Source of the DNA: an uncultured Bacillota bacterium
Lineage (GTDB): Bacteria; Bacillota_I; Bacilli_A; RFN20; CAG-826
DNA length: 64,000 bases
Assembly (NCBI GenBank): GCA_949299565.1
Contig: OX437086.1
Coordinates: 678,919-742,918 of the forward strand
Reading direction: 5' to 3'
How positions within the stretch are numbered: position 1 is the stretch's first letter; each line of letters opens with the position of its first letter. The notes below the pieces were generated by a model. The model did no database searches, was not told the origin of the DNA, and worked only from the letters and a program-made list of their open reading frames with translations. Positions 1 to 64,000 of this stretch are shown here, piece after piece. The translations under genes were made by a program, and so were the position numbers.

Positions 1-611
1 TAAACAATCTTTTATCGCTTGACGTCGACCATTTAAGCCTTTATTCATTGACGGTTCGCGGAAATAGCGTCTTCAGCATCAAAAAAATCCCCGAGGCTAG
101 TCAGGAATTAGGGGCGGAATTATATAGCACAGCCCTCCAAATCTTGCGCGCGCATGATTATGAACGTTATGAAGTCTCCAATTTCGCTCGTCACGATGAA
201 AAATGTCTTCATAATCTTACATATTGGCATGACCTTCCATATGCCGGAGCTGGGCTTGGAGCGGCGGGATATCTCGATGATCATTATCGTTACCGCAACA
301 GCACATCACTTCCCTGCTATTTAGAAGGCCGAGGACGAGAAATTGAAGACGCCAGCGCTTTAAAGGATCAAATTGAATATTTTCTTTTGACGAACTTAAG
401 GCTTGAAGAAGGCTTTTCTTTAAACGATTTCTCAATGCGTTTTCAGCTTTCCTTTCCTTCTCTTTTTTCTAAAACGATAAAGAAATTCGAAGATAACGGA
501 TGCCTTTCAATGCAAAAAGAGATGCTAAAGCTCACCGATCGAGGGATAATGATACTCGATCGAATACTTGTAGAATTTTTTGAGGAATTAGATGGATATT
601 GCGCGCTATGA
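1..611 (+). CDS. hemW: Radical-SAM heme chaperone HemW/HemN-like, C-terminal part only; the 5' end lies before the window start
   Basis: Frame of ORF 48..611. Shows the HemN C-terminal domain pattern (YWHDLPYAGAGLGAAGYL...). Sits directly upstream of hrcA, as hemN(yqeR)-hrcA does in Bacillus. Confidence 0.7.
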   Translation, partial: NNLLSLDVDHLSLYSLTVRGNSVFSIKKIPEASQELGAELYSTALQILRAHDYERYEVSNFARHDEKCLHNLTYWHDLPYAGAGLGAAGYLDDHYRYRNSTSLPCYLEGRGREIEDASALKDQIEYFLLTNLRLEEGFSLNDFSMRFQLSFPSLFSKTIKKFEDNGCLSMQKEMLKLTDRGIMILDRILVEFFEELDGYCAL

Positions 612-1008
612 AAAACGCTTAGGTGCCTATTTGATTGATAAGGGAATATCGTGGATCTTCCTTGTCGTTTTCTTGATTTTGTTTTGGCTTTTTTTGCCGC
701 GCGACTTTTCGCTTTTTCTCTCGTTCCTTTTAGCGACGGGTCTTTCAATCATTTTGCACTGTCTTCTTCTTTTTCTTTCGTTATTTTTCACGCACGGCTC
801 GAGTTTAGGACTTTGGCTTTTTCATATTCGCATTGTTCATCCCGATTTATCGATCCTTTCGCCGAAAGAAAGTTTTATTCGTTCGTTGATTGCCTCTTTT
901 TTGGTGGTGGCGATCGCAGAAGCATCATTTATGTTAATTCGTCACACCGAACGTTCCGTCGCCGATCGCTTAACAAATACAATTGCAGTCAATATGCGAC
1001 AATTTTAA
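592..1008 (+). CDS. RDD-family small membrane protein
   Basis: N-terminal R..GAYLID motif, three or four hydrophobic helices, and a C-terminal DRLTNT(I/V)AV motif as in RDD-domain proteins. The overlapping ORF 651..1031 in another frame is judged spurious. Confidence 0.45.
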   Translation: MDIARYEKRLGAYLIDKGISWIFLVVFLILFWLFLPRDFSLFLSFLLATGLSIILHCLLLFLSLFFTHGSSLGLWLFHIRIVHPDLSILSPKESFIRSLIASFLVVAIAEASFMLIRHTERSVADRLTNTIAVNMRQF

Positions 1009-1013
1009 AGATT

Positions 1014-1040
1014 TTGGCAGTTGCGTCTTGACATTGCTAA
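1014..1040 (+). promoter_or_regulatory. CIRCE-like operator 1 (TTGGCAGTT-N9-CATTGCTAA), overlapping the -35 element
   Basis: Has the 9-N9-9 layout of the CIRCE consensus TTAGCACTC-N9-GAGTGCTAA, matching 6/9 and 7/9 positions. Lies immediately upstream of hrcA. Confidence 0.4.
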
Positions 1041-1056
1041 TAAGGGAAAGTAGTAT
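1028..1056 (+). promoter_or_regulatory. SigA-type promoter of the hrcA-grpE-dnaK-dnaJ operon
   Basis: -35 TTGACA (1028-1033), 17-nt spacer, -10 TAGTAT (1051-1056). Confidence 0.55.
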
Positions 1057-1060
1057 GCTT

Positions 1061-1087
1061 CTAGCAGTGGCGAGAGGCCATTGCTAA
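1061..1087 (+). promoter_or_regulatory. CIRCE-like operator 2 (CTAGCAGTG-N9-CATTGCTAA), between the -10 element and the hrcA start
   Basis: Second copy of the same 9-N9-9 motif. Near-perfect inverted repeat TAGCAGTGG/CCATTGCTA. In the classical CIRCE position downstream of the -10. Confidence 0.45.
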
Positions 1088-1092
1088 AGGTT

Positions 1093-2199
1093 ATGACAAG
1101 ACGCGATACTATCTTAAAACTGATTGTCGAGCATTTCATCAAAACCGCAGAACCAGTCGGCTCTTCGACGCTTCAAAAGACTTATGGTCTCAAAGTTTCG
1201 ACAGCGACGATTCGCAACGAGATGATGGCGCTTGAGAAAGAGGGATATCTCGAAAAGACTTATACGTCTTCTGGACGGGTTCCTTCAACTTTAGGCTATC
1301 GTTATTACGTTGAGAATCTAAGGAGTGGTGATGTTGATAACCTTGATGCGAGAAACGCTCTTCAAAGCGTCCTTTCTGAACGCGGAAAGTCGATTGAAGA
1401 AGTCATCAAGGAAAGCTGCGAAATTCTCTCGAACATGACTGATTTGGCTTCAGTGGTTCTCGGGCAGAAAACGACAGCGGAGCGCTTGGCTTCAATTCAA
1501 GTGGTGCCGCTCCCCGGACATGCCGCTTCTGCGGTTATCGTGACGGATTCAGGTTACGTTGAAAACAAAACCTTCCTTCTAACAGAAGAACAAGATCCTG
1601 AAGAAGTGCGGAAGATGGTTGAGATTCTCTCAGCGCGTCTAGCTGGCACACCGATCGGAGAAGTTTGCGCTAAATTAGAGGCCTTGCGACCAGCCCTTCA
1701 AGATTTCATCTTAGGCGAGGAAGCTTTGTATCAGGCTTTATTTAACGCTTTTGCGCGCTTTGCATCAGAACGCATCTCGACTTTCGGCAAAGATAAGCTC
1801 TATGAGCAACCGGAATTTCGCGATGATGCTGAGAAATTGCGGGAGCTTCTTTCTCTTCTTGAGAATCCAACGCGTCTCAGAAAGGCCGTTGAAGGAGGAA
1901 AGCTTCTACCATCCGGCGTTTCGGTCAGGATTGGAGAAGGGGGCTTGACGCTGATCTCGGCGGGGCTTCATATTCCCGGCGAGACGGGCGCTAGTTTGAC
2001 GCTTGTCGGACCTTCACGTCTCAATTATGAAAAAGTTCTTGCGACCCTCACGTACTTTGCTAGCGCTCTAGAAGAGTACTTCGGTAACAATAGAAAGAAA
2101 GGAGAACTGGTCAAAATATGTGGAGCAAAGACAAAGGAAAAGACAAAAAAGAAGAACCCCGAGAAGAAAATAACGAAGAAAACGACGAAGGGGAATTGA
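1093..2199 (+). CDS. hrcA: Heat-inducible transcription repressor HrcA
   Basis: MTRRDTILKLIVEHFIKTAEPVGSSTL... winged-helix N-terminus typical of HrcA. Followed by grpE-dnaK-dnaJ. The Lys-rich C-terminal tail overlaps the grpE start. Confidence 0.9.
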   Translation: MTRRDTILKLIVEHFIKTAEPVGSSTLQKTYGLKVSTATIRNEMMALEKEGYLEKTYTSSGRVPSTLGYRYYVENLRSGDVDNLDARNALQSVLSERGKSIEEVIKESCEILSNMTDLASVVLGQKTTAERLASIQVVPLPGHAASAVIVTDSGYVENKTFLLTEEQDPEEVRKMVEILSARLAGTPIGEVCAKLEALRPALQDFILGEEALYQALFNAFARFASERISTFGKDKLYEQPEFRDDAEKLRELLSLLENPTRLRKAVEGGKLLPSGVSVRIGEGGLTLISAGLHIPGETGASLTLVGPSRLNYEKVLATLTYFASALEEYFGNNRKKGELVKICGAKTKEKTKKKNPEKKITKKTTKGN

Positions 2200-2741
2200 A
2201 TTACACGATCAGCAAAAAAGAATGGGACGCTAAACTTCAAGAACTCAAAGCGGCGCATGAAGAAGCTGATAAATGGAAGAATGAATACTATTTATCCTTA
2301 GCTGACACTCAAAACCTCCGGAAGACACTAGAAGAGGATCACCGGACCGCTCTCCGTTACCGAAGCGCTGGCTTCGTTGAGAAATTGGTCATGCCGCTAG
2401 AAAGCTTCCGCATCGCTCTTGATGCGACTCCGACGAGCGAAGAGGCTATCAATTATAAAAAAGGGTTTGCTTACATTTATTCGCTCTTGATTGAAGCCTT
2501 GACTTCTGAAGGGGTAAAAGAGATCAATCCACCGCCAGGCGCAAAGTTCGATCCGGCTCTCATGGAGGCTATTAAAACCGAGGAGGGTGAAGAGGAAGGA
2601 TTGATTGTCAAAGTTGATGCGGTCGGCTTCCAACTTCTTGATCGCTTATTGAAACCGGCAAGAGTCACGGTTTCTATCAAGAAAAAAGAAGAAGTTAAAG
2701 ATGATAAAAAAGTGGAAGAATCCACAGAAGGAGATAAATAA
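2118..2741 (+). CDS. grpE: Nucleotide exchange factor GrpE
   Basis: Acidic N-terminus, a coiled coil, and a C-terminal GrpE fold ([13 protein letters not shown]...[10 protein letters not shown]). RBS AAAGGAGAA upstream. Confidence 0.9.
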
Positions 2742-2743
2742 AT

Positions 2744-4573
2744 ATGGCAAAGGAAATTATTGTCGGTATCGATTTAGGAACAACAAATTCAGTTATTTCG
2801 TATATGCAGGCTGACGGGAAAGTCAAAGTCATCCCGAATCCCGAGGGCACGAACACAACGCCGTCGGTCGTGGCTTTTAAAGGCAGCGGCGAAGAGATTG
2901 TCGGCAATGCTGCTAAAAGACAAATGATCACGAACCCTGACACCGTTCGGAGCGCTAAGCGCAAAATGGGCACTTCTGAAAAGTTCCACATCGCTTGCTT
3001 AAATAAAGATTACACGCCCCAAGAAATCTCAGCCAAAGTTCTTGCTTACATGAAATCTTATGCCGAGAAAAACATCGGGCAGCCAGTCAAAAAAGCCGTC
3101 ATCACAGTACCTGCTTATTTCAACGATGCCCAGCGGCAAGCGACAAAAGATGCCGGAACGATTGCTGGACTTGACGTCGTGCGGATTATCAATGAGCCAA
3201 CTGCTTCTTGCTTAGCTTATGGTCTTGATAGCAACAAGTCTGGAAAAGTTCTCGTCTTTGACCTTGGTGGCGGAACTCTCGACGTCTCGATTCTCGATAT
3301 CGGAGATGGAACCTTCCAAGTTCTTTCAACGAACGGCGACACGCGTTTAGGCGGTGACGACTGGGATAACGCCGTTGCTGATTGGATTCAGGCCCAGATT
3401 CAAATGGAAACGGGAATGCGTTTGGACGACGCGATGGCGCGTCAACGTTTCCTTGACGCAGCTGAGAAGGCTAAGATTGAACTCTCTTCATCTTTAGAAA
3501 CGACAATTTCTCTTCCGTTTATCGGCATGGGCAAGAATGGTCCTATTTCTTATGAAGGAAAACTCACGCGTGCCGAATTCCAACGTTTGACGCAGAATCT
3601 TTTGGAACGTTGCCGCATACCGATGGAAAAAGCGATGAAGGATGCGGGGCTGAATTACAATGAGATCGACGAAGTTTTGATGGTCGGCGGTTCCACGAGA
3701 ATGCCGGCTGTTCAAGAGATGGTCGAAAAAGAGACTGGCAAGAAATTAAATCTTTCAGTCAACCCCGATGAAGCGGTCTCGCTTGGGGCTGCAATCCAAG
3801 GCGCGGTTATCGCTGGCGATGTCAAGGATGTCGTTTTACTCGACGTAACTCCTTTGACTTTAGGAATTGAAACTTTGGGCGGAGTTATGACGCCTTTAAT
3901 TCCTCGCAACACGACGATTCCGACAACGAAGAGTCAGATTTTCTCAACGGCCGAAGATAACCAGCCGGCTGTCGACATCATGGTTTATCAAGGCGAACGT
4001 CCGATGGCGCACGATAATAAGCTCCTTGGACATTTCACTTTGACGGGCATTAATCCCGCCCGCCGCGGACAACCGCGAATTGAAGTGACTTTCTCGATTG
4101 ACGTCAACGGCATCGTTAAGGTTTCAGCGAAAGACTTAGATACGCAAAAGTCGCAAGATATCACGATTTCTGGTTCGAACGGACTTTCAAAAGAAGATAT
4201 CGATCGGATGATTAAGGACGCCGAAAAGAATAAAGAGGCTGATGAAAAGCGGAAGAACGATATCGAAGTGAAAAACAAAGCTCAAACTTATGTTGATGAA
4301 ATCAACCGTGTCTTGAGCGAAAAAGGCGACAGCATGAAACCGGAAGAGAAAGACGAACTCACGAAATTACGCGATGAGGCACAAGGAGCCATTCAAAGCG
4401 ATAATATCGAAAAATTGCGGGAGATTGTTGGACGCTTGGAAGACGCTGCGATGAAAGCGCAAAGCGCGCATAACGCTTATCAAAATACTTCCGGAGCTTC
4501 TTCGACTAACGAAAATAAAGATAGTTCCAATGACGACGTCATTGATGCTGATTTCACCGACAAAAAGGCTTAA
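2744..4573 (+). CDS. dnaK: Chaperone DnaK (Hsp70)
   Basis: [26 protein letters not shown] and other Hsp70 signatures over the full length. 609 aa. Confidence 0.97.
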
Positions 4574-4592
4574 TTAAAATGGCTTTTTCTAA

Positions 4593-4626
4593 GAAGGCTC
4601 CTCAACGGGGCCTTCTTTGTGGTTTT
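4593..4626 (+). terminator. Stem-loop plus T-tract between dnaK and dnaJ (partial terminator or attenuator)
   Basis: GAAGGCTCC-tcaac-GGGGCCTTC followed by TTTGTGGTTTT. Confidence 0.5.
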
Positions 4627-4642
4627 CAAAGGAGTAATTTAG

Positions 4643-5779
4643 ATGGCTAAGCGAGATTATTATGAAGTTTTAGGAATTAACAAAAGCGCTAGTAAAGATG
4701 AGATTCGGAGCGCTTATCGTAAATTAGCCAAAAAATACCATCCTGACATCAATCACGAACCAGATGCTCCAAAAAAGTTCGAGGAGATTCAAGAAGCGTA
4801 CGACGTTCTCTCTGATGACAATAAGCGCGCTCAATATGATCAATTCGGAATGGCGGCTTTCAGTCAAGGCGCTTCGACCGGAGGAGCCGGAAATCCTTTC
4901 GGACAAGGATTTTCTTCGCAAGGATTTGGCGATGTTGATTTAGGCGACATCTTCAATTCTTTCTTTGGCGGAAGCCCGTTTGGGAATCGCCGGGGAAGTA
5001 ATAGCTCTTCTCCGCGGAAAGGGGCTGATAAATTAGCCTCAGTTCGCATCTCTTTCATGGATTCGATAAAAGGCGTGAAGGTCAGTCTCAACGTCAATTA
5101 TGAAGCACCATGTAAACATTGTCATGGAAGCGGTGCTGAGACGCCCGATGATCTTGTGACTTGCCCGGATTGCGGAGGGCGCGGTTATAAAACAGTGCAG
5201 CAGCGTACTTTTTTCGGCGTCAGCGAAACGCAAGTTATTTGTCAAAGATGCCATGGTCGCGGGAAGATTGTCCGTCATGTCTGCCATGAATGCCAAGGCG
5301 AAGGTTATAAAAAGACCCGTACTAATTTAGAGGTCAATATTCCAGCCGGCATCATTTCCGGTCAGCAACTCCGCGTCAGCGGCTATGGAGAACGCGGTCG
5401 CAACGGCGGTCCGAATGGCGACTTAATCATTGAAGTCGAAGTCGAAAAAGACCAAATCTTTGAACGCGACGGCAACGACATTCATATCGAACGCGAAATT
5501 TCTTTTGTGGACGCGGCTTTGGGATGCAAATTAGAAGTTCCGACGGTTTATCGAACTGTTGAGGTTGAAATACCGTCCGGCACTCAAAGCGGAGCGATCA
5601 TTCGTTTGAAGGGCGAGGGGATTAAAGGCAATAACCGGAAAGCCGGCGATCAATACATTCACCTTAAATGCATCGTTCCGACTTTTCTCAGCGAATCGCA
5701 AAAAGATTTGTTGCGGCAATTTCAGAAAGAGGAAGCAGCAAAAGGAAACAAAAGCTGGGGTCGTTTTTTCCGCAAATAA
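4643..5779 (+). CDS. dnaJ: Co-chaperone DnaJ
   Basis: J-domain (HPD), a Gly/Phe-rich linker, and four CxxCxGxG zinc-finger repeats. Confidence 0.95.
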   Translation: MAKRDYYEVLGINKSASKDEIRSAYRKLAKKYHPDINHEPDAPKKFEEIQEAYDVLSDDNKRAQYDQFGMAAFSQGASTGGAGNPFGQGFSSQGFGDVDLGDIFNSFFGGSPFGNRRGSNSSSPRKGADKLASVRISFMDSIKGVKVSLNVNYEAPCKHCHGSGAETPDDLVTCPDCGGRGYKTVQQRTFFGVSETQVICQRCHGRGKIVRHVCHECQGEGYKKTRTNLEVNIPAGIISGQQLRVSGYGERGRNGGPNGDLIIEVEVEKDQIFERDGNDIHIEREISFVDAALGCKLEVPTVYRTVEVEIPSGTQSGAIIRLKGEGIKGNNRKAGDQYIHLKCIVPTFLSESQKDLLRQFQKEEAAKGNKSWGRFFRK

Positions 5780-5829
5780 TCATTTATTTTCTATCAGCCT
5801 TTGCTTAAAGTAGAGAAGGGATAATTGCC

Positions 5830-6285
5830 ATGAATAAATATATGGAAATTGCGTTAGAAGAAGCAGAAAAAGGAATTGCTTCTGGACATGGCGGACCTTT
5901 TGGAGCCGTGATTGTTTTAGATGGAAAAATTGTGGGGCGCGGTCACAATCAAGTGATTAAAAACCAAGATCCCACTTGCCATGGCGAAATGATGGCCATT
6001 CATGATGCTTGTCAAAATTTAAAGACCTTCAATCTTGAAGGGGCTGAACTTTATACGACCGGTTATCCGTGCCCGATGTGTCTAGGTGCGATTTTATGGG
6101 CGAATATCAAGAAAGTTTATTATGGTTGCAACGTTGTCGATACAGAAAAAATCGGCTTTCGCGACCAGGCTTTCTATGAATTCTTGGAAAGCGAAGATAA
6201 AGAAAAATTCATCAGCGAACTTGACCGCGAGGCTTGCTTAAAGCTTTACGATGATTATCTAAAAACTCAGCATCAGGAGTATTAA
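5830..6285 (+). CDS. guaD: CDA-fold zinc deaminase, guanine deaminase (GuaD)-like
   Basis: GGPFGAVIV...CHGEMMAI...PCPMCLGAI matches the Bacillus GuaD zinc-binding motifs more closely than TadA (PVGAV / PCTMCAGAI). Confidence 0.55.
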   Translation: MNKYMEIALEEAEKGIASGHGGPFGAVIVLDGKIVGRGHNQVIKNQDPTCHGEMMAIHDACQNLKTFNLEGAELYTTGYPCPMCLGAILWANIKKVYYGCNVVDTEKIGFRDQAFYEFLESEDKEKFISELDREACLKLYDDYLKTQHQEY

Positions 6286-6286
6286 A

Positions 6287-6727
6287 ATGCCGAAGTGCAT
6301 TCATTGTGGTAAAGACATTACATCTTTTGATTACGACATTTGCCCGCATTGCGGGCAGAAAAATCCTCTCGGAACATATCGGACGAAAGATATCACTACT
6401 TTTGTGGAGCCGATCGAGCAAGATGCGAAGTTGAGGAAAAGCAAAAGTCGTCTCTTCTTTTTGTTTCTTGGTTACAGTTTAGGAATTTTTGGTCTTCATT
6501 GGTTTTATCTCGGCTATAAATTGCGAGGTTTCTTGAATCTTTTTATAACTGCGCTTGTGGTGGCCGGAATCGGAAGCGTTCTTTATTTCCTTGTTCCCGT
6601 TTTAGCAAATTATGCGATGGCTTATTGGTTACTAGCGATTTTGCTTTTCTTGATTAATCTTTTCGTGATGCTATCTCTTACGCGAAGCGATGATCTCCTT
6701 GATCGACATGGCGAGAGGCTTCGTTGA
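6287..6727 (+). CDS. Zinc-ribbon plus TM2-domain membrane protein
   Basis: N-terminal CxxC...CxxC zinc ribbon, then GIFGLHWFYLGY (TM2 domain signature) and further helices. Confidence 0.5.
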   Translation: MPKCIHCGKDITSFDYDICPHCGQKNPLGTYRTKDITTFVEPIEQDAKLRKSKSRLFFLFLGYSLGIFGLHWFYLGYKLRGFLNLFITALVVAGIGSVLYFLVPVLANYAMAYWLLAILLFLINLFVMLSLTRSDDLLDRHGERLR

Positions 6728-7437
6728 TGGAGACTTTTTTCGTTGAATGGAATAAGGAAATCGCGAAACTCAGAAGCGAAGATGAGTTTCATTTATCGCA
6801 CGTTAAAAGAGTGAGAATCGGTGAGAAGTTTCGCTTAGTCGGGCCTGATCATCGTCCGTTTTTAGGCGTTGTTGAGAATTTAAAACCGCTCACCTTAAAA
6901 AGAATGAACGATGAAGTTTTATCGACAACGGAACTTAAAGTCCCAATCGCTTTAGCATTTCCGCTTTTGAAAAACGGGAACGATGCTTTGATTGTCGAAA
7001 AAGGGACAGAATTAGGGGTCCGAAAGTTTTATCCGTTCGTTTCCGAATATAGCGTCATTCGCTTGGGAGAAACAAAAGAGCAGGAGAAAAAACGCGAACG
7101 CTTCTCGCGCATTGCGCGTGAGGCTGCTCGACAATCGGGTCGCGATTATATTCCGGAAATCGCTCCTTTTTGTTCTTTAAAAGATATAGCGCAGTTAAAA
7201 TGTGAAATGAAAATCTTGGCTTATGAAGGAGAGGCTAAAAGTAGAAGCATCTTCCCTTCTTTTTCCGATGTTTCTTCTTGCCTTCTTCTCAGCGGTCCCG
7301 AAGGAGGATTTTCGCCTCAGGAAGTCCTTTATTTGAAGGAAAGTTTTCATTTTGTCGGTTTAGGACCAACGATTCTCCGAGCGGAAACGGCAAGCCTTTG
7401 CCTTTTGATGAACGTGAGGTCTAAAATCTTAATATGA
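6727..7437 (+). CDS. rsmE: 16S rRNA (uracil1498-N3)-methyltransferase RsmE
   Basis: C-terminal LLSGPEGGFSPQE...LGPTILRAETA SPOUT motifs. Occupies the position of yqeU in Bacillus, after dnaJ. Confidence 0.8.
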   Translation: METFFVEWNKEIAKLRSEDEFHLSHVKRVRIGEKFRLVGPDHRPFLGVVENLKPLTLKRMNDEVLSTTELKVPIALAFPLLKNGNDALIVEKGTELGVRKFYPFVSEYSVIRLGETKEQEKKRERFSRIAREAARQSGRDYIPEIAPFCSLKDIAQLKCEMKILAYEGEAKSRSIFPSFSDVSSCLLLSGPEGGFSPQEVLYLKESFHFVGLGPTILRAETASLCLLMNVRSKILI

Positions 7438-8258
7438 AACCACTTGATATTTATCAACTTTCATATCGTGAACGGACGAAAGCGCGTGCCCATAAAGAGG
7501 AAGATAATTTCTTTCTTTCCTCTTCTTATTTGCTCGGCGCTTGCGCTTCGTGGGCACCGTATTTAAAGCCGAAAAATTCCTTCGATGTCATTCGCGCGAA
7601 TATTTTGATCAGAGCTTTCCTCAATAAGAAAACGCTCGAAAAGAGTTATTCATTGAAGACAAAAACGTTACTTGAGAAAAAGCATTTGAATAGTCTCTCA
7701 CTTGAAGAATTCATGCTTGATGTCAGGGCGGAACTTCCGCATTTTGACTATCAAGGAAAAACTATTTATGTGCCTTTTTTTCCGCTTTCGATCAACGAAA
7801 TCTATAGTTATCACTTAGAACGTTTGGATGAAAAGCCATATCATAATCTTCTCAATGATTTTGAGTCGGTAATGGTGGATCCCTTTGATTATTACGGCTA
7901 TAAGTTATTCGCTTCGCCTTTCTGTCATTTGGTGATGCTGCATAAAGAGAAAGATGGAGCGGCTTTTTATGATTATGATCAAGAGGCTCTTTATTTCGTG
8001 AATGAACAAGGACGCTTGGATGGGGCGCTTTATCTTTTTGATCGCTTTTTATTAAACCCGAAAAAGAGTCGAATCGTTCCGCGTTTAGAGACGGTTTTAG
8101 AAGCATATTACGCGAATAACCAAGAACTTTTTTATGAACGTCTCTTGGTCGAAGGCTTTTTCTCTTATCATTTTTTGTCGCTTTTAAAAAAGGCTCGTCT
8201 TTCTTTACAAGAAAAAAGCGAAAAAATTCAAGCAAAGGACGAAAAGAAAGATCAATGA
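7434..8258 (+). CDS. Hypothetical protein (no recognisable domain)
   Basis: 274-aa ORF joined by 4-bp overlaps to rsmE and mtaB, so probably expressed. Has no methyltransferase motifs, so it is not prmA. Confidence 0.45.
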   Translation: MKPLDIYQLSYRERTKARAHKEEDNFFLSSSYLLGACASWAPYLKPKNSFDVIRANILIRAFLNKKTLEKSYSLKTKTLLEKKHLNSLSLEEFMLDVRAELPHFDYQGKTIYVPFFPLSINEIYSYHLERLDEKPYHNLLNDFESVMVDPFDYYGYKLFASPFCHLVMLHKEKDGAAFYDYDQEALYFVNEQGRLDGALYLFDRFLLNPKKSRIVPRLETVLEAYYANNQELFYERLLVEGFFSYHFLSLLKKARLSLQEKSEKIQAKDEKKDQ

Positions 8259-9532
8259 ATTTTTATTTAGAGAGTTTAGGCTGCAAGGTCAATGCCTGCG
8301 AGATCGGCGGTTTCCGTTCTTTGTTATTAGAAAACGGACATCAAGAAGTTAAAGATCCGATCAGCGCGGATGTTTTGCTTATCAATACTTGCTCGGTAAC
8401 GCATGAAAGCGGGCGAAAATCGCAGCAACACATCAGGCGTTTGCGGAGATTAAATCCGAAGGGTTTTTTAGTCGTGATGGGCTGTGAAACGGAGCGTTTA
8501 GGTCTAGAAGTTTTAAAGCTTGGCGTCGATTTGGCGTCAGGAACGCATGCACGGCTTGAACTTTTAGATATTGTCCTCAAATATTTAAAAAGCGGAGAAA
8601 AGCCTCTTCCATCCTTTATTTCTTCCAAAAAAGAAGGCTTTCAAGAATTTCCCGGCGCAAGCGCGGAGAATCATCTCCGAGCCTATTTAAAAATTCAAGA
8701 CGGTTGCAATTCTTTTTGCTCGTATTGCTTAATTCCTTATCTTCGCGGACGGAGCGTTTCGCGCGATCCTCAATGCATTATTGAGGAGGCCAAAAAATTA
8801 ACGATCAATCATCCAGAATTAGTGCTTGCCGGCATTCATATCGGGAAATACGGTTTAGATTTAACGCCCAGAAATAATTTGACTCAATTGATTGAAAGAA
8901 TTTTAAAAGAAGTAGGAGATTTGAAACGCTTGCGAATTTCTTCTTTAGAGGAAAGTGAAATCGATGAAGAATTTTTAACTCTTTTCGCCAAAGAAGAAAA
9001 GATTGCAAATCATTTGCATTTGCCGCTTCAATCCGGCTCCGAGAAGATTTTGCGTTTAATGGGTCGGCCATATATGCCGAGCGGCTATTATGAAAACGTT
9101 CAAAAGGCACGAGCTGCACGTGAAGACGTGGCGATTACAGCTGATTTAATCGCCGGTTTTCCCGGTGAAAATGATGATGACTGGAAGGAAACGATGTCGT
9201 TCCTTCGAAAGTGCGCTTTTTCTGAACTGCATGTTTTTCCCTATTCAAGACGTGAAGGAACAAGAGCGAGCGCCTTAAATGATTTGCCGATGAACATTAA
9301 GAAAGAACGCGTTCGCGAAGCCTTAACGCTTTCCGATGAACTTTCAATGGAATATCGTAAAAAATTCAGTGGCCAAAGAGTCCAGGTTTTATTCGAGACC
9401 TTCGATGGGCGCTATGCCTTTGGCCATAGTTCCAATTATTTGACTGTCAAAATTCCTAGTTCGCGTTCATTGCGTGGCGAAATCCATGAAATCGTCTACG
9501 ATTCTTCGATGGGGCCTTCGAAAGGATTATGA
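8255..9532 (+). CDS. mtaB: tRNA t6A37 methylthiotransferase MtaB (radical SAM, MiaB-like)
   Basis: N-terminal MTTase domain cysteines (GCKVN...NTCSV...MGC), a radical-SAM CNSFCSYC motif, and a TRAM-like C-terminus. In the yqeV position after rsmE. Confidence 0.8.
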   Translation: MNFYLESLGCKVNACEIGGFRSLLLENGHQEVKDPISADVLLINTCSVTHESGRKSQQHIRRLRRLNPKGFLVVMGCETERLGLEVLKLGVDLASGTHARLELLDIVLKYLKSGEKPLPSFISSKKEGFQEFPGASAENHLRAYLKIQDGCNSFCSYCLIPYLRGRSVSRDPQCIIEEAKKLTINHPELVLAGIHIGKYGLDLTPRNNLTQLIERILKEVGDLKRLRISSLEESEIDEEFLTLFAKEEKIANHLHLPLQSGSEKILRLMGRPYMPSGYYENVQKARAAREDVAITADLIAGFPGENDDDWKETMSFLRKCAFSELHVFPYSRREGTRASALNDLPMNIKKERVREALTLSDELSMEYRKKFSGQRVQVLFETFDGRYAFGHSSNYLTVKIPSSRSLRGEIHEIVYDSSMGPSKGL

Positions 9533-9560
9533 GATGATCAGTCATAAAAATGAATTTTTT

Positions 9561-9654
9561 TGGACATTGTTATAAAAGAAACACTGATGTTTTTGAGATT
9601 TTTTTGACATTGTCTAATTATTTCTTTTGCTTTTTGTTTCGAGCTTTATATAAT
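9561..9654 (+). promoter_or_regulatory. Promoter region of rpmF with two tandem T(G/T)GACATTGT motifs
   Basis: TGGACATTGTTATAAAAG (extended -10-like TGTTATAAA) and TTGACATTGTCTAATTA, then a TATAAT at 9649-9654 with a weak TTTTGC -35. Confidence 0.3.
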
Positions 9655-9682
9655 GCAACAGGAAAGTGAGAGGTGAAGAGAG

Positions 9683-9871
9683 ATGGCAGTACCGTTCAGA
9701 AGAACATCGAAGACACGGAAAAGATTAAGAAGAACACACTTCAAATTAGAAGCGACGGGTTTAGTGACGTGCCCGCATTGCGGAGCTTTAATCAAGGCTC
9801 ATCATGTCTGCAAAGAATGCGGATATTATGATGGGAAGGATGTCCTTCATCTTAAGAAAGAAGAAAAATAA
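9683..9871 (+). CDS. rpmF: 50S ribosomal protein L32
   Basis: [22 protein letters not shown]...CPHCG...CKECGYY is the L32 signature. Confidence 0.9.
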
Positions 9872-9893
9872 ATTAACGACAAAATGATTTTTC

Positions 9894-9936
9894 GCCCCTA
9901 AGTCTTGGATCAACCAAGAGGAGGGGGTATTTTTTA
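9894..9936 (+). terminator. Rho-independent terminator of rpmF
   Basis: Imperfect stem CCCCT..CTTGG-atcaa-CCAAG..AGGGGG followed by TATTTTTTAT. Confidence 0.5.
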
Positions 9937-10026
9937 TGTAAAAAGAAGAATAAAAATTCCATTTTGTTTATTTTGAGTTCTTTCTTTATCAGATTTATAT
10001 AAATTGAAACGAGAATAAGCTTTTGC

Positions 10027-10923
10027 TCAAAGCCTATTTTCATCTAAATATTTATAGAGAACAGCGAAATTTTCTGTAAAGTTTTTAAGAAGGATAAACA
10101 CTGTTTTGTTATTTTCGTCTTTCAATTTCATCATGTAGTAATTTTCTTCTATGTGCAGGTTACGATGGTCATGTGCTTTTTTAAGATAAAAAGGCTTATG
10201 AATGATGATGTTGCCGTTATCGATTGCGAGATAATGGAAGAAATAATTTAAGTAGCAATAAAGAGAAAAACCAAGCGTTAATATAGAACATAGCCAAAAT
10301 ATAATTGTCGCATATAGCGGGACGGGGAGTTCGAAAAGGTTTGGTATTACGCTGATGATCGCCAATGCCAATATCGCAAGCCCGAGAAGTCCGGTCCAAA
10401 ACCCCGAATAAGCCGTCACTTTATTAGCTCTAACGACCTTGCTTTCTAAGTTGATTTTTCGCGTTTCCACTGAGTTTGCGTAAGCTTCCAGAAACGCTTC
10501 AACGTTTGTATGAAATGAAGTGAAAGCGAATAGTTCTTTGCCGGTCTTATTAGAGGTTGCAACGATTCTGCCTGCTGAATAAACGATGACGAAATCTTTA
10601 TATTTATATTCTCGTTTGATGAAGAATATATTTTTTATAAGAGAACTTTTTTGGATTTTGCAATAACTAAAAAATAGCAAAAGTGAAAGCATAAGAAAGA
10701 CGAATGATATCGGGATGAATATTGCAATGCCTAACCAGAATGATTGATCTGACAACACATATGATAGTAGAGCGCCTATCCAAGAAAATAGAGAGCAAAA
10801 ATATAACGCACGACCAAAAATCGGCTGATATCTAATACTTTCTTTTGTTTTGTGAACATAAATTTCGGATATCGTGATCGTTAATGCCAAAAATCCTAAA
10901 TAAATAAAAATTAGATACCACAT
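10027..10923 (-). CDS. Hypothetical polytopic membrane protein (two repeats of 3-4 TM helices plus a small soluble domain), in an AT-rich island
   Basis: 298 aa with two blocks of hydrophobic helices, each followed by a ~60-aa hydrophilic segment. The gene and both flanks have much lower GC than the neighbouring genes. Confidence 0.45.
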   Translation of the reverse strand: MWYLIFIYLGFLALTITISEIYVHKTKESIRYQPIFGRALYFCSLFSWIGALLSYVLSDQSFWLGIAIFIPISFVFLMLSLLLFFSYCKIQKSSLIKNIFFIKREYKYKDFVIVYSAGRIVATSNKTGKELFAFTSFHTNVEAFLEAYANSVETRKINLESKVVRANKVTAYSGFWTGLLGLAILALAIISVIPNLFELPVPLYATIIFWLCSILTLGFSLYCYLNYFFHYLAIDNGNIIIHKPFYLKKAHDHRNLHIEENYYMMKLKDENNKTVFILLKNFTENFAVLYKYLDENRL

Positions 10924-11374
10924 AAAACTATTTTGCTTTGTTTATTAAAACAACTAAAAATTCTAATTGATTCTTAATATAACTCACATCGATAGCATAA
11001 TATGTTTTATTGGTTAATTGAATAGCTAGAAAACGTTTTAAACTTAGCAGCAAGTGCAAAAAACTTTACTTCATTTATTCTTTAATACCTAGACTATTAA
11101 AAAATAAACGATCATATTCATAAATAATATTGTCGCCATTTTGCGTTGTTGTAGAGATAAGGTCTTCTCCTTATCAAGAATAGTTGCGGTTTGAAAGCCA
11201 TCAGCAAAAATGGTTGTAATTTTTTGGCCTTTGGTAACATTGTCGTCAGAATAGTTATCTGATACAAAGTTATTGCAGGATTTGTTGTGTTAACTTAGCG
11301 ATCAACCCTTTTTATTTTGTAAGTTTCCTTATCATTCTTTATTATTAAGACTAGGAAAAGAGGAATTGATACCT

Positions 11375-12067
11375 ATGAGCAAAAGTTCTTTATATGATTA
11401 TGGACGTTTCTTCGATCATACATGTTTAAAAGCTAACGCGATGCCGGAGGATATCGTTAAGCTTTGCCATGAAGCTGAACATTATCATTTCCGCACAGTG
11501 TGCGTTAATCCGTTTTATGTGCCATATGCGAAAAAGTTGTTGCGGGGGACTTCGGTTAAAGTGTGCACAGTAATCGGCTTCCCTTTAGGGGCGTCAACGA
11601 TTGAAAGCAAACGCTATGAAGCTTTAGATGCTGTTAGTAGAGGTGCGGATGAAGTTGATATGGTTCAAAACATCGCGATGGCTAAAGCTCATGATTATCT
11701 TTATATCGAACGCGAAATTCGCGCTATAAAAGAAGCGATTCAAGGTCGCGCCCTTTTGAAGGTAATTTTAGAAACATGTTATCTCACGAAAAAAGAAATT
11801 GCTTGTTGTTCGATGGCGGCTCAAAAGGCGGGAGCGGATTTTGTTAAAACTTCGACGGGCTTTGGACCTAAAGGAGCAGATCCGCGCGATGTTTTAATTA
11901 TGCGAAAAGCAGTTGGACCGAAGATGGGAGTCAAGGCCTCTGGCGGAATCCACACACGGGAAGACGTCTTTAGAATGTTTAAAGCGGGAGCCAATAGAAT
12001 TGGCTGCTCCGCAAGCGTCTCAATCATGAAAGAAATCCTGATGGACGAAAACAAAATTCGCCAGTAA
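11375..12067 (+). CDS. deoC: Deoxyribose-phosphate aldolase
   Basis: DHTCLKANA...VCVNP...KVILET...GADFVKTSTGF...VKASGGI are DeoC class I aldolase motifs. RBS AAAAGAGGA lies 9 nt upstream of the ATG. Confidence 0.9.
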   Translation: MSKSSLYDYGRFFDHTCLKANAMPEDIVKLCHEAEHYHFRTVCVNPFYVPYAKKLLRGTSVKVCTVIGFPLGASTIESKRYEALDAVSRGADEVDMVQNIAMAKAHDYLYIEREIRAIKEAIQGRALLKVILETCYLTKKEIACCSMAAQKAGADFVKTSTGFGPKGADPRDVLIMRKAVGPKMGVKASGGIHTREDVFRMFKAGANRIGCSASVSIMKEILMDENKIRQ

Positions 12068-12071
12068 ATAA

Positions 12072-12097
12072 AAGAGGGATTATCCCTCTTTTTTTTC
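12072..12097. terminator. Bidirectional rho-independent terminator (deoC on +, glycosyltransferase on -)
   Basis: AAGAGGGA-tta-TCCCTCTT followed by TTTTTTT. The stop codon of the minus-strand gene lies inside the stem. Confidence 0.7.
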
Positions 12098-13030
12098 TAA
12101 TATTTTGTCAATGAGATTTTTATATCTTTGAGGAATTTTGCTATTTTCTTTATATAGATCCTTCCGATAAGAATTTAATTCTTTTTTCTCGTTTTTATCA
12201 CGTGTTTTATCTAGGCGTCTATCATATTTTAACGATAAATATATTCGCGAACGATGTTTTGACAATAATTTGAGATATTGCCGATTATTAGTGGATAAAA
12301 ACAAATATTTTAAAAACCAATAAACTCCTAAATGTATACTTTCTCTGTTATTTCTGTTTTCGGAAGTTAAAGAATTGAGACCTTTTCTATAATAATAGAG
12401 AGTTTTTCTCGTGAAGATGACTTTTTGACTTTTTAAAAGCAAAGACACCATGGTTGGCAAATCTTCAAATAGTTCAAATTTTGTTTCAAAAATCCACGCG
12501 TTATCTTCAAACAATTTTTTTCGAAATAATTTACCCCAAAGGAATGATCGAAAACTTATATCGCTCAGCAATAACGAGATGGCTTTTTCTTGTCCAAAGA
12601 TTCTTTTCTTTCTAAAAGGATAGGGGACGACTCTTTCGTCTTTAAATATTGCAAACGAACCGACAGCAATGTCGGCTTTTGTTTCGTAGATTAAAGGATG
12701 TAAAACTTTTAAAAAATTCGCGGCAATCATATCGTCCGCGTCGACGAAAGCAATGAAAGGCGCTTTCGCTTCCTTTAAACCAGCCAGTCTCGCCTCGTTT
12801 GGCAACAACTTAACGGCAGAACGGACGATTCTAATGTTGAGGTTTTGTGTTTGAAATTTATGAGCGATGTCCAGCGTTTCATCTTCAGATGGCGAAAGGA
12901 CAATAATCACTTCATAAGCGATCTTGCTCTCTTGTGATACGATGCTTGTTAGAGTGGCTGACAATGTCTTACCAGCATTGAAGGCTGGAACGATAAAAGA
13001 AACGATAGGATTTATCATAACGATTGACAT
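12080..13030 (-). CDS. Family-2 glycosyltransferase
   Basis: N-terminal GT-A motifs FIVPAFNAG...FIAFVDADDM (DxD) and a basic Lys/Arg/Tyr-rich C-terminal tail. Confidence 0.8.
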   Translation of the reverse strand: MSIVMINPIVSFIVPAFNAGKTLSATLTSIVSQESKIAYEVIIVLSPSEDETLDIAHKFQTQNLNIRIVRSAVKLLPNEARLAGLKEAKAPFIAFVDADDMIAANFLKVLHPLIYETKADIAVGSFAIFKDERVVPYPFRKKRIFGQEKAISLLLSDISFRSFLWGKLFRKKLFEDNAWIFETKFELFEDLPTMVSLLLKSQKVIFTRKTLYYYRKGLNSLTSENRNNRESIHLGVYWFLKYLFLSTNNRQYLKLLSKHRSRIYLSLKYDRRLDKTRDKNEKKELNSYRKDLYKENSKIPQRYKNLIDKILEKKEG

Positions 13031-13047
13031 TGTATCCCTTCTTTTTC

Positions 13048-13076
13048 TTGACGTCTAAAACTTCCTCCGCCATAAT
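13048..13076 (+). promoter_or_regulatory. SigA-type promoter of rpsU
   Basis: -35 TTGACG (13048-13053), 17-nt spacer, -10 CATAAT (13071-13076). Confidence 0.5.
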
Positions 13077-13110
13077 CCTTACTGCCTTAGAAAAGAGGTG
13101 AAATTAGAAA

Positions 13111-13287
13111 GTGGCTATCAAAGTTACTTTGCGTGAAGGCGAATCGTTAGACGAGGGAATGCGGAGATTCAAGCGTTCCGTCAATAAATCAGGTGTTTTG
13201 CTTGAAACACGGAAACGTGAATTCTATTTAAAGACCGCGCTTCGCCGTAAAATGAAGTCAGAATTGGCTCGCCGTAAAAAATGGTAA
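13111..13287 (+). CDS. rpsU: 30S ribosomal protein S21 (GTG start)
   Basis: Manual translation gives [58 protein letters not shown], a clear S21 (…LRRFKRS…ARKREFYEKP…). RBS AAAGAGG is 10 nt upstream. At 58 aa it is below the ORF-track cutoff. Confidence 0.85.
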
Positions 13288-13292
13288 ATCCT

Positions 13293-13316
13293 AACCCGTC
13301 AATGACGGGTTTTTTC
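13293..13316 (+). terminator. Rho-independent terminator of rpsU
   Basis: AACCCGTC-aatg-ACGGGTT followed by TTTTT. Confidence 0.7.
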
Positions 13317-13363
13317 ATACATTTCATTTGCCTTTTTATAAGAGGATTTTTATTATCAAGCGT

Positions 13364-15490
13364 ATGCGTAAAAAAATTACTTCATTCTTATTACTATCTC
13401 TCGGCGCTTCCTTTTTAGTTTCATGCGTGGGGCCTATGGGTTCTAGTGTCGGCAGCACAAGCGACATTTCGTCTTTGCCTCCGGCCTCCTCTTCTTTGAC
13501 TGAACCGCAATTGGCAATCAGAGATGACGGAAATTATTACATCGGCGATACTTATAGCACGCTTGGAGAACCGACTGTTTATCTTGAAGATGGAGAAAGT
13601 TCAAGAGAACTCGACGTTACTTTTTTAAATTTAAATGTAGTTGATCCGTGGGGCTATGATTTCGAAACAGCAGACCCTTTCAGTGTTGCCGGCGATTATG
13701 TTGTTGATGCCTCTTTTAGTTACGAAGGGAAAGAATATACTCTAGCCTACACTTTCTATGTAAATTCGCTTCTTGAAATCGGAACTTCTCCTCTTCACCT
13801 ATCAGTGGAACTTGAAAAAGAACCGACACCGGGGATGAGAATTCTCGATGATAACGAAATTATTTTGGGCATCGAATGGTTGAATTACGGAGTTGAATAT
13901 TTTCGTTATGAGGAAGAGAATGCTGAATTCGCTCTTGAACTTTTCGAGAATCAACATGCCCTAAACGTAATTAATGAGCCCTTAATGAGTGATCGCGCTT
14001 ACGATTTGCGTTTTTCTTTTAGAGGACAGACAGCAAGTTACGCTTTTTCGCTTGATGAGGGGTATGTTGCCATCAGCGATCCTTCCTTTACGAGCGATGA
14101 AATCGATAGTTCCTATGCTCCTAGTAACGGCCCTTTAAATGTTTTGGTAGTGCCGATTTCTTTAGATCCTGGCGCCTACGCTGGCCTTCCGTGCCCTGAA
14201 TGGAATGAGACGACTATCTCGACCTTAAATGACGCGTTCTTTGGCGATAGCGATACATTGGTCGGGAACCGTCCTTCCTTCAAAACGTATTTTGAGTTGG
14301 CTTCTTATGGCGAGGTTTCAATCGAAGGATTTGTGGCCGATGTTTATTACGAACTTGATACACGTTACACAATGTCGGCAATCATGAACGATTCTACTTA
14401 CGGGCGCTTGAGTTCATTGATGCAGCGGGCGGTCGCTCAAACCATTGAAAATCATCCGGAAATCGATTGGAGCGACTTCGATCGCAATAACGACGCGCGT
14501 TTTGACGCTATTCATTTCGTCACTAACGTCCCTGATCAATACACGATGCAAGCTTATGTTGGTGATTGGTGGTCAACGCCCTTATGGCCGCATATGAGCG
14601 AATTAGAGCCTTTGAGCAGTGCTAGTCACGAGTTGCCGTCTGTCGGCGCTTATTCCATGAATGCGCTCGGCTTTTTTAACGATGCGATGACGGCTGTTCA
14701 TGAACAAGGACATATTTTTGGAATCGATGATTACTATGACTATTCCTATTATCGTGAATATTTAGGAAGTTACGATATGCAAGGAGCGGGTACGATGCTC
14801 GATTGGAACCCGTTCTCAAAATTCGCCGTCGGCTGGGGAACTCCTTATGTAGTGACGGGGCTTAAAGAAGAAGTGACAATCGACATCGGAGCGTTCTCTG
14901 CCACGGGTGAATCGATTATAATTCCGGCAAATTATGAGAATTTCAACGGCTCTGCGTTCTCTGAATATTTGATGATTGAACTTTATTCAGATAATGTCGG
15001 AGTCAACGCTTACGATTGGTTTGATGATTATTATCCTCGTTTAGGCAATGGATACGGCATTCGTCTATATCATGTCGATGCTCGTTTATGGGAAGCGCCT
15101 AGTTATTCCTACATCAATTCAGGAAACTTTGTCTCTTCACCCGAAGAAAGAACGGAGGGCTATAACTATTTAGGGGTTGGCTGCAATAATTCGTATGATT
15201 CTAGCGCATATGGATCATCGCCTTCACCGCGTGAATTAGAGCGTTATCCGCTCATCAATATCATTGAAGCCGATGGGAGGAACGATTTGATCAACGGCTA
15301 TAGCAGCATTCTAGAAGCAAGCGATCTTTTCTATAGCGGTGACGTCTTTAGTTGGAACGAATATAGCGATGCTCATCATAAAGACGGTCGTGAAATGACG
15401 ACGATGCATGACGGAACTACCTTCCCTTATGAAATAAGTTTCGATGAAGTGACAAGCACTTCGGCGACGATTACGATTTCTTTCCGTTAA
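13364..15490 (+). CDS. Secreted lipoprotein with a zinc-metalloprotease motif HExxHxxGxxD (M6 / immune inhibitor A-like)
   Basis: Lipoprotein signal MRKKITSFLLLSLGASFLVSC (lipobox LVSC). The central motif AVHEQGHIFGIDDYYD matches the M6 family motif HEfGHxLGLPDxYD. Confidence 0.6.
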   Translation: MRKKITSFLLLSLGASFLVSCVGPMGSSVGSTSDISSLPPASSSLTEPQLAIRDDGNYYIGDTYSTLGEPTVYLEDGESSRELDVTFLNLNVVDPWGYDFETADPFSVAGDYVVDASFSYEGKEYTLAYTFYVNSLLEIGTSPLHLSVELEKEPTPGMRILDDNEIILGIEWLNYGVEYFRYEEENAEFALELFENQHALNVINEPLMSDRAYDLRFSFRGQTASYAFSLDEGYVAISDPSFTSDEIDSSYAPSNGPLNVLVVPISLDPGAYAGLPCPEWNETTISTLNDAFFGDSDTLVGNRPSFKTYFELASYGEVSIEGFVADVYYELDTRYTMSAIMNDSTYGRLSSLMQRAVAQTIENHPEIDWSDFDRNNDARFDAIHFVTNVPDQYTMQAYVGDWWSTPLWPHMSELEPLSSASHELPSVGAYSMNALGFFNDAMTAVHEQGHIFGIDDYYDYSYYREYLGSYDMQGAGTMLDWNPFSKFAVGWGTPYVVTGLKEEVTIDIGAFSATGESIIIPANYENFNGSAFSEYLMIELYSDNVGVNAYDWFDDYYPRLGNGYGIRLYHVDARLWEAPSYSYINSGNFVSSPEERTEGYNYLGVGCNNSYDSSAYGSSPSPRELERYPLINIIEADGRNDLINGYSSILEASDLFYSGDVFSWNEYSDAHHKDGREMTTMHDGTTFPYEISFDEVTSTSATITISFR

Positions 15491-15526
15491 TTTAAGGCAA
15501 TATTCTTCTTTCTCATCTATTAAGAA

Positions 15527-16696
15527 GTGATGAGGGATCTTGTTTATCAGTCTAATTTCAATAGCTGCGGCTACGCTTCACTCCGCAGCTTTTTGATTTT
15601 ATTTACCAAGAGGAAAAGCTTTCGTTATCTTCGAAGTCAAAAGAAAGAACGCCTCTCTTTAAAGGAATTAAGTTCATTGGCGGAAGAACACGGGATCATA
15701 GTTAAATGGCGGCAAGCCTTCTCTTCTAATTGTTTAAAAGAAGCGAAGAACACGCCATATCTATTGCTGCTAAAAGATCAAAAAAGCGAACATTTAGTCG
15801 TTTTGAAAAGAGTAAGAAAAAACAAGGCGCTTATTCGGGATCCTGAGCAAGGCTGGCAAGCGATTGAACTTAAAAAGCTAGAAGAACGCTGGTCGCTAAT
15901 TTATGGAGAAGGAAAGAAAAGCGAAAATATTTCCGCTCCTCTTAAAATTAAATTTTTAAATCGGCAACTGTTGACGTTCACGATAGTTTCTCTTTTCTTT
16001 TTCGTTTTTGCCTTTCTCTTTTTTCTTTTCGCTCTTTCTTGTGGAAATTTCCTTTTTATGGGAATATTGATGACTATTTCCCTTCTATCGGCCATTGCTT
16101 TTCTCTTGTCGGTTCATCTTCTTTTCAAAGATTTTAAAAGACGATATCAAAGTCTTTTCTTTGATAAAGAGAAACTTTTTGAAGAAGACTTTTTAATATA
16201 TGAGAGATTCAAAGCCCAACTTTATGGACCTATTTTGCGTTTTTCCGCTTTTTTGTCAGTATCGATAGCGATCTATCTCTTTTTACTGAAGGAATCGTTC
16301 TTTCTCTTATCTGGAAGTTTGTTTCTGCTTGCAGTTTTTCCGTTTATCTACTTCGCTCTCTTTAAGCCTTTTAAAGAATCATTAAGCAAATTAGAGAAAG
16401 AGGAAACTCATTTCATGAAACACATAAACGAAGAGAGAAAGAAAATTATTAAGTTAGAGAAGAAGGCTGCGCGTCTCGCTTTTTATAAGGGAATTATGCT
16501 TTTCGCTATTTTGGCGCTTGTGATTTTAGCCTCTTTAATTCCTTCTTTTCTTACAAAAGTTTTTCTCCTTGATAGTTTTCTTTTTGGCATAAGCGTCAAT
16601 TTCGTCCTTTTCGAATGCTTAAAAGAAATTTTCTTAAATTTAACGAGCTTAGGCGACAAGAGACTGTTCGATGCCTTTTTTGAACGTTTTTACTAA
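15527..16696 (+). CDS. Peptidase C39 domain fused to a six-helix ABC-exporter-type transmembrane domain, with no ATP-binding domain
   Basis: N-terminus YQSNFNSCGYASL (Q...CG.A.L Cys motif), then EHLVVLKR...IRDPEQG (His and Asp region) as in bacteriocin-processing C39 domains. About 260 aa of membrane helices follow. The ORF stops with no NBD, and the next gene is ybeY. Confidence 0.65.
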   Translation: MMRDLVYQSNFNSCGYASLRSFLILFTKRKSFRYLRSQKKERLSLKELSSLAEEHGIIVKWRQAFSSNCLKEAKNTPYLLLLKDQKSEHLVVLKRVRKNKALIRDPEQGWQAIELKKLEERWSLIYGEGKKSENISAPLKIKFLNRQLLTFTIVSLFFFVFAFLFFLFALSCGNFLFMGILMTISLLSAIAFLLSVHLLFKDFKRRYQSLFFDKEKLFEEDFLIYERFKAQLYGPILRFSAFLSVSIAIYLFLLKESFFLLSGSLFLLAVFPFIYFALFKPFKESLSKLEKEETHFMKHINEERKKIIKLEKKAARLAFYKGIMLFAILALVILASLIPSFLTKVFLLDSFLFGISVNFVLFECLKEIFLNLTSLGDKRLFDAFFERFY

Positions 16697-16729
16697 GTTT
16701 TTTAAGTTTAACAATGATATAGTAGCAGC

Positions 16730-17191
16730 ATGGAATTGTTGTATTTAGAAGAATGGGAAAGTCACATTCCTGACTTAGAGTCGTCGCTTAAAAGCGCCTT
16801 GACGAAAACCTTCAAGCGCTTGAACGTTAAAGTTAATTATGAAGTTGACCTCACTTTGGTTGATAAAGAGACAATTCATCAATTGAATTATGAATATCGA
16901 AAAATCGATAGACCGACTGATGTTTTAAGTTTTGCCTTCCTTGAAGGCGAAGACCCGATTTCCAATATTAAGAATCCACGAATATTGCGCCTTTTAGGCG
17001 ATATTTTTATCGCTGGCGAGGTAGCAGAAAAACAAGCCGAAGAATTAGGACATTCTTTAAAACGCGAGATAGTTTTTCTTTTCATCCACGGTTTATTGCA
17101 TCTATTAGGTTACGATCATCAAAACGAAGAAGAAGCCGAGAAAATGTATGCTTTGCAACGCGAGATAATTCAGGAGGTTGAGGGATTATGA
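16730..17191 (+). CDS. ybeY: rRNA maturation endoribonuclease YbeY
   Basis: HGLLHLLGYDH metal-binding motif. Size 153 aa. Followed by cdd-era-recO as in Bacillus. Confidence 0.9.
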   Translation: MELLYLEEWESHIPDLESSLKSALTKTFKRLNVKVNYEVDLTLVDKETIHQLNYEYRKIDRPTDVLSFAFLEGEDPISNIKNPRILRLLGDIFIAGEVAEKQAEELGHSLKREIVFLFIHGLLHLLGYDHQNEEEAEKMYALQREIIQEVEGL

Positions 17192-17589
17192 TGGACAAAG
17201 AAACGCTTATTGAATTAGCGAAAGAAGCGCGCGAACTTTCCTATTCGCCTTATTCTAAGTTTGCTGTCGGGGCGGCTTTAGAATGCGAGGACGGAAGCGT
17301 CTATTTAGGCGCGAATGTCGAGAACGCCTCTTATCCTCTCAGCATGTGCGCTGAGCGCAATGCCATTTATAACGCTTTAATGGACGGCAAAAGCAAAGAC
17401 GATTTTGTAGCTTTGGCGGTAATCGGAGATACAGAAGACCCGATCAGTCCTTGCGGTGCTTGCCGCCAAGTTCTTTCTGAATTATTTCCCGAGGAGGCCC
17501 CGATTTATTTAGCCAATCTCGACGGCAAAATTTCCATAACTGATATCCGTTCATTATTGCCTTTCGCTTTTGCTGGAGGAGATTTATGA
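17188..17589 (+). CDS. cdd: Cytidine deaminase
   Basis: SPYSKFAVGAAL...CAERNAI...PCGACRQVL are homotetrameric Cdd motifs. Confidence 0.9.
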   Translation: MMDKETLIELAKEARELSYSPYSKFAVGAALECEDGSVYLGANVENASYPLSMCAERNAIYNALMDGKSKDDFVALAVIGDTEDPISPCGACRQVLSELFPEEAPIYLANLDGKISITDIRSLLPFAFAGGDL

Positions 17590-18479
17590 AGTCGGGTTTT
17601 GTGGCGCTTCTAGGATTGCCTAACGCCGGGAAGAGCAGTTTGCTCAACGCTTTAATGTCAGAAAAGATTGCAATCGTGACGCCGAAAGAACAGACGACGC
17701 GCGAAAATATTCTCGGGCTCGTCAACGGGCGCGATTACCAGATCGCTTTCATCGACACTCCCGGTTTATACGAAGGCGATGAAGCTCTTGCAAAAATCAT
17801 GATTCATAGTGCTCGGCGCGCGCTTTCTGATGTCGATGCTGTTTTTTATCTCATCGATTCCTCCAAGGGCGTTCGCGAGGAAGACATAAACTGGCTCAAA
17901 AGAATTAAAACATCAGCCCCCGTCTATTTACTCTTCAACAAAATCGATCTTGTCAAAGCGCCTGACATGGAGGAATTGTTGGCATATTATCAAAAGACGA
18001 AACCGGAATGTCTCCAAATTCAATTGTCCGTGAAAACTAATTTCAATTTGAAGGAAGTTCGAGAAATTGCTAAAAAGCATTTGAAAACGGAAGGGGAGCT
18101 TTTTCCGTCTTCAATGAAAAGCGATAAAAGTTTGTCTTTCCAAGCAAAAGAGATTATTCGCGAAAAGCTTCTAGTCTTTTTAAACGACGAAGTCCCGCAT
18201 CAATGTGCGGTTCTTCTAAAACAGTTCGTAGAAGACAAAGGCGAATTCTTCATAAAAGGCGAAATCCTTGTGGAGAAGGAAGGCCAAAAGGCCATCGTGA
18301 TTGGAAAAGGCGGAGCGATGATTAAAAAAATCGGAATCAGCGCGCGGCAGGAAATGGAGCGTGTTTTTAAGAAACACGTTTTTCTTGATTTAAAGGTCGT
18401 TTACGCCCCTCATTGGCGGAGCGATTACAAAGTTTTGGCAAAACTTGGTTATGGAAAAGACGCCGTTAACGACGATTGA
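17586..18479 (+). CDS. era: GTPase Era
   Basis: GFVALLGLPNAGKSSLLNAL (G1), DTPG (G3), NKIDL (G4), and a C-terminal KH domain. Confidence 0.95.
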   Translation: MKSGFVALLGLPNAGKSSLLNALMSEKIAIVTPKEQTTRENILGLVNGRDYQIAFIDTPGLYEGDEALAKIMIHSARRALSDVDAVFYLIDSSKGVREEDINWLKRIKTSAPVYLLFNKIDLVKAPDMEELLAYYQKTKPECLQIQLSVKTNFNLKEVREIAKKHLKTEGELFPSSMKSDKSLSFQAKEIIREKLLVFLNDEVPHQCAVLLKQFVEDKGEFFIKGEILVEKEGQKAIVIGKGGAMIKKIGISARQEMERVFKKHVFLDLKVVYAPHWRSDYKVLAKLGYGKDAVNDD

Positions 18480-19188
18480 AGGCTATATAATTCGCGTTTC
18501 GCCCTATAAAGATAAAGATGCGATCATCACAGTCCTTACGCCTCTTTCTCTCATATCCTTTCGCGCCCCCTCAGCGATGAAAAGCACGAGCCGTCTTCAT
18601 ATGGCGACGCTTATCTTAGCGCACGGGAAATTTTCTCTTAAAAAAAGCGGGAAATATTTCTCTCTTGTTGAAGTGGAACTTGATTTTTATCCGCATTTAG
18701 AAAGCGATTATTCACGTTGCGTCGCCTTTTCTTATATTCAAGAATTGGCCCAGAAGTTACTTCCTAAAGACAATATCTCTTTCGATAACAACCGAATATT
18801 TCTTTATCTCGATGAGAGCGTGCACGCGCTTATTGAAAATGTTGATGTTTATAAAACCGCGCTTTTTCTAACGGGCGGCTGGTTAAAAGAATTAGGATAT
18901 GGCTTCGAGGTGGATGAATGCTTAATTTGCGGGAGGCATGATGATATCGTCGCTTTTTCTTTTGCGGAGGGAGGCTTTTTGTGTCGTCAACACCAAAAAG
19001 AACCCGCTCTTCACGGGGCTGATCTTTTAAAAGTTGCTCGCTGGAGTTTCCGCACTGGCTTTGAGAAATGGAGAACTTCAGAAATTCCTCAAGCGCCAGC
19101 AAAAGAATTTTTCCTCACGCTCCTTGAACATATTCCGTTCTTTCTCGACATTAATTTCAAGTCTCTTCAATTGTGGAAGACATTATAA
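18451..19188 (+). CDS. recO: DNA repair protein RecO
   Basis: OB-fold N-terminus and a C-terminal CxxC...CxxH zinc motif (CLICGRHDD...FLCRQH). In the conserved position after era. Confidence 0.85.
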   Translation: MEKTPLTTIEGYIIRVSPYKDKDAIITVLTPLSLISFRAPSAMKSTSRLHMATLILAHGKFSLKKSGKYFSLVEVELDFYPHLESDYSRCVAFSYIQELAQKLLPKDNISFDNNRIFLYLDESVHALIENVDVYKTALFLTGGWLKELGYGFEVDECLICGRHDDIVAFSFAEGGFLCRQHQKEPALHGADLLKVARWSFRTGFEKWRTSEIPQAPAKEFFLTLLEHIPFFLDINFKSLQLWKTL

Positions 19189-19205
19189 AGTACACTTATA
19201 AGAGG

Positions 19206-19260
19206 TTGACAAACCATAGTTAAAAGAAGATAATCGCACGGGCGCAAAACCTGCGTGCGA
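19206..19260 (+). promoter_or_regulatory. glyQS promoter with a leader hairpin
   Basis: -35 TTGACA (19206-19211), 17-nt spacer, -10 GATAAT (19229-19234). A hairpin TCGCACG-N13-CGTGCGA follows and partly overlaps the GAGG Shine-Dalgarno. The leader is too short for a T-box. Confidence 0.5.
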
Positions 19261-19268
19261 GGTTTAAG

Positions 19269-20648
19269 ATGGCAAATAAATTTAGTTTTGAGACGGTTAC
19301 ACGGCATTTACAAAATGCCGGGTATGTTTTTCCCGGCTCCCAAATATATGGCGGCCTAGCCAATAGTTGGGATTATGGACCGTTAGGGGTTGAAATCAAG
19401 CGCAACGTCTTGTTGGCGCATTGGAAGAAATTTGTTCAGGAATCGCCATATAATGTCGGACTAGATTCATCTATTCTCATGAATAAGAAGGTTTGGGAAG
19501 CGACGGGACACGCGACCGCTTTTAACGATCCGATGATTGATTGCAAAAATTGCCATGCGCGTTTCCGGGCCGACGATCTTTTAGAGGAGCAATACCCGGA
19601 TCTCGACGTTCATGCGCTCGGAAGCGATGATCTTAACAAAGCCTTGAAAACGCATCAATTAAAATGCCCTCGTTGCGGTTCTTCCTCCTTCACCGACGTT
19701 CGACAGTTCAACATGATGTTCAAAACTCACATTGGAGTTACTGATGATTCTGCTTCTTTAGTTTATTTACGACCGGAAACTGCACAAGGCGTCTTTGTTA
19801 ATTTCAAAAATGTCCAACGAGCGACAAGAAAGAAACTTCCGTTTGGAATCGTTCAGTCAGGCAAAGCTTTCCGCAACGAAATTACGCCGGGGAACTTCAC
19901 CTTTAGAACGCGTGAATTTGAACAGATTGAAATGGAATTCTTCTGCGAACCGGGAAGCGATCTTGAATGGTTTAAATATTGGAAGGAATATTGTCTCCGT
20001 TTCGTTGAAGGGCTTGGAATCAAGAAAGAAAACCTTCGTTTCCGTGATCACGAGCAAGAGGAATTGGCTTTCTATTCACGAGCAACAACGGATGTTGAAT
20101 ACGATTTCCCGACGCTTGGCTGGGGCGAAATTTTAGGAATCGCCGATCGCACTGACTATGATTTGAAGCGCCATCAAGAATATAGCGGTGAAGATTTAAC
20201 ATATTTTGATAGCGAGAAAAACGAACGTTATCTCCCGTATGTTATTGAACCATCGATGGGCTTGGATCGTTTAGTGCTTATGACATTAGTCGATGCTTAT
20301 GATGAAGAAGAATTGCCTGATAATGACAAGCGGATTGTTTTGCGTTTAGCGCCATTTTTAGCGCCATACAAAGTAGCGGTTCTCCCTCTTTCGAAAAAGC
20401 TTAACGAGAAGGCTTTTGAAGTTTTCAATATTTTATCGAAATATTTGATGTGCACTTATGATGTGACTGGTTCCATCGGAAAACGTTATCGTCGTCAAGA
20501 TGAAATCGGAACGCCATATTGCGTCACGATTGATTTCGACACGATAAACGATCAGAGCGTGACTGTTCGTGAACGCGATTCAATGAAACAAATAAGGCTT
20601 TCAATCACTGAATTAGTCAATTATTTGACGGTCAAGACTTTCTATTGA
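19269..20648 (+). CDS. glyQS: Glycine--tRNA ligase, class II alpha2 homodimeric type
   Basis: N-terminus MANKFSFETVTRHLQNAGYVFPGSQIYGGLANSWDYGPLGVE is typical of the single-chain GlyRS. 459 aa. Confidence 0.92.
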   Translation: MANKFSFETVTRHLQNAGYVFPGSQIYGGLANSWDYGPLGVEIKRNVLLAHWKKFVQESPYNVGLDSSILMNKKVWEATGHATAFNDPMIDCKNCHARFRADDLLEEQYPDLDVHALGSDDLNKALKTHQLKCPRCGSSSFTDVRQFNMMFKTHIGVTDDSASLVYLRPETAQGVFVNFKNVQRATRKKLPFGIVQSGKAFRNEITPGNFTFRTREFEQIEMEFFCEPGSDLEWFKYWKEYCLRFVEGLGIKKENLRFRDHEQEELAFYSRATTDVEYDFPTLGWGEILGIADRTDYDLKRHQEYSGEDLTYFDSEKNERYLPYVIEPSMGLDRLVLMTLVDAYDEEELPDNDKRIVLRLAPFLAPYKVAVLPLSKKLNEKAFEVFNILSKYLMCTYDVTGSIGKRYRRQDEIGTPYCVTIDFDTINDQSVTVRERDSMKQIRLSITELVNYLTVKTFY

Positions 20649-20704
20649 TGAAAGTAGTAAATAAGTAATTTATTAGTGGATATTATACATGGTATAAAGA
20701 TTTA

Positions 20705-22546
20705 ATGAGCATACCGAGTGATTTGATACAAAAAGTTTTAGAGAGGGCTGATATTGTTCAGATTATTTCTCGTTATTTAGACGTTCAAAAAAGAGGGTCT
20801 CTCTATTTAGCTATTTGCCCCTTTCATAACGACTCACATCCATCTTTGACGATTTCGCCTGAAAAAAGAATCTTCAAATGCTTCGCTTGCGGAACCGGCG
20901 GAAACGCGATTACGTTCGTGCAAAAAATTGAGGGTCTCTCTTTTGAAGAGGCAGTGAAAAAAGTCGCCGATTTAAGCGGCGTGAGCGATGAACGGTTAAA
21001 CGTCAATTATCAAAAGCAAAATAAAGATCCTTCGCTTGAACCTCTCGAGAAATGCATTGCCGATCTCGCTCTTTATTATTCATACGCCTTAGGAACCGAA
21101 GAAGGGAAAGCGGCGCGCGAATATTTGTTGTTGCGCGGACTCAATGATTATGACATCGGACGCTACGAAATCGGTTACGCGCCTTTTGATGGCGAAAAAA
21201 CCATCAAATTTCTAATTGCGAAAGGACATTCGCTTCATAGCATCGAAGAAATTGGAGTAACGATTTTAAAAAGTCGCGGGTTAAGCGATAAAAATGCCGG
21301 ACGCGTGATTTTTCCTCTTCATGATCAAAACGGCCACGTCATCGGCTTTTCAGCTCGAAAACTGCAAAATGACGAGAGCCCTAAATACATCAATAGTCCG
21401 GAAACGCCTCTCTTTCATAAGTCGCAAGTTCTTTATAACTATCACCGTGCGAAAGAGATTGCTCATCGCGTCGGTTATGTTTACCTCCTCGAAGGGTTTA
21501 TGGATGTCATCGCTTTAGGAAAAGCGGGTGTTGATTCCGCGATTGCTTTGATGGGAACTTCTTTAAGTGCTGAGCATTTAAAGATGCTTCGTTATCTCAA
21601 CACTGAAATTCGCTTGGCTCTCGATGGGGATTTGGCGGGGCAAGAAGGAATGATTAAGGCTTTGCCAGCACTTCAAAAGGCACGCCTGAATGTCCGCGTG
21701 CTTTCGGATTTAAATGAAACGCGTGATGAAGATGAGATTTTAAAAGAAGGAGGAGCGGAGGCTTTAAAGAGCCATTTGAACCAATTGGTAAATCCCTTTG
21801 AATTCCAGCTTCGTTATTATTTAAATTATCGAAAATTGGAGACAAAACAAGAAAGGGAGCGTGTTATAAGTCACTTTCTTCCTTACATTTCTTCTTTACG
21901 ACCCGGAATCGAGAAAGAAGACGCTTTGATTCGTTTAGCGTCCGCTACCGGCTACGACAAGGAAGCCATTCGCTCTCTTGTTGAACAAAAAACATTTGAT
22001 AAGCCGTCCTATAATCAAGTTAATTTACATGAACTTTTTGCAAGTTCTTCAGCAAAAGATGTTAGAAAAAAAGAACAAAAAGAAACGCGTTTATATCGCT
22101 CTGAAAAAGAAATTTTGCATTACATGTTTACGGAACGCGCGGCGCTTGACTTCTTTTTGCACCATATCGACGCTTTCTATGATGAACTTTTAAATGAACT
22201 AGCCGATTATGTGATTGATTATGCGGAAAAAAGAGGATTGCCAGTCGATATTGCTCTTTTGATGAGCGATATCGAGATGAGTGAGAATTCTAGCAAAGAG
22301 GATTTAATCGCTCTTGCCAATGACGTCGCCTTCGATGAGAATGAACCACCCTTCGCTTTGAAGAATTTATTGAACTGTCAACGCGTCATCAATGAAGAAA
22401 AAGAGAAGATTCATGATCATGGCGAGACATCAAAACTCATGAAGGATCGCGATCCGCGCGTTCAGGCACAGGCGATTGAAGAATATGCGAAGAAAAAGCG
22501 TCAACGTCTTAAAAATAGAAAGAAAGAACAAGGAGAAAAACAATGA
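20705..22546 (+). CDS. dnaG: DNA primase
   Basis: Zinc-binding [10 protein letters not shown]...CFACG, a TOPRIM domain (EGFMDVIAL), and a C-terminal helicase-interaction region. Confidence 0.93.
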
Positions 22547-23874
22547 AAAAGACTGGAGAAAACAACATCAAAGAAAAAAAGAAAAGTGCAGCGAAAGGCA
22601 AAAAAATTAAAGATGTTGACGAGGAAGTTCTCGACGACGATGTAGAATTCGGCTACATCAAATCTTTAGAACAAATCAAAAGTCAACTTTTGAAGCGCGG
22701 GAAGCAAAGCGGATTTTTAGATATCGGAGACATCCTTGATGCGACTGAAAAACTCGATTTGAGCGACGATGATTTGGAGTCGCTTATGAGTTTTTTCAAA
22801 GACCAAGGAATCAAGGTCGAAAACGATGATGAATTGAGCGATGATTTAGACCAAGAAGACGTTTCCGAAGCAGAACTTTTAGCCCTTGAAAAGGAAGGCG
22901 CGGACTTAGACGATGTCGATGATGTTGACGACAATCCCGAAAAAGAAAAATTAGCTGATGTCGATGAATTCTCGACGATGCAAGCCGGCGAAGTCAAAGT
23001 CAACGACTCCGTTAAGATGTATTTAAAGGAAATCGGAAAGGTTGATCTTTTAAAGCCGTCTGAAGAGACTGAACTTGCGAAAAGAATCGCGGAAGGCGAT
23101 ATGGACGCTAAGAATCAATTGATTACGGCTAACCTTCGTTTAGTTATTTCGATTGCCAAGCATTATGTTGGTCGTGGAATGCATTTCCTCGATTTGATTC
23201 AAGAAGGCAATATGGGTCTCATTAAAGCTGTTGAAAAATTCGATTATAAGAAAGGCTTTAAATTTTCAACTTATGCAACATGGTGGATTCGGCAAGCAAT
23301 CACGCGGGCGATCGCCGATCAAGCGCGAACCATTCGGATTCCAGTCCACATGGTCGAAACAATCAATAAGATGACGCGCGTCCAACGTCAATTGGTTCAA
23401 GAATTCGGACGTGATCCAACCGCGGAGGAGATTTCAGTGAGAATGGGTGGAAGCCTTTCGCCCGAACGCATTCGCGAAATCCAAAGGATCGCTCTTGAGC
23501 CTGTGTCATTAGAGACGCCGATCGGCGAAGAAGATGATTCGCATTTAGGAGACTTTATCGAAGATAAAGAGACGCAAAGTCCGGAAGAATATACGACAAA
23601 GTCACTTTTAAAAGACGAATTATATGAAATCATGAAAGATTTGACGCCGCGTGAAGAAAAGGTTTTGCGTTTACGATATGGTCTCGATGATAATCGTCCT
23701 CGAACGCTTGAAGAGGTCGGACGTGAATTCGGGGTAACACGCGAGAGAATTCGACAAATTGAAGCGAAAGCTATCCGTAAATTACGCCATCCAACACGGG
23801 CGAAAAAGCTTGGTGATTATCGCGATGCGATTTATGCCTCTGGGCCCGAAACCCACGCGAAAGGGGATAAGTAG
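22543..23874 (+). CDS. sigA: RNA polymerase sigma factor SigA (RpoD)
   Basis: Acidic region 1, region 2.4 [28 protein letters not shown], and region 4.2 helix-turn-helix. Located after dnaG. Confidence 0.95.
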
Positions 23875-24542
23875 TGAAGATTTCCTTGCGTTTAAAAACG
23901 CTTGGAGATCTCGTCGAGCCGACTTTTTATCTCGCTGATGTTGGAAGCGATCATGCATTGCTCCCTCTTTATCTTTTTTCACAAGAAAAGATTCAAAAAG
24001 CGCAGCTGATTGAAAATAAAATCGGGCCATATAAGAGAATGGAAAAAGCTGTTTCTCTTTCTCCTTATCATAGTCAATGTCTTTTAACTTTATCCGATGG
24101 TCTTTCTGAGCTTGATAAGGATGTCTCGGCAATCGTTGTAGCCGGAATGGGAGGACAATTGATATCTTCGATTTTAAAGCGCGATGAGGAAAAATTAAAA
24201 AGCATCGACGACTTATATATCGACGCTCATTCGGAACGCTCGGAACTTTTAATGTCTTTAGGCGAGCTTTCTTATTCGCTGGTGGATTCGATTTTTCTCG
24301 AGGACGAGCATAAATTTTATGATTTATGGCATTTAAAGAGAACGAAAAACAAAGTTCTATACAATGAAAAAGAAGCATTGTTTGGACCTCTCCATTTAAA
24401 AAACAAAGAAGCATCATGGGTCAAATATTGGGAAGCGCAAAAAAAAGAAAAGGAGACGATCCTTTTAAATAAAGAAGTACCAACCTTCAAAAGAAGCATT
24501 CTTGAAAAAGAAATATCGATGATAGAGGAAGCTTTAAGATGA
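23874..24542 (+). CDS. trmK: tRNA (adenine22-N1)-methyltransferase TrmK (YqfN)
   Basis: DVGSDHALLP...VVAGMGG motifs. In the yqfN position right after sigA. Confidence 0.7.
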   Translation: MKISLRLKTLGDLVEPTFYLADVGSDHALLPLYLFSQEKIQKAQLIENKIGPYKRMEKAVSLSPYHSQCLLTLSDGLSELDKDVSAIVVAGMGGQLISSILKRDEEKLKSIDDLYIDAHSERSELLMSLGELSYSLVDSIFLEDEHKFYDLWHLKRTKNKVLYNEKEALFGPLHLKNKEASWVKYWEAQKKEKETILLNKEVPTFKRSILEKEISMIEEALR

Positions 24543-25309
24543 AAACACGAGCGTTAATTAAAAAGTTATCTAATCTTTATCCGAAACATCTTTCTGAGAG
24601 CTATGACCATGTCGGATTGATGGTAGGGCCTTTAAAAAGCGAAGTTCAGCGCGTTTTGTTGGCGCTAGATTATGACGAAACAGTCTACGAAGAAGCACGA
24701 AAGCAGAATGTTGAAATGGTCATTACTCATCACCCGTTTCTCTTCGGAAAGAGAAACTTCATTTTAAAAAATAATCCAGAAAAATCCTCTCTTTATAAGA
24801 AAAGTCAAGAAGCCGGGCTTATGGTTTACGCCTTTCATACGAATTTCGATAATGCAATAAACGGGATGAACGACTTTTTATCAAAGAAATTAGGATTGGT
24901 AAATGTTACAAATTATCCTTTATATCCAGGTTTACGAATCGGCGATTTAAGAGAAACGATGGAACGAGAAGATTTTGTGAAAATGGCTCTTAAAAAATTA
25001 GAGGTGCCGTATGGCTTGCTGCTCGATTATGGAACTAAAAAAATTCAAAAAGTCGGAATCGTTGGCGGGGCCGGATCTTTCTATTGGAAAGAAGCGAAGG
25101 AATTAGGCGCGGATATCTTCATTTCTGGCGATGTTCCGCATCACGCAAGGCGCGATATGGTAAATGCCGGAGTCAATTATTTAGATATTCCGCATGAAGT
25201 CGAAAGAATTTTTATTGAAAGCTTTAAAGAAATTTTACTTAAAATCGACCAAAAACTTACTATTTTTACATTAGATCATGAGCGCGAGCCGCGCGTTATA
25301 ATTTCTTGA
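24539..25309 (+). CDS. Nif3-family dinuclear metal centre protein (YqfO)
   Basis: DHVGLMVG...LALDYDE...VITHHPFLF motifs. In the yqfO position after trmK. Confidence 0.8.
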   Translation: MKTRALIKKLSNLYPKHLSESYDHVGLMVGPLKSEVQRVLLALDYDETVYEEARKQNVEMVITHHPFLFGKRNFILKNNPEKSSLYKKSQEAGLMVYAFHTNFDNAINGMNDFLSKKLGLVNVTNYPLYPGLRIGDLRETMEREDFVKMALKKLEVPYGLLLDYGTKKIQKVGIVGGAGSFYWKEAKELGADIFISGDVPHHARRDMVNAGVNYLDIPHEVERIFIESFKEILLKIDQKLTIFTLDHEREPRVIIS

Positions 25310-26153
25310 GATATCTGAGCACATCATCATAGATTTCTTCAGGAGTTGAGGCGCCTGATGTCAAAGCAATTTTCTTAATCTTTTTCAAATCGGATTTTTT
25401 GATATCTTCCACGTTATCGATCATCATGGCTTCGCTATTGGGGTGACTGATTTTTGCGACTTCTAAAAGCTTTTTTGAATTATTGCTGCTTTTTGAACCG
25501 ATGATGATGAATAGATCGCAGTCATCTGGAGCGCTTTTTACCGCCTCTTGATGTTCAAATGTCGCCCGACAACGACCGTTCAAAAATTGAAAATCAGGAT
25601 ATGTTGTTTCGATATATTCTTTAACTTCCTTGAAATTTTCTTCCGCCATCGTCGTTTGAGCAAGCCCGATTATCTTTTCATCTTTTTTTAGAGTCGGGAC
25701 GCTTTCTCGATCAGAAATTAAATAAATGCGCGGAGAGATTGAAAGAATGGCTTTAGCTTCAGCGTGATCTTTTTCGCCGAAATAAAAAACATAAGAGCCG
25801 GCGTTCACGGCATCAACAATTCTTTGTTTATTGATTTCAACGAAAGGACAAGTTGCATCGATAATTTCAAGTCCTCTTCTTTTAGTTGCTTCATCATATT
25901 TTATGGGGTGACCGTGAGCGCCGAATAAAATTAGAGCGTCTTTGTCTAATCTCTCGACACTTTCTAAAAAGTTTTCATCGTTTAGAAAAATCGCTCCTCT
26001 CTCTTTAAGCTTTTGATTCACGAAGTCGTTATGGACTAAGGAGCCAACGATATAGAGCTTCTTATCTTTTTTTACGGCTTCTTGAGCCAAAGAGATGGCT
26101 CTTTTGACGCCGCTACAGAAACCATGTGGTCGTACTTCAAACACTTCCATCAT
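25296..26153 (-). CDS. ispH: 4-hydroxy-3-methylbut-2-enyl diphosphate reductase
   Basis: N-terminus PHGFCSGVKRAI and conserved Cys/His/Glu residues through the protein. 285 aa. Confidence 0.9.
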   Translation of the reverse strand: MMEVFEVRPHGFCSGVKRAISLAQEAVKKDKKLYIVGSLVHNDFVNQKLKERGAIFLNDENFLESVERLDKDALILFGAHGHPIKYDEATKRRGLEIIDATCPFVEINKQRIVDAVNAGSYVFYFGEKDHAEAKAILSISPRIYLISDRESVPTLKKDEKIIGLAQTTMAEENFKEVKEYIETTYPDFQFLNGRCRATFEHQEAVKSAPDDCDLFIIIGSKSSNNSKKLLEVAKISHPNSEAMMIDNVEDIKKSDLKKIKKIALTSGASTPEEIYDDVLRYLKKL

Positions 26154-26213
26154 TTAAATAATATAGAATCCTTTTGCTGGAGGTCCAAGCCATATTCCTT
26201 ATAATTTAAATGT

Positions 26214-27560
26214 ATGTCATTCCGTTCATTTAATCTTTCTAAGACGATGATCGAGGCGCTTGAAGCGCTGAATTATCGCGAGCCATCGAAAATTCAACTC
26301 AAAGTGATTCCCAGGGTTCTACGCGGAGAATCGCTTTTAGCTAGATCACCAACAGGAAGCGGGAAAACGCACGCTTATTTAGTTCCCATCATCGATCGAA
26401 TTGATTTAAACAAACAAAATCTCCAAGCTTTAATCATTGCTCCATCACGAGAATTAGCGAGGCAAATAGACGCTTTTGCGCGTGAATTTGTTCCGTTTTT
26501 CCCAGGATTAAAGATTCGTTTATATACGAGCGAAACTTCAACTAAAGAAAACATTGAAGGGCGGACAATCCCTCCTCATATAGCAATCGGAACTCCCGGA
26601 CGCTTGGCTGATCTTTTTAAAAATGTTGGCCTGTATTCATTAAAGGAAGTAAGAACGCTTGTGTTAGATGAAGCTGATCTTCTAGCGGAGAACGATTATT
26701 TTTCAATGATTCAAGAAGTTACGAAGCGACTTCCGTCTGAAACGGAGGTTTTAGTCTTTTTGGCAACTTTAAATCCGCAATTGCAAGCCTTCCTTGGCAA
26801 GGAATTTGGAAGCCGTCTATTGATTGATCAAGATAACGGCGGCACTTCATCAGACGTCACGCATTTTTTGCTCGATCTTCATCATCAAGGCGTCGTTTCT
26901 TCTCTTGTGAGTTTTTTAAAGGCGAAGCCGGCTTATTCAACGCTCATTTTTGCTTCAAGCAAGGATAAAGCACATGAAATTTATGAGCATCTCAAGCATA
27001 ACGGATACCCGGTTCTTTATTTCGGCGGAGATCTTGACGCCCGCGAACGTAAACGCGCCTTAAAATCTTTAAAAAATGATGAATATCCTTACATCGTCTC
27101 TACTGATTTATTGTCGCGCGGAATGGATCTTCCGTCATTAGACCGCGTTATTTCTATCGATCTTCCAAACGATTTATCTTTCTATGCTCATCGTTCGGGA
27201 AGAACTGGTCGTTTCGGAAGAAGCGGTGAGTCATGGGTTTTTCTGACAGAAGAAAGTGCAATGAAAGCCAAAACTCTTCTCGATAACGGCGTTCCGTTTA
27301 TCTTTTATGCTTTAAAAGGCGGGGAAGTTGTCCCGGATAAACGTCCCATTTTTGAAAAGAAAAAAAACAAGCGAAAGAAAGAGCTACCAAAAGAAGAAAT
27401 TAAAGAAATCAAAATTGTCAAAGCACGTTTCAAGAGTCGTCACGTTGAACCGATGCATCGGAAAAAGCAGGCAATCGCGATCGAAAGAGTCAAGGAACGT
27501 TATCGGCAAAAGGCCATTAGAGCGGCAATTCAAAAAAAGAAAAAGGAAACAAAATCATGA
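26214..27560 (+). CDS. DEAD-box ATP-dependent RNA helicase with a Lys-rich C-terminal tail
   Basis: Q-motif, ARSPTGSGKT (motif I), PGRL, DEAD, and HRSGRTGR (motif VI). The tail is KKKNKRKKE... Confidence 0.9.
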   Translation: MSFRSFNLSKTMIEALEALNYREPSKIQLKVIPRVLRGESLLARSPTGSGKTHAYLVPIIDRIDLNKQNLQALIIAPSRELARQIDAFAREFVPFFPGLKIRLYTSETSTKENIEGRTIPPHIAIGTPGRLADLFKNVGLYSLKEVRTLVLDEADLLAENDYFSMIQEVTKRLPSETEVLVFLATLNPQLQAFLGKEFGSRLLIDQDNGGTSSDVTHFLLDLHHQGVVSSLVSFLKAKPAYSTLIFASSKDKAHEIYEHLKHNGYPVLYFGGDLDARERKRALKSLKNDEYPYIVSTDLLSRGMDLPSLDRVISIDLPNDLSFYAHRSGRTGRFGRSGESWVFLTEESAMKAKTLLDNGVPFIFYALKGGEVVPDKRPIFEKKKNKRKKELPKEEIKEIKIVKARFKSRHVEPMHRKKQAIAIERVKERYRQKAIRAAIQKKKKETKS

Positions 27561-28432
27561 TGTATATTGGTTCTCATCTTAATATGTCGGGCCCTGAATA
27601 TTATCTAGGGACCGTGAAGAAGGCTTTTGAGTATGGAGAAACCGCCTTTATGTTTTATACGGGCGCTCCGCAGAACACGAAGCGATTGCCGACTAGTTCT
27701 TTAAAGATTGAAGAAGCGAGAGCGCTATTAAAAGAACAACAGTTCAACGAAGAAATGATTGTCGTTCATGCGCCGTACATCATTAATCTCGGCAATATCA
27801 TCAAACCAGAAGTCGGGGAATTGGCTGTTTCCTTTTTGAAACAAGAGATTAAAAGAACAGCAGATTTTCACGTGCGGAAACTTGTTTTACATCCCGGTTC
27901 TAGCGTTGGAGCTGAAAAAGAGATTGTTCTCAAAACAATCGCCCAACGTTTAGATGAAGTTTTAATCGATGATCATCATGATGTTTTGATTCTTTTAGAG
28001 ACGATGGCTGGTAAAGGAAGCGAAGTCGGATCTTCTTTTTCTGAATTAGCTGAGTTGATCAATCTCTCGCATTTTCCAGAGCGGCTCGGGGTTTGTCTTG
28101 ATACTTGCCATATTCATGATGCCGGCTATCGCGAGGACGATGTTAAAGGAGTTTTGAAAGAATTTGATGAAACAATCGGCCTTTCAAAATTAAAGGCCAT
28201 TCATTTAAACGACTCTAAAAACCCGCGGGCGTCGCATAAAGATCGTCACGAAAATATCGGATATGGCGACATTGGCTTTTTAACGCTTCATAAATGGGCA
28301 TTAAAAGGAGAAGAATTGGGGATCCCGGTTATTTTAGAGACGCCATATTTTCAAGAAAAAGCACCATATAAGAAAGAAATTGAAATGTTAAGAAAGGGGG
28401 AGATAGAAGATTCTTGGCGCGACAAATTATGA
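27557..28432 (+). CDS. nfo: Endonuclease IV
   Basis: HAPYIINL, LHPGS, LETMAGKG, CLDTCH and HLNDSK are metal-binding motifs of the Nfo TIM barrel. Confidence 0.9.
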   Translation: MMYIGSHLNMSGPEYYLGTVKKAFEYGETAFMFYTGAPQNTKRLPTSSLKIEEARALLKEQQFNEEMIVVHAPYIINLGNIIKPEVGELAVSFLKQEIKRTADFHVRKLVLHPGSSVGAEKEIVLKTIAQRLDEVLIDDHHDVLILLETMAGKGSEVGSSFSELAELINLSHFPERLGVCLDTCHIHDAGYREDDVKGVLKEFDETIGLSKLKAIHLNDSKNPRASHKDRHENIGYGDIGFLTLHKWALKGEELGIPVILETPYFQEKAPYKKEIEMLRKGEIEDSWRDKL

Positions 28433-29488
28433 TAAATGTCGCTTTTTAGCCAAATCTTCAATCTCAGCAATTAAAATCTTCTCAGCTTCCTCTTCTTTGA
28501 TTGTTTTGATAATGTTCCCTTCTTTAAAAAGAACAAAACTTTGGCGTCCGCCGGCGATTCCGATATCGGCATGTTTGGCCTCGCCTGGTCCGTTGACGAC
28601 GCAGCCCATGACTGCAACAACGAGCGGATAACGTTTCTCCTCTAGATATTTTTGAATTCTTTTGGCTAACGGCAAAAGATCAACTTCCGTGCGTCCGCAA
28701 GTGGGGCACGAGATAAATGTCGGATAATTCTCCAACAGTCCCAAATCATGTAGAAGGCGGGAAGCTGCTTTTACTTCTTCTTCCGGTTCTTCGCTCATTG
28801 AAATTCTAATAGTGTCGCCTAAACCCTCAATTAAAAGAGGCGCTAAGCCGGCGCTGGAGCGAATCAAAGAAATTTCGCTTGGACCAGCCTCTGTTATTCC
28901 TAAATGTAATGGGTAAGGGAAATAGTCAGCAGCCAGTTCATAAGCTTTAATCGTCGTGCGGACATCAGAGCCTTTTAACGATAAGACGATATTTGTAAAA
29001 CCTTCATTTTCAAAGAAAGCAACTGCTTTTTTTGTAGCGTCAAAAAGACTTTCGGGTGTTGGCTTCTCGTGCTTTGGTAGCGATCCGCCGTTGACGCCGA
29101 TTCTAATTGCAACGCTTTTCTTTTTCGCTAATTTTATTATTTCTTTTAATGCAGCCTCTTCTTGCAGGTTGCCAGGATTTATGCGAATGGCGTTCGCGCC
29201 GTTCTCCAATGTTTTTAAGGCTAACGATGAAGAAAAATGAATGTCGGCGACGAGAGGAAGCGAAGATTCCTTGCTTAAAATTTTAAAGGCTTCGGCATCT
29301 TCTTCATCTAAAACAGAAAGGCGCATCAATTCCGCGCCTAAAACTTTGACGCGCTCTATTTGTGATAAAACATCGCTGATTCTTGAAGTTTTAATGTTGC
29401 TCATCGTCTGAATGACAACGTGGTTTTGTCCGCCGATTTGAAGATCTTTCAGGTAAACGGGACGAGTTTTTGTGCGCGTGTATTTCAT
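28427..29488 (-). CDS. ispG: 4-hydroxy-3-methylbut-2-en-1-yl diphosphate synthase (flavodoxin)
   Basis: MKYTRTKTRPVYLKDLQIGG... is a TIM-barrel N-terminus. SCPTCGRT...MGCVVNGPGE is the C-terminal 4Fe-4S domain. Start placed at the ATG at 29488, not the TTG at 29641 that would overlap rpmG. Confidence 0.88.
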   Translation of the reverse strand: MKYTRTKTRPVYLKDLQIGGQNHVVIQTMSNIKTSRISDVLSQIERVKVLGAELMRLSVLDEEDAEAFKILSKESSLPLVADIHFSSSLALKTLENGANAIRINPGNLQEEAALKEIIKLAKKKSVAIRIGVNGGSLPKHEKPTPESLFDATKKAVAFFENEGFTNIVLSLKGSDVRTTIKAYELAADYFPYPLHLGITEAGPSEISLIRSSAGLAPLLIEGLGDTIRISMSEEPEEEVKAASRLLHDLGLLENYPTFISCPTCGRTEVDLLPLAKRIQKYLEEKRYPLVVAVMGCVVNGPGEAKHADIGIAGGRQSFVLFKEGNIIKTIKEEEAEKILIAEIEDLAKKRHLS

Positions 29489-29622
29489 CGTATATAGATT
29501 ATAGTGAAAGATAAGCAAAAGGATAGAGAAGTAGCATCGATGGAATAGAAAAACCCGCTCTAGACTTAGATGGTGAGAGGTGATAATATCTAACGCGCTA
29601 AGAAAAGAGGGGTGAAGAGTAG

Positions 29623-29790
29623 ATGGCAAATAAGAATGCAAAAAGGATCAATACGACCCTCAAGTGCAGTGAATGTGGCGAACATAACTATATTTCGACG
29701 CGCAATAAGCGGAACCACCCTGAAAAGTTAGAAATCATGAAGTTCTGCTCTCGCTGCAATAAGATGACGCTTCATAAGGAGGCCAAGTAG
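29623..29790 (+). CDS. rpmG: 50S ribosomal protein L33
   Basis: Manual translation gives [55 protein letters not shown], matching the L33 pattern (…CTECG.RNY.TTKNKRN.PE..E.KKFC..C..HT.H.E.K). At 55 aa it is below the ORF-track cutoff. RBS GAGGGGTGAAGAG upstream. Confidence 0.85.
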
Positions 29791-29793
29791 TTC

Positions 29794-30435
29794 TTGGCTT
29801 TAAATATTCGGCGTCTTGTTGCGCCAGTAGCACAAAGCAATGTTTATCTGGTCCGGAAGGATAATCTCCTTCCGGTCCTTTTTGATACTGGAAGCCCTGA
29901 TGGCCGATGGCTGTTAAAGATTTTAAAGCAAGAAAAGATTGATTTGGCGGCTATTTTCTTGACGCATGGACATTTTGATCATATCGGAGGACTTGCCTCT
30001 CTTTCTTCTTTAGATGTGCCGACATATCTTGCTATCGAGGATCAAGAATTTCTTTTAGATCCTGAATACAACGGGAGTCTATATTTCGGATTACCGCCTT
30101 TGATGATTGAAGTCAACGCCACCGACTTTTTAGACGGCGAAGTGATTGAATGCCCAAAAGCCGGTTTAAAGATTAAAGCGATTAAAACGCCGTTTCATAC
30201 ACGAGGATCGTCTTGCTTTTATCTAGAAGAGGCTAAAATTCTTTTTACGGGCGATACCCTATTTCGAGGCTCAATCGGGCGCGATGATTTAATGGGCGCT
30301 TGTCCGCGTTTTTTAAGCGCTAGTCTTCATAAGATTACATCTTTAAAAGGTGAAACCGTAATTTATCCCGGACATGGAGCAATGTCGACTCTCGACTTTG
30401 AAAAGAAAAATAATCCGTTCTTAAAAAATATATAA
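29794..30435 (+). CDS. MBL-fold metallo-hydrolase
   Basis: FLTHGHFDHIGG is the HxHxDH motif. Later His and Asp ligands are present (FHTRGS, GDTLF, PGHG). Confidence 0.7.
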   Translation: MALNIRRLVAPVAQSNVYLVRKDNLLPVLFDTGSPDGRWLLKILKQEKIDLAAIFLTHGHFDHIGGLASLSSLDVPTYLAIEDQEFLLDPEYNGSLYFGLPPLMIEVNATDFLDGEVIECPKAGLKIKAIKTPFHTRGSSCFYLEEAKILFTGDTLFRGSIGRDDLMGACPRFLSASLHKITSLKGETVIYPGHGAMSTLDFEKKNNPFLKNI

Positions 30436-30490
30436 GGTGGAAAAAAGCGTCTACAAGTGGTAGATTTTCTCAGGATAAGGAGTTTTAACA

Positions 30491-31048
30491 ATGAACGTTA
30501 CAGAATTAAGACCAGGTAATTACTTTGAAGATGAAGGAGTTCTTTATCAAGTTATCGATATCCTTCTCAATAAAACAGCCATGCGCAAGATGGTTGCAAA
30601 AGTGAAAGTCAGAAATGTCAGAAGCGGTGCGATTACGGAATTAGCCCGCAATAGCGGATACGATGTGACTCAAGTGTCGGTCAACAAGCGCCCGATGCAA
30701 TATCTTTACGATTCTGGAAATACTCTTGTTTTCATGGATCCAAAAACTTATGAGCAAATTGAGCTGCCGAAGAACGGAATGGATATGTACATTCCATATT
30801 TGGCGCCAGAGGGTGAAGTTACAATTTCGACTTATGATGATGAAATTCTCGGTTTGGAGCTTCCGAGCAAGGTTGCTTTGACTGTCATTGACTGTGAACC
30901 GGGAGTCCGCGGAGACACGGTGACCAACGGTGGTTCTAAAGACGCGACATTAGAGACCGGCTTAAAGATTCGCATTCCGCTTTTCATCGAAAAAGGCGAA
31001 AAAGTTCTTGTCGACACAACGACAGGAAAATATGACAAGAGGGCCTAA
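30491..31048 (+). CDS. efp: Translation elongation factor P
   Basis: 185 aa with three OB/KOW-like domains. The conserved Lys loop region ...KVKVRNVRSG... is present. Confidence 0.93.
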   Translation: MNVTELRPGNYFEDEGVLYQVIDILLNKTAMRKMVAKVKVRNVRSGAITELARNSGYDVTQVSVNKRPMQYLYDSGNTLVFMDPKTYEQIELPKNGMDMYIPYLAPEGEVTISTYDDEILGLELPSKVALTVIDCEPGVRGDTVTNGGSKDATLETGLKIRIPLFIEKGEKVLVDTTTGKYDKRA

Positions 31049-31050
31049 TA

Positions 31051-31272
31051 ATGACTTTGGAACCGTGGCTTTTTGTTATTTATCTGCTCTTGTGCGTTAT
31101 TGCGGGGCTAGTGATCGGTTTCTTCGCCGCTCGCGCTTTCTTCAAAAAACAGCTGAAGAAAAATCCGCCAATCAATGAAAACATGATTCGCGCGATGTTT
31201 ATGCAGATGGGGCGTAAACCATCAGAAGCGCAAATTCGTGCTGTCATGAATTCAATGAAGCGCAGTCAATAA
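31051..31272 (+). CDS. UPF0154 (YneF-like) small membrane protein
   Basis: One N-terminal helix, then KKQLKKNPPINENMIRAMFMQMGRKPSEAQI, near-identical in pattern to Bacillus YneF. Confidence 0.7.
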   Translation: MTLEPWLFVIYLLLCVIAGLVIGFFAARAFFKKQLKKNPPINENMIRAMFMQMGRKPSEAQIRAVMNSMKRSQ

Positions 31273-31290
31273 ATTAATAAAAATAAGATA

Positions 31291-31322
31291 GAAGAGGAGG
31301 GCAAAGACCCTCTTCTTTTTTT
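31291..31322 (+). terminator. Rho-independent terminator after efp and the UPF0154 gene
   Basis: GAAGAGG-agggcaaaga-CCTCTTC followed by TTTTTTTG. Confidence 0.65.
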
Positions 31323-31658
31323 GTTCTTTTTTGATAGTTATATTTCTTCTACATCGATTATTTTTATATTTTTATGATCGATAAGCAAGAGCACGTATTG
31401 AATTGAGGAACGCTACTTATATTTGATGTCACAAGTTATTTTATAATGGTTTTGCTAATGGCAATTACCAATAATCGTCTAATCTTTTGCTTTTGTTGAA
31501 AGAAGTGGAAATATAGAAGAGATGATAATTAGAGTAACGGGTAGCAAGAAATTAAATTAGTAGAAATATTTGATAAGTATTGAAGCGATTTATTAAAAAT
31601 ATTTAATAATCGAATATTTTATAAGAAAACAGCATATTACAAATCGCGGCGTCAATCT

Positions 31659-31686
31659 AAAACAAGTATCATAACTTGTTTTTTAA
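31659..31686 (+). terminator. Terminator-like hairpin with a 3' T-tract on the + strand, in otherwise gene-free AT-rich DNA
   Basis: AAAACAAGT-atcata-ACTTGTTTT followed by TTTTAAG. The T-run is good only on the + strand. It lies 44 bp past the plsY stop, on the opposite strand. Confidence 0.4.
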
Positions 31687-31729
31687 GAATAAAATATTTT
31701 CTCCACAACAAAAGAAATAACTACTAATT

Positions 31730-32470
31730 TTATCCTTGATATTTACTTGGCCATTCAACCGGTTTTTCGGTTCCATTTTTAAGTCTTGATATGTTTTGTC
31801 GATGGCGATAAACCATGATTAAATAGGTGATCGTTGTCACGCTTGCCGCACAATAGCCAAAGAAAGCACCGCCTGGTTCTAAGTTGAAGACCCATGTTAA
31901 AAAGAGGCAATCGTTCCCGCTTGTTTTAACGACTATGCACATGATCCATTCGAAAACAACAAGAGCTAATCCGGATAGAAGCGATGAATAACTGACAATT
32001 TTCTTTTTTAAAAAAGGTGTGAAGAAGGCAATTAGACAGGCAATGAGTCCAAGCCAAGAAGTTCCGCCAACAATTCCCATGAAACAACTGACAGCTTTTC
32101 CTCCCTGGAATTTGAGAAAGATACTCCAGCAATGTCCAATCACTGCTCCAAAACCAGCTAGCCAATAGTAGAGTTCTCCGTTCATGAAAAGAACTCCATC
32201 ATCGCTTAAATACGTGAAGGAAATAATTGCCCAACTGATCCAAAAGGCTAGAACAGCTTTCAAAATGTCTAATGCAATTACTAAAACACCGATCTTTTTT
32301 CCGAAAATACGGCCTGAATTGGTGCCGCCTGAATTATGGCTTCCGTAATTTCGGGGATCCTTATGAAAGAAAATTCTTCCAATCATGACTCCGCTTGGAA
32401 TCGAACCAAGGAAGTAACCGAGAAGAAACAAAGATACGGCAATCAGAATGTTGAGACTTAGAAAATCCAT
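31730..32470 (-). CDS. plsY: Glycerol-3-phosphate acyltransferase PlsY (acyl-phosphate dependent)
   Basis: GSHNSGGTNSGRIFGKKIGVLVIALDILK is the PlsY motif, with multiple membrane helices. Near parE/parC, as yneS is in Bacillus. Confidence 0.85.
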   Translation of the reverse strand: MDFLSLNILIAVSLFLLGYFLGSIPSGVMIGRIFFHKDPRNYGSHNSGGTNSGRIFGKKIGVLVIALDILKAVLAFWISWAIISFTYLSDDGVLFMNGELYYWLAGFGAVIGHCWSIFLKFQGGKAVSCFMGIVGGTSWLGLIACLIAFFTPFLKKKIVSYSSLLSGLALVVFEWIMCIVVKTSGNDCLFLTWVFNLEPGGAFFGYCAASVTTITYLIMVYRHRQNISRLKNGTEKPVEWPSKYQG

Positions 32471-32584
32471 AGTTTGCGGGATCCTCCTGAAAAGATTTTC
32501 AGCGATTTGCGTTCAAGAATCTATCAAAACTACTCATAAATTTGTTATAATCCCTTGGATTATTTTGTGAGTTTGGGAAAAAAG

Positions 32585-34552
32585 ATGGACGATATAACAA
32601 ATGCTGAAAAAAAGTATACCGCTTCCGATATTGAAGTTTTAGGTGAATTGGAGGGCGTGCGCAAACGCCCGGGCATGTATATCGGGAGCACCAATCTCAC
32701 AGGATTACATCATCTAGTTTGGGAAATGGTTGATAACGCCGTTGACGAGGCTGTCAATGGTTACGGGAATCGTGTGCAAGTGACGATGTGGAAGGACGGC
32801 TCGATTTCTGTTGAAGATGAAGGGAGAGGCGTTCCTGTCGATATCCACCCGCAAGCAGGAATTCCGGCTGTCCAACTCATCTATACAACTCTTCACTCTG
32901 GCGGGAAATTCAATTCGAAGATTTATCAAACCAGCGCTGGACTTCATGGCGTTGGAGCGACAGTTACCAACGCTTTGAGCGAATGGCTTGATGTTACCGT
33001 TTATCGTCAGGGAAAGATTTATCATATTCGCTTTCATAATGGTGGCGAATTAGAGACGCCGCTTGAATGCCTAGGAAATACGAACAAACACGGCACGATC
33101 GTCCGTTTTAAACCAGATCCATCGATTTTTCCGAACGTTAAATTTAATTACGACACGATTCAAAATCGTTTAGAGGAAAAATCATATTTATTGACGGGTG
33201 TCCGCTTTGTTCTCAAAGATCAAAGCACTGGATCAACTGCCGAATTTTATTGTCAAAACGGACTTCGCGAATACGTTGAAAGCCTTAATCGCAATAAGAT
33301 GCCGCTTGGCGAGATCATCGATTTTAAGGGCGAAAGTTCGGGCATCAAAGTTGAGATTGCCATGCAGTGGTGCCTCAACGACTACAAAGAAAATATCTAT
33401 TCCTATGCGAATGATGTGCGGACGGCAGACGGCGGTACGCACGAGCAAGGCTTTAAGAGTGCCTTAACGAAAACAATCAATGACTGGGCTCTTCAGAATG
33501 AACTAATTAGAGCCAATCAATCGCTTGAAGGGATTGACATTCGTGAAGGATTAACCGCGATCATTTCTGTCAAAATACCCGAAAATAAACTCGAATATGA
33601 GGGACAAACGAAAGGAAAACTTGGAACACCGGAAGCTGGACCGGTTGTTGGAGGGCTTGTTCAAAGCAAATTCCTTTATTTTCTCAACGAGCATAAAAAC
33701 TTTGCTGTCGAGTTGATTAAAAAGTGCGAAGCTTCAAGGAATGTTCGTGAAGCCGCCCGTAAAGCTAAAGAGGCAGCTCGCGGATCTAAAAAGAAAAGCG
33801 TCGACTTCATGCTTTCGGATAAACTCGCGAGCGCTCAGTCGAAAGATTATAAAAATAATGAACTTTTTATCGTTGAGGGCGATTCCGCTGGCGGATCAGC
33901 TAAAACCGGACGCGATCGTTTGCATCAAGCGATTTTGCCGTTGCGCGGAAAGCCTTTAAACACTGATTCTTTGCCGCTTGAAAAGATTGTCGAAAACGTT
34001 GAATTTTCAACGCTTATTCAGACGATAGGCGCGGGTGTCGGCTCTGATTTTGACCCGGATGATTCGCATTATGGAAAAATTATCATCATGACAGACGCCG
34101 ATACTGACGGAGCGCACATCCAGACTCTGCTTCTTACTTTCTTTTACAATTACATGAAGCCTCTCATCGATCGAGGGATGGTTTATTTAGCGCAACCGCC
34201 TCTTTATCGTGTCTACAAAAAAAGCGATCCGAGTAAGCACGTTTATTGTTGGACTGATGAGGAATTACAAAAAGCGAAAGCAAAGATCGGCGCTGGATAT
34301 GGAATCAACCGCTATAAGGGTCTCGGTGAAATGAATCCTTCGCAGTTGGCAGAAACGACGATGAATAAAGAAACACGTCAGTTATTGCGTGTGACAATCG
34401 AAGACGCGCTTATCGTTGAAAAACGAATCGGGACCTTGATGGGCAAAGACAGTGCGCCTCGTTGGCGTTGGATTCAGGAGAATGTCGTTTTCAATGAATT
34501 CGATAGTTTCCAAGAAGAAATAAAAGGAGGCTCCAGTCATGAAAAGCAATAA
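32585..34552 (+). CDS. parE: Type II topoisomerase ATPase subunit, probably topoisomerase IV ParE rather than GyrB
   Basis: GHKL ATPase ([29 protein letters not shown]) and a TOPRIM domain. Sits next to plsY and yneF-like genes as Bacillus parE does, and its partner has ParC-like features. Confidence 0.6.
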
Positions 34553-37127
34553 GAAAAATGGTGAAGTTTCCTTTGTTGAAACGATCGCTGACGAGACTCT
34601 CGATGAGTTGATGGGGCAAAAATTTGCCATTTATGCGAAAGACGTTATTCAAGATCGTGCAATCCCCGATGCTCGTGACGGCTTAAAGCCAGTTCAACGC
34701 CGCATCCTCTATGATATGTGGGTTACCGGGAATACAATTGAGAAACCGACTAAGAAATGCGCGCACATCGTCGGAGACGTCATGGGCAAATACCATCCGC
34801 ATGGCGATTCATCAATTTATGAAGCGCTTGTTCATATGTCGCAAAAATGGGCATATCGTTATCCGCTTATTGACTTTCAAGGAAATAACGGGTCGATCGA
34901 TGGCGATGGTCCGGCCGCATATCGTTATACAGAAGCGCGTTTATCAGCGTTAGCATCCGAACTTTTACACGACATCGATGAAGAAACAGTCGATATGGAA
35001 CTGACGTTTGATGACACTCTTTATGAGCCGAGCGTTCTGCCAGCGCATTTCCCCAACTTGTTCGCAAATGGTTCAGAAGGCATCGCTGTCGGCATTTCCA
35101 CAAATATCCCTCCTCATAATTTAGGAGAGTTAAGCGAAGCGATTATCTATCGTCTTAAAAATCCGGAAGCGACAATTGATGAATATTTTTCGATTTTGCC
35201 AGGACCCGATTTCCCGACTGGCGGGATTATTTATCAAAGTGAAAGCTTGAAAGACATTTATCGCACCGGACGCGGCAAAGTCACTATTTCATCGAAAGTT
35301 GACATCGTTGAAAATAAAGGACATCGGCAAATTATCGTCTCGGAAATCCCATATCAAGTCAATAAATCTCTGCTTGTTAAATCTATTGATAAGATTAGGC
35401 ATGATCGAACAATTCCCGGTATTGAAGAAGTGCGAGACGAATCGGACAAAGATGGTTTAAGAATTGCGATCGATTTAAAAGATGAATGTAAACCTGAAGC
35501 TGTTTTAGCTTACCTTTTAGCCAAAACCCCCTTAAGAAGTTCTTATAGCGCCCACATGGTCGCGATTGTCGATAATCGTCCAAAAACAATCAATCTTTTA
35601 GATTATTTGGATGCCTATATCACTCATCAATTGGAAGTCATCACGCGACGAACTAAATTTTTGTTAGAGAAGAGCAATCGTCGTTTGGAAATTGTTAAGG
35701 GCTTATTCCAAGCGATTTCTTGTCTTGACGAAGTCGTGCGGATTATTCGTCTTTCAAATGACAAATCTGACGCGAAAATAAATTTGCAGGCTCGTTTTTC
35801 TTTCTCGGATTCTCAAGTTGAAGCGATTTTGATGATGCCGTTATATCGCCTTTCCAATACCGATATAAAAACATTGGAGAAAGAAGAAAGCGACTTAGAG
35901 AAAGCCATTAAAAAATATCAATCTCTCCTCGCTTCGCAAAGCAAACGCGAAGAGGTCATTATCAAAGAACTTTCCTTGATAAAAGAAAAATACGGAGATC
36001 AACGGCGGACCGCCATCGAAGAAGAGGAGGTCAGCGTCAATATCGACAAACGCGATTTGATTGCTGATGAAGAAGTCATGTGCGTCGTAACGCGCGATGG
36101 CTATTTGAAGCGTAGTTCCATCAAATCATGGAAAAGTTCTGGTGGCGAGCGTGGAGCAAAACCCGGCATTAAATCGGGCGATATTTTCTTGTTCCTGGGT
36201 CGCTGTTCGACGAAGGATTATTTATTGCTCTTCACCGAACGAGGCTATTATTTAGAAATTCCAGTCAATGAAGTCCGCGAGACAAAATGGAATGATGAAG
36301 GATTCCATGTTTCGTCTTTGGCTTCGATCGGAAACGGTGAAAAGCTTGTTTCAGCTTTTGTCGTCAGGAATTTCCGAAATGATGTTATGGTTGTAGCCTT
36401 AGCGAAATCCGGTCTCATCAAGCGCATGAGCCTAGCTTCTTTAGAACTTCAAAGAAGAAGCAAATCAGTAATGGCTTTTAAGCTCGATGCGACCGATGCG
36501 CTTGTCAAAGCGATGCCGACGTCCGGAAACGACAATCTCTTGTTGATTTCTGAAACTGGTGAAGCCTTAGTCTATAACGAAAACGAGATCAATCCGACTT
36601 CTCCTCGCTCTGGCGGCATTAAGGCTGGCGGCTTTAAAGGACGCCCCGTTGTGGGATTTTTATCTTTCAATCCCGATGAGAAGAAAACAAAAGTTGCTCT
36701 TATCACGGATCGCGGGCACTTGCGCGTTTTCGATGAGGAAAAATTGGAATTAAGCAAGAGAACAGCGCGTGCTACGCCTTTATACGGGATGTATAAAAAC
36801 GATCCGCATGTTTTAATCTTCTTTGATAAGGTTTCTGATAAGGCGGCGCCTTATTCTTATGATGCTGTTTTAAATGGCGGCCTTCGAATCGATATCACGT
36901 TCCAAGATTGGAATCTCACGCAGGAAAAAACCGCGCATAAAGCTGCTCCTGGCGAATTAATGGGCTTCCCGGCTCGCGGTCGCATCTTGCACGTTTCTCC
37001 GGAAGTTTCTTTAGTAGTCGACGATAATTTTAAGACCTTTAAGCCGACGAAATCCATCGAAAACGCAAACGAACAAAATCTTGATCCTTTTGAACAAATA
37101 TCACTTTTTGATGCTGAGGATGAGTGA
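34539..37127 (+). CDS. parC: Type II topoisomerase subunit A, probably topoisomerase IV ParC
   Basis: [17 protein letters not shown]...HPHGDSS...[18 protein letters not shown] is ParC-like (GyrA has GNFGS). No clear GyrA-box (QRRGGKG) in the C-terminal domain. Confidence 0.6.
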
Positions 37128-37648
37128 TGAAACTGTTCTTGTCCAAAAGCGTTTACGCGTTAGATTTAGCGTTCCTTAAAGAAAAGGGTTACTGTTATTT
37201 GCTTTTAGACCTCGACAATACTTTAGATTATCCGTCCACGAAGATTGCGAGTTTAAAAGCCAAAAAGTTTTTCTTAGAATCTTCGTCTTTTGATTTAAAA
37301 ATCGCGATCGTCTCCAATAACACTCATAAGCGCTTAACGAAATATTTAGAAAATGTCGACGTTCCCTTTCTTTCTTCAGCTCATAAACCCGCTACGAAAC
37401 GTTTAAAAAAATTTCTCGAGGAATTGAATTGGGATCAAAATAAATGTTTGATGCTTGGAGATCAAGTTCTCACCGATTATGGATGCGCTAAAAAAATGGC
37501 GATTGATTTTGTTCTTTTAGAGCCGCTCAATCGTTCTGCCGATCATTTTTTCACGCGAATTAATCGGTTGTTAGAACGTCCGAAAAGAGCGAAAATTTTA
37601 AAGGGTGATTATCCGAAGTTAAAAACGAAGGAGCAAGATTATGAGTAA
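37124..37648 (+). CDS. yqeG: HAD-family (IIIA) phosphatase YqeG
   Basis: LLLDLDNTL (motif I DxD), SNN (motif II) and GDQVLTD (motif IV). Precedes yqeH as in Bacillus. Confidence 0.65.
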
Positions 37649-38801
37649 ACTCGAAATTGTTCGCCGTTGCGCGATATGCGGTGCGGTATTGCAGACAAGC
37701 GACAAGAAAAAAGAAGGCTATGTCGATGAGGAGATTTTAGAAGAAACACCTCTTGACGGCGTTATCCTCTGCCAAAATTGTTTTCATGAGAATCGCTTCA
37801 ATAGAGCTCCGAAAGAAGCACCAGTGACTAAAGACTTTTTGACGATGCTGCGCGATGCTCAAGCTTCAGATGCCCTTATCGTCTATATTGTTGATTTGTT
37901 TTCTTTTGAATGTTCATTTCAAAAGCCCGTTATTGATTTGGTCAAGCGTTTACCGCTTCTTGTCATCGGGAATAAGCGTGATTTATTGCCGGACAACACT
38001 GACGACGACGCTTTAAAAGAATATGTTGCCCATCGTTTCCGTGTTGCCGGAGTCCAAATAAAATCTGATGATGTGGTCTTATCGAGCTTGTCATCTTTAA
38101 GCGATCTCACGCCAATCGTCAATTTGATTGAAGAAAAAAGGAAACGGCATGATGTTTATATCATCGGCGCGCCAGGATCTGGAAAATCGCTTTTCTTCAA
38201 CGGTTTTTTAAGAACGTTTGACAATAAAACTTCATATCAAATAACTACCGATTATTATCCGGGAACGTCCTTGCGGTTAATTAAAATTCCTCTCGATTCT
38301 TCAAGTGCTTTATATGATACGCCCGGGACCGGACTCGATAATTATTTAGCTTCTAAACTCGATGCGGTTTCTTTAAGAAACGTGACGCCAAGTGAAGCGA
38401 TACGTCCTCTCGATATCTCGATGGAAAGCGGAACGTCGCTTCTTATTGGAGGAGTCGCGCGTTTAGATCTCTTAAAAGGCTCGCCAAAAATTATTGTAAA
38501 AGCATATTTTGCTCCCGGCGTCGGGATTAAAAAGATTTCATCAAAATTAGATCCTGACGAGGAATTTAAGAAAGTTTTAAGCAACAAAAACATGGCTCCA
38601 AGTTCTTCGCTTCTTAATTCGTTAAAGGATTTCGATGTCTTTCAGGTTAAAGAAGAAATTGGCAATCGCGATTTGGGAATCGCTGGTTTAGGATGGATTT
38701 CCTATAAAGGCGATCAAAGCTCTTGGCGCATTTACGTTCCGCGCGATGTCGGCGTTTATGCTTCCAGGGCTAAAATCACTCTGAAAATCAAAAAAGACTA
38801 A
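37641..38801 (+). CDS. yqeH: Ribosome-biogenesis GTPase YqeH (circularly permuted)
   Basis: N-terminal zinc ribbon CAICG...CQNCF. G4 NKRDLL precedes G1 GAPGSGKS, the permuted order. Confidence 0.8.
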   Translation: MSKLEIVRRCAICGAVLQTSDKKKEGYVDEEILEETPLDGVILCQNCFHENRFNRAPKEAPVTKDFLTMLRDAQASDALIVYIVDLFSFECSFQKPVIDLVKRLPLLVIGNKRDLLPDNTDDDALKEYVAHRFRVAGVQIKSDDVVLSSLSSLSDLTPIVNLIEEKRKRHDVYIIGAPGSGKSLFFNGFLRTFDNKTSYQITTDYYPGTSLRLIKIPLDSSSALYDTPGTGLDNYLASKLDAVSLRNVTPSEAIRPLDISMESGTSLLIGGVARLDLLKGSPKIIVKAYFAPGVGIKKISSKLDPDEEFKKVLSNKNMAPSSSLLNSLKDFDVFQVKEEIGNRDLGIAGLGWISYKGDQSSWRIYVPRDVGVYASRAKITLKIKKD

Positions 38802-38806
38802 AAAAC

Positions 38807-39904
38807 ATGGAACGTTTGATTATTTTCGGCGGAGCGTTTGATCCGATTCACAACGGACATCTTCGTCTGGCTCAGGCCGCATCTTTGCTTTTAAACGCGG
38901 ATGTTGTTTTTGTTCCAGCCAAGTCTCCGCGTTGGAAAAAAACACAGGCGAGCGCGAAGGATCGCTTGAAAATGTTAAAATTAGCCTTGAGCGAAAAAGG
39001 AAGCGGCAGTTTTTCGTTATCAGACGTGGAACTTAAGCGCGACGATGAAGTAACTTATACGATAGATACTGTCCGCTATTTTAAAAACCGCTATCCACAA
39101 TATGAAATCTTGCTTTTGATGGGCGAAGATCAGGTTGAACGCTTTCCGAATTGGGAAGATGCTGATCTTCTTTCAAATATGGCAAACATTTATTACGTAA
39201 CGCGCAACAACCGAGAACCGGATCCAAGAATTCTTCAACGTTATAACATCAAATTGCTTAATTTTTCGGGAGCCGGCAACGTCTCATCGAGTGCTATCCG
39301 CAATTTACAATCGCTTGATATGCCTGGCAAAGTTTTAAATTACATCGAAAAAGAAAAACTTTACTATATGAAAGAATTGGGCGAGCGTCTCGATGAAAAA
39401 AGACTTGAGCATTCCCTTTCAGTCGCGCATCTTGCCATGTCAATTGCTTCTCGCAACCGCCTTGAAATCGCTGAGAAAGCCTATATCGCCGGCATTCTTC
39501 ATGATTTAGCAAAAGGAATGAGCATTGACGAAAGCAAAAAACGTTTAGAAGATGAAAACCCTGAGTTATTGAAACTGCCTTCCTATACTTGGCATCAATT
39601 TTTAGGAGCTTCTTTGGCCCGTGAAATTTTTAAAATTGAAGATCAAGAGATTTTAGACGCGATCAGTTATCATTGCACTGGGAAAAAGCATATGTCGCCT
39701 TTGGCGAAAATCATTTTCTCGGCTGATAAAATAGATCCGCTTCGAGGATATGATTCATCGCGTTTAATCAGAGCTTGTTATAGTTCTTACTATCTTGGCT
39801 TTTTAAAGGTATTAAAAGAGAATCGCGAATATTTAAAAGAGAAAGGACAGAATGACGATAATGTTCTTACGCAAGAATGTTATTCGCTCTATCTAGGAGA
39901 TTAA
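38807..39904 (+). CDS. nadD: Fused nicotinate-nucleotide adenylyltransferase NadD plus HD-domain hydrolase YqeK
   Basis: N-terminal IFGGAFDPIHNGHL (the (H/T)xGH nucleotidyltransferase motif). C-terminal half LEHSLSVAHLAMSIA...AGILHDLAK is the HD motif of YqeK. A single 365-aa ORF. Confidence 0.8.
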   Translation: MERLIIFGGAFDPIHNGHLRLAQAASLLLNADVVFVPAKSPRWKKTQASAKDRLKMLKLALSEKGSGSFSLSDVELKRDDEVTYTIDTVRYFKNRYPQYEILLLMGEDQVERFPNWEDADLLSNMANIYYVTRNNREPDPRILQRYNIKLLNFSGAGNVSSSAIRNLQSLDMPGKVLNYIEKEKLYYMKELGERLDEKRLEHSLSVAHLAMSIASRNRLEIAEKAYIAGILHDLAKGMSIDESKKRLEDENPELLKLPSYTWHQFLGASLAREIFKIEDQEILDAISYHCTGKKHMSPLAKIIFSADKIDPLRGYDSSRLIRACYSSYYLGFLKVLKENREYLKEKGQNDDNVLTQECYSLYLGD

Positions 39905-39906
39905 AA

Positions 39907-40230
39907 ATGAGACAACCAAAGATTTTGAAAATTATTGAAGAGACTTTAACCGAGCATAAGGCAGAAAATATAAGTGTGTTCAACGTTAAAGAACGAACGC
40001 CTTTTAACGATTACGCTGTGGTGGTTGAAGCACCGAACGAAAGAGCAATCGAAAGCTGGGGAGAATACCTCATCAAAGCTTTAGAAAAAAACGGCTTTAA
40101 AGTTCGGGCGAAAGAAGGAAATTCAAGTTCTAAATGGGTTATAATTGACGCAGGTGTAGCGATTATTCATTTGTTGGACAGCAAAGAAAAAGAACGCATA
40201 AATTTTGATGATTTATACGGCAAGTTCTAA
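39907..40230 (+). CDS. rsfS: Ribosomal silencing factor RsfS (Iojap)
   Basis: ~108 aa with the ...NDYAVVVEAPNERAIES...WVIIDAGVAIIHLL pattern of RsfS. In the yqeL position after nadD-yqeK. Confidence 0.75.
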   Translation: MRQPKILKIIEETLTEHKAENISVFNVKERTPFNDYAVVVEAPNERAIESWGEYLIKALEKNGFKVRAKEGNSSSKWVIIDAGVAIIHLLDSKEKERINFDDLYGKF

Positions 40231-40260
40231 TAGGATTAATAAACTAGTAGTTCGAAAGGT

Positions 40261-40289
40261 GATCAGCGGCTCTCACCGCTGATTTTTCA
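40261..40289 (+). terminator. Rho-independent terminator of the yqeG-rsfS operon
   Basis: GATCAGCGG-ctctca-CCGCTGAT followed by TTTTT. Confidence 0.65.
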
Positions 40290-40301
40290 TTGCTTTAATT
40301 A

Positions 40302-40329
40302 ACTTCGTATAATGTCCATTATGTTAAGT
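40302..40329. other. Candidate dif site (XerCD chromosome dimer resolution) at the point where gene orientation switches
   Basis: ACTTCGTATAA-TGTCCA-TTATGTTAAGT versus B. subtilis dif ACTTCCTAGAA-TATATA-TTATGTAAACT (arms 9/11 and 9/11) and the E. coli right arm TTATGTTAAAT (10/11). Located where + strand genes (1-40.2 kb) meet - strand genes (40.8-64 kb). Confidence 0.55.
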
Positions 40330-40800
40330 AAATTAAAAAAAGAATAGTTATATACTAATTTATTTTAAGTTACATTTTCGAAGTTAAAATAATTACGACT
40401 TTTTAATCCACAGACATTCACATGGCTCTAAAACTACTAATTATCTACTAATAGAAAAATTTAAATATTGCCCAACTGCTTTCGTTTTTTTGTCAACGAA
40501 TTGTCATGTTAGTAGTTTTATTCTTTTCAAAACATCTTTCATTGATTTATATATTGACGTTGATTGTAATCACTAATGCATTCTTTTCTGAATAAAAATG
40601 TTTTTATCTTTTATATTTATAATTATCGCTCATTAAATTATGGTTATGTTGCATAAAGAAAAGCTCTAATATAACAATAAAGAATATAGGAATTATCTAT
40701 GTCATTTACGACTTCCGATATCAATGTTTTTTAATGAATGTGGATTGATCGTTATCGATAGATAAAATGATCTGTGTTAACAAAAAAAGACAAAAATATA

Positions 40801-41943
40801 TTAGTCAAACATTTGGCTAACCTTCTTAAGAAGCGTTGGAATTTCTAATTTCTGCGGACATACTTTCATGCATTGTCGACAATTGATGCAGCTATTCGCC
40901 TTCCCGTGTTCGTCGCTTGTATGAAGACTATAATTTTTATCATCGATTGATGACTTAGAATTTAAACCGTTGTTCCTAAGCTTATTGTTATAGTCCGAGA
41001 ATAATTCGGGAATCATGATTTTCTTCGGACAGCCTGCACTGCAATAATGGCAAGAGGTGCACGGGATAAGAGATTCTCCTCGCAGTTGCGCCACCACATT
41101 TTTGATTGCTTCATTTTCTTTTTCGTTTAGATCGAGGCCCTCATCCATAAACGAAGTATTGTCTTTTACTTGTTCTAAATTGCTCATGCCCGATAAAACC
41201 ATAACAACTTGATTTTGACTAGCCGCGAAGCGAAGCGCATAAGAAGCGTCGCTTCCGTTATTTAAGGATGCGAAAATTTGATGAGCATCTTTTGGCAATC
41301 TGGCCAAAATCCCGCCTTTAACAGGTTCCATTACGATGATTGGTTTTTGATATTTTACGCAAATGTCATAGCATTTTTTTGACTGGACGTTGACGTATAA
41401 ATAATCTAGGTAATTAAATTGAATTTGAACGATTTCAATTTCGGGATGACGTTTAAGAATCATTTCCAAAACATCCGCATGATCATGAAATGAGATGCCA
41501 AGGTGATGTATTTTTCCTTCCTCTTTGAGTTTTAAACATTCTTCAAAACAGCCTTCCTTCTCGTAAAAATCAAGATTTCTACTATTTACCGCGTGCAATA
41601 AATACAAATCGAGATAATCGACTCCTAGAAGTTCTAGTTGCTTTTGAAAATACGGACGGATTTCATCGTGTGAACTAAAAAGTCCTGAGGTTAATTTATC
41701 GGTCAACCAGTAACTGTTGCGTGGATATCTTTTTGTAAGAGCCTCTTTTATGGCTTTCTCCGATGCTCCGCGGTGATAACCATGCGCGGTATCAAAATAC
41801 GAGAAACCTCGTTCCATAAATAAATCAAACATCACCTTCGTCTTCTCAATATCGATAGATGATTCATCGTTTGGATCTAGAAGCGGCAAGCGCATGCAGC
41901 CGAAACCTAAACGTTTTATTTTCTCATTCCACGGAAAAAGCAT
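40801..41943 (-). CDS. Aldo/keto reductase fused to a C-terminal 2x[4Fe-4S] ferredoxin-like domain
   Basis: N-terminal AKR TIM-barrel motifs (GFGCMRL...FDTAHGY). C-terminal CTSCHYCSAGCP...CINCRQCMKVCP cysteine clusters. Confidence 0.75.
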   Translation of the reverse strand: MLFPWNEKIKRLGFGCMRLPLLDPNDESSIDIEKTKVMFDLFMERGFSYFDTAHGYHRGASEKAIKEALTKRYPRNSYWLTDKLTSGLFSSHDEIRPYFQKQLELLGVDYLDLYLLHAVNSRNLDFYEKEGCFEECLKLKEEGKIHHLGISFHDHADVLEMILKRHPEIEIVQIQFNYLDYLYVNVQSKKCYDICVKYQKPIIVMEPVKGGILARLPKDAHQIFASLNNGSDASYALRFAASQNQVVMVLSGMSNLEQVKDNTSFMDEGLDLNEKENEAIKNVVAQLRGESLIPCTSCHYCSAGCPKKIMIPELFSDYNNKLRNNGLNSKSSIDDKNYSLHTSDEHGKANSCINCRQCMKVCPQKLEIPTLLKKVSQMFD

Positions 41944-41987
41944 AATCTTACCTCCGCTAAAATTATAAGAATAAGCGTAATCAAAAA

Positions 41988-42830
41988 CTATTTCCGATTT
42001 TTCTTAAGGAAGGGGAAACGTTCACGCAAGGCTTTCCGCGCCAAACAAAGTAAGGTATCCGTGATCGCGATTAGAAGAATGGCAATTAAACAATAAGCCA
42101 AAAGCTCGTCCATTTCCAAAAGATCGCGAGAAACCATGATAGCGATTCCAAGACCGTAACCGACACTGCTGCCGGCCAAAACTTCAGCCATGATAATGAC
42201 TTTGAGACCAAGTCCCAATGATTGGAGGAAGGAAAGAAGCATGTAAGGGGCGGCAGAAGGAAGATAAACATCTTTAACTGTTAAAATTTTATAAGTAGCG
42301 CCTTCTAGGGTGAGCGCTTCTTTAGTTTCTTTGTTCACTTCTTGAAATCCTTTTTTAATCGCTTCGTAAATTAGAGGAAAAATAATGACCCATCCTAGAA
42401 TTACCGGAATATAAGAAGCAAAATCACGATAACTGATGCCGGTGAACAATCCGGTTAAAAGCATGACGACAGCTACAGTTGGTATCGTTTTTAACAAAAG
42501 AACAAACGGCGAAAAAAAGCGTTCAAATAACGGGAAAAGACCGGCGATGATGCCGAAAATCAAACCAAAGATAAAAGCAAAGATAAAAGATAAGAAAAGA
42601 CGATATAAAGTCCAGCCGATGTCGAGATAAGTTTTTAAAGACGAGGAAGTAAAAAGAAGCGCAAAAAGAGCTGACAAAACTTCAATCGGGTTCGGCAAAG
42701 CGTGATTGCCTTGGCTTTTTAAAATCCAAGAAGCGATTGCCCAAATTAAAAATAGGAAAAGAACACCGAGAACAACAAAAACAAAAGGCAGAAACTTTTT
42801 GAATTTTGTGTTTCTGCCTCTCTTTAACAT
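41988..42830 (-). CDS. ABC transporter permease (TauC/SsuC/ThiX-like binding-protein-dependent family)
   Basis: Six helices and an EAA-like loop EALTLEGATYKILTVKDVYLPSAAP. Confidence 0.65.
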   Translation of the reverse strand: MLKRGRNTKFKKFLPFVFVVLGVLFLFLIWAIASWILKSQGNHALPNPIEVLSALFALLFTSSSLKTYLDIGWTLYRLFLSFIFAFIFGLIFGIIAGLFPLFERFFSPFVLLLKTIPTVAVVMLLTGLFTGISYRDFASYIPVILGWVIIFPLIYEAIKKGFQEVNKETKEALTLEGATYKILTVKDVYLPSAAPYMLLSFLQSLGLGLKVIIMAEVLAGSSVGYGLGIAIMVSRDLLEMDELLAYCLIAILLIAITDTLLCLARKALRERFPFLKKNRK

Positions 42831-42854
42831 ACCTTGTATTTTAATTCTTTTTTC

Positions 42855-43868
42855 TTATAAGAACAAAGAATCAGCGAAGCGTTCAGCGCCTTCGCCGCTC
42901 AAAATATCCATAAAATCATTGACGAATGTTTGTGAATCTTCAATTGATGCAGGATCGACAACTCCGAAGCGATTGGCGTTACCGTTTTGAAGTGAGACGA
43001 GAAGGTTGCTATTAAAACCGAAACGCGCTTGTTGCTCAGATAAAGGGAGATTGCTGTCCATGATTTCTTTCGCCTCTTCTGGATCAGAAAGAACGAGAGA
43101 AAGATTTTCATCGATATGTGTTAAGAAGCTATCGAAAGTATCTTTATTTGCAGAATAATGCGAGCCGTTGACGAAAAGTCCGGCTTGCGGAATTGCGCTT
43201 TGCCCGGAAAAATCTTTCCACTCCTCTCTGAGATTATAAATTTCATGAACTTCAACGTTTTGTTCAGCAAGGCGCGATTTGACATTCGTGAGGACTGGTT
43301 CAGCAATGAAATAATAGTCAGCACTATCGTGATCAGCAATCATCCGCGCACTGACATCAGAAACAGCGCTTAAATATTCAATATTTAAACTGTCAGAAGT
43401 TTCCCAATTCCAATAGTCATCGATAAGTTTATGAAACACTAAATCCGGCAGTAAGTTCTCGCCGAAGGAAACGATGGTTGAAGCACTGGTTAGTTCATCA
43501 ATAGTTTCGTGCGTTGTTGAAACTAAATAGAAATTACCACCGGTAATCCATCGCGCCAACTTATAATCGTATTCAGGGTGAGCAGCATTTAATCGCAATC
43601 CGTTGACGCCATCGAAGATAATCACATCGCTTTCGTCGTTTAAGAAAGCGCTGCGCACGAAATCCGGCGTTGTTGAGGTCCAGTTCTCGTTATCGCCTTG
43701 ATCAAAGAGAGCAATCGTCGGTGCGCCTGTTGGCGAAACCACCACTAGTTCATCATAATTTGGCAACAAACTGCTCTCAGAACTATTTTCAGTTCCACCG
43801 CAGGAGCTCAAAGCTAACCCCGTTCCTAAAACAGCCGTTAAGGCTAACATCATTCTTTGTTTTTTCAT
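42855..43868 (-). CDS. Lipoprotein, putative ABC transporter substrate-binding protein
   Basis: Signal peptide with lipobox LALSSC. Co-oriented 24 bp upstream of the permease. Family uncertain (NitT/TauT/ThiY-like). Confidence 0.5.
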   Translation of the reverse strand: MKKQRMMLALTAVLGTGLALSSCGGTENSSESSLLPNYDELVVVSPTGAPTIALFDQGDNENWTSTTPDFVRSAFLNDESDVIIFDGVNGLRLNAAHPEYDYKLARWITGGNFYLVSTTHETIDELTSASTIVSFGENLLPDLVFHKLIDDYWNWETSDSLNIEYLSAVSDVSARMIADHDSADYYFIAEPVLTNVKSRLAEQNVEVHEIYNLREEWKDFSGQSAIPQAGLFVNGSHYSANKDTFDSFLTHIDENLSLVLSDPEEAKEIMDSNLPLSEQQARFGFNSNLLVSLQNGNANRFGVVDPASIEDSQTFVNDFMDILSGEGAERFADSLFL

Positions 43869-43899
43869 AAATAGGTCAAACTCGCTTTCACGAGGATAG

Positions 43900-45096
43900 T
43901 TATATACTTTTTTCTAATAAAGGCAAAAGAGGTGCTCCAATAGTGTTTTCCGCTTTCTTTAAGTTGAAGTTCTCAAGAATCGTTGCCCCGATGACCGCAA
44001 ACGTCTTGGCATTTTCTAAAACGGTACCTCTTTTATAGCTTGGCGAATAGGCAAGAAGCGGCACTTTTTCGCGTGTATGATCAGTGCCTTTAAAGGTTGG
44101 ATCGTTCCCGTGATCAGCTGTAATCAAAAGCAAATCATCGTCTCTGAACCTTGGCATAATTTCTCCGAGACGTTCATCGAATTGTTCTAAGGCACGCGCG
44201 TAACCGACAGGATTTCGGCGATGTCCGAATTCTGAATCGAATTCAACGAGATTAACAAAACATAGGCCTTTAAAATCTTTTTCGATGAGCGACGAGACTT
44301 TATCCATCCCGTCCATATTTGAAACCGTGTGGTAGCTTTCACTGATTCCCGCGCCATTAAAAATGTCATTAATTTTTCCGACGCCGATTGTTGACAGGTT
44401 ATGTTCTTTTAAAACATCGAGCGCGGTTTTTCCGCTTGGCGACAAAGTGTAATCGTGACGGTTGGACGTTCTTTTGAAGTTTGAAGGATTATTTCCAATA
44501 TATGGTCTAGCGATGACACGACCCACTCGCCATTCGGGGCGTAACGTCAATTCACGAGCAATTTCACAACAACGATAAAGTTCTTCTAGTCCCGTGACTT
44601 CTTCTGAGGCAGCGATCTGGAGAACGGAATCAGCCGAGGTATAAACTATCAAAGAATTGTCGCGCATTTGTTCTTCGCCTAATTCTTTGAGAATTTCAGT
44701 GCCGGAGGCTGATTTATTGCCGATTATTTTGTGGCCCGTCAACTTCTCTAATTCGGAGATTAGCTCTTTAGGGAAGCCGGTATCAGTGAAAGTTTTAAAA
44801 GGTTTAGTCGTGAGCAAGCCCATCATTTCCCAGTGCCCAGTCATCGTATCTTTCCCGTAACTAGCCTCTTCCAAGGCTAAAGCGTAGGATTGCGGGTGAT
44901 TTTTTGGCGAGATGACTCCTGGAGCGTTTGCGATATTTCCAAGTCCTAAAGACGACATATAAGGAACGTGAAGAGACTTCACGCTTTGAGCGGCGTGCAA
45001 AAGAGTGTTGCTTCCAACATCATCAAAAAGTGCGGCGTCCGGTTCTTCACCGATCCCGACAGAATCAAGCACAATCAAGAAGACACGATTAAACAT
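43900..45096 (-). CDS. deoB: Phosphopentomutase
   Basis: N-terminus RVFLIVLDSVGIGEEPDA. Alkaline-phosphatase-superfamily Mn ligands are present. 398 aa. Confidence 0.9.
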   Translation of the reverse strand: MFNRVFLIVLDSVGIGEEPDAALFDDVGSNTLLHAAQSVKSLHVPYMSSLGLGNIANAPGVISPKNHPQSYALALEEASYGKDTMTGHWEMMGLLTTKPFKTFTDTGFPKELISELEKLTGHKIIGNKSASGTEILKELGEEQMRDNSLIVYTSADSVLQIAASEEVTGLEELYRCCEIARELTLRPEWRVGRVIARPYIGNNPSNFKRTSNRHDYTLSPSGKTALDVLKEHNLSTIGVGKINDIFNGAGISESYHTVSNMDGMDKVSSLIEKDFKGLCFVNLVEFDSEFGHRRNPVGYARALEQFDERLGEIMPRFRDDDLLLITADHGNDPTFKGTDHTREKVPLLAYSPSYKRGTVLENAKTFAVIGATILENFNLKKAENTIGAPLLPLLEKSI

Positions 45097-45162
45097 ATAA
45101 ACCTCGCATTTCTATTTTATCTTATGCTATCTAAAGTTGATTAACAAATGAGAAGCAAAATC

Positions 45163-46041
45163 TTATTGCCGCCAATAACGATCATAGGCTTTAAGGATTC
45201 TCTGCGTCGAAACATGCGTATAAATCTGCGTTGTCGCGATATGACTATGACCTAAAAGTTCTTGAACAACGCGCAACGACGCACCGTTTTCCAATAAATG
45301 CGTCGCGAATGAATGTCGCAGTATATGCGGAGAAACTTTTTCTTCGATTCCCGATTTTTCTGCTAATGACTGCAAAATTTGATAAACATAAATTCTGCTT
45401 AAAGGACGCCCGCTTTTCGAAAGAAAAACATAAGCAGTTCGCGCGCCTTTGTTTCGTTTGCGAGGACCTTCCATATATTTTTCTAAGTAAGAGAGAGCGA
45501 AACTAGAAACCGGAACGCGCCGTTCTTTATTGCCTTTCCCGCGAATTCTAAAAAGCCCTTCATCGTAGAAAATATCATTTCTCTTAAGATTAAGAAGCTC
45601 GCTGATACGCGCGCCGCTTGCATAAAGACATTCAAGAAGCGCTTGGTTTCTTAATCCGCTATCGGTTTCTATCGAACAGGCAGCGAAAAGAGCTTCAACC
45701 TCCTCTATCGAGAGAACATGTGGCAATTTTTTTGGAATTTTCGGACCTTTGATAGGAGGCAACGGACGGCCGATCTCTTTTTCTTCTTCAAGAAAAAAAT
45801 AAAAATTTCGGAGAGTCGAAAGTCTTCTTAAAATTGTCTGTGCGCTTTTTCCGTTCCGTTCCTCGCTTTCAAGAAATGAACGCACTTCTTCTGGCCCCAG
45901 CATTTTCGTTTCATCGATTTCGGGGAAAAGAGAAAAAAACAATTTCAAATCGTCTTCATAAGCCTTTAAAGTTAGAGGCTCTAGCCCCTTCTCAACTCTT
46001 GAAGCTTCTAAAAATTCAGTGATTGCTTTGCTTTTTTCCAT
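45163..46041 (-). CDS. xerD: Tyrosine site-specific recombinase XerD-like
   Basis: C-terminal catalytic region HILRHSFATHLLENGASLRVVQELLGHSHIATTQIYTHV. Sits upstream of deoB, as ripX(xerD)-drm does in Bacillus. Confidence 0.75.
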   Translation of the reverse strand: MEKSKAITEFLEASRVEKGLEPLTLKAYEDDLKLFFSLFPEIDETKMLGPEEVRSFLESEERNGKSAQTILRRLSTLRNFYFFLEEEKEIGRPLPPIKGPKIPKKLPHVLSIEEVEALFAACSIETDSGLRNQALLECLYASGARISELLNLKRNDIFYDEGLFRIRGKGNKERRVPVSSFALSYLEKYMEGPRKRNKGARTAYVFLSKSGRPLSRIYVYQILQSLAEKSGIEEKVSPHILRHSFATHLLENGASLRVVQELLGHSHIATTQIYTHVSTQRILKAYDRYWRQ

Positions 46042-47212
46042 GAGTTAGATCCGATGCTTTAATGAGCGATGGCTCTTTTAAACGCCGATTAAGCGAAGAG
46101 ATTAAAAGCTTTGTTTCATCCATTTTTTCATATTCTTGATAATTCCAAAAGCTCATTTGCACGGTTTCTTCTTTTGGATTTATAAGATTTGAGGACGAGA
46201 CTCCGATATAACGAATATTCATTCCGAGAAAGTTGTTGAGAAAGAGATCGAGCGCTTTAAGCGATAATTCCTGCGGATCATCTGATGGATCTTGAAAGCT
46301 TTTTGCTTTCGCGTGCGTGTGGAAGTCGCTATCCTTTACGCTCAAAGTGATCGTGCGACATTTTAAACGTTCATTATGAAGCCCATAAGCAACGCGCGCT
46401 GTTAATTCATATATCTTTTCTTTTATCTCATGGTAGTCGCTTGTATCTAACGGAAAGGTCTCGCCATGTCCTAACGATTTAGGAGCGAATTCTTCGATGA
46501 CGATTTTATCTTCGCCGCGTCCATGAATCCATTCGTCCGCGGTCAAGAAAAACTTCCCTAAAATTTCTTGAACGGTTGGATCTTTTGCTCCCAATGCTTT
46601 TTCTAAATCTCCGATTGTTTGAATGCCGATATTTAAGAGCCGAGGCGCAGTCTTTTTGCCGATTCCATAAAAACGATCGATAGGAAGCGGGTAAAGCAGA
46701 CTCGGAATATCTTTTTTCCGGATAATCGTAAGGCCTAATGGTTTTTTATAATCCGATCCCATCTTCGCCAAAAATTTTGTAGGACCCACTCCGATTGAAA
46801 CTTCTAGACCAATTTCTTTTTTGAGTTTAGCTTGGAGATTTCGAAAAAACATCACAGGATTCGAATTGTTTTTGAGCACACCGCTCAAATCTAAATATCC
46901 TTCATCGATCGAAGCGCTTTCCACGAGAGGCGTGTAATTTCTAAGAAAAGCAAAAAAAGAGCGCGACAGCATTTCATAATAACGAAAATCAGGATTCTTA
47001 AAGATGCCATGCGGACATTTTCTTCGTGCTTCAACAATCGGCATCGCGGAATGAACGCCATATTTTCGCGCTTCATAATTGGCAGTTGAAACGACGCCGC
47101 GCGGTCCTAATCCACCGACGATAATTGCTTGTCCTTTAAGACTTGGATCTCTTAATTCCTCAGCCTTAGCGAAGAAAGCGTTGATATCAATATGAGCAAT
47201 AATTCTCGCCAT
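46016..47212 (-). CDS. dinB: DNA polymerase IV (Y-family)
   Basis: N-terminus IAHIDINAFFAKAEEL...AIIVGG is the Y-family palm. Has a little-finger domain. Confidence 0.8.
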   Translation of the reverse strand: MARIIAHIDINAFFAKAEELRDPSLKGQAIIVGGLGPRGVVSTANYEARKYGVHSAMPIVEARRKCPHGIFKNPDFRYYEMLSRSFFAFLRNYTPLVESASIDEGYLDLSGVLKNNSNPVMFFRNLQAKLKKEIGLEVSIGVGPTKFLAKMGSDYKKPLGLTIIRKKDIPSLLYPLPIDRFYGIGKKTAPRLLNIGIQTIGDLEKALGAKDPTVQEILGKFFLTADEWIHGRGEDKIVIEEFAPKSLGHGETFPLDTSDYHEIKEKIYELTARVAYGLHNERLKCRTITLSVKDSDFHTHAKAKSFQDPSDDPQELSLKALDLFLNNFLGMNIRYIGVSSSNLINPKEETVQMSFWNYQEYEKMDETKLLISSLNRRLKEPSLIKASDLTHGKKQSNH

Positions 47213-47215
47213 TCC

Positions 47216-49096
47216 TCAGTCCTTTAAAAAAGCAAGGATTTTCTTTTTGGAACTTTCGATATCAACCCCGCAAATTCTTTCTTGCTCTTCAATTTTTGCG
47301 TGCTGTACAAAAAGATTGGGAACAGCAATTCCTAAAAACTTTCCGCGATACCCGTGTGTTAAAAGATAACTGCTTATTAAATTATGGAAACCATTGATGG
47401 TTCCATCCGCATCATAAATTATGATAGACGGCGACTTCATAACAACCTTCAAACTATTTTCATCGAGCGGATATAGATAAAAAGGATCAATTTGATTGAA
47501 CAAGAGCCCGTCTTCTTTTAAAGACGATAATAGCTTTCTTCCTTTATCGCCGACGGCAATTACCGTTGGTAATTTTTCGTCAAACTTATTGAGAAACAGC
47601 CATTTTCCGGGAATGAAGGCAATTTCTTCATTCAATGTTTTCGGAATTTCAATCAGTGAATGCGGATAGCGAATGGCGAAAACGCCGTGCCCGGGTTTAA
47701 GCGATTCCAAGAAGGCAGAATGCGCAGCTTCAATAGTCGATGGCATCGCTAACGTTACATTTGGGATTGAGGCTAAAAAAGCTTCATCATACAAGCCTTG
47801 ATGCGTTTCACCATTGGCACCAACGAAGCCTGCTCGATCGATGAGAAGCGTCATATCGGTTTTCATGCGGGAGCAATCATGAAGCAATTCATCGTACGCG
47901 CGTTGCAAAAATGTAGAATAAATCGAGACAATTGGATGAAAACCGTTGAGGGAAAGCGCGCCGGCAAACGTCAAGGCGTGTTCTTCGGCGATCCCGACAT
48001 CGAAACAGCGTTCGGGATAGGTTTCAAAAGCTTTTTCGAGGTGTGAGCCTTTCTTCATAGCGGGGCACACTAAGAGCAATTTATCGTTTCTTCCTAAAGC
48101 CTCATATACTTCGTCCCCATAAAAATGGGACCAAGATTCTAAACCCGGATGTAAATTCAATGGTTGTCCGTTTTCAGGAGAAAAGGGCGTAACGCTATGC
48201 CAATAACCATCGCTGTCTTCTTCTGTCAAACGATAACCGCGACCTTTTTGAGTCAATAAATGAACTAAGGCTGGTTTTGTTGTTTTCATGGCCTTTTTCA
48301 AAGCCTTTTCAACTCCAGCGATATCATGGCCATTCAAGGGTCCGATATAACTAAATCCAAGATTGTCAAAAAGATTGACTGGAACCAGTTTTGATTTTAA
48401 GAAAGTCTTAAAGCGATAAGATGCGCTATAAAGCTTTCGTCCAAATTTGTAACGTGTTAAAAATCGATGATAGCGTTTCTTGAAATTATTGTAACTTTCA
48501 GTAGTCCCGATTCCGCGGAAGAGTTTCGTAAGTCCGCCAACAGGACGCGATATCGACATCCCATTATCGTTCAAAATGCAAATTAGATGATGCTTACCGT
48601 TTCCGATATCGTTTAAAGCTTCAAAGGCTAAGCCGTTGACGATTGAAGCATCACCAATAAGAGCAATGACTTGGTAATCCTCTTTTTTTAAATCGCGGGC
48701 AGTAGCGAAAGCCAAAGCAGCACTTAAAGATGTGCCAGCATGTCCCGCCTCGTAAACATCATATGGCGATTCTTCACGTTTTTGAAAGCCGGAAATGCCG
48801 TTTAAAAAATTCAAATTTTTCAACGATCGCCCAGTCAATATTTTCCAAGTATAGGCTTGATGACCGACATCAAAAATCATTTTGTCCTTTTTGAAATCAA
48901 AAACTCTCATCAAAGCGATCGTTAATTCAACAACGCCAAGATTTGATGAAAGATGTCCCCCGACTTTAGAAGTGCAGTCGATGATTTCTTGACGAATATC
49001 TGATGCCAATTTTTCTAATTGCTTAGAATTTAAACATTTGATAACTTCGGGATCTTTAATGGTGTTAATGTCGATATCTTCTATTTTTTTCTTCAT
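47216..49096 (-). CDS. dxs: 1-deoxy-D-xylulose-5-phosphate synthase
   Basis: TPP-binding GHLSSNLGVVELT...GDASIVNG motifs, transketolase-like domains. 626 aa. Confidence 0.93.
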   Translation of the reverse strand: MKKKIEDIDINTIKDPEVIKCLNSKQLEKLASDIRQEIIDCTSKVGGHLSSNLGVVELTIALMRVFDFKKDKMIFDVGHQAYTWKILTGRSLKNLNFLNGISGFQKREESPYDVYEAGHAGTSLSAALAFATARDLKKEDYQVIALIGDASIVNGLAFEALNDIGNGKHHLICILNDNGMSISRPVGGLTKLFRGIGTTESYNNFKKRYHRFLTRYKFGRKLYSASYRFKTFLKSKLVPVNLFDNLGFSYIGPLNGHDIAGVEKALKKAMKTTKPALVHLLTQKGRGYRLTEEDSDGYWHSVTPFSPENGQPLNLHPGLESWSHFYGDEVYEALGRNDKLLLVCPAMKKGSHLEKAFETYPERCFDVGIAEEHALTFAGALSLNGFHPIVSIYSTFLQRAYDELLHDCSRMKTDMTLLIDRAGFVGANGETHQGLYDEAFLASIPNVTLAMPSTIEAAHSAFLESLKPGHGVFAIRYPHSLIEIPKTLNEEIAFIPGKWLFLNKFDEKLPTVIAVGDKGRKLLSSLKEDGLLFNQIDPFYLYPLDENSLKVVMKSPSIIIYDADGTINGFHNLISSYLLTHGYRGKFLGIAVPNLFVQHAKIEEQERICGVDIESSKKKILAFLKD

Positions 49097-49125
49097 TGTG
49101 AAACAAAATGTAAAGTACTAAATAT

Positions 49126-49350
49126 CTACTTTTCTTCAACTTCTTTAATTTCGCTTTCGCGGTAGGAATTAACAACCGCTTCCGCTTCTTTTAACTCTTG
49201 CTCCAATCCTTTCAATAGTTCTTTCCCTTCTTTATATAAGGCCATTGTTTTTTCTAAGGGTTCTTCGCCTGATTCTACTTTCTGGACAATCTCTTCAAGT
49301 CTAGATAAGCGCTTTTCGAATGTTTCTTTTTTTGTCACTTTTTCACTCAT
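49126..49350 (-). CDS. xseB: Exodeoxyribonuclease VII small subunit
   Basis: 74-aa helical protein, SFEKRLSRLEEIVQKVESGEEPLEKTMALYKEG. Confidence 0.85.
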   Translation of the reverse strand: MSEKVTKKETFEKRLSRLEEIVQKVESGEEPLEKTMALYKEGKELLKGLEQELKEAEAVVNSYRESEIKEVEEK

Positions 49351-50755
49351 TGTTGACTTCCTCCACCACGCTTAATATTTTTCCGTCTTTGATAGTAACG
49401 TTCATTCTATCACCATTGCTCACATCCTTGACACTCCGAATAATTGCTCCCTTTTCGCTTTCAACAATCGCGTATCCGCGATTTATGATTGCTTGAGGCG
49501 AAGCGTTATTGAGCCTTGCTTCATATTCCTTTATTTTTTCATTCTTTCTTTGAATCAATTGTTGAAGCACTTTTTCTAGTGTCTTTTTTGCATTAATGGT
49601 CTTTTCAATTCTTTCATTGATAAGTAATGATGGATCTTTCATGAAAGATGAAACTTTGACGATTGCTAAACGACTATTTTTTCTAGATAAGTATTCCCTT
49701 ATTGTTTTTTGCGCGAGACTTTTCTTGAATTTAGCGAGAAGAACTGTCTTCTGTTCTAGATCTTTATTGATTCCGCTCATTAAGCGCTCTTTTAAATGTT
49801 TTAATCTTTCGCTGAAAACCGAATAAGCCGCTAAAGGATCCTTTAAAAAAGGTCGCATAGATAAAAGCGCAAGGTGTTTTCTTTCTTCACGAAGCCTTTT
49901 AATTAAAACTAAATCCAAAGAAGAGCTGTTATCAGATAAAGAATATAGGAGTTCTCGATAATCGGGAACGGCTTTTTGAGCCGCGCCGGTCGGCGTTGAA
50001 ACGCGAAAATCAGCGATTAAATCAATAATTGTCCAATCGATTTCGTGGCCGATGGCAGAGATTAAAGGAATCGAACGAGTGCTTAAAAGGCGCGCTAATT
50101 GTTCATCATTAAAGGCGCTCAAATCATCATTCGAGCCACCGCCACGCGCAATGATCAAAAGATCTGGTTTTAATTTTAAAGCAAAGCGATATGCGCGCAT
50201 CAATGATTGCGGCGCGCTTTTTCCTTGAACTGTCGCATAAACGAAATCCAGCTCAATTAGCGGGAAACGCTCGAGAATATTTTTCTTTAAATCAGCTTCG
50301 GCAGCGGAATTTTCAGCAACAATAATCGCGATTTTTTTCGGAAATAACGGCAGTTTCATCTTTCGTTCATCCGAAAAGAGTCCTTCGTCGAACAGCTTTT
50401 TCTTCAATTCTTCTAATTTTAGTAACGCTTCACCGAGTCCTTTTATATAGATGTCGGTGACGCGAAAAGATAATGTTCCGCGTTTGCTCCACAAATCTAA
50501 AGAACCATTGACGATCACCTGATCGCCGTTTTTGAATTTCCTATCGTGGAGTCTAGAAAAAATATCGGGCCAAATCACGCAGCTGAGGGCCCCGTCGTTA
50601 TCTTTTAAAGTAAAAAAGAAACCGGATGAAGACAAACGCGCATCGCTGATTTCTCCTTCTAAACTTACGTGGACGAAGCGCGGATCGCTATGGATGGCGT
50701 TTTTTAAGTCAAAAAGGAATGAAGAAACTTTTTGTACACGCTGCAAGTCAAGCAT
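49343..50755 (-). CDS. xseA: Exodeoxyribonuclease VII large subunit
   Basis: N-terminal OB fold (GEISDARLSSSGFFFTLKD), central catalytic region, C-terminal coiled coil. Overlaps xseB by 8 bp. Confidence 0.9.
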   Translation of the reverse strand: MLDLQRVQKVSSFLFDLKNAIHSDPRFVHVSLEGEISDARLSSSGFFFTLKDNDGALSCVIWPDIFSRLHDRKFKNGDQVIVNGSLDLWSKRGTLSFRVTDIYIKGLGEALLKLEELKKKLFDEGLFSDERKMKLPLFPKKIAIIVAENSAAEADLKKNILERFPLIELDFVYATVQGKSAPQSLMRAYRFALKLKPDLLIIARGGGSNDDLSAFNDEQLARLLSTRSIPLISAIGHEIDWTIIDLIADFRVSTPTGAAQKAVPDYRELLYSLSDNSSSLDLVLIKRLREERKHLALLSMRPFLKDPLAAYSVFSERLKHLKERLMSGINKDLEQKTVLLAKFKKSLAQKTIREYLSRKNSRLAIVKVSSFMKDPSLLINERIEKTINAKKTLEKVLQQLIQRKNEKIKEYEARLNNASPQAIINRGYAIVESEKGAIIRSVKDVSNGDRMNVTIKDGKILSVVEEVNNE

Positions 50756-51173
50756 CCAATGCTTCCTTCAATCCGTTGTCTAAAACAGCATTCACAAAAC
50801 GATAATCATCCTTATCTAAATAATTCTTCGCCAACTTGACAGCGTTGTTAATGACAATCGCCTTATCAACGCCAGGCTCAACATAATAAAACTGCGTATA
50901 AGCCAATAGCAAAATAGCCTGAGCCACCCGATTTAAACGCCAGAAGGTCCAGCGATTCAAAAGCGGGGATATTTCTTTGACTAATTCATCTAGATGCGTC
51001 AAAGCCAACACTAAGACGGCTTTTAAATAATAATCGCTCTCTTCGTATGGAAGGCCGGATAAATTGCTGACGATTTCTTCAACGGGAATCGTTTCTTTCA
51101 TGTCGATATAAGTAAGCGCCGTATATAGACCTTGCATTGCCGTTTCTTGGGTCTTCGTCCGCGATGATCTCAT
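50748..51173 (-). CDS. nusB: Transcription antitermination factor NusB
   Basis: RSSRTKTQETAMQGLY...all-helical, ~140 aa. Upstream of xseA as in Bacillus. Confidence 0.8.
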   Translation of the reverse strand: MRSSRTKTQETAMQGLYTALTYIDMKETIPVEEIVSNLSGLPYEESDYYLKAVLVLALTHLDELVKEISPLLNRWTFWRLNRVAQAILLLAYTQFYYVEPGVDKAIVINNAVKLAKNYLDKDDYRFVNAVLDNGLKEALDA

Positions 51174-51700
51174 TTCGCTTCCTCCTTTAGAGTCAGCAAA
51201 ATTTCCTCATTTAATTCTTTTTCCTTTTTCTTAAGACGTCTAAAGATTACAAATGATGCAATGTAAGGAACGAACGCAATCAAATGAAACACAAGCGCGA
51301 TGATGTATGTAGTTAAGCTGACAGATCCCTGCATCGGGAGCAAAAGGAAAAGTCCGTAGATAAAATCAAGAGCATAAAGAGAAAAACTAGCGATCAAAAA
51401 ACGGATTTGTCCTTTCGCCGCTTTTAAAAGGCAAAAACATGAAAAAAGCAAGATGACAATCGCGATTGCCAAAGAAGAAATAACGGCAACCGCTCCATAA
51501 CTGAAGCCATCGCTTTCATAGGCTAAAAGAGTGATTGTTCTCGCGATATTCCAAGAGAAAGACAAATCATATTCAGCCCATAAAAAAGCCAAAATGGCCG
51601 AAAGAACGCCGACCACCGGAGCAATGAGCGTAAAAATCAAACTTTTTTGGTAAAAAGCAAGTCCTTTGCCAAGGATTGCCATCGCTTCATCTTTTTTCAT
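51170..51700 (-). CDS. Hypothetical multi-pass membrane protein (possible Asp23 anchor partner)
   Basis: 176 aa with four or five helices. Immediately downstream of the Asp23-family gene. Confidence 0.45.
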   Translation of the reverse strand: MKKDEAMAILGKGLAFYQKSLIFTLIAPVVGVLSAILAFLWAEYDLSFSWNIARTITLLAYESDGFSYGAVAVISSLAIAIVILLFSCFCLLKAAKGQIRFLIASFSLYALDFIYGLFLLLPMQGSVSLTTYIIALVFHLIAFVPYIASFVIFRRLKKKEKELNEEILLTLKEEAK

Positions 51701-51701
51701 T

Positions 51702-52055
51702 TTATTTGACCGCTACAACCTTGACGTCGATTGAAAAAGGCACCGTCTCACAAGCGCTAGAGACGGCTTTAGCCACTGCCTCTTGAATTTTTAGGCATGC
51801 ATCTCTAACCGAAAGAAGCGGATTGTTTTTAATTGTGACGTCTAAATGCAGTTCAATCCGTCCGTCTTTTCGAAAATAAGCTTTGACTGGATGTTCAAGC
51901 AAAAACAAGCGGTTGCGTTCTCCTTGCGGCGTCACTTGTACATCCTTAACCGTACAAGCAGCAATCGCCGCCAAAGTCTCAATGGCATGACGAGCAATTC
52001 CCATATTGCCGTTGTTTTTATAGTTGTTTATGTAGTAATAACCGCTTCGAGACAT
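51702..52055 (-). CDS. Asp23/Gls24-family (alkaline shock protein-like) protein
   Basis: GNMGIARHAIETLAAIAACTVKDV...ELHLDVTIKNNP pattern of the Asp23 family. In the yqhY position upstream of nusB. Confidence 0.7.
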   Translation of the reverse strand: MSRSGYYYINNYKNNGNMGIARHAIETLAAIAACTVKDVQVTPQGERNRLFLLEHPVKAYFRKDGRIELHLDVTIKNNPLLSVRDACLKIQEAVAKAVSSACETVPFSIDVKVVAVK

Positions 52056-52098
52056 CGCGCCTATTTTACCTTCTCTTTAACTATCCATCAACAAGGCT

Positions 52099-54063
52099 TC
52101 AAGCAATAAGCGTCTTAATTCTCGTGTAAAGGCTTTCTTCATCGAATTTATACGCACTGATGACGTCTTTTTCAGGACCCGAGGCACCAAAGTCATCAAT
52201 TCCTAAATTGATCGATGCGTATTTCCCCCAGCCGAAAGTCGAAAGCATCTCCAATGAAATGCGTTTCTCGTGCGGGAGACGCAAAATCGAGTCTTGATAA
52301 TCTTTATCCATCTTGTTAAACAGTTCGAAAGACGGAACTGAGACGACATCGAGTTCGTAACCGTCTTTGGCTAAACGATCAGCGATATTTAAAGCGATAT
52401 GCAGTTCGCTTCCGCTGGCCAAAAGCTGATAGCAAGGATTATGCGCTTTATGTACGAAATAAGCGCCTTTTGAAACTCCTTCTTCTAAAGTATTTGCAAG
52501 AAGCGGGAGGTTTTGTCTTGTCAAAATAATCGCTGTTGCATGATCTTTGGCAGTTAATGCCTCTTTATACGCTCCTAACACCTCGCGCGCGTCCCCTGGA
52601 CGGAAAGTCACGAAATTCGGAAGGCTTCTAAGCATCGCCAATTGCTCGATTGGCTGATGAGTCGGACCATCTTCGCCAACCGCCAATGAGTCGTGACTGA
52701 AAAGCCAAAGAGCCGGAACTTTTTCTAAAGCACCAAGGCGGAGAGCGGCTTTCAAATAATCAGCAAAAACAAGGAAAGTTCCGCCGAAACTCAATAATCC
52801 GCCATGCATCATGATTCCGTTTTGCGCAGCGCCCATCAAAAATTCTCTAACCCCATAAGGAAGCATTTGTCCTTCAAGAGTTTCCGGCGTGAAATATCGA
52901 TGGCTTGGGAGAACCGTTTTTAAAGAGGAGGCAACATCGGCAGCCCCGCCGAGAAGAGCTTGCTCTTTTTCAGAAATCAAAGAAAGAATACGGCCGGATG
53001 TTGAGCGACCGGCTTCTTCTGGAAGCAACTTAAATCCCTCCAAGGCTTTAAGGGCATTTGAGAAATTACGATTGTTTCTCTCTAAAAAGTCATGATAAGC
53101 CTCTGGATATTTTTTGGCATATTCAAGGATATCTTTCTCGTAAAGAAGATAACTCTCGCTTCCGCGCTCTAAAAGACGATGTGCATCGTTATAAGCTTCA
53201 TCTTCGACTTTAAACGGCTCGAGCGAAAGACCGAAAAACTTCTTTGCTTCGTCGCCTTTTTCGCTTCCTAACGGCGTTCCGTGCGCCTTATTTGAACCTT
53301 CATACGCACTTCCATAACCAATGCGTGAATGAACGATAATTAGATGCGGCTTCCCTTCTTCCTTTTGGGCCTTTTTGAAAGCGGATCTCAACGCTTCAAT
53401 ATCGTTCGCATCCAAAACTTCTTGGACATCCCAATTAGCTGCCTGGAAACGCTGAGCTTGATTTTCAGACATCGAAAGAGGCGTTAATCCGTCTAACGTC
53501 GAACCATTCGCGTCATAAATGACGATGAGGCGGTCAAGCTTTTCAAGTCCAGCAAACGAAAGCGCCTCTTGCGAAACGCCTTCCTCAAGACATCCGTCGC
53601 CGACTAAGCAATAAGTTTTATGGGAGCAGAGACGTTCCCCCTCCGGATAAAGATGACGCACCTTTCTTTCTGCCAAAGCGAAACCAATAGCTTGCGCAAA
53701 TCCTTGGCCGAGAGGACCGCTTGAAGCATCGACTCCAGGCGTCACTCCGATTTCTGGATGCCCAGGTGTTTTTGAACCTAATTGACGGAAGGATCTTAAA
53801 TCTTCCAGTGAGACATCATATCCAGTCAAATGAAGAAGCGCATAAAGAAGCGCGGAGACATGACCGCTCGACAAAATGAAACGATCGCGGTTGTACCATT
53901 CAGGATGAAGCGGATCAGCTTTCAAGAAATCGCGATAGAGGACATAGAGAGCAGGAGCGATATCTAATGCCATCCCCGGATGTCCGCTTTTTGCTTGATT
54001 CGTTTCGTCGATTACGAGTCCACGAAGTGATGCAATCGCTTTTGTAATACCTTTGCTTTCCAT
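52099..54063 (-). CDS. tkt: Transketolase
   Basis: GHPGMALDIAPALYVLY...SSGH TPP motifs. 654 aa. Confidence 0.93.
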   Translation of the reverse strand: MESKGITKAIASLRGLVIDETNQAKSGHPGMALDIAPALYVLYRDFLKADPLHPEWYNRDRFILSSGHVSALLYALLHLTGYDVSLEDLRSFRQLGSKTPGHPEIGVTPGVDASSGPLGQGFAQAIGFALAERKVRHLYPEGERLCSHKTYCLVGDGCLEEGVSQEALSFAGLEKLDRLIVIYDANGSTLDGLTPLSMSENQAQRFQAANWDVQEVLDANDIEALRSAFKKAQKEEGKPHLIIVHSRIGYGSAYEGSNKAHGTPLGSEKGDEAKKFFGLSLEPFKVEDEAYNDAHRLLERGSESYLLYEKDILEYAKKYPEAYHDFLERNNRNFSNALKALEGFKLLPEEAGRSTSGRILSLISEKEQALLGGAADVASSLKTVLPSHRYFTPETLEGQMLPYGVREFLMGAAQNGIMMHGGLLSFGGTFLVFADYLKAALRLGALEKVPALWLFSHDSLAVGEDGPTHQPIEQLAMLRSLPNFVTFRPGDAREVLGAYKEALTAKDHATAIILTRQNLPLLANTLEEGVSKGAYFVHKAHNPCYQLLASGSELHIALNIADRLAKDGYELDVVSVPSFELFNKMDKDYQDSILRLPHEKRISLEMLSTFGWGKYASINLGIDDFGASGPEKDVISAYKFDEESLYTRIKTLIA

Positions 54064-54122
54064 AAAACCTCCAGTTTGTTTCTAGTTATTTATTAGTATA
54101 TCCATACTACAAAGTAGTATGA

Positions 54123-55865
54123 CTACTCATTTAAAATACCAATGCCTAAATCCTTGAGTGCTTGAGGATCAACCGCTCCAGGCGCCTTGCTCATCGGGTC
54201 AGAAGCCGTTAAATTCTTCGGAAAGGCAATCACGTCTTTGATGTTTTCGGTTCCAGTCAGAATCATCGCCAAACGATCAAGTCCTAAAGCGAAACCGCCA
54301 TGAGGAGGCGTGCCATATCTAAAAGCCTTAAGGAACCAGCCGAAACGGCGCTGGACCTCTTCTTCGTCTAAACCTAGAAGACGGAAAATCTTGTCCTGTA
54401 ACTCTTCTTGATAAATTCTAAGAGTTCCGCCTCCAGCTTCATAACCATCGATTACAATGTCATAAGCGTACGCGAGAACTCGCGATGGATCGTTATCGAG
54501 GTATTTTAAGTCTTCGTCGCGCGGACGCGTGAAAGGATGATGTTCAGCTTTCCACTTCTGTTTGCCGTCTTCGAAGACGGGATCGAACATCGGGAAATCT
54601 GTAATCCAAAGAACCGCGTGCTTATTTTTGTCATAAAGATGCTGTTCGCGAGCCCAATAAGTTCTGACAGCGCCTAACCCAAAGGAAATTGTTCTTCGAT
54701 CATCGTGCGCTCCGATGATCAATAAATCGTTTTCTTGAATTCCTCTAGCGAGAAGTTTTTCGCCTAGAGACGGAGTGACGATTTTTCCTAATGTTCCTTC
54801 AAAATGTTGATCGATGTATTTGAGAGTATATAGATGCTCTAAGCCGAGTTTTTTGCTTTCGTTTTCGAGTTTTTCAAGAAGTTTGCGCGATAATAAGTGC
54901 GCCCCATCTTTAATTTTCAAACCGCGAATGTAAGTTTTTTGAACGAAAGGCGGGAAATCGATTCCAGCAAAAACATCACGATAATCTTCAATCAATAATT
55001 CATAACGAAGATCAGGTTTATCACTCCCATAACGATCGAGCGCTTCCCAATAAGGCAAACGATAAAAAGGTCTTTCCAAATCGATATTTAAAATCTTTTT
55101 GAAGAGTCCGGCGATAAATCGTTCGCCGATATCTAAAATTTCTTCTTGGTTGAGGAACGAAGCCTCAACGTCAATCTGCGTGAATTCCGGTTGTCGATCG
55201 CTTCTCAAGTCTTCATCGCGGAAGCATTTAGCAATTTGATAATAGCGTTCTAAGCCGCCGATCATTAAGAGTTGTTTAAATAATTGAGGAGATTGCGGAA
55301 GAGCATAGAAAGAGCCATGATGCAAGCGCGACGGCACCAAGTAGTCGCGTGCTCCTTCTGGCGTTGCGAGATTTAAAATCGGGGTTTCAATTTCCCAAAA
55401 GCCCTCGTTATCAAAAAATTCGTGAGCGTATTTAATAATCTCAGCGCGTGTTTTTAGACGCTTTTGGAGGATTGGACGTCTTAAATCTAAATAACGGCTT
55501 TCAAGGCGCGTGTCTTCTAAAGCGTCAGTTTCATCTTGAATTAAAAAAGGCGTTGTTTCAGCGTGATTAAGAACCTTAAGTTCCGCTACTTCGATCTCAA
55601 AAGCGCCCGTTGCGAGTTTGGGGTTTGCTTCTGAGCGGAGACGAACGACGCCGGTGACGGCAATCACCCATTCGTTTCTTAAATCGGCATTCAAAGTTTT
55701 TTCATTCATCGTCAATTGAATGATGCCGCTGCGATCTCTCAGATCCAAAAAAGCAATCGCGCCGTGTCGCCGGAAACGTGAAACCCAACCGGCAACTCGA
55801 ACTTTCTTTCCAAGATCGGAAGATTTTATTTCACCACACCAGTGGTCACGCAATTCAGTGTTCAT
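54123..55865 (-). CDS. aspS: Aspartate--tRNA ligase
   Basis: N-terminal OB anticodon-binding domain, class II motifs 1-3 (FRDEDLRSDRQPEFTQID, GGGTLRIY...). Start placed at the Met of MNTELRDHWCGEI. Confidence 0.93.
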   Translation of the reverse strand: MNTELRDHWCGEIKSSDLGKKVRVAGWVSRFRRHGAIAFLDLRDRSGIIQLTMNEKTLNADLRNEWVIAVTGVVRLRSEANPKLATGAFEIEVAELKVLNHAETTPFLIQDETDALEDTRLESRYLDLRRPILQKRLKTRAEIIKYAHEFFDNEGFWEIETPILNLATPEGARDYLVPSRLHHGSFYALPQSPQLFKQLLMIGGLERYYQIAKCFRDEDLRSDRQPEFTQIDVEASFLNQEEILDIGERFIAGLFKKILNIDLERPFYRLPYWEALDRYGSDKPDLRYELLIEDYRDVFAGIDFPPFVQKTYIRGLKIKDGAHLLSRKLLEKLENESKKLGLEHLYTLKYIDQHFEGTLGKIVTPSLGEKLLARGIQENDLLIIGAHDDRRTISFGLGAVRTYWAREQHLYDKNKHAVLWITDFPMFDPVFEDGKQKWKAEHHPFTRPRDEDLKYLDNDPSRVLAYAYDIVIDGYEAGGGTLRIYQEELQDKIFRLLGLDEEEVQRRFGWFLKAFRYGTPPHGGFALGLDRLAMILTGTENIKDVIAFPKNLTASDPMSKAPGAVDPQALKDLGIGILNE

Positions 55866-57144
55866 GACTCTCCTCCTCATCGAGCAATAAATGATCCAAT
55901 GTTTCTTCTAAATCAGCAAAAGCTATTTCTTTCTGTGTTTGATTTTTCAAATCGCGCAACTGAACCGTTCCATTCTTTAATTCGTTTTCGCCATATATTA
56001 ATCCATAACGAGCCTTGGCTTTTTCAGCTTTTTTGAAAAGCGTCGATAATTTAGTTTCTTCATACGGGAAAAGCGTTGAATAGCCTAAAGCCCGCATCCT
56101 CAAAGCCAAAGACGGAGTTTTCGCCAAAGCCTCTTTCCCAAGCGGGAACAAATACAAATCTAGACTATCGTCAAGATTCGCGAAAAGCCCTTCTTTCTCC
56201 ATCGCGTCCATCACGCGTTCGAGTCCGATGGCAAAGCCGACGCCCGCTAAATCCGGGCCTCCGAGTTCTTTGACCATCTTTCCATAATGTCCGCCTCCGC
56301 CGAGGGCCAAGCGATTTCCTTGATTCTCAACTTGAATTTCAAAAACAACTTCGCCGTAATAATCTAAACCGCGTACCAGCTGTTCATCGATGCGATATTC
56401 AATCCCTTCTTCTTCGAGCACTTTTCTAGCAAGCTCTAAACGCTTTTGACTTTCTTCGCTCAAATAATCGCGAAGTTTCGGCGCTTTGAGTGCCAATTCA
56501 TGATCAGAAGGAACTTTGCAATCAAGCATTCTCAAAGGATTGATTTTGAAGCGCTCATGGCAATCCTCGCACATATTAGGAAGAAGCGGTTCAAAATAAC
56601 TGATTAAAGCTTCACGATATTTCTTCCGCGTTTCCTCGTCTCCTAATGAATTCAAATAAACAATCGGGTGCTCAAAACCGAGCATCGTGAAAGCTTGAAC
56701 AGCCATCAAAATCACTTCAACATCGAGCATTGGATGGTTTAATCCTATCGCTTCAATGCCGAATTGATTGAATTCGCGGTAACGTCCGGCCTGCGGACGT
56801 TCGTAGCGGAAAGCGGGTCCATGATAAAAATAGCGGAGCGGCAAATCGTTTTTCGCATAAAGTTTATTACTGATGATTGCGCGCACAACATCGGCGGTAA
56901 ATTCCGGTCGGAGCGCCAATAAACGTCCGCCTTTATCGTTGAAGGTATACATTTCTTTGCGCACAACATCGCTTCCTTCGCCGGTTCCATGATTAAAAAG
57001 CGAGGCGTGCTCAATGATTGGCAGGCGAATTTCTTGATATCCATATAAAGTCGCGACCGCACTGAAAACACTCTCAACATAAGACATCTTAAGCGCGTCT
57101 TTTCCAATTAAATCGTGAGTTCCTTTAACAGCTTGAATTTCCAT
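55855..57144 (-). CDS. hisS: Histidine--tRNA ligase
   Basis: Class II core with HisRS motifs (GPAFRYERPQAGRYREF, ...GGGGHY...). hisS-aspS operon as in Bacillus. Confidence 0.93.
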   Translation of the reverse strand: MEIQAVKGTHDLIGKDALKMSYVESVFSAVATLYGYQEIRLPIIEHASLFNHGTGEGSDVVRKEMYTFNDKGGRLLALRPEFTADVVRAIISNKLYAKNDLPLRYFYHGPAFRYERPQAGRYREFNQFGIEAIGLNHPMLDVEVILMAVQAFTMLGFEHPIVYLNSLGDEETRKKYREALISYFEPLLPNMCEDCHERFKINPLRMLDCKVPSDHELALKAPKLRDYLSEESQKRLELARKVLEEEGIEYRIDEQLVRGLDYYGEVVFEIQVENQGNRLALGGGGHYGKMVKELGGPDLAGVGFAIGLERVMDAMEKEGLFANLDDSLDLYLFPLGKEALAKTPSLALRMRALGYSTLFPYEETKLSTLFKKAEKAKARYGLIYGENELKNGTVQLRDLKNQTQKEIAFADLEETLDHLLLDEEESHEH

Positions 57145-57152
57145 ATTTTCTC

Positions 57153-59360
57153 CTAGTGAATCAATCTTCGAATGCTGATCAAATTTTTGACCGATTTTAA
57201 GCCAGCGAAGACGTCGTCCAACTGCTTCAAATTTTTAACATAAATCGTCATGTTGATTATATCGTTCATCGTCGTGTTTATTAAATGCGCCCGCAAATCA
57301 GAAACAGGGATTTCGCGGCTTGCTAAATTTTGCAATAAGTCAGCGATCAAGCCCGGTCGGTCTTTTGCGCTTATTTCAATAGCGACAGGATAGGTGCTTT
57401 CTCCTAATTCATGTTCCCATTCGACATGGAGGAGACGCGAACCGGCGGCCCGCACATTTGGGCAAGAAGCCCGGTGGACGGTAATGCCTTTCCCCTTCGA
57501 TACATAACCGATGATTTCGTCCCCTGGAATCGGCGAGCAGCAATGAGCCAATTTCAAGGCAAGATTTTCGCCGTTCGTGAGGTAAATCGGGCTCTTTCCC
57601 GATTTTTTTGCCCGGCCGTCTAATTTATATTCTTTTTTGCGCAATCGCAAATAGCCGGTAATAGAAAAAGTGCTGATTTGGCGGTTATTGATCGCTTCAT
57701 ATAAATGCGCGAGATCATTCATGTGAAAATGATCAAGAAGAGTTGGTTTTGAAAGCATTTCTTCCATCTTTTCTTCGTCCACGCCGACTTCTTTAAAAGC
57801 GTTGATGAGGAGGTTTTTGCCTTTTTGAATGTTGCTTTCTTTTTCTTCAAGAGATTCCTTCTTCTGGAGGAATTTGCGAATATGATTTTTGGCACTCGAA
57901 GTTTTGGCGATCTCTAACCAATCGCGATTAGGCCCCGGCGAAGTTTTGCTCGTTTTGATTTCGCAAAGATCACCGGTTTTTAATTCGGTGGAAAGCGGCA
58001 CGAGGACACCGTTGACGATTGCCCCTACGGCTTTCTCGCCGACCTTCGTATGAATTTTATAAGCAAAATCGAGCGTTGTTGAACCGGTAGGCAGTTCGAT
58101 AACTTTCCCAAGAGGCGTGAAAACGTAAACGTTCGCATTGAAAATATCGTGCGATAAAGCGGCTACATAATCTTTAGCGTCTCCCGATTGTTCACCGCTC
58201 ATCGAAACGAAATCACGGAACCAGTGAAGCTTTTCTTCAATATCGCGCTGCTCCTCTTTTGGATTATAATTTTCGCCATCTTTATAACGCCAATGAGCGG
58301 CAATTCCGCTTTCAGCGATTTGATCCATTTCTTCAGTTCTAATCTGAACTTCATAGAAATTCCCGTCGCCGGAAACAATCGTCGTGTGAAGCGATTGATA
58401 CATATTAGGTTTAGGCATCGCGATATAGTCTTTAAAACGACCGGGAACCGGCTTATACGTCGCGTGGATGATTCCTAAAATTTCATAGCAATTAAGTTCG
58501 GTTTTGGTGATGACGCGCACCGCTAGAACATCATATATTTCATCGAAAGAATAGCCTTTTTGGTACATCTTTCGATAAATCGAGAAAATACTCTTAACGC
58601 GCGATTCCATGCGGCAAGGAATGTGATGCTCAAAAAGAATATCAGCGATCCGCTTCTTTAAATTTTGGAGCGATTCTTGCCGATTGTTTTCTTTTTCATC
58701 GAGCAAATGAAGGATTTTACGATATTTATCGGGTTCGAGATATTTAAGCGAGAGATCCTCCATTTCAGATTGCATCGTATAAATTCCAAGACGATGGGCA
58801 ATCGGCGTAAAAACATCGAGCGTCTCTTTAGCGATCGCTTTTTGTCTTTCAGGCGATAAAGCTTCTAATGTTCTTAAATTATGGAGCCGATCTGCAAGTT
58901 TCACGAGAATTACGCGGACATCGCGAGCCATTCCTAAAAAGATTTTTCGGTGGTCTTCAGCTTCAAAGTCTTGCTCGGTGCGATGGGAAAGTTTCATGCG
59001 TTGAATCTTTGTCAAAGCATCAACGATGCAAGCGACATCGCTTCCAAACCGCTCTTTGATTTCTTCAATCGTCAAATCGGTGTCTTCAACCGTATCATGC
59101 AAAAGCGCGCTTATAAGAGTTGCGGGACCGCTTGTTAATTCCGCTAAAATATAGGCAACTTCAATCGGGTGTTGAATATAGGGTTCGCCGGTTTTACGGA
59201 GAACGCCTTTATGTTTCTCGCTTGCCAATTCATACGCTTCTTCGATTTTTTTGCGATCGAGTGGATTATGGATATAGGTGTAATAAAGATCTTTTAAATC
59301 TTCAAAGCTATGCATCGGATAGCCGCCGTTTTGTTTTAAATTGACTATATCCTTTTCCAT
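57153..59360 (-). CDS. relA: Bifunctional (p)ppGpp synthetase/hydrolase Rel
   Basis: HD hydrolase domain (HDTVEDT), synthetase domain, and TGS and ACT domains. 735 aa. Confidence 0.93.
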   Translation of the reverse strand: MEKDIVNLKQNGGYPMHSFEDLKDLYYTYIHNPLDRKKIEEAYELASEKHKGVLRKTGEPYIQHPIEVAYILAELTSGPATLISALLHDTVEDTDLTIEEIKERFGSDVACIVDALTKIQRMKLSHRTEQDFEAEDHRKIFLGMARDVRVILVKLADRLHNLRTLEALSPERQKAIAKETLDVFTPIAHRLGIYTMQSEMEDLSLKYLEPDKYRKILHLLDEKENNRQESLQNLKKRIADILFEHHIPCRMESRVKSIFSIYRKMYQKGYSFDEIYDVLAVRVITKTELNCYEILGIIHATYKPVPGRFKDYIAMPKPNMYQSLHTTIVSGDGNFYEVQIRTEEMDQIAESGIAAHWRYKDGENYNPKEEQRDIEEKLHWFRDFVSMSGEQSGDAKDYVAALSHDIFNANVYVFTPLGKVIELPTGSTTLDFAYKIHTKVGEKAVGAIVNGVLVPLSTELKTGDLCEIKTSKTSPGPNRDWLEIAKTSSAKNHIRKFLQKKESLEEKESNIQKGKNLLINAFKEVGVDEEKMEEMLSKPTLLDHFHMNDLAHLYEAINNRQISTFSITGYLRLRKKEYKLDGRAKKSGKSPIYLTNGENLALKLAHCCSPIPGDEIIGYVSKGKGITVHRASCPNVRAAGSRLLHVEWEHELGESTYPVAIEISAKDRPGLIADLLQNLASREIPVSDLRAHLINTTMNDIINMTIYVKNLKQLDDVFAGLKSVKNLISIRRLIH

Positions 59361-59412
59361 CGTCTTGCATTATAGCACACGTCCGAGAAAAGACGGATAA
59401 GCACTGATTGTT

Positions 59413-60972
59413 TTATCTTTTCCCTAGAACTAAAAATTCTTTTTTACGGCTATTTTGATAATCGTTGAGACGAAATTCGCCATATAATTCAACTTTCTCC
59501 CCTTCATGAAAATTTTTCTCGCCAAGAGTGAAGGAAAAAAGCGTCAGACCGTTAGAAATGCTCGTCAACAAAAAGCGTCCGTCGCGCGTGAATGATAATT
59601 CCTCAACTTCAATTTTTTCAAGAAGAAAGATTGGAGACGGAAAACCTTGGCCATAAGGTTCTAAACGCAAAACAAGCTCGGCATTTTCTTCATTGATTTC
59701 ATCGAAGAAAAGAGGACAGTATTTATTTTTTTCATCAACTGTTGATGGCTGGAAGCGCTTCTTTAGAGCATAAGCGATAAATTCTTTTCGAAATCTTAAA
59801 AAATCTTCTTCCTTGATGCTAAGCCCCGCTGCATGTTGATGGCCGCCGTAAGAAAGAGGCGTAAAACTTAACGAATCGATTATTTCCCGGCAATCAAAAC
59901 CAGAAGGAACGCGCATGGAACCGACTAAAGATCCTTGATGAAGGTTTGAACGGGCAAAGACCGCGACGGGTTTTTCTTTTTTTTGCAAAATAGCGTTCGC
60001 GATTAAGCCGTTAAGCCCTTCTTTTCCATCAAAAACATAAGCGTACGCCACATCATCGTCTCGAAGAGAAAAACTATTCGTCGCCTCTTTCGTCAGCTCC
60101 TTGCGCTTATTGTTGATGTTTTTAAAACAAGTCGCTAAAGCTTTTTGTTCTTTAAGATCATCGCTTGCAAAATAACGGACAAGGCGATTAGTTTGATGCC
60201 CTTCTTCCAATCGTCCGACCGCGTTAATCGAGGGAATTACTTTCAAAGAAAAGTTTTTATAATTCGCTTCGCTTCCGTCTAAAAGAAGCGAAAGAGAAGG
60301 AAAATTGTATTTTTTCTGATATTTTTCAAGCAGTTGAACGATGATGCGATTATGCTCTTTTAATTCCATCATATCGCTCAATGTCGAAAGTCCGCCAAGC
60401 GCTATAAGATATGGATCATCATTCTTCAAAAGAGCAGAGGCAAAAAGCGATGAAAGATAGCCAGCAGAAACGCTTGGGGCCGGATAGTTTAAGGTAAAAG
60501 GATGAATGAGAGCCTCAAGAGGAGGGATCTCTGCATTTAGACTGTGATGATCGATAGCCATGGCGCGAATCCCTAATTCTTTCGCCCTTCTTAAAGGAGA
60601 AAAGCAACTGACGCCATTATCGACAAGAAAAATGTAACGAAATCCAGCGCTCGCGATTTTCTCTAAGTTTTGATCGTTGAGGCCATAGCCATCTAAATAA
60701 CGGGACGGCAGATAAAAACTAACGTCTAATCCGTATTTTTTAAGCGCTAAATAGATGATTGAAGTCGCCATCGCACCATCACAATCATAATCTCCGTAAA
60801 TAAGAACTTTTGCCCCTTCATTGCGCGCGTCATTTAAAAAAGCAATCGCCTTTTGGCATTCTTCGTTTTCTTCAAAATGTGGAAGCAAAAAAGGAGAAGG
60901 CTCTCGGCACAACTTCCGATAAGCCTCCTCATCAATCTTTAAATAATCGAAGAGACGTTCACGAAACGTCAT
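59413..60972 (-). CDS. recJ: DHH/DHHA1 single-stranded-DNA exonuclease RecJ, short form
   Basis: DHH motifs (YGDYDCDGAMA, DHH at AIDHHS) and a DHHA1 GGH motif (GGHQHAAG). Lies between secDF and relA, as recJ(yrvE) does in Bacillus. Lacks the C-terminal OB domain (519 aa). Confidence 0.7.
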   Translation of the reverse strand: MTFRERLFDYLKIDEEAYRKLCREPSPFLLPHFEENEECQKAIAFLNDARNEGAKVLIYGDYDCDGAMATSIIYLALKKYGLDVSFYLPSRYLDGYGLNDQNLEKIASAGFRYIFLVDNGVSCFSPLRRAKELGIRAMAIDHHSLNAEIPPLEALIHPFTLNYPAPSVSAGYLSSLFASALLKNDDPYLIALGGLSTLSDMMELKEHNRIIVQLLEKYQKKYNFPSLSLLLDGSEANYKNFSLKVIPSINAVGRLEEGHQTNRLVRYFASDDLKEQKALATCFKNINNKRKELTKEATNSFSLRDDDVAYAYVFDGKEGLNGLIANAILQKKEKPVAVFARSNLHQGSLVGSMRVPSGFDCREIIDSLSFTPLSYGGHQHAAGLSIKEEDFLRFRKEFIAYALKKRFQPSTVDEKNKYCPLFFDEINEENAELVLRLEPYGQGFPSPIFLLEKIEVEELSFTRDGRFLLTSISNGLTLFSFTLGEKNFHEGEKVELYGEFRLNDYQNSRKKEFLVLGKR

Positions 60973-63758
60973 CAGTCATTGATCCCGATGAAGATGGCCT
61001 CTTCAGGCTCGCTGCTCTTCTTCTTTTTCACGTCATCTCCAGAAGTTTTCTTCCGTTCGTGACGGAGAAGATTTTCAAGCTTTTGGAAATGAATTGCCAA
61101 GAAATTGCTAAGAGGCGCCAATAAGACCAAAATGAAGAGCAAGAGGAATAAGGATCCAACCAAGATTCCAAGATAAGTCATTCTCCACGCTTCCGGACCG
61201 ATTCCAAAGAAGAAGGCCCAACTAAAGAATGACAAAAGAGCGAATATAATGATATCTCCGGCTCCTTCAGAAACGCTTCTCGTTAAGCATGTCGCCTGGA
61301 ATTCTAGATTTCGCTTATCTTTTTCGCGCGAATCTTTCGCCAAAGAACGAGCTTTGTCAAGAATATAAGCGCAGAAGAGGAAACCTAACACGCCAATTGC
61401 AATTGCTCCTAAGGAAACGATTGGGGTAACTGGAATTCTTGTAAGCGAGAAGAAAGCTAGCGGCAATAAAGAAGAACCGGCAATCAAAACGTTCGCGACA
61501 ATTCCGCGGCTCAAACGGAAACGAATAAGGAAATAAACAGCAGCCGATAAAAGTCCGATTCCATAGCCGAGCCAAACGCTTTCAAGAGTCGGCAAGCCTG
61601 GTTCAATGTCGACAAAAGAAACTTCAGCATCGAGGCGATCGCCGGCGTAATAAACAGAGGCAGCCTCTAAAGCATCGCTCAAACTTGTATACTCGTTGCC
61701 GTTAACCCGATAATAACCCTCATTCATCAAATTGATGAGTGGCACTTCAAAATAATAAACGTCATAAACAATTCTGGAATATGAGTCAAAGACGTTTCCT
61801 TCTTCAAATATGACATCGCTATAATCGTCAGTCGCAAGCGGGAGATAGGTTTCTCCTTCATCGTTAGAATGTTCGATAAGCGGCAAGAAATCATCTTGCA
61901 ACTGCGAAACACTGGCCAATAAAAGCGTTTCTTCAGTCCCCGATTCAACCCGATATTCAATATTTAATGATGTCGCATCATCATAGGCGTTGCCGTAATT
62001 ATAAGGCGTTCCGCTTAAGGAGTTGAAAGTGGCGATACCGACGATTGAGGCGCACATCAAAGCGCCGAAAAGTCCGCCGATCCATTTCTTATGCTTAGCA
62101 AAATTCGTCGTTGCGTAAGGACCGAAATATGAAGGTTTTTCCTCTTTGAGCAAATTGGGAATTTTGCTGAGATCGCAGCCATAAATCTTGTCTAATTTGT
62201 TCTCGCTAGCGGCGTCGTTAGCAAGTAACCATCCTTCAAGACGCAAGATAAGAAGGTTGGTGACGCCGGAGAAGAAACCGCCTAAAACGAGAATCAAACC
62301 TAATTGTCCGACAGCGCCAGGAACTAAGGAATATACGCAAACACCGATTAAAATCGCGATGATCGAGGCGTCGAACACTGGCCAAAAGGTCTTTTTCATC
62401 GCTTCGTGATGCGATTTTTTAAGGGTTCGTCCTTCATATAATTGCTCTTTGATTTTGGCGAAGTAAACAACGCCGCCAAAAGCAGCAATCAAAGCCACGA
62501 GAATAAGACCCACAAGCGTTCCGATTCCGAATTGTGAAGAGAAATATGCATATAGAAGCATCGTGCTGAGGAGAGTAACTCCAACGTTGGCAGTGATGCC
62601 CAAAGCGCCTAAGCGATAGAAACAAGCGAGGACAACGATTCCGACAGCCAAAGAAATAAGCGAAGCGATTGCAGTCCAGCCAAGCGTTGGCGATAAGTGC
62701 CAATCTCCGGCAGTGATTAAAGGCTCGCTCGTTGGGGCGATATCGCTGTAATAAGCATAAGTAACATCATATCCCACGCCTTCACCGACGATGTCGGCAT
62801 AAGAAGAGGCGTTGAGCATATTCATATAGAAAAAGGCAGCTTTATAAGCGGCACCAGCCCTGCTTTCATCAAATTGTCCCGATTCAATCGCGCTCGAATT
62901 AGGAACAAGTTGAAGACGGGTATAATCTAAGTCATCGTCGCTATCGTCATACCAAGCCGAAGCGGCATTCTCGCCGAAAAGGAGACGAGAAGACATGTTC
63001 GGATCGTAATTCTCATTTTCAGAATCACTAGCTTCAGCAAAATTATCGCCTTCTTGCCGATTAGCCCAAAGAACCAAATAGCAATCAGAGCCTTCTTCTC
63101 CAGTGCTGGAATCAGGCGCTACAGTGTTTTCCTGACAATAATTGATAAGTTCTGCCAAAGGGCCGTCAGCTCCGGCTGCTTCATCATTTACCTCAACCGT
63201 GACGACAGGAATATCGTTCACATAACGGATATCGGCAGTATTGCCTTCAATCAAACGATTCTCAGTAAAAACATCGTATGAAGGCGCGCCGCTGACGATT
63301 TCTTCGTCAGTGCTACCAGCAGCCACCGTAATATTTTCACCGCTATAAGCCAAATAACGGGTGATATAATTATATTCAACTTCGTCAGCGTCTTGGGCTC
63401 TGATTTGAACTTTGATCGTGTTATAACCCTCTTTAATAACCGTTGAATTGACGCCCCATGTTTCTAAGCGCCGTTCCATTTCCTCGCTGACAGCGTCAAC
63501 GGCTTGATAGCCGTCATCCTGGATGTAATTATCAGGATCGACCCCGTTATAAGTTGTACCATGCTCAGAGATCTTGAAAACCAATTCACGCCCTGCTCCA
63601 TACGTCAAATCGGTATCCATGCTTGTGATAGCACTTCCGATCGTTGCAGCTCCGGCAAAGATTAAGGCAGAAGAGAGCAAAATATAAGCTAATTTACGTC
63701 GCATTGTCGACCTCCGATGATGGAAGAAAAACCAGCCAAAAAGCCTGGCACGTGACAC
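60972..63758 (-). CDS. secDF: Fused protein translocase subunit SecDF with an expanded acidic extracytoplasmic domain
   Basis: SecD-type N-terminal helix, a P1 domain, and two six-helix bundles with the conserved SecD/SecF core (…GPVVGLILVALIAAFGG…). In the conserved position between ruvB and recJ. 928 aa. Confidence 0.7.
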   Translation of the reverse strand: MSRARLFGWFFFHHRRSTMRRKLAYILLSSALIFAGAATIGSAITSMDTDLTYGAGRELVFKISEHGTTYNGVDPDNYIQDDGYQAVDAVSEEMERRLETWGVNSTVIKEGYNTIKVQIRAQDADEVEYNYITRYLAYSGENITVAAGSTDEEIVSGAPSYDVFTENRLIEGNTADIRYVNDIPVVTVEVNDEAAGADGPLAELINYCQENTVAPDSSTGEEGSDCYLVLWANRQEGDNFAEASDSENENYDPNMSSRLLFGENAASAWYDDSDDDLDYTRLQLVPNSSAIESGQFDESRAGAAYKAAFFYMNMLNASSYADIVGEGVGYDVTYAYYSDIAPTSEPLITAGDWHLSPTLGWTAIASLISLAVGIVVLACFYRLGALGITANVGVTLLSTMLLYAYFSSQFGIGTLVGLILVALIAAFGGVVYFAKIKEQLYEGRTLKKSHHEAMKKTFWPVFDASIIAILIGVCVYSLVPGAVGQLGLILVLGGFFSGVTNLLILRLEGWLLANDAASENKLDKIYGCDLSKIPNLLKEEKPSYFGPYATTNFAKHKKWIGGLFGALMCASIVGIATFNSLSGTPYNYGNAYDDATSLNIEYRVESGTEETLLLASVSQLQDDFLPLIEHSNDEGETYLPLATDDYSDVIFEEGNVFDSYSRIVYDVYYFEVPLINLMNEGYYRVNGNEYTSLSDALEAASVYYAGDRLDAEVSFVDIEPGLPTLESVWLGYGIGLLSAAVYFLIRFRLSRGIVANVLIAGSSLLPLAFFSLTRIPVTPIVSLGAIAIGVLGFLFCAYILDKARSLAKDSREKDKRNLEFQATCLTRSVSEGAGDIIIFALLSFFSWAFFFGIGPEAWRMTYLGILVGSLFLLLFILVLLAPLSNFLAIHFQKLENLLRHERKKTSGDDVKKKKSSEPEEAIFIGIND

Positions 63759-63816
63759 ATTCTAAACGTCTCTGCCTCTTCTTTCAATAAACTAGAGCCC
63801 TAAAGGGCTATTATTT

Positions 63817-64000
63817 TTAAAAAGGAAGGTGCATTTGATGCGGTTTATGGAGATGTTGATAAGCTTTTTCAGTCACAACCCTCCCACGCGGAGTGCGGTT
63901 GACGAGCCCCGACATCACAAGGTAGGGTTCATAAACATCTTCGAGATTCGTAATCTCTTCCCCGATCGAGGCTGCGATAGATTCAAGTCCGACCGGACCG
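63817..64000 (-). CDS. ruvB: Holliday junction helicase RuvB, C-terminal end (5' part beyond the window)
   Basis: Minus-strand translation [50 protein letters not shown] matches the RuvB C-terminal winged-helix domain. Confidence 0.8.

What the first reader, a model, noticed from the sequence alone, without database searches (positions are those of the whole stretch)
13364..16696. Two-gene protease module: an M6-like HExxH lipoprotein plus a C39 peptidase fused to an ABC-exporter membrane domain that has lost its ATPase
Bacillus and its relatives have rpsU-yqeY-...-phoH-yqfF-ybeY here. This genome replaces the middle genes with a 709-aa secreted lipoprotein carrying HEQGHIFGIDD (the HExxHxxGxxD motif of M6 / immune inhibitor A proteases). 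Next comes a 389-aa protein whose N-terminus is a canonical bacteriocin-processing C39 cysteine peptidase (Q..CG.A.L and HLVVL...DP motifs), fused to a roughly six-helix ABC-exporter-type membrane domain. The ORF stops cleanly with no nucleotide-binding domain, and ybeY follows 34 bp later. A C39 domain with a transmembrane domain but no NBD is an unusual, poorly characterised architecture. It could be a decayed exporter, or a membrane-anchored leader peptidase working with an NBD supplied in trans. It could also act together with the adjacent surface metalloprotease. I saw no obvious GG-leader peptide gene next to it.
Basis: partly seen in the sequence, partly recalled or inferred. Interest (0 to 1): 0.7.

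Follow-up and report, generated by a model that had tools for sequence, protein, structure and literature searches.

The report
Conserved ATPase-less C39 peptidase membrane protein
The second gene is not a broken bacteriocin exporter: it belongs to a large, apparently undescribed family that fuses an intact leader-cleaving peptidase to an ABC-exporter-type membrane domain with no ATPase, kept beside ribosome-maturation genes in uncultured gut Bacilli, while the neighbouring metalloprotease gene is an unrelated local insertion.

Summary

The interpretation needs correcting. This is not local decay. An exhaustive HMMER search found 204 cluster representatives, and nearly all of the best 150 listed are 380-422 aa and align end to end. 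In 9 of 10 independent contexts the gene lies between rpsU and ybeY-cdd-era-recO, although the Era proteins compared are only 37-53% identical. The M6 gene is not a conserved partner. It is an insertion at the rpsU | C39-TMD junction.

The likely function is an NBD-independent leader peptidase, possibly also an exporter, for an unlinked substrate. SbmA is a precedent for an ATPase-less protein of this fold. I rate it a new variant of a known kind.

The parts
13111..13287 (+). rpsU (ribosomal protein S21), the upstream anchor of the conserved synteny
   Evidence: ORF. PF01165 on the identical gene of L001.
13293..13311 (+). Intrinsic-terminator-like hairpin with a T run after rpsU. It is the strongest terminator-like site the scan found in 12900..19400.
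   Evidence: sequence.
13364..15490 (+). M6/InhA-like zinc metalloprotease lipoprotein, 708 aa. It has a disordered tether after the lipobox, Ig-like beta domains at about residues 49-236, and a catalytic domain from about residue 256.
13424..13426 (+). Lipobox cysteine codon (Cys21 of L-V-S-C)
   Evidence: Sequence. Cys21 is at least 90% conserved in A5.
14699..14731 (+). HEQGHIFGIDD, the HExxHxxGxxD zinc-binding motif (residues 446-456)
   Evidence: H446, E447, H450, G453 and D456 are invariant in 44 homologues.
15527..16696 (+). Gene for the C39 peptidase fused to a six-helix ABC-exporter-fold membrane domain, with no NBD. 389 aa from GTG 15527, or 388 aa from ATG 15530.
15527..15919 (+). 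Cytoplasmic C39 peptidase domain (residues 1-131)
15566..15568 (+). Catalytic Cys14 codon (TGC). The oxyanion-hole Gln8 lies at 15548..15550.
   Evidence: Cys14 is invariant in 60 of 60 and Gln8 is present in 78%. It aligns to the CG motif of LahT.
15791..15793 (+). Catalytic His89 codon
   Evidence: Invariant. It aligns to the His of LahT.
15839..15844 (+). Asp105-Pro106 codons (the third catalytic residue, in a DP motif)
   Evidence: Invariant. They align to the DPakG of LahT.
15959..16693 (+). Membrane domain, residues 145-389. It has six long helices: TM1 145-170, TM2 175-212, TM3 219-255, TM4 257-297, TM5 304-343 and TM6 348-373, followed by a C-terminal helix. Glu293 is invariant, and the family-wide FD(204) and Lys229 lie on the cytoplasmic helix extensions.
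16730..17191 (+). ybeY, the conserved immediate downstream neighbour
   Evidence: Pfam YbeY E 4e-45. It follows the C39-TMD gene after 11-47 nt in L005, L006, L008, L009, L012, L016, L093 and L094.
17188..19188 (+). cdd, era and recO, the rest of the conserved downstream cluster. Their ORFs overlap one another.
   Evidence: No convincing terminator precedes 19200.

Best explanation
The product of 15527..16696 belongs to a conserved, vertically inherited family of about 400-aa proteins found so far only in metagenomes and MAGs. The few named members are from uncultured Bacilli, including Candidatus Onthovivens.

Each member has a catalytically intact cytoplasmic C39 (double-glycine-type) cysteine peptidase. 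A short linker joins it to a six-helix membrane domain with the ABC type-IV exporter fold, and there is no nucleotide-binding domain. In effect it is a PCAT without its motor.

The gene is a fixed part of the rpsU-[C39-TMD]-ybeY-cdd-era-recO cluster. It sits where Bacillales carry pgpH, and it is probably co-transcribed with ybeY and era.

Inferred mechanism, by analogy with PCAT1: the protein probably forms a homodimer. The peptidase docks at the cytoplasmic mouth of the membrane domain and cleaves an N-terminal leader from one or more substrates encoded elsewhere in the genome. The membrane domain then holds the cargo or lets it pass without ATP. Passage could be facilitated or driven by the proton-motive force, as in the NBD-less ABC-fold transporter SbmA.

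The upstream M6/InhA-like lipoprotein is an independent Sec/SPII surface protease. Its gene was inserted at the variable rpsU | C39-TMD junction in this lineage only.

Shown here: the architecture, the fold, the conserved catalytic triad, the absence of an NBD, the size of the family, the synteny, and the non-conservation of the M6 neighbour. Inferred: dimerisation, the nature of the substrate, whether transport occurs, and the energy source.
For: Family. HMMER against 1.84 billion cluster representatives gave 204 hits at E <= 1e-3. Nearly all of the best 150 listed are 380-422 aa and align over about residues 2-388. Among 60 aligned members, Cys14, His89, Asp105-Pro106 and Glu293 are invariant and lengths run from 383 to 422 aa.

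No NBD. No PF00005 gene lies within 6-8 kb in any of the related loci.

Synteny. rpsU...C39-TMD-ybeY-cdd-era holds in the window and in L005, L006/7, L008, L009/10, L012, L016, L093 and L094, with Era 37-53% identical across six of these loci. The gaps to ybeY are 11-47 nt, and there is no terminator between the genes in the window.

Topology. K/R-rich loops at 200-236 and 281-320 and short loops on the other side place the C39 domain in the cytoplasm.

Not mobile. There is no tblastn match in the plasmid or phage collections.

M6 gene not linked. See and the contexts listed above.
Against: No substrate was identified. Regex screens found no double-glycine leader ORF in the 64 kb window or in the related loci.

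Transport without an NBD is pure inference.

The membrane domain shows no statistically significant sequence similarity to ABC_membrane. No member hits Pfam PF00664, and hhalign aligns only the C39 part. Common ancestry with ABC exporters therefore rests on a predicted structure.

The cytoplasmic helix extensions are shorter than in PCAT1, and the two cytoplasmic turns (213-218 and 298-303) are plain loops in the model. The cavity may therefore differ from that of a true exporter.

The window protein has Lys at the position where 97% of the family has Asp (the FD motif after TM2), with Asp two residues earlier.

One family member, from Ca. Onthovivens (L011), sits between ribF and ileS-lspA instead.
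Confidence: 0.55

Rival explanations
1. The protein is a membrane-anchored processing peptidase only. The ABC-like membrane domain serves as an anchor, a dimerisation scaffold or a substrate receptor, and nothing crosses the membrane through it. The cleaved product stays in the cytoplasm or membrane, or leaves by another route.
For: There is no energy module. The cytoplasmic helix extensions are shortened and the model shows no coupling-helix-like elements. The C39 domain is better conserved than the membrane domain, at 30% against 20% mean pairwise identity. No small secreted-peptide gene lies nearby.
Against: All six helices, the overall length, and specific charged residues on the helix extensions (Glu293 invariant, Asp204 97%, Lys229 95%) are conserved across very divergent members. 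That is more than a simple anchor would need. The model superposes on complete exporter membrane domains over about 240 residues.
Confidence: 0.22
2. It is a split ABC transporter. The protein still works as an ATP-driven PCAT, with a separately encoded NBD from an unlinked gene docking on its cytoplasmic loops.
For: The most conserved residues of the membrane domain (Asp204, Lys229, Glu293) lie on the cytoplasmic ends of TM2, TM3 and TM4. In ABC exporters this is where the NBD is contacted.
Against: No ABC ATPase gene is present in the 64 kb window or within 6-8 kb of the gene in nine other contexts. The intracellular loops are short turns without coupling helices in the model. From general knowledge, type-IV exporters almost always have the NBD fused to the membrane domain.
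Confidence: 0.13
3. One reading: a two-gene protease module in which the surface M6 metalloprotease and the C39-TMD protein act together. The pair would be a lineage-specific replacement of the Bacillus genes between rpsU and ybeY.
For: The two genes are adjacent on the same strand, 36 nt apart, with no terminator between them in this window.
Against: The adjacency is unique to this lineage. Six relatives have rpsU directly followed by the C39-TMD gene. One has two other ORFs there, of 184 and 821 aa, and the 821-aa product is unrelated to the M6 protein (BLASTP E 0.6). Two M6 homologues examined elsewhere have no C39 neighbour. The M6 protein has a Sec/SPII lipoprotein signal, so it does not need a C39-type leader peptidase.
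Confidence: 0.04
4. It is a decayed exporter: a recent truncation, pseudogene or sequencing frameshift of a full-length PCAT.
For: None beyond the missing NBD.
Against: Nearly all of the 150 listed relatives are 380-422 aa (204 hits in all). The catalytic triad is invariant. The stop is clean and ybeY follows after 33 nt. The same end point is seen in independent assemblies.
Confidence: 0.02

Closest known systems
PCAT / AMS transporters (peptidase-containing ABC transporters: PCAT1 of Clostridium thermocellum, ComA, LahT, SunT-type)
   Different: There is no NBD at all, so the protein is about 400 aa rather than about 700. The membrane domain is not recognisable by ABC_membrane sequence models. 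The cytoplasmic helix extensions are shorter. The gene is not in a bacteriocin or quorum-sensing cluster but in a housekeeping rpsU-ybeY-era cluster. No double-glycine substrate gene lies nearby.
SbmA / BacA (NBD-less ABC-exporter-fold peptide transporters)
   Different: SbmA has no peptidase domain and has extra N-terminal helices. It imports peptides in Gram-negative bacteria. No sequence relationship was detected here.
Mollicutes 'Mbov_0121 family peptidase domain-containing ABC transporter' (NCBIfam NF045998; M. genitalium MG_390 'sunT' is a mycoplasma C39-type ABC transporter that may belong here, membership not tested)
   Same: It is the NCBIfam model that the most family members hit: 54 of 60, with the window protein at E 3e-13 over the C39 domain plus TM1. 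MG_390 is described as a putative peptide-secretion ABC transporter. It is sigma-20 regulated, co-transcribed with MG_389 and dispensable, and its deletion lowers recombination-based transformation tenfold (PMC4446450, PMC6105099). From memory only, not tested here: MG_388 and MG_387 are ybeY and era, which would put MG_390 in a similar chromosomal neighbourhood.
   Different: The Mollicutes proteins are full length (a profile of 673 positions) and carry an NBD. The scores here (at most about 50-60 bits) are far below the model cut-off of 500, and the match stops after TM1.
Immune inhibitor A (InhA, MEROPS M6) of the Bacillus cereus group, for the upstream gene
   Same: Both have the HExxHxxGxxD zinc site. 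The best fold match is the InhA2 zymogen 4yu6/4yu5. The TIGR03296 M6 domain matches at E 1.7e-19.
   Different: The window protein is lipid-anchored rather than secreted. It has N-terminal Ig-like domains. It scores below the curated cut-offs of both Pfam and NCBIfam. Its homologues come from uncultured Bacilli.

Membership tests
PCAT / AMS (peptidase-containing ABC transporter) | N-terminal C39 peptidase domain with catalytic Cys and His (plus Asp, and an oxyanion Gln) | tested here: met
PCAT / AMS (peptidase-containing ABC transporter) | Six-helix type-IV ABC exporter transmembrane domain | tested here: inconclusive
PCAT / AMS (peptidase-containing ABC transporter) | C-terminal nucleotide-binding domain (Walker A/B, LSGGQ) | tested here: not met
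   The ORF stops at 16696 and ybeY starts at 16730. No ABC motif pair occurs in the window. Nearly all of the 150 listed relatives are 380-422 aa.
PCAT / AMS (peptidase-containing ABC transporter) | Double-glycine-leader substrate gene(s) in the same locus | tested here: not met
   Regex screens of the window and related loci found none. The screen is crude, and substrates may be unlinked.
MEROPS C39 peptidases | Papain-like fold with the Cys-His dyad in the C39 arrangement, and proteolytic activity after Gly-Gly | tested here: met
   Fold and residues are met. Activity and specificity cannot be tested with these tools.
Mbov_0121 family C39 ABC transporter (NCBIfam NF045998) | Full-length match above the curated cut-off (500 bits over about 673 positions) | tested here: not met
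   48.8 bits, covering profile positions 2-175 only. The best E-value in the family is 1.6e-17.
SbmA/BacA-type NBD-less ABC-fold transporters | ABC-exporter-like membrane domain without an NBD, with transport driven by the proton gradient | tested here: inconclusive
Peptidase M6 (immune inhibitor A), upstream gene | HExxHxxGxxD zinc-binding motif within an InhA-like catalytic domain | tested here: met
   The motif is invariant in 44 homologues. InhA2 is the top fold match at E 6e-9.
Peptidase M6 (immune inhibitor A), upstream gene | Score above the curated family thresholds (Pfam PF05547, NCBIfam TIGR03296) | tested here: not met
   There is no Pfam hit for the window protein. TIGR03296 scores 70.8 bits against a cut-off of 110.8. 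Only 7 of 44 homologues hit PF05547.

The most novel reading that the evidence does not exclude
The family is a previously unrecognised class of motor-less PCAT. It would be a housekeeping machine, kept in the ybeY-era operon, that couples C39 leader cleavage to ATP-independent passage of a conserved cell-envelope or signalling protein across the membrane. Passage could be driven by the proton gradient or ratcheted by the cleavage itself. It would be a natural experiment in what a type-IV ABC membrane domain can do without its NBD.
Probability: 0.3. Interest if true: 0.8.

Novelty: new variant of a known kind. Interest (0 to 1): 0.6.

Why it matters
PCATs are the textbook case of ATP-driven coupling between leader cleavage and export. 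This family has at least 200 sequence clusters. It keeps the peptidase and the exporter-fold membrane domain under selection but has no ATPase, so it raises a direct question: what does the membrane domain do without a motor?

Only SbmA/BacA offers a precedent for an NBD-less protein of this fold, and it has no peptidase.

The gene is a fixed neighbour of ybeY and era in a deep clade of uncultured, mostly gut-associated Bacilli. It is therefore probably important for their basic cell biology rather than for bacteriocin warfare.

On the practical side, public annotation calls these proteins only 'C39 domain-containing' or 'hypothetical'. A family definition would improve the annotation of many MAGs.

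Tried and rejected
1. The word-indexed protein search found only the query itself when given the protein, and only 3 family members when given the 60-sequence profile. The low-complexity membrane words saturate the index. The exhaustive HMMER search was what revealed the family.
With the single protein it found nothing in the GTDB genomes.
It did yield one further family locus (L016) and the Bacillales and Erysipelothrix control loci. It did not give the taxonomy of the window organism.
4. The afdb50 fold library was unavailable.
5. PADLOC gave no defence-system match. The plasmid and phage collections gave no match.
6. Literature searches found no description of an NBD-less C39-membrane-domain family. 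'Mbov_0121' appears in only two papers, neither of which I opened.
7. I could not confirm from papers that MG_388 and MG_387 are ybeY and era. That positional link to Mollicutes remains a lead from memory.
8. I rejected the decayed-exporter, frameshift and two-gene-module readings. The reasons are given under the rival explanations.
Full report
**What is there**

The window carries rpsU at 13111..13287, followed by a clear hairpin-plus-T-run terminator at 13293..13311. A 708-aa ORF follows at 13364..15490, then a 389-aa ORF at 15527..16696. Next come ybeY (16730..17191), cdd, era and recO with overlapping or tightly spaced ORFs. Both ORFs of the finding are therefore real and sit at the stated coordinates. 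The scan found no terminator-like site between the M6-like gene, the C39 gene and ybeY.

**The upstream protein**

- It starts with a lipoprotein signal, MRKKITSFLLLSLGASFLVS|C.
- Pfam finds nothing for it. NCBIfam's M6 domain model TIGR03296 matches residues 286-516 at E 1.7e-19, below its curated cut-off.
- About 90 homologues exist, almost all from metagenomes. The only organism names attached are 'Bacilli bacterium' and 'Firmicutes bacterium'.
- In an alignment of 44 of them, H446, E447, H450, G453 and D456 (HExxHxxGxxD) are invariant, and the lipobox Cys is at least 90% conserved. Seven of the 44 reach Pfam Peptidase_M6.
- An AlphaFold model (pLDDT 88.4) shows a disordered tether at 1-45, beta-sandwich domains, and a catalytic domain. 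Its best PDB matches are the four chains of the B. anthracis immune inhibitor A2 entries 4yu5/4yu6 (E 6e-9).

'M6-like HExxH lipoprotein' is therefore a fair description.

**The C39 protein**

- Pfam places Peptidase_C39 on residues 5-123 (E 3e-14), with no ABC_membrane hit even at E <= 1.
- Hydropathy gives six helices in three hairpins. The K/R-rich loops at 200-236 and 281-320 and the very short alternate loops put the C39 domain and both long loops in the cytoplasm.
- The ORF ends cleanly, and ybeY starts 33 nt later.
- A six-frame motif scan of all 64 kb finds only two Walker A sites, in Era and one other GTPase/ATPase, and no ABC signature paired with a Walker A. A hidden or adjacent NBD is excluded.

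**It is a family, not a wreck**

The word-indexed search saw only the protein itself. The exhaustive HMMER search of 1.84 billion cluster representatives returned 204 proteins at E <= 1e-3. Among the best 150 listed, nearly all are 380-422 aa and align from about residue 2 to about residue 388 of the query. No protein of PCAT length (about 700 aa) appears in that list.

An alignment of 60 members (383-422 aa) has Cys14, His89, Asp105-Pro106 and Glu293 invariant. Gln8 is present in 78%. An Asp after TM2 (the FD motif) is present in 97%, and Lys229 in 95%. The catalytic motifs align residue for residue with those of the LahT, PCAT1 and ComA peptidase domains. Mean pairwise identity is 30% in the C39 part and 20% in the membrane part. 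The membrane domain is divergent, but it keeps uniform length and topology.

Every one of the 60 hits Pfam C39, and none hits ABC_membrane. A profile-profile comparison with three full PCATs aligns only the C39 domain.

**Fold**

With the 60-sequence alignment, AlphaFold2 gives a confident model (pLDDT 91.5, pTM 0.85). It has a C39 fold at 1-131 and six long helices at 145-170, 175-212, 219-255, 257-297, 304-343 and 348-373, followed by a C-terminal helix.

- Foldseek's top 13 PDB matches are all PCAT1, aligned across both domains.

TM2-TM5 extend only about 14-17 residues beyond the membrane. The two cytoplasmic turns (213-218 and 298-303) are simple loops in the model. I read this, cautiously, as the loss of the NBD-coupling elements.

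**Genomic context: the main correction**

I fetched contigs for family members that are only about 20-30% identical to the window protein. The gene order rpsU - C39-TMD - ybeY - cdd - era (- recO - glyS - dnaG - sigA) recurs in:

- L005
- L006/L007
- L008
- L009/L010
- L012
- L016, a GTDB representative MAG
- L093 and L094

That is 9 of 10 independent contexts, counting the window. The Era proteins of six of these loci are only 37-53% identical, so the arrangement is old. The gap to ybeY is 11-47 nt throughout. The one exception is a Ca. Onthovivens-type contig, where the gene lies between ribF and ileS-lspA.

In control loci the same slot is filled differently. Scopulibacillus (Bacillales) has yqfD-phoH-pgpH-ybeY-dgkA-cdd-era. 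Erysipelothrix has phoU-ybeY-dgkA-cdd-era. Among 80 essentially random bacterial era loci, only L016 contained a family member.

**The M6 gene is not a partner**

In L008, L009, L012, L016, L093 and L094, rpsU is followed directly by the C39-TMD gene. L006/L007 have two ORFs of 184/209 and 821 aa in that gap, and the 821-aa product shows no similarity to the M6 protein. Contigs carrying M6 homologues (L002, L004) have no C39 gene nearby. The rpsU | C39-TMD junction is thus a variable spot, and in this lineage the lipoprotein gene has landed there. The deoC | rpsU gap is similar: it holds a GT2 gene here and in L006 and L093, and an acetyltransferase gene in L094. The 'two-gene protease module' is not supported.

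**What it probably does**

Shown:

- An intact cytoplasmic double-glycine-type peptidase is tethered to an exporter-fold membrane domain.
- There is no ATPase.
- The architecture is conserved and the gene is inherited chromosomally. It has no plasmid or phage matches and no defence-system match.

Inferred: by analogy with PCAT1, a homodimer in which the peptidase sits at the cytoplasmic mouth of the membrane domain and removes a leader from a substrate encoded elsewhere. No double-glycine-leader ORF was found in the window or in the relatives' loci. The membrane domain would then either let the cargo pass without ATP or merely position it.

SbmA shows that this fold can transport peptides without an NBD. 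That point rests on general knowledge; the fold match is.

The conserved charged residues Asp204, Lys229 and Glu293 sit on the cytoplasmic helix extensions. They could form the docking surface for the peptidase, a proton-relay or gating network, or a contact for an NBD supplied in trans. I cannot distinguish these possibilities.

The tight linkage to ybeY-era suggests co-transcription and constitutive, growth-linked expression. It does not prove a functional link to ribosome maturation. Bacillales keep unrelated membrane proteins (PgpH, DgkA) in the same operon.

**Relation to known families**

The protein fails the PCAT definition on the NBD. It is not a member of the Mollicutes 'Mbov_0121' C39-ABC family (48.8 bits against a cut-off of 500), although that model is the NCBIfam hit shared by 54 of 60 members.

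M. genitalium MG_390 is a mycoplasma C39-type ABC transporter that I take, without testing it, to be of this kind. It is described as a dispensable, sigma-20-regulated putative peptide exporter, co-transcribed with MG_389 (PMC4446450, PMC6105099). My recollection that MG_388 and MG_387 are ybeY and era would make it a positional counterpart, but I could not verify this here.

Public annotation of family members is only 'cysteine peptidase family C39 domain-containing protein' or 'hypothetical protein'. I found no paper describing the architecture.

**Verdict**

The interesting object is the C39-TMD gene alone. It is a member of a sizeable, apparently undescribed family of motor-less PCAT-like proteins, fixed beside ybeY and era in a clade of uncultured Bacilli. 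I class it as a new variant of a known kind, with interest 0.6. The architecture and conservation are solid. The mechanism and the substrate remain inferred.

Noticed in passing
window 10027..10923 (-): A 298-aa multi-pass membrane protein with no Pfam, NCBIfam or PADLOC match lies between rpmF and deoC. Relatives (L012, L016, L093, L094) have rpmF directly followed by deoC, so this is another lineage-specific insertion in the same conserved backbone.
   Followed up: partly
window 12080..13030 (-): A GT2 glycosyltransferase lies on the opposite strand between deoC and rpsU. L006 and L093 also carry a 320-aa GT2 gene on the minus strand upstream of rpsU, and L093 has a GT4 gene as well. L094 has an acetyltransferase gene in that gap. 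The deoC | rpsU gap is a second variable spot that collects envelope-related genes.
   Followed up: partly
L006 4851..7867 and L007 2433..5524: In these relatives the rpsU | C39-TMD gap holds two ORFs of 184/209 and 821 aa with no Pfam family. The 821-aa product starts with a signal-like segment and is unrelated to the M6 lipoprotein. This junction seems to attract surface-protein genes repeatedly.
   Followed up: partly
L008 2986..3852: In this relative, ybeY and cdd are called as one 288-aa fused ORF carrying YbeY plus cytidine deaminase domains. It is either a real fusion or an assembly or frameshift effect.
   Followed up: no
window 16127..16138 (residues 201-204 of the C39-TMD protein): The window protein reads K-D-F-K where 97% of the family has an F-D motif after TM2. 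It has Lys at the near-invariant Asp position and an Asp two residues earlier. This could be a local swap or an alignment slip.
   Followed up: partly
window 16730..17589 compared with L039 and L062: dgkA lies between ybeY and cdd in the Bacillales and Erysipelothrix controls. It is absent from this position in the window and in all family-bearing relatives.
   Followed up: partly
window 60972..63758 (-): A 928-aa ORF next to recJ and relA has no Pfam match at E <= 1e-5.
   Followed up: no
L011 1162..5968: In the Ca. Onthovivens-type contig the family member has moved. It lies between ribF and ileS-lspA (signal peptidase II)-rluD rather than beside ybeY.
   Followed up: no
L026 (CAVHBE010000088.1, labelled Methanobrevibacter smithii): A 5 kb contig filed under an archaeal genome encodes a bacterial-type Era 39% identical to the window's. 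It is probably a contaminant contig in that assembly.
   Followed up: no

Follow-up and report, generated by a model that had tools for sequence, protein, structure and literature searches.

The 28-mer ACTTCGTATAATGTCCATTATGTTAAGT at positions 40302–40329 (+ strand) is very probably the chromosomal dif of a small-genome member of the Bacilli, lying in the replication terminus region. The site is a classical XerC/D-type 11-6-11 dif at the terminus; it is of a known kind and a routine call, and it provides a terminus landmark for the genome of an uncultured member of the Bacilli, with a source contig of ~1 Mb. A dif site at the terminus had been proposed in the sequence-only reading of this DNA, and the proposal is supported by the skew of the window (the whole stretch of 64,000 nucleotides that was analyzed), gene orientation, an adjacent xerD-type gene, and conservation in relatives. 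Judged from sequence, the conserved unit in this lineage extends beyond the 28-mer to a DnaA-box-like word and a pair of TACTAA heptads, both at a fixed distance on the XerD-arm side. The features of the locus are listed below.

39877–40230, + strand: rsfS, ribosome silencing factor (TIGR00090, 68.8 bits, cutoff 56.9; synteny kept in relatives)
40261–40293, + strand: intrinsic terminator of the rsfS operon, a 9-pair stem (40261–40284) followed by a T-run
40302–40329, + strand: dif site, very probable from its match score, uniqueness in the window, conservation in 14 other loci, and the nearby skew maximum
40302–40312, + strand: XerC-type left arm ACTTCGTATAA
40313–40318, + strand: central region TGTCCA
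40319–40329, + strand: XerD-type right arm TTATGTTAAGT
40330–40403, no strand: AT-rich spacer, 15% GC, unconserved in sequence and constrained in length across relatives
40343–40370, + strand: weak second dif-like word AATAGTTATATACTAATTTATTTTAAGT, with a right arm TTATTTTAAGT matching the true site at 10/11 positions and a left arm at 6/11
40404–40412, + strand: DnaA-box-like 9-mer TAATCCACA (consensus of relatives TTWTCCACA; TCCAC invariant)
40434–40451, + strand: direct heptads CTACTAA-TTAT-CTACTAA with an 11-bp period (invariant TACT...TACT.A)
40801–41943, − strand: aldo-keto-reductase/4Fe-4S fusion, the first − strand (right replichore) gene, followed by an ABC permease, a binding protein, and deoB
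45163–46041, − strand: XerD-like tyrosine recombinase, 292 aa, in the operon dxs-dinB-xerD-deoB, 4.8 kb from dif

The 28-mer is an imperfect inverted repeat with 11-6-11 architecture (ACTTCGTATAA-TGTCCA-TTATGTTAAGT). After reverse-complementing one arm, 8/11 arm positions are alike; the inner bases ATAA/TTAT pair as a palindrome, and the outer arms are asymmetric. Reference dif sequences for E. coli and B. subtilis were taken from PMC3025954. That source gives ACTTCCTAGAATATATATTATGTAAACT for B. subtilis, with arms ACTTCCTAGAA-TATATA-TTATGTAAACT, and GGTGCGCATAATGTATATTATGTTAAAT for E. coli, with the XerD arm TTATGTTAAAT (PMC3025954). The 28-mer matches the B. subtilis arms at 9/11 and 9/11 positions, or 18/22. 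Against the E. coli arms, the match is 17/22, with 10/11 in the XerD arm and 7/11 in the left (XerC) arm. This recount reproduced exactly the values given earlier for both B. subtilis arms and for the E. coli XerD arm. Among the ~128,000 28-mers of the window, the next best scored 15/22 against the B. subtilis arms, with none at 16 or 17. No match was obtained in 100 shuffles, and no second copy at ≤3 mismatches was found in the 64-kb window. The 28-mer is also single-copy in 20.9 kb of the same-species contig L246. The weak second word starts 14 bp past dif, occurs in L246 as well, and is absent from other species. It is probably a chance product of AT-rich DNA or a decayed half-site.

Compared with the dif of B. 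subtilis (CodV/RipX, equivalent to XerC/XerD), the site shares the 11-6-11 layout, the ACTTC start, the TTATGT core, and a location in the terminus region. However, its centre differs (TGTCCA here, TATATA there), its right arm is nearer to the E. coli/Acholeplasma type (TTATGTTAA..), and dif lies here 2–5 kb from xerD, exactly at the skew switch. An RTP/Ter-type fork trap is not evident here, unlike in B. subtilis. The xerD(ripX)-deoB neighbourhood is one that we take to be similar in B. subtilis. The XerD arm matches that of the E. coli dif (XerC/XerD with FtsK) at 10/11 positions and the inner palindrome is common to both; a role in dimer resolution may be carried over from E. coli, whereas the XerC arm matches at only 7/11 and the host belongs to another phylum. 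The sites predicted for Acholeplasma laidlawii (AGTGCCTATAATGTATATTATGTTAACC) and Lactobacillus casei (ACTTCGCATAATATATATTATGTAAACT) in the supplement of PMC3025954 were also compared. The right arm of the former is identical to the right arm TTATGTTAACC of the relatives and the left arm of the latter to their left arm ACTTCGCATAA, although both sites are computational predictions in other lineages.

The surroundings of the site carry the signals of a terminus. rsfS is the last + strand (left replichore) gene of parE-parC-yqeG-yqeH-nadD/yqeK-rsfS, and dif lies 18 bp past the stem of its terminator. The coordinates of gene, terminator, and 28-mer confirmed the earlier placement of the dif-like sequence just past the rsfS terminator. 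No other terminator-like site was found in 39800–41200, leaving the convergent-operon side of dif without an intrinsic terminator. The 570-bp gap at the gene convergence (40231–40800), previously described as AT-rich, measured 25% GC against 41% in the window. ORFs of at least 100 aa left of dif number 33 on the + strand and 5 on the − strand (33.1 kb versus 4.7 kb), and those right of dif number 0 and 17, respectively. The reported switch in gene orientation thus stood, while the description of the left-side − strand genes as short did not, since there are five of them at 246–404 aa.

GC skew per base is +0.071 left of dif and −0.046 right of it. In 2-kb windows, the skew is positive in all up to 40 kb and essentially negative beyond. 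Summed along the window, G−C peaks at 40269, 33 bp short of the 28-mer, and this closeness is striking. A skew that turns from + to − where genes converge is characteristic of a terminus rather than an origin. The weak GC skew of the relative L004 counts against the terminus reading. A dif site marks the terminus region and is no proof of the exact point at which forks meet (PMC3025954). The 7-mer GAAGAAG, the Lactococcus KOPS (PMC3384302), is oriented toward dif in 40 copies and away from it in 9. This polarity was dropped as independent support for the terminus because GAAGAAG is a coding-strand word and the 40:9 ratio is confounded by the coding strand. Among other KOPS/SRS words in the window, GAGAAGGG showed a ratio of 3:0 and GGGNAGGG had zero copies.

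Small ORFs within the gap encode 20–29 aa and show no conservation. Searching 40231–40800 by tblastn with the gap-adjacent proteins of relatives revealed no gene remnant other than a same-species 38-aa ORF. Upstream, a single 365-aa ORF at 38807–39904 (PRK07152-type) combines nadD and yqeK, a fusion kept throughout the lineage. The fusion and the 1.06-Mb length of the source contig jointly point to a reduced-genome, Mollicutes-like member of the Bacilli.

Conservation was assessed in two species representatives (L003 and L004), six contigs (L246–L251), and six further loci of the same synteny found by a degenerate-pattern metagenome scan (L059, L099, L104, L111, L126, and L147). With the window, these make up 15 loci; 13 of the 14 comparison loci are from other species, and L246 is from the same species. 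Where measured, XerD of the other species is 45–53% identical to that of the window. In nearly all of L003, L004, and L246–L251, hisS-aspS-tkt-...-dxs-dinB-xerD-deoB, followed by a transporter or PemK-like gene, meets rsfS-nadD/yqeK-(yhbY)-yqeH-yqeG-parC-parE. The exception, L248, has neither hisS-aspS-tkt nor dinB, and its gap is partly inverted. Comparison with the dif sites of related taxa, which the sequence-only reading had named as a check, found a near-identical 28-mer in the orthologous convergence gap, between the yqeH-nadD and xerD-deoB blocks, in 14/14 further loci. Their consensus is ACTTCG[CT][AT]TAA-N6-TTATGTT-N4.

When 13 sequences were aligned with dif as the anchor, the 28-mer showed 18 invariant positions and the flanks could not be aligned. 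The site is one of just three conserved islands in this otherwise unalignable intergenic DNA. At the outer ends of its arms, the relatives show a consistent left–right difference (ACTTCG... versus ...TTAACC). The orientation of dif relative to xerD or its gene block is kept in 13/14 loci, with L248 inverted. This comparison shows that dif, xerD, and the skew switch have been held together across a deep lineage. In L248, the segment 14719–16675, with dif, the flanking motifs, and ABC transporter genes, has the opposite orientation to that in all other relatives, and dif is still found at the gene convergence. In L003 and L004, the next gene lies ~140 bp from dif. One sub-group has a gene of ~200 aa with a PemK/MazF-like toxin domain abutting the locus (L003 6879–7460; L004 12191–12808; also L059, L099, and L104), and the stop codon of this gene falls within a few bases of the heptads.

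The XerD-like gene had been placed ~5 kb from the 28-mer, in agreement with the measured distance. Its product was best matched by the XerD model TIGR02225 at 311.9 bits, just under the equivalog cutoff of 329.6. It passed the Xer subfamily model PRK00283 (295.2 bits, cutoff 279), scored 289.6 bits against the XerC model, under its cutoff, and reached just 109.8 bits against the XerS model (cutoff 267). A 51%-identical homologue carries the NCBI name XerD. Sampling of the species is sparse. One same-species cluster has homologues of the protein at 98% identity; those outside the cluster reach at most 53%, and all come from uncultured Bacilli.

By homology with the XerCD/dif system of E. coli and the CodV-RipX/dif system of B. 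subtilis, a recombinase of the XerC type would bind the left 11-bp arm and one of the XerD type the right. The two dif sites of a chromosome dimer would synapse at the closing septum, and sequential strand exchanges across the 6-bp central region would turn the dimer into monomers. An FtsK/SpoIIIE-family translocase, reaching dif from the XerD-arm side, would normally activate the exchange. We infer binding, catalysis, the partner XerC, and the translocase from the same homology. Neither a second Xer gene (xerC/codV) nor ftsK/spoIIIE was found within the 64-kb window. As xerC commonly lies away from dif and xerD, its absence from 64 kb carries little weight.

This single Xer-type gene raises the alternative that one recombinase, rather than an XerC and XerD pair, acts on the 28-mer, as in XerS/difSL, XerH/difH, or archaeal XerA. 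The source contig of ~1.06 Mb, which suggests a reduced genome, the likeness of the two arms after reverse-complementing, and the position of the protein between the XerD and XerC models, below both cutoffs, are all consistent with such an arrangement. However, the site is 28 bp long with a 6-bp centre and is not a 31-bp difSL, and the protein falls far under the XerS cutoff. The consistent asymmetry of the outer arms in the relatives is as expected for two proteins, and the usual separation of xerC from this locus makes its absence from the window little telling. We therefore regard a single-recombinase system as unlikely and retain the XerC/D-type dif as the preferred reading.

The pattern ACTTCGNATAA-N6-TTATGTTAA was present in >120 metagenome contigs, and the dif-like pattern in 92 viral contigs. 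The viral contig L238 (IMG/VR, 5751 bp) is a gokushovirus-type microvirus with an F capsid, Rep, and a Chlamydia-phage scaffold protein. Its dif-like site at 2721–2748 (−) is almost identical to the dif of L248 and L059. A heptad pair follows at 2679–2696, +24 from the dif-like site, with DnaA-box-like words further on, in a 1.35-kb non-coding region. Gokushoviruses are known to integrate at dif (PMC7062461, PMC3091885), and a near-identical site in L238 is as expected of a dif-integrating element. The contig is probably a dif-integrating phage of this Bacilli lineage. A module scan of the viral contigs found a dif-like site together with a DnaA-like box in 0 of 93 loose matches, and the related viral contigs L283 and L290 pair a dif-like site with a non-DnaA-like box. 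Because no loose viral match pairs the two, the module is not a general phage feature. Two or three dif-like sites per contig were seen in the unrelated metagenome contigs L066, L035, L041, L045, and L084. In L066, two direct copies at 954–979 and 5583–5608 share a strand and are separated by 4.6 kb, as would be expected of an integrated microvirus or other dif-exploiting element.

The viral matches also bear on whether the 28-mer itself, instead of being the chromosome's own dif, stems from an IMEX, a microvirus prophage, or a plasmid, as the attachment scar or resolution site of such an element, with the box and heptads derived from phage. Besides the 92 viral contigs sharing the pattern, L238 with its near-identical site, TACTAA pair, and DnaA-box-like words, as well as the weak second dif-like word 14 bp downstream, would fit this origin. 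Yet the gap holds one full site only, with zero phage or plasmid genes between the housekeeping blocks, and the site is exactly at the skew and orientation switch. Site and position are conserved across species whose XerD is ≤53% identical, and the ~140 bp between dif and the next gene in L003/L004 leaves no room for an element. We consider a mobile-element origin very unlikely. A chance origin of the 28-mer, as an imperfect palindrome between convergent operons, is conceivable in an intergenic gap of 25% GC, since AT-rich DNA abounds in ATAA/TTAT words. It is effectively refuted by the conservation of 18 invariant positions in 13 sequences with unalignable flanks, and it is also at odds with a score of 18/22 against a next best of 15 and with zero matches in the shuffles.

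Beyond this chromosomal dif, the DnaA-box-like word and the heptad pair form a module on the far side of the XerD-type arm in 15/15 loci. L246 and L059 were added to the set by looser heptad matching, giving the 15 loci. The box starts 74–95 bp after dif in 15/15 loci and 85–88 bp after it in 10/15; the heptads start 104–125 bp after dif in all 15. In most relatives, the DnaA-box-like word is TTTTCCACA or TTATCCACA. GC content of the dif-to-box spacer is 12–28% in 14/15 loci and 42% in L111. The box-to-heptad spacer is 18–21 bp in 9/15 loci and 28 bp in one, with lengths clustering near 10, 20, and 29 bp. This clustering suggests that box and heptads lie on the same helix face. No helical phasing was seen between dif and the module, as the offsets spread continuously over 74–95 and 104–125 bp.

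The heptad pair is unique in the window. Its pattern gave 27 matches in 2.09 Mb of fetched DNA, 13 of which lie 104–122 bp after a dif, and only in this lineage is TACTAA concentrated at +100 to +145 from dif. The module is kept despite differences in the abutting gene, which may be PemK-like, an ABC permease, or the aldo-keto reductase of the window, and in L248 it is inverted together with dif. TACTA/TAGTA is the most depleted A/T-rich 5-mer of the window (36 observed versus 195 expected, O/E 0.18, rank 1/96), which makes the tandem TACTAA pair more notable. Avoidance of TAG/CTA could contribute to this depletion, and the depletion is weaker in the relatives L250, L004, and L248.

The module fits no known dif-flanking element. 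We compared it with the basal unwinding system (BUS) of Firmicute origins, where a box with ≤2 mismatches to TTATCCACA is followed, ≤16 bp away, by at least 3 consecutive DnaA-trios in a 3-nt register (PMC8287927). The top strand of the B. subtilis origin reads CTACTATTACTTCTACTA, and the C. difficile counterpart reads CACCTACTACTATTACTACTATGA (PMC8287927, PMC10201434, PMC7561715). As in oriC, a box resembling 5'-TTATCCACA-3' precedes CTACTA-containing repeats, and the module's TAATCCACA is within ≤2 mismatches. Each module heptad also holds TnnT, the recognition motif of DnaD (PMC8287927, PMC10201434, PMC7561715). Going by the strand notation of these papers, the repeats would lie on the box strand, as they do at the origin. 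However, the module repeats are 11 bp apart, which is not a multiple of 3, and the spacer is usually 18–21 bp, over the 16-bp maximum. The AT-rich stretch flanks the box on the wrong side, and the module is found beside dif, at the gene convergence and skew maximum, instead of at oriC. An oriC BUS was rejected on trio register, spacer, and location; the box agrees.

Plasmid Xer sites offer a second comparison. In cer and psi, accessory sequences on the XerC-arm side bind ArgR/PepA and ArcA/PepA, respectively, and ArcA-type regulators bind direct repeats. The module would resemble them as a putative set of protein-binding sites beside an Xer core, at a nearly constant distance of ~100–200 bp. 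It differs in lying on the XerD-arm side of a chromosomal dif, in its motifs, and in showing no helical phasing with dif. A cer/psi-type accessory sequence was rejected, as the module is on the wrong arm side in 15/15 loci. RTP/Ter traps consist of ~30-bp sites with two imperfect inverted repeats, arranged in two opposed groups around the terminus (PMC13220808). This type was also rejected, since the heptads are direct repeats in one oriented copy on one side of dif and are inverted with dif in L248. XDS are dif-like, XerD-only sites of SMC unloading (PMC11840125); taken by that description, they do not account for a box and heptads that resemble neither dif arm, and they were set aside. A sigma-70 promoter was rejected because the spacer varies (~10, 20, and 29 bp). 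Rfam detected no RNA family in the whole window, and RNAalifold on 13 aligned dif-to-heptad regions returned the dif palindrome only, with zero covariation. Without an Rfam match, consensus structure, or covariation, the module was rejected as an sRNA or riboswitch.

TACTA and AACTA are binding words of the B. subtilis nucleoid protein Rok, and TACTA depletion has been described for Rok-bearing Bacillus genomes (PMC6212790). A TACTA core is present in each heptad, and TACTA is depleted in the window as it is in those genomes. To our knowledge, Rok occurs only in some Bacillus species, and no rok gene was seen in the window.

Four unranked readings of the module may be put forward: an architectural or accessory site for Xer recombination, a binding site of DnaA and/or a DnaD-type protein that is duplicated only at termination, a protein roadblock shielding dif from the convergent operon, and a site for a Rok-like TACTA binder. 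Functional coupling of the module to dif is a tentative proposal. Equally speculative is a dif locus built as a ~150-bp composite of XerC/D core, AT-rich spacer, DnaA-box-like site, and phased TACTAA heptads, which might bind host protein(s) such as DnaA and/or a winged-helix or DnaD/Rok-like factor. Such a module could aid or control recombination by Xer, link termination with the regulation of initiation, or protect dif from the convergent operon; dif-integrating microviruses would copy parts of it. Chromosomal dif sites are not known to need more than the 28-bp core and FtsK, and accessory sequences are known only for plasmid sites. If the composite locus is real, chromosomal dif sites would gain their first described conserved accessory module. 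Because it has outlasted changes of the adjacent gene as well as an inversion, and is echoed in a dif-targeting microvirus, the module offers a testable lead, one that may reveal new players in termination and dimer resolution in Firmicutes without RTP/Tus.

Heptads were also observed in other arrangements. L149 carries four of them 24 bp after its dif. In relatives, heptad pairs or triplets without a DnaA-like box occur at the operon boundaries aspS|tkt, xseB|dxs, and parC|yqeG (L004 2653–2670; L251 1114–1131; L250 6908–6925; L003 11193–11221; L004 16332–16360; L248 2605–2622). These box-less sites suggest a DNA-binding factor with several genomic targets.
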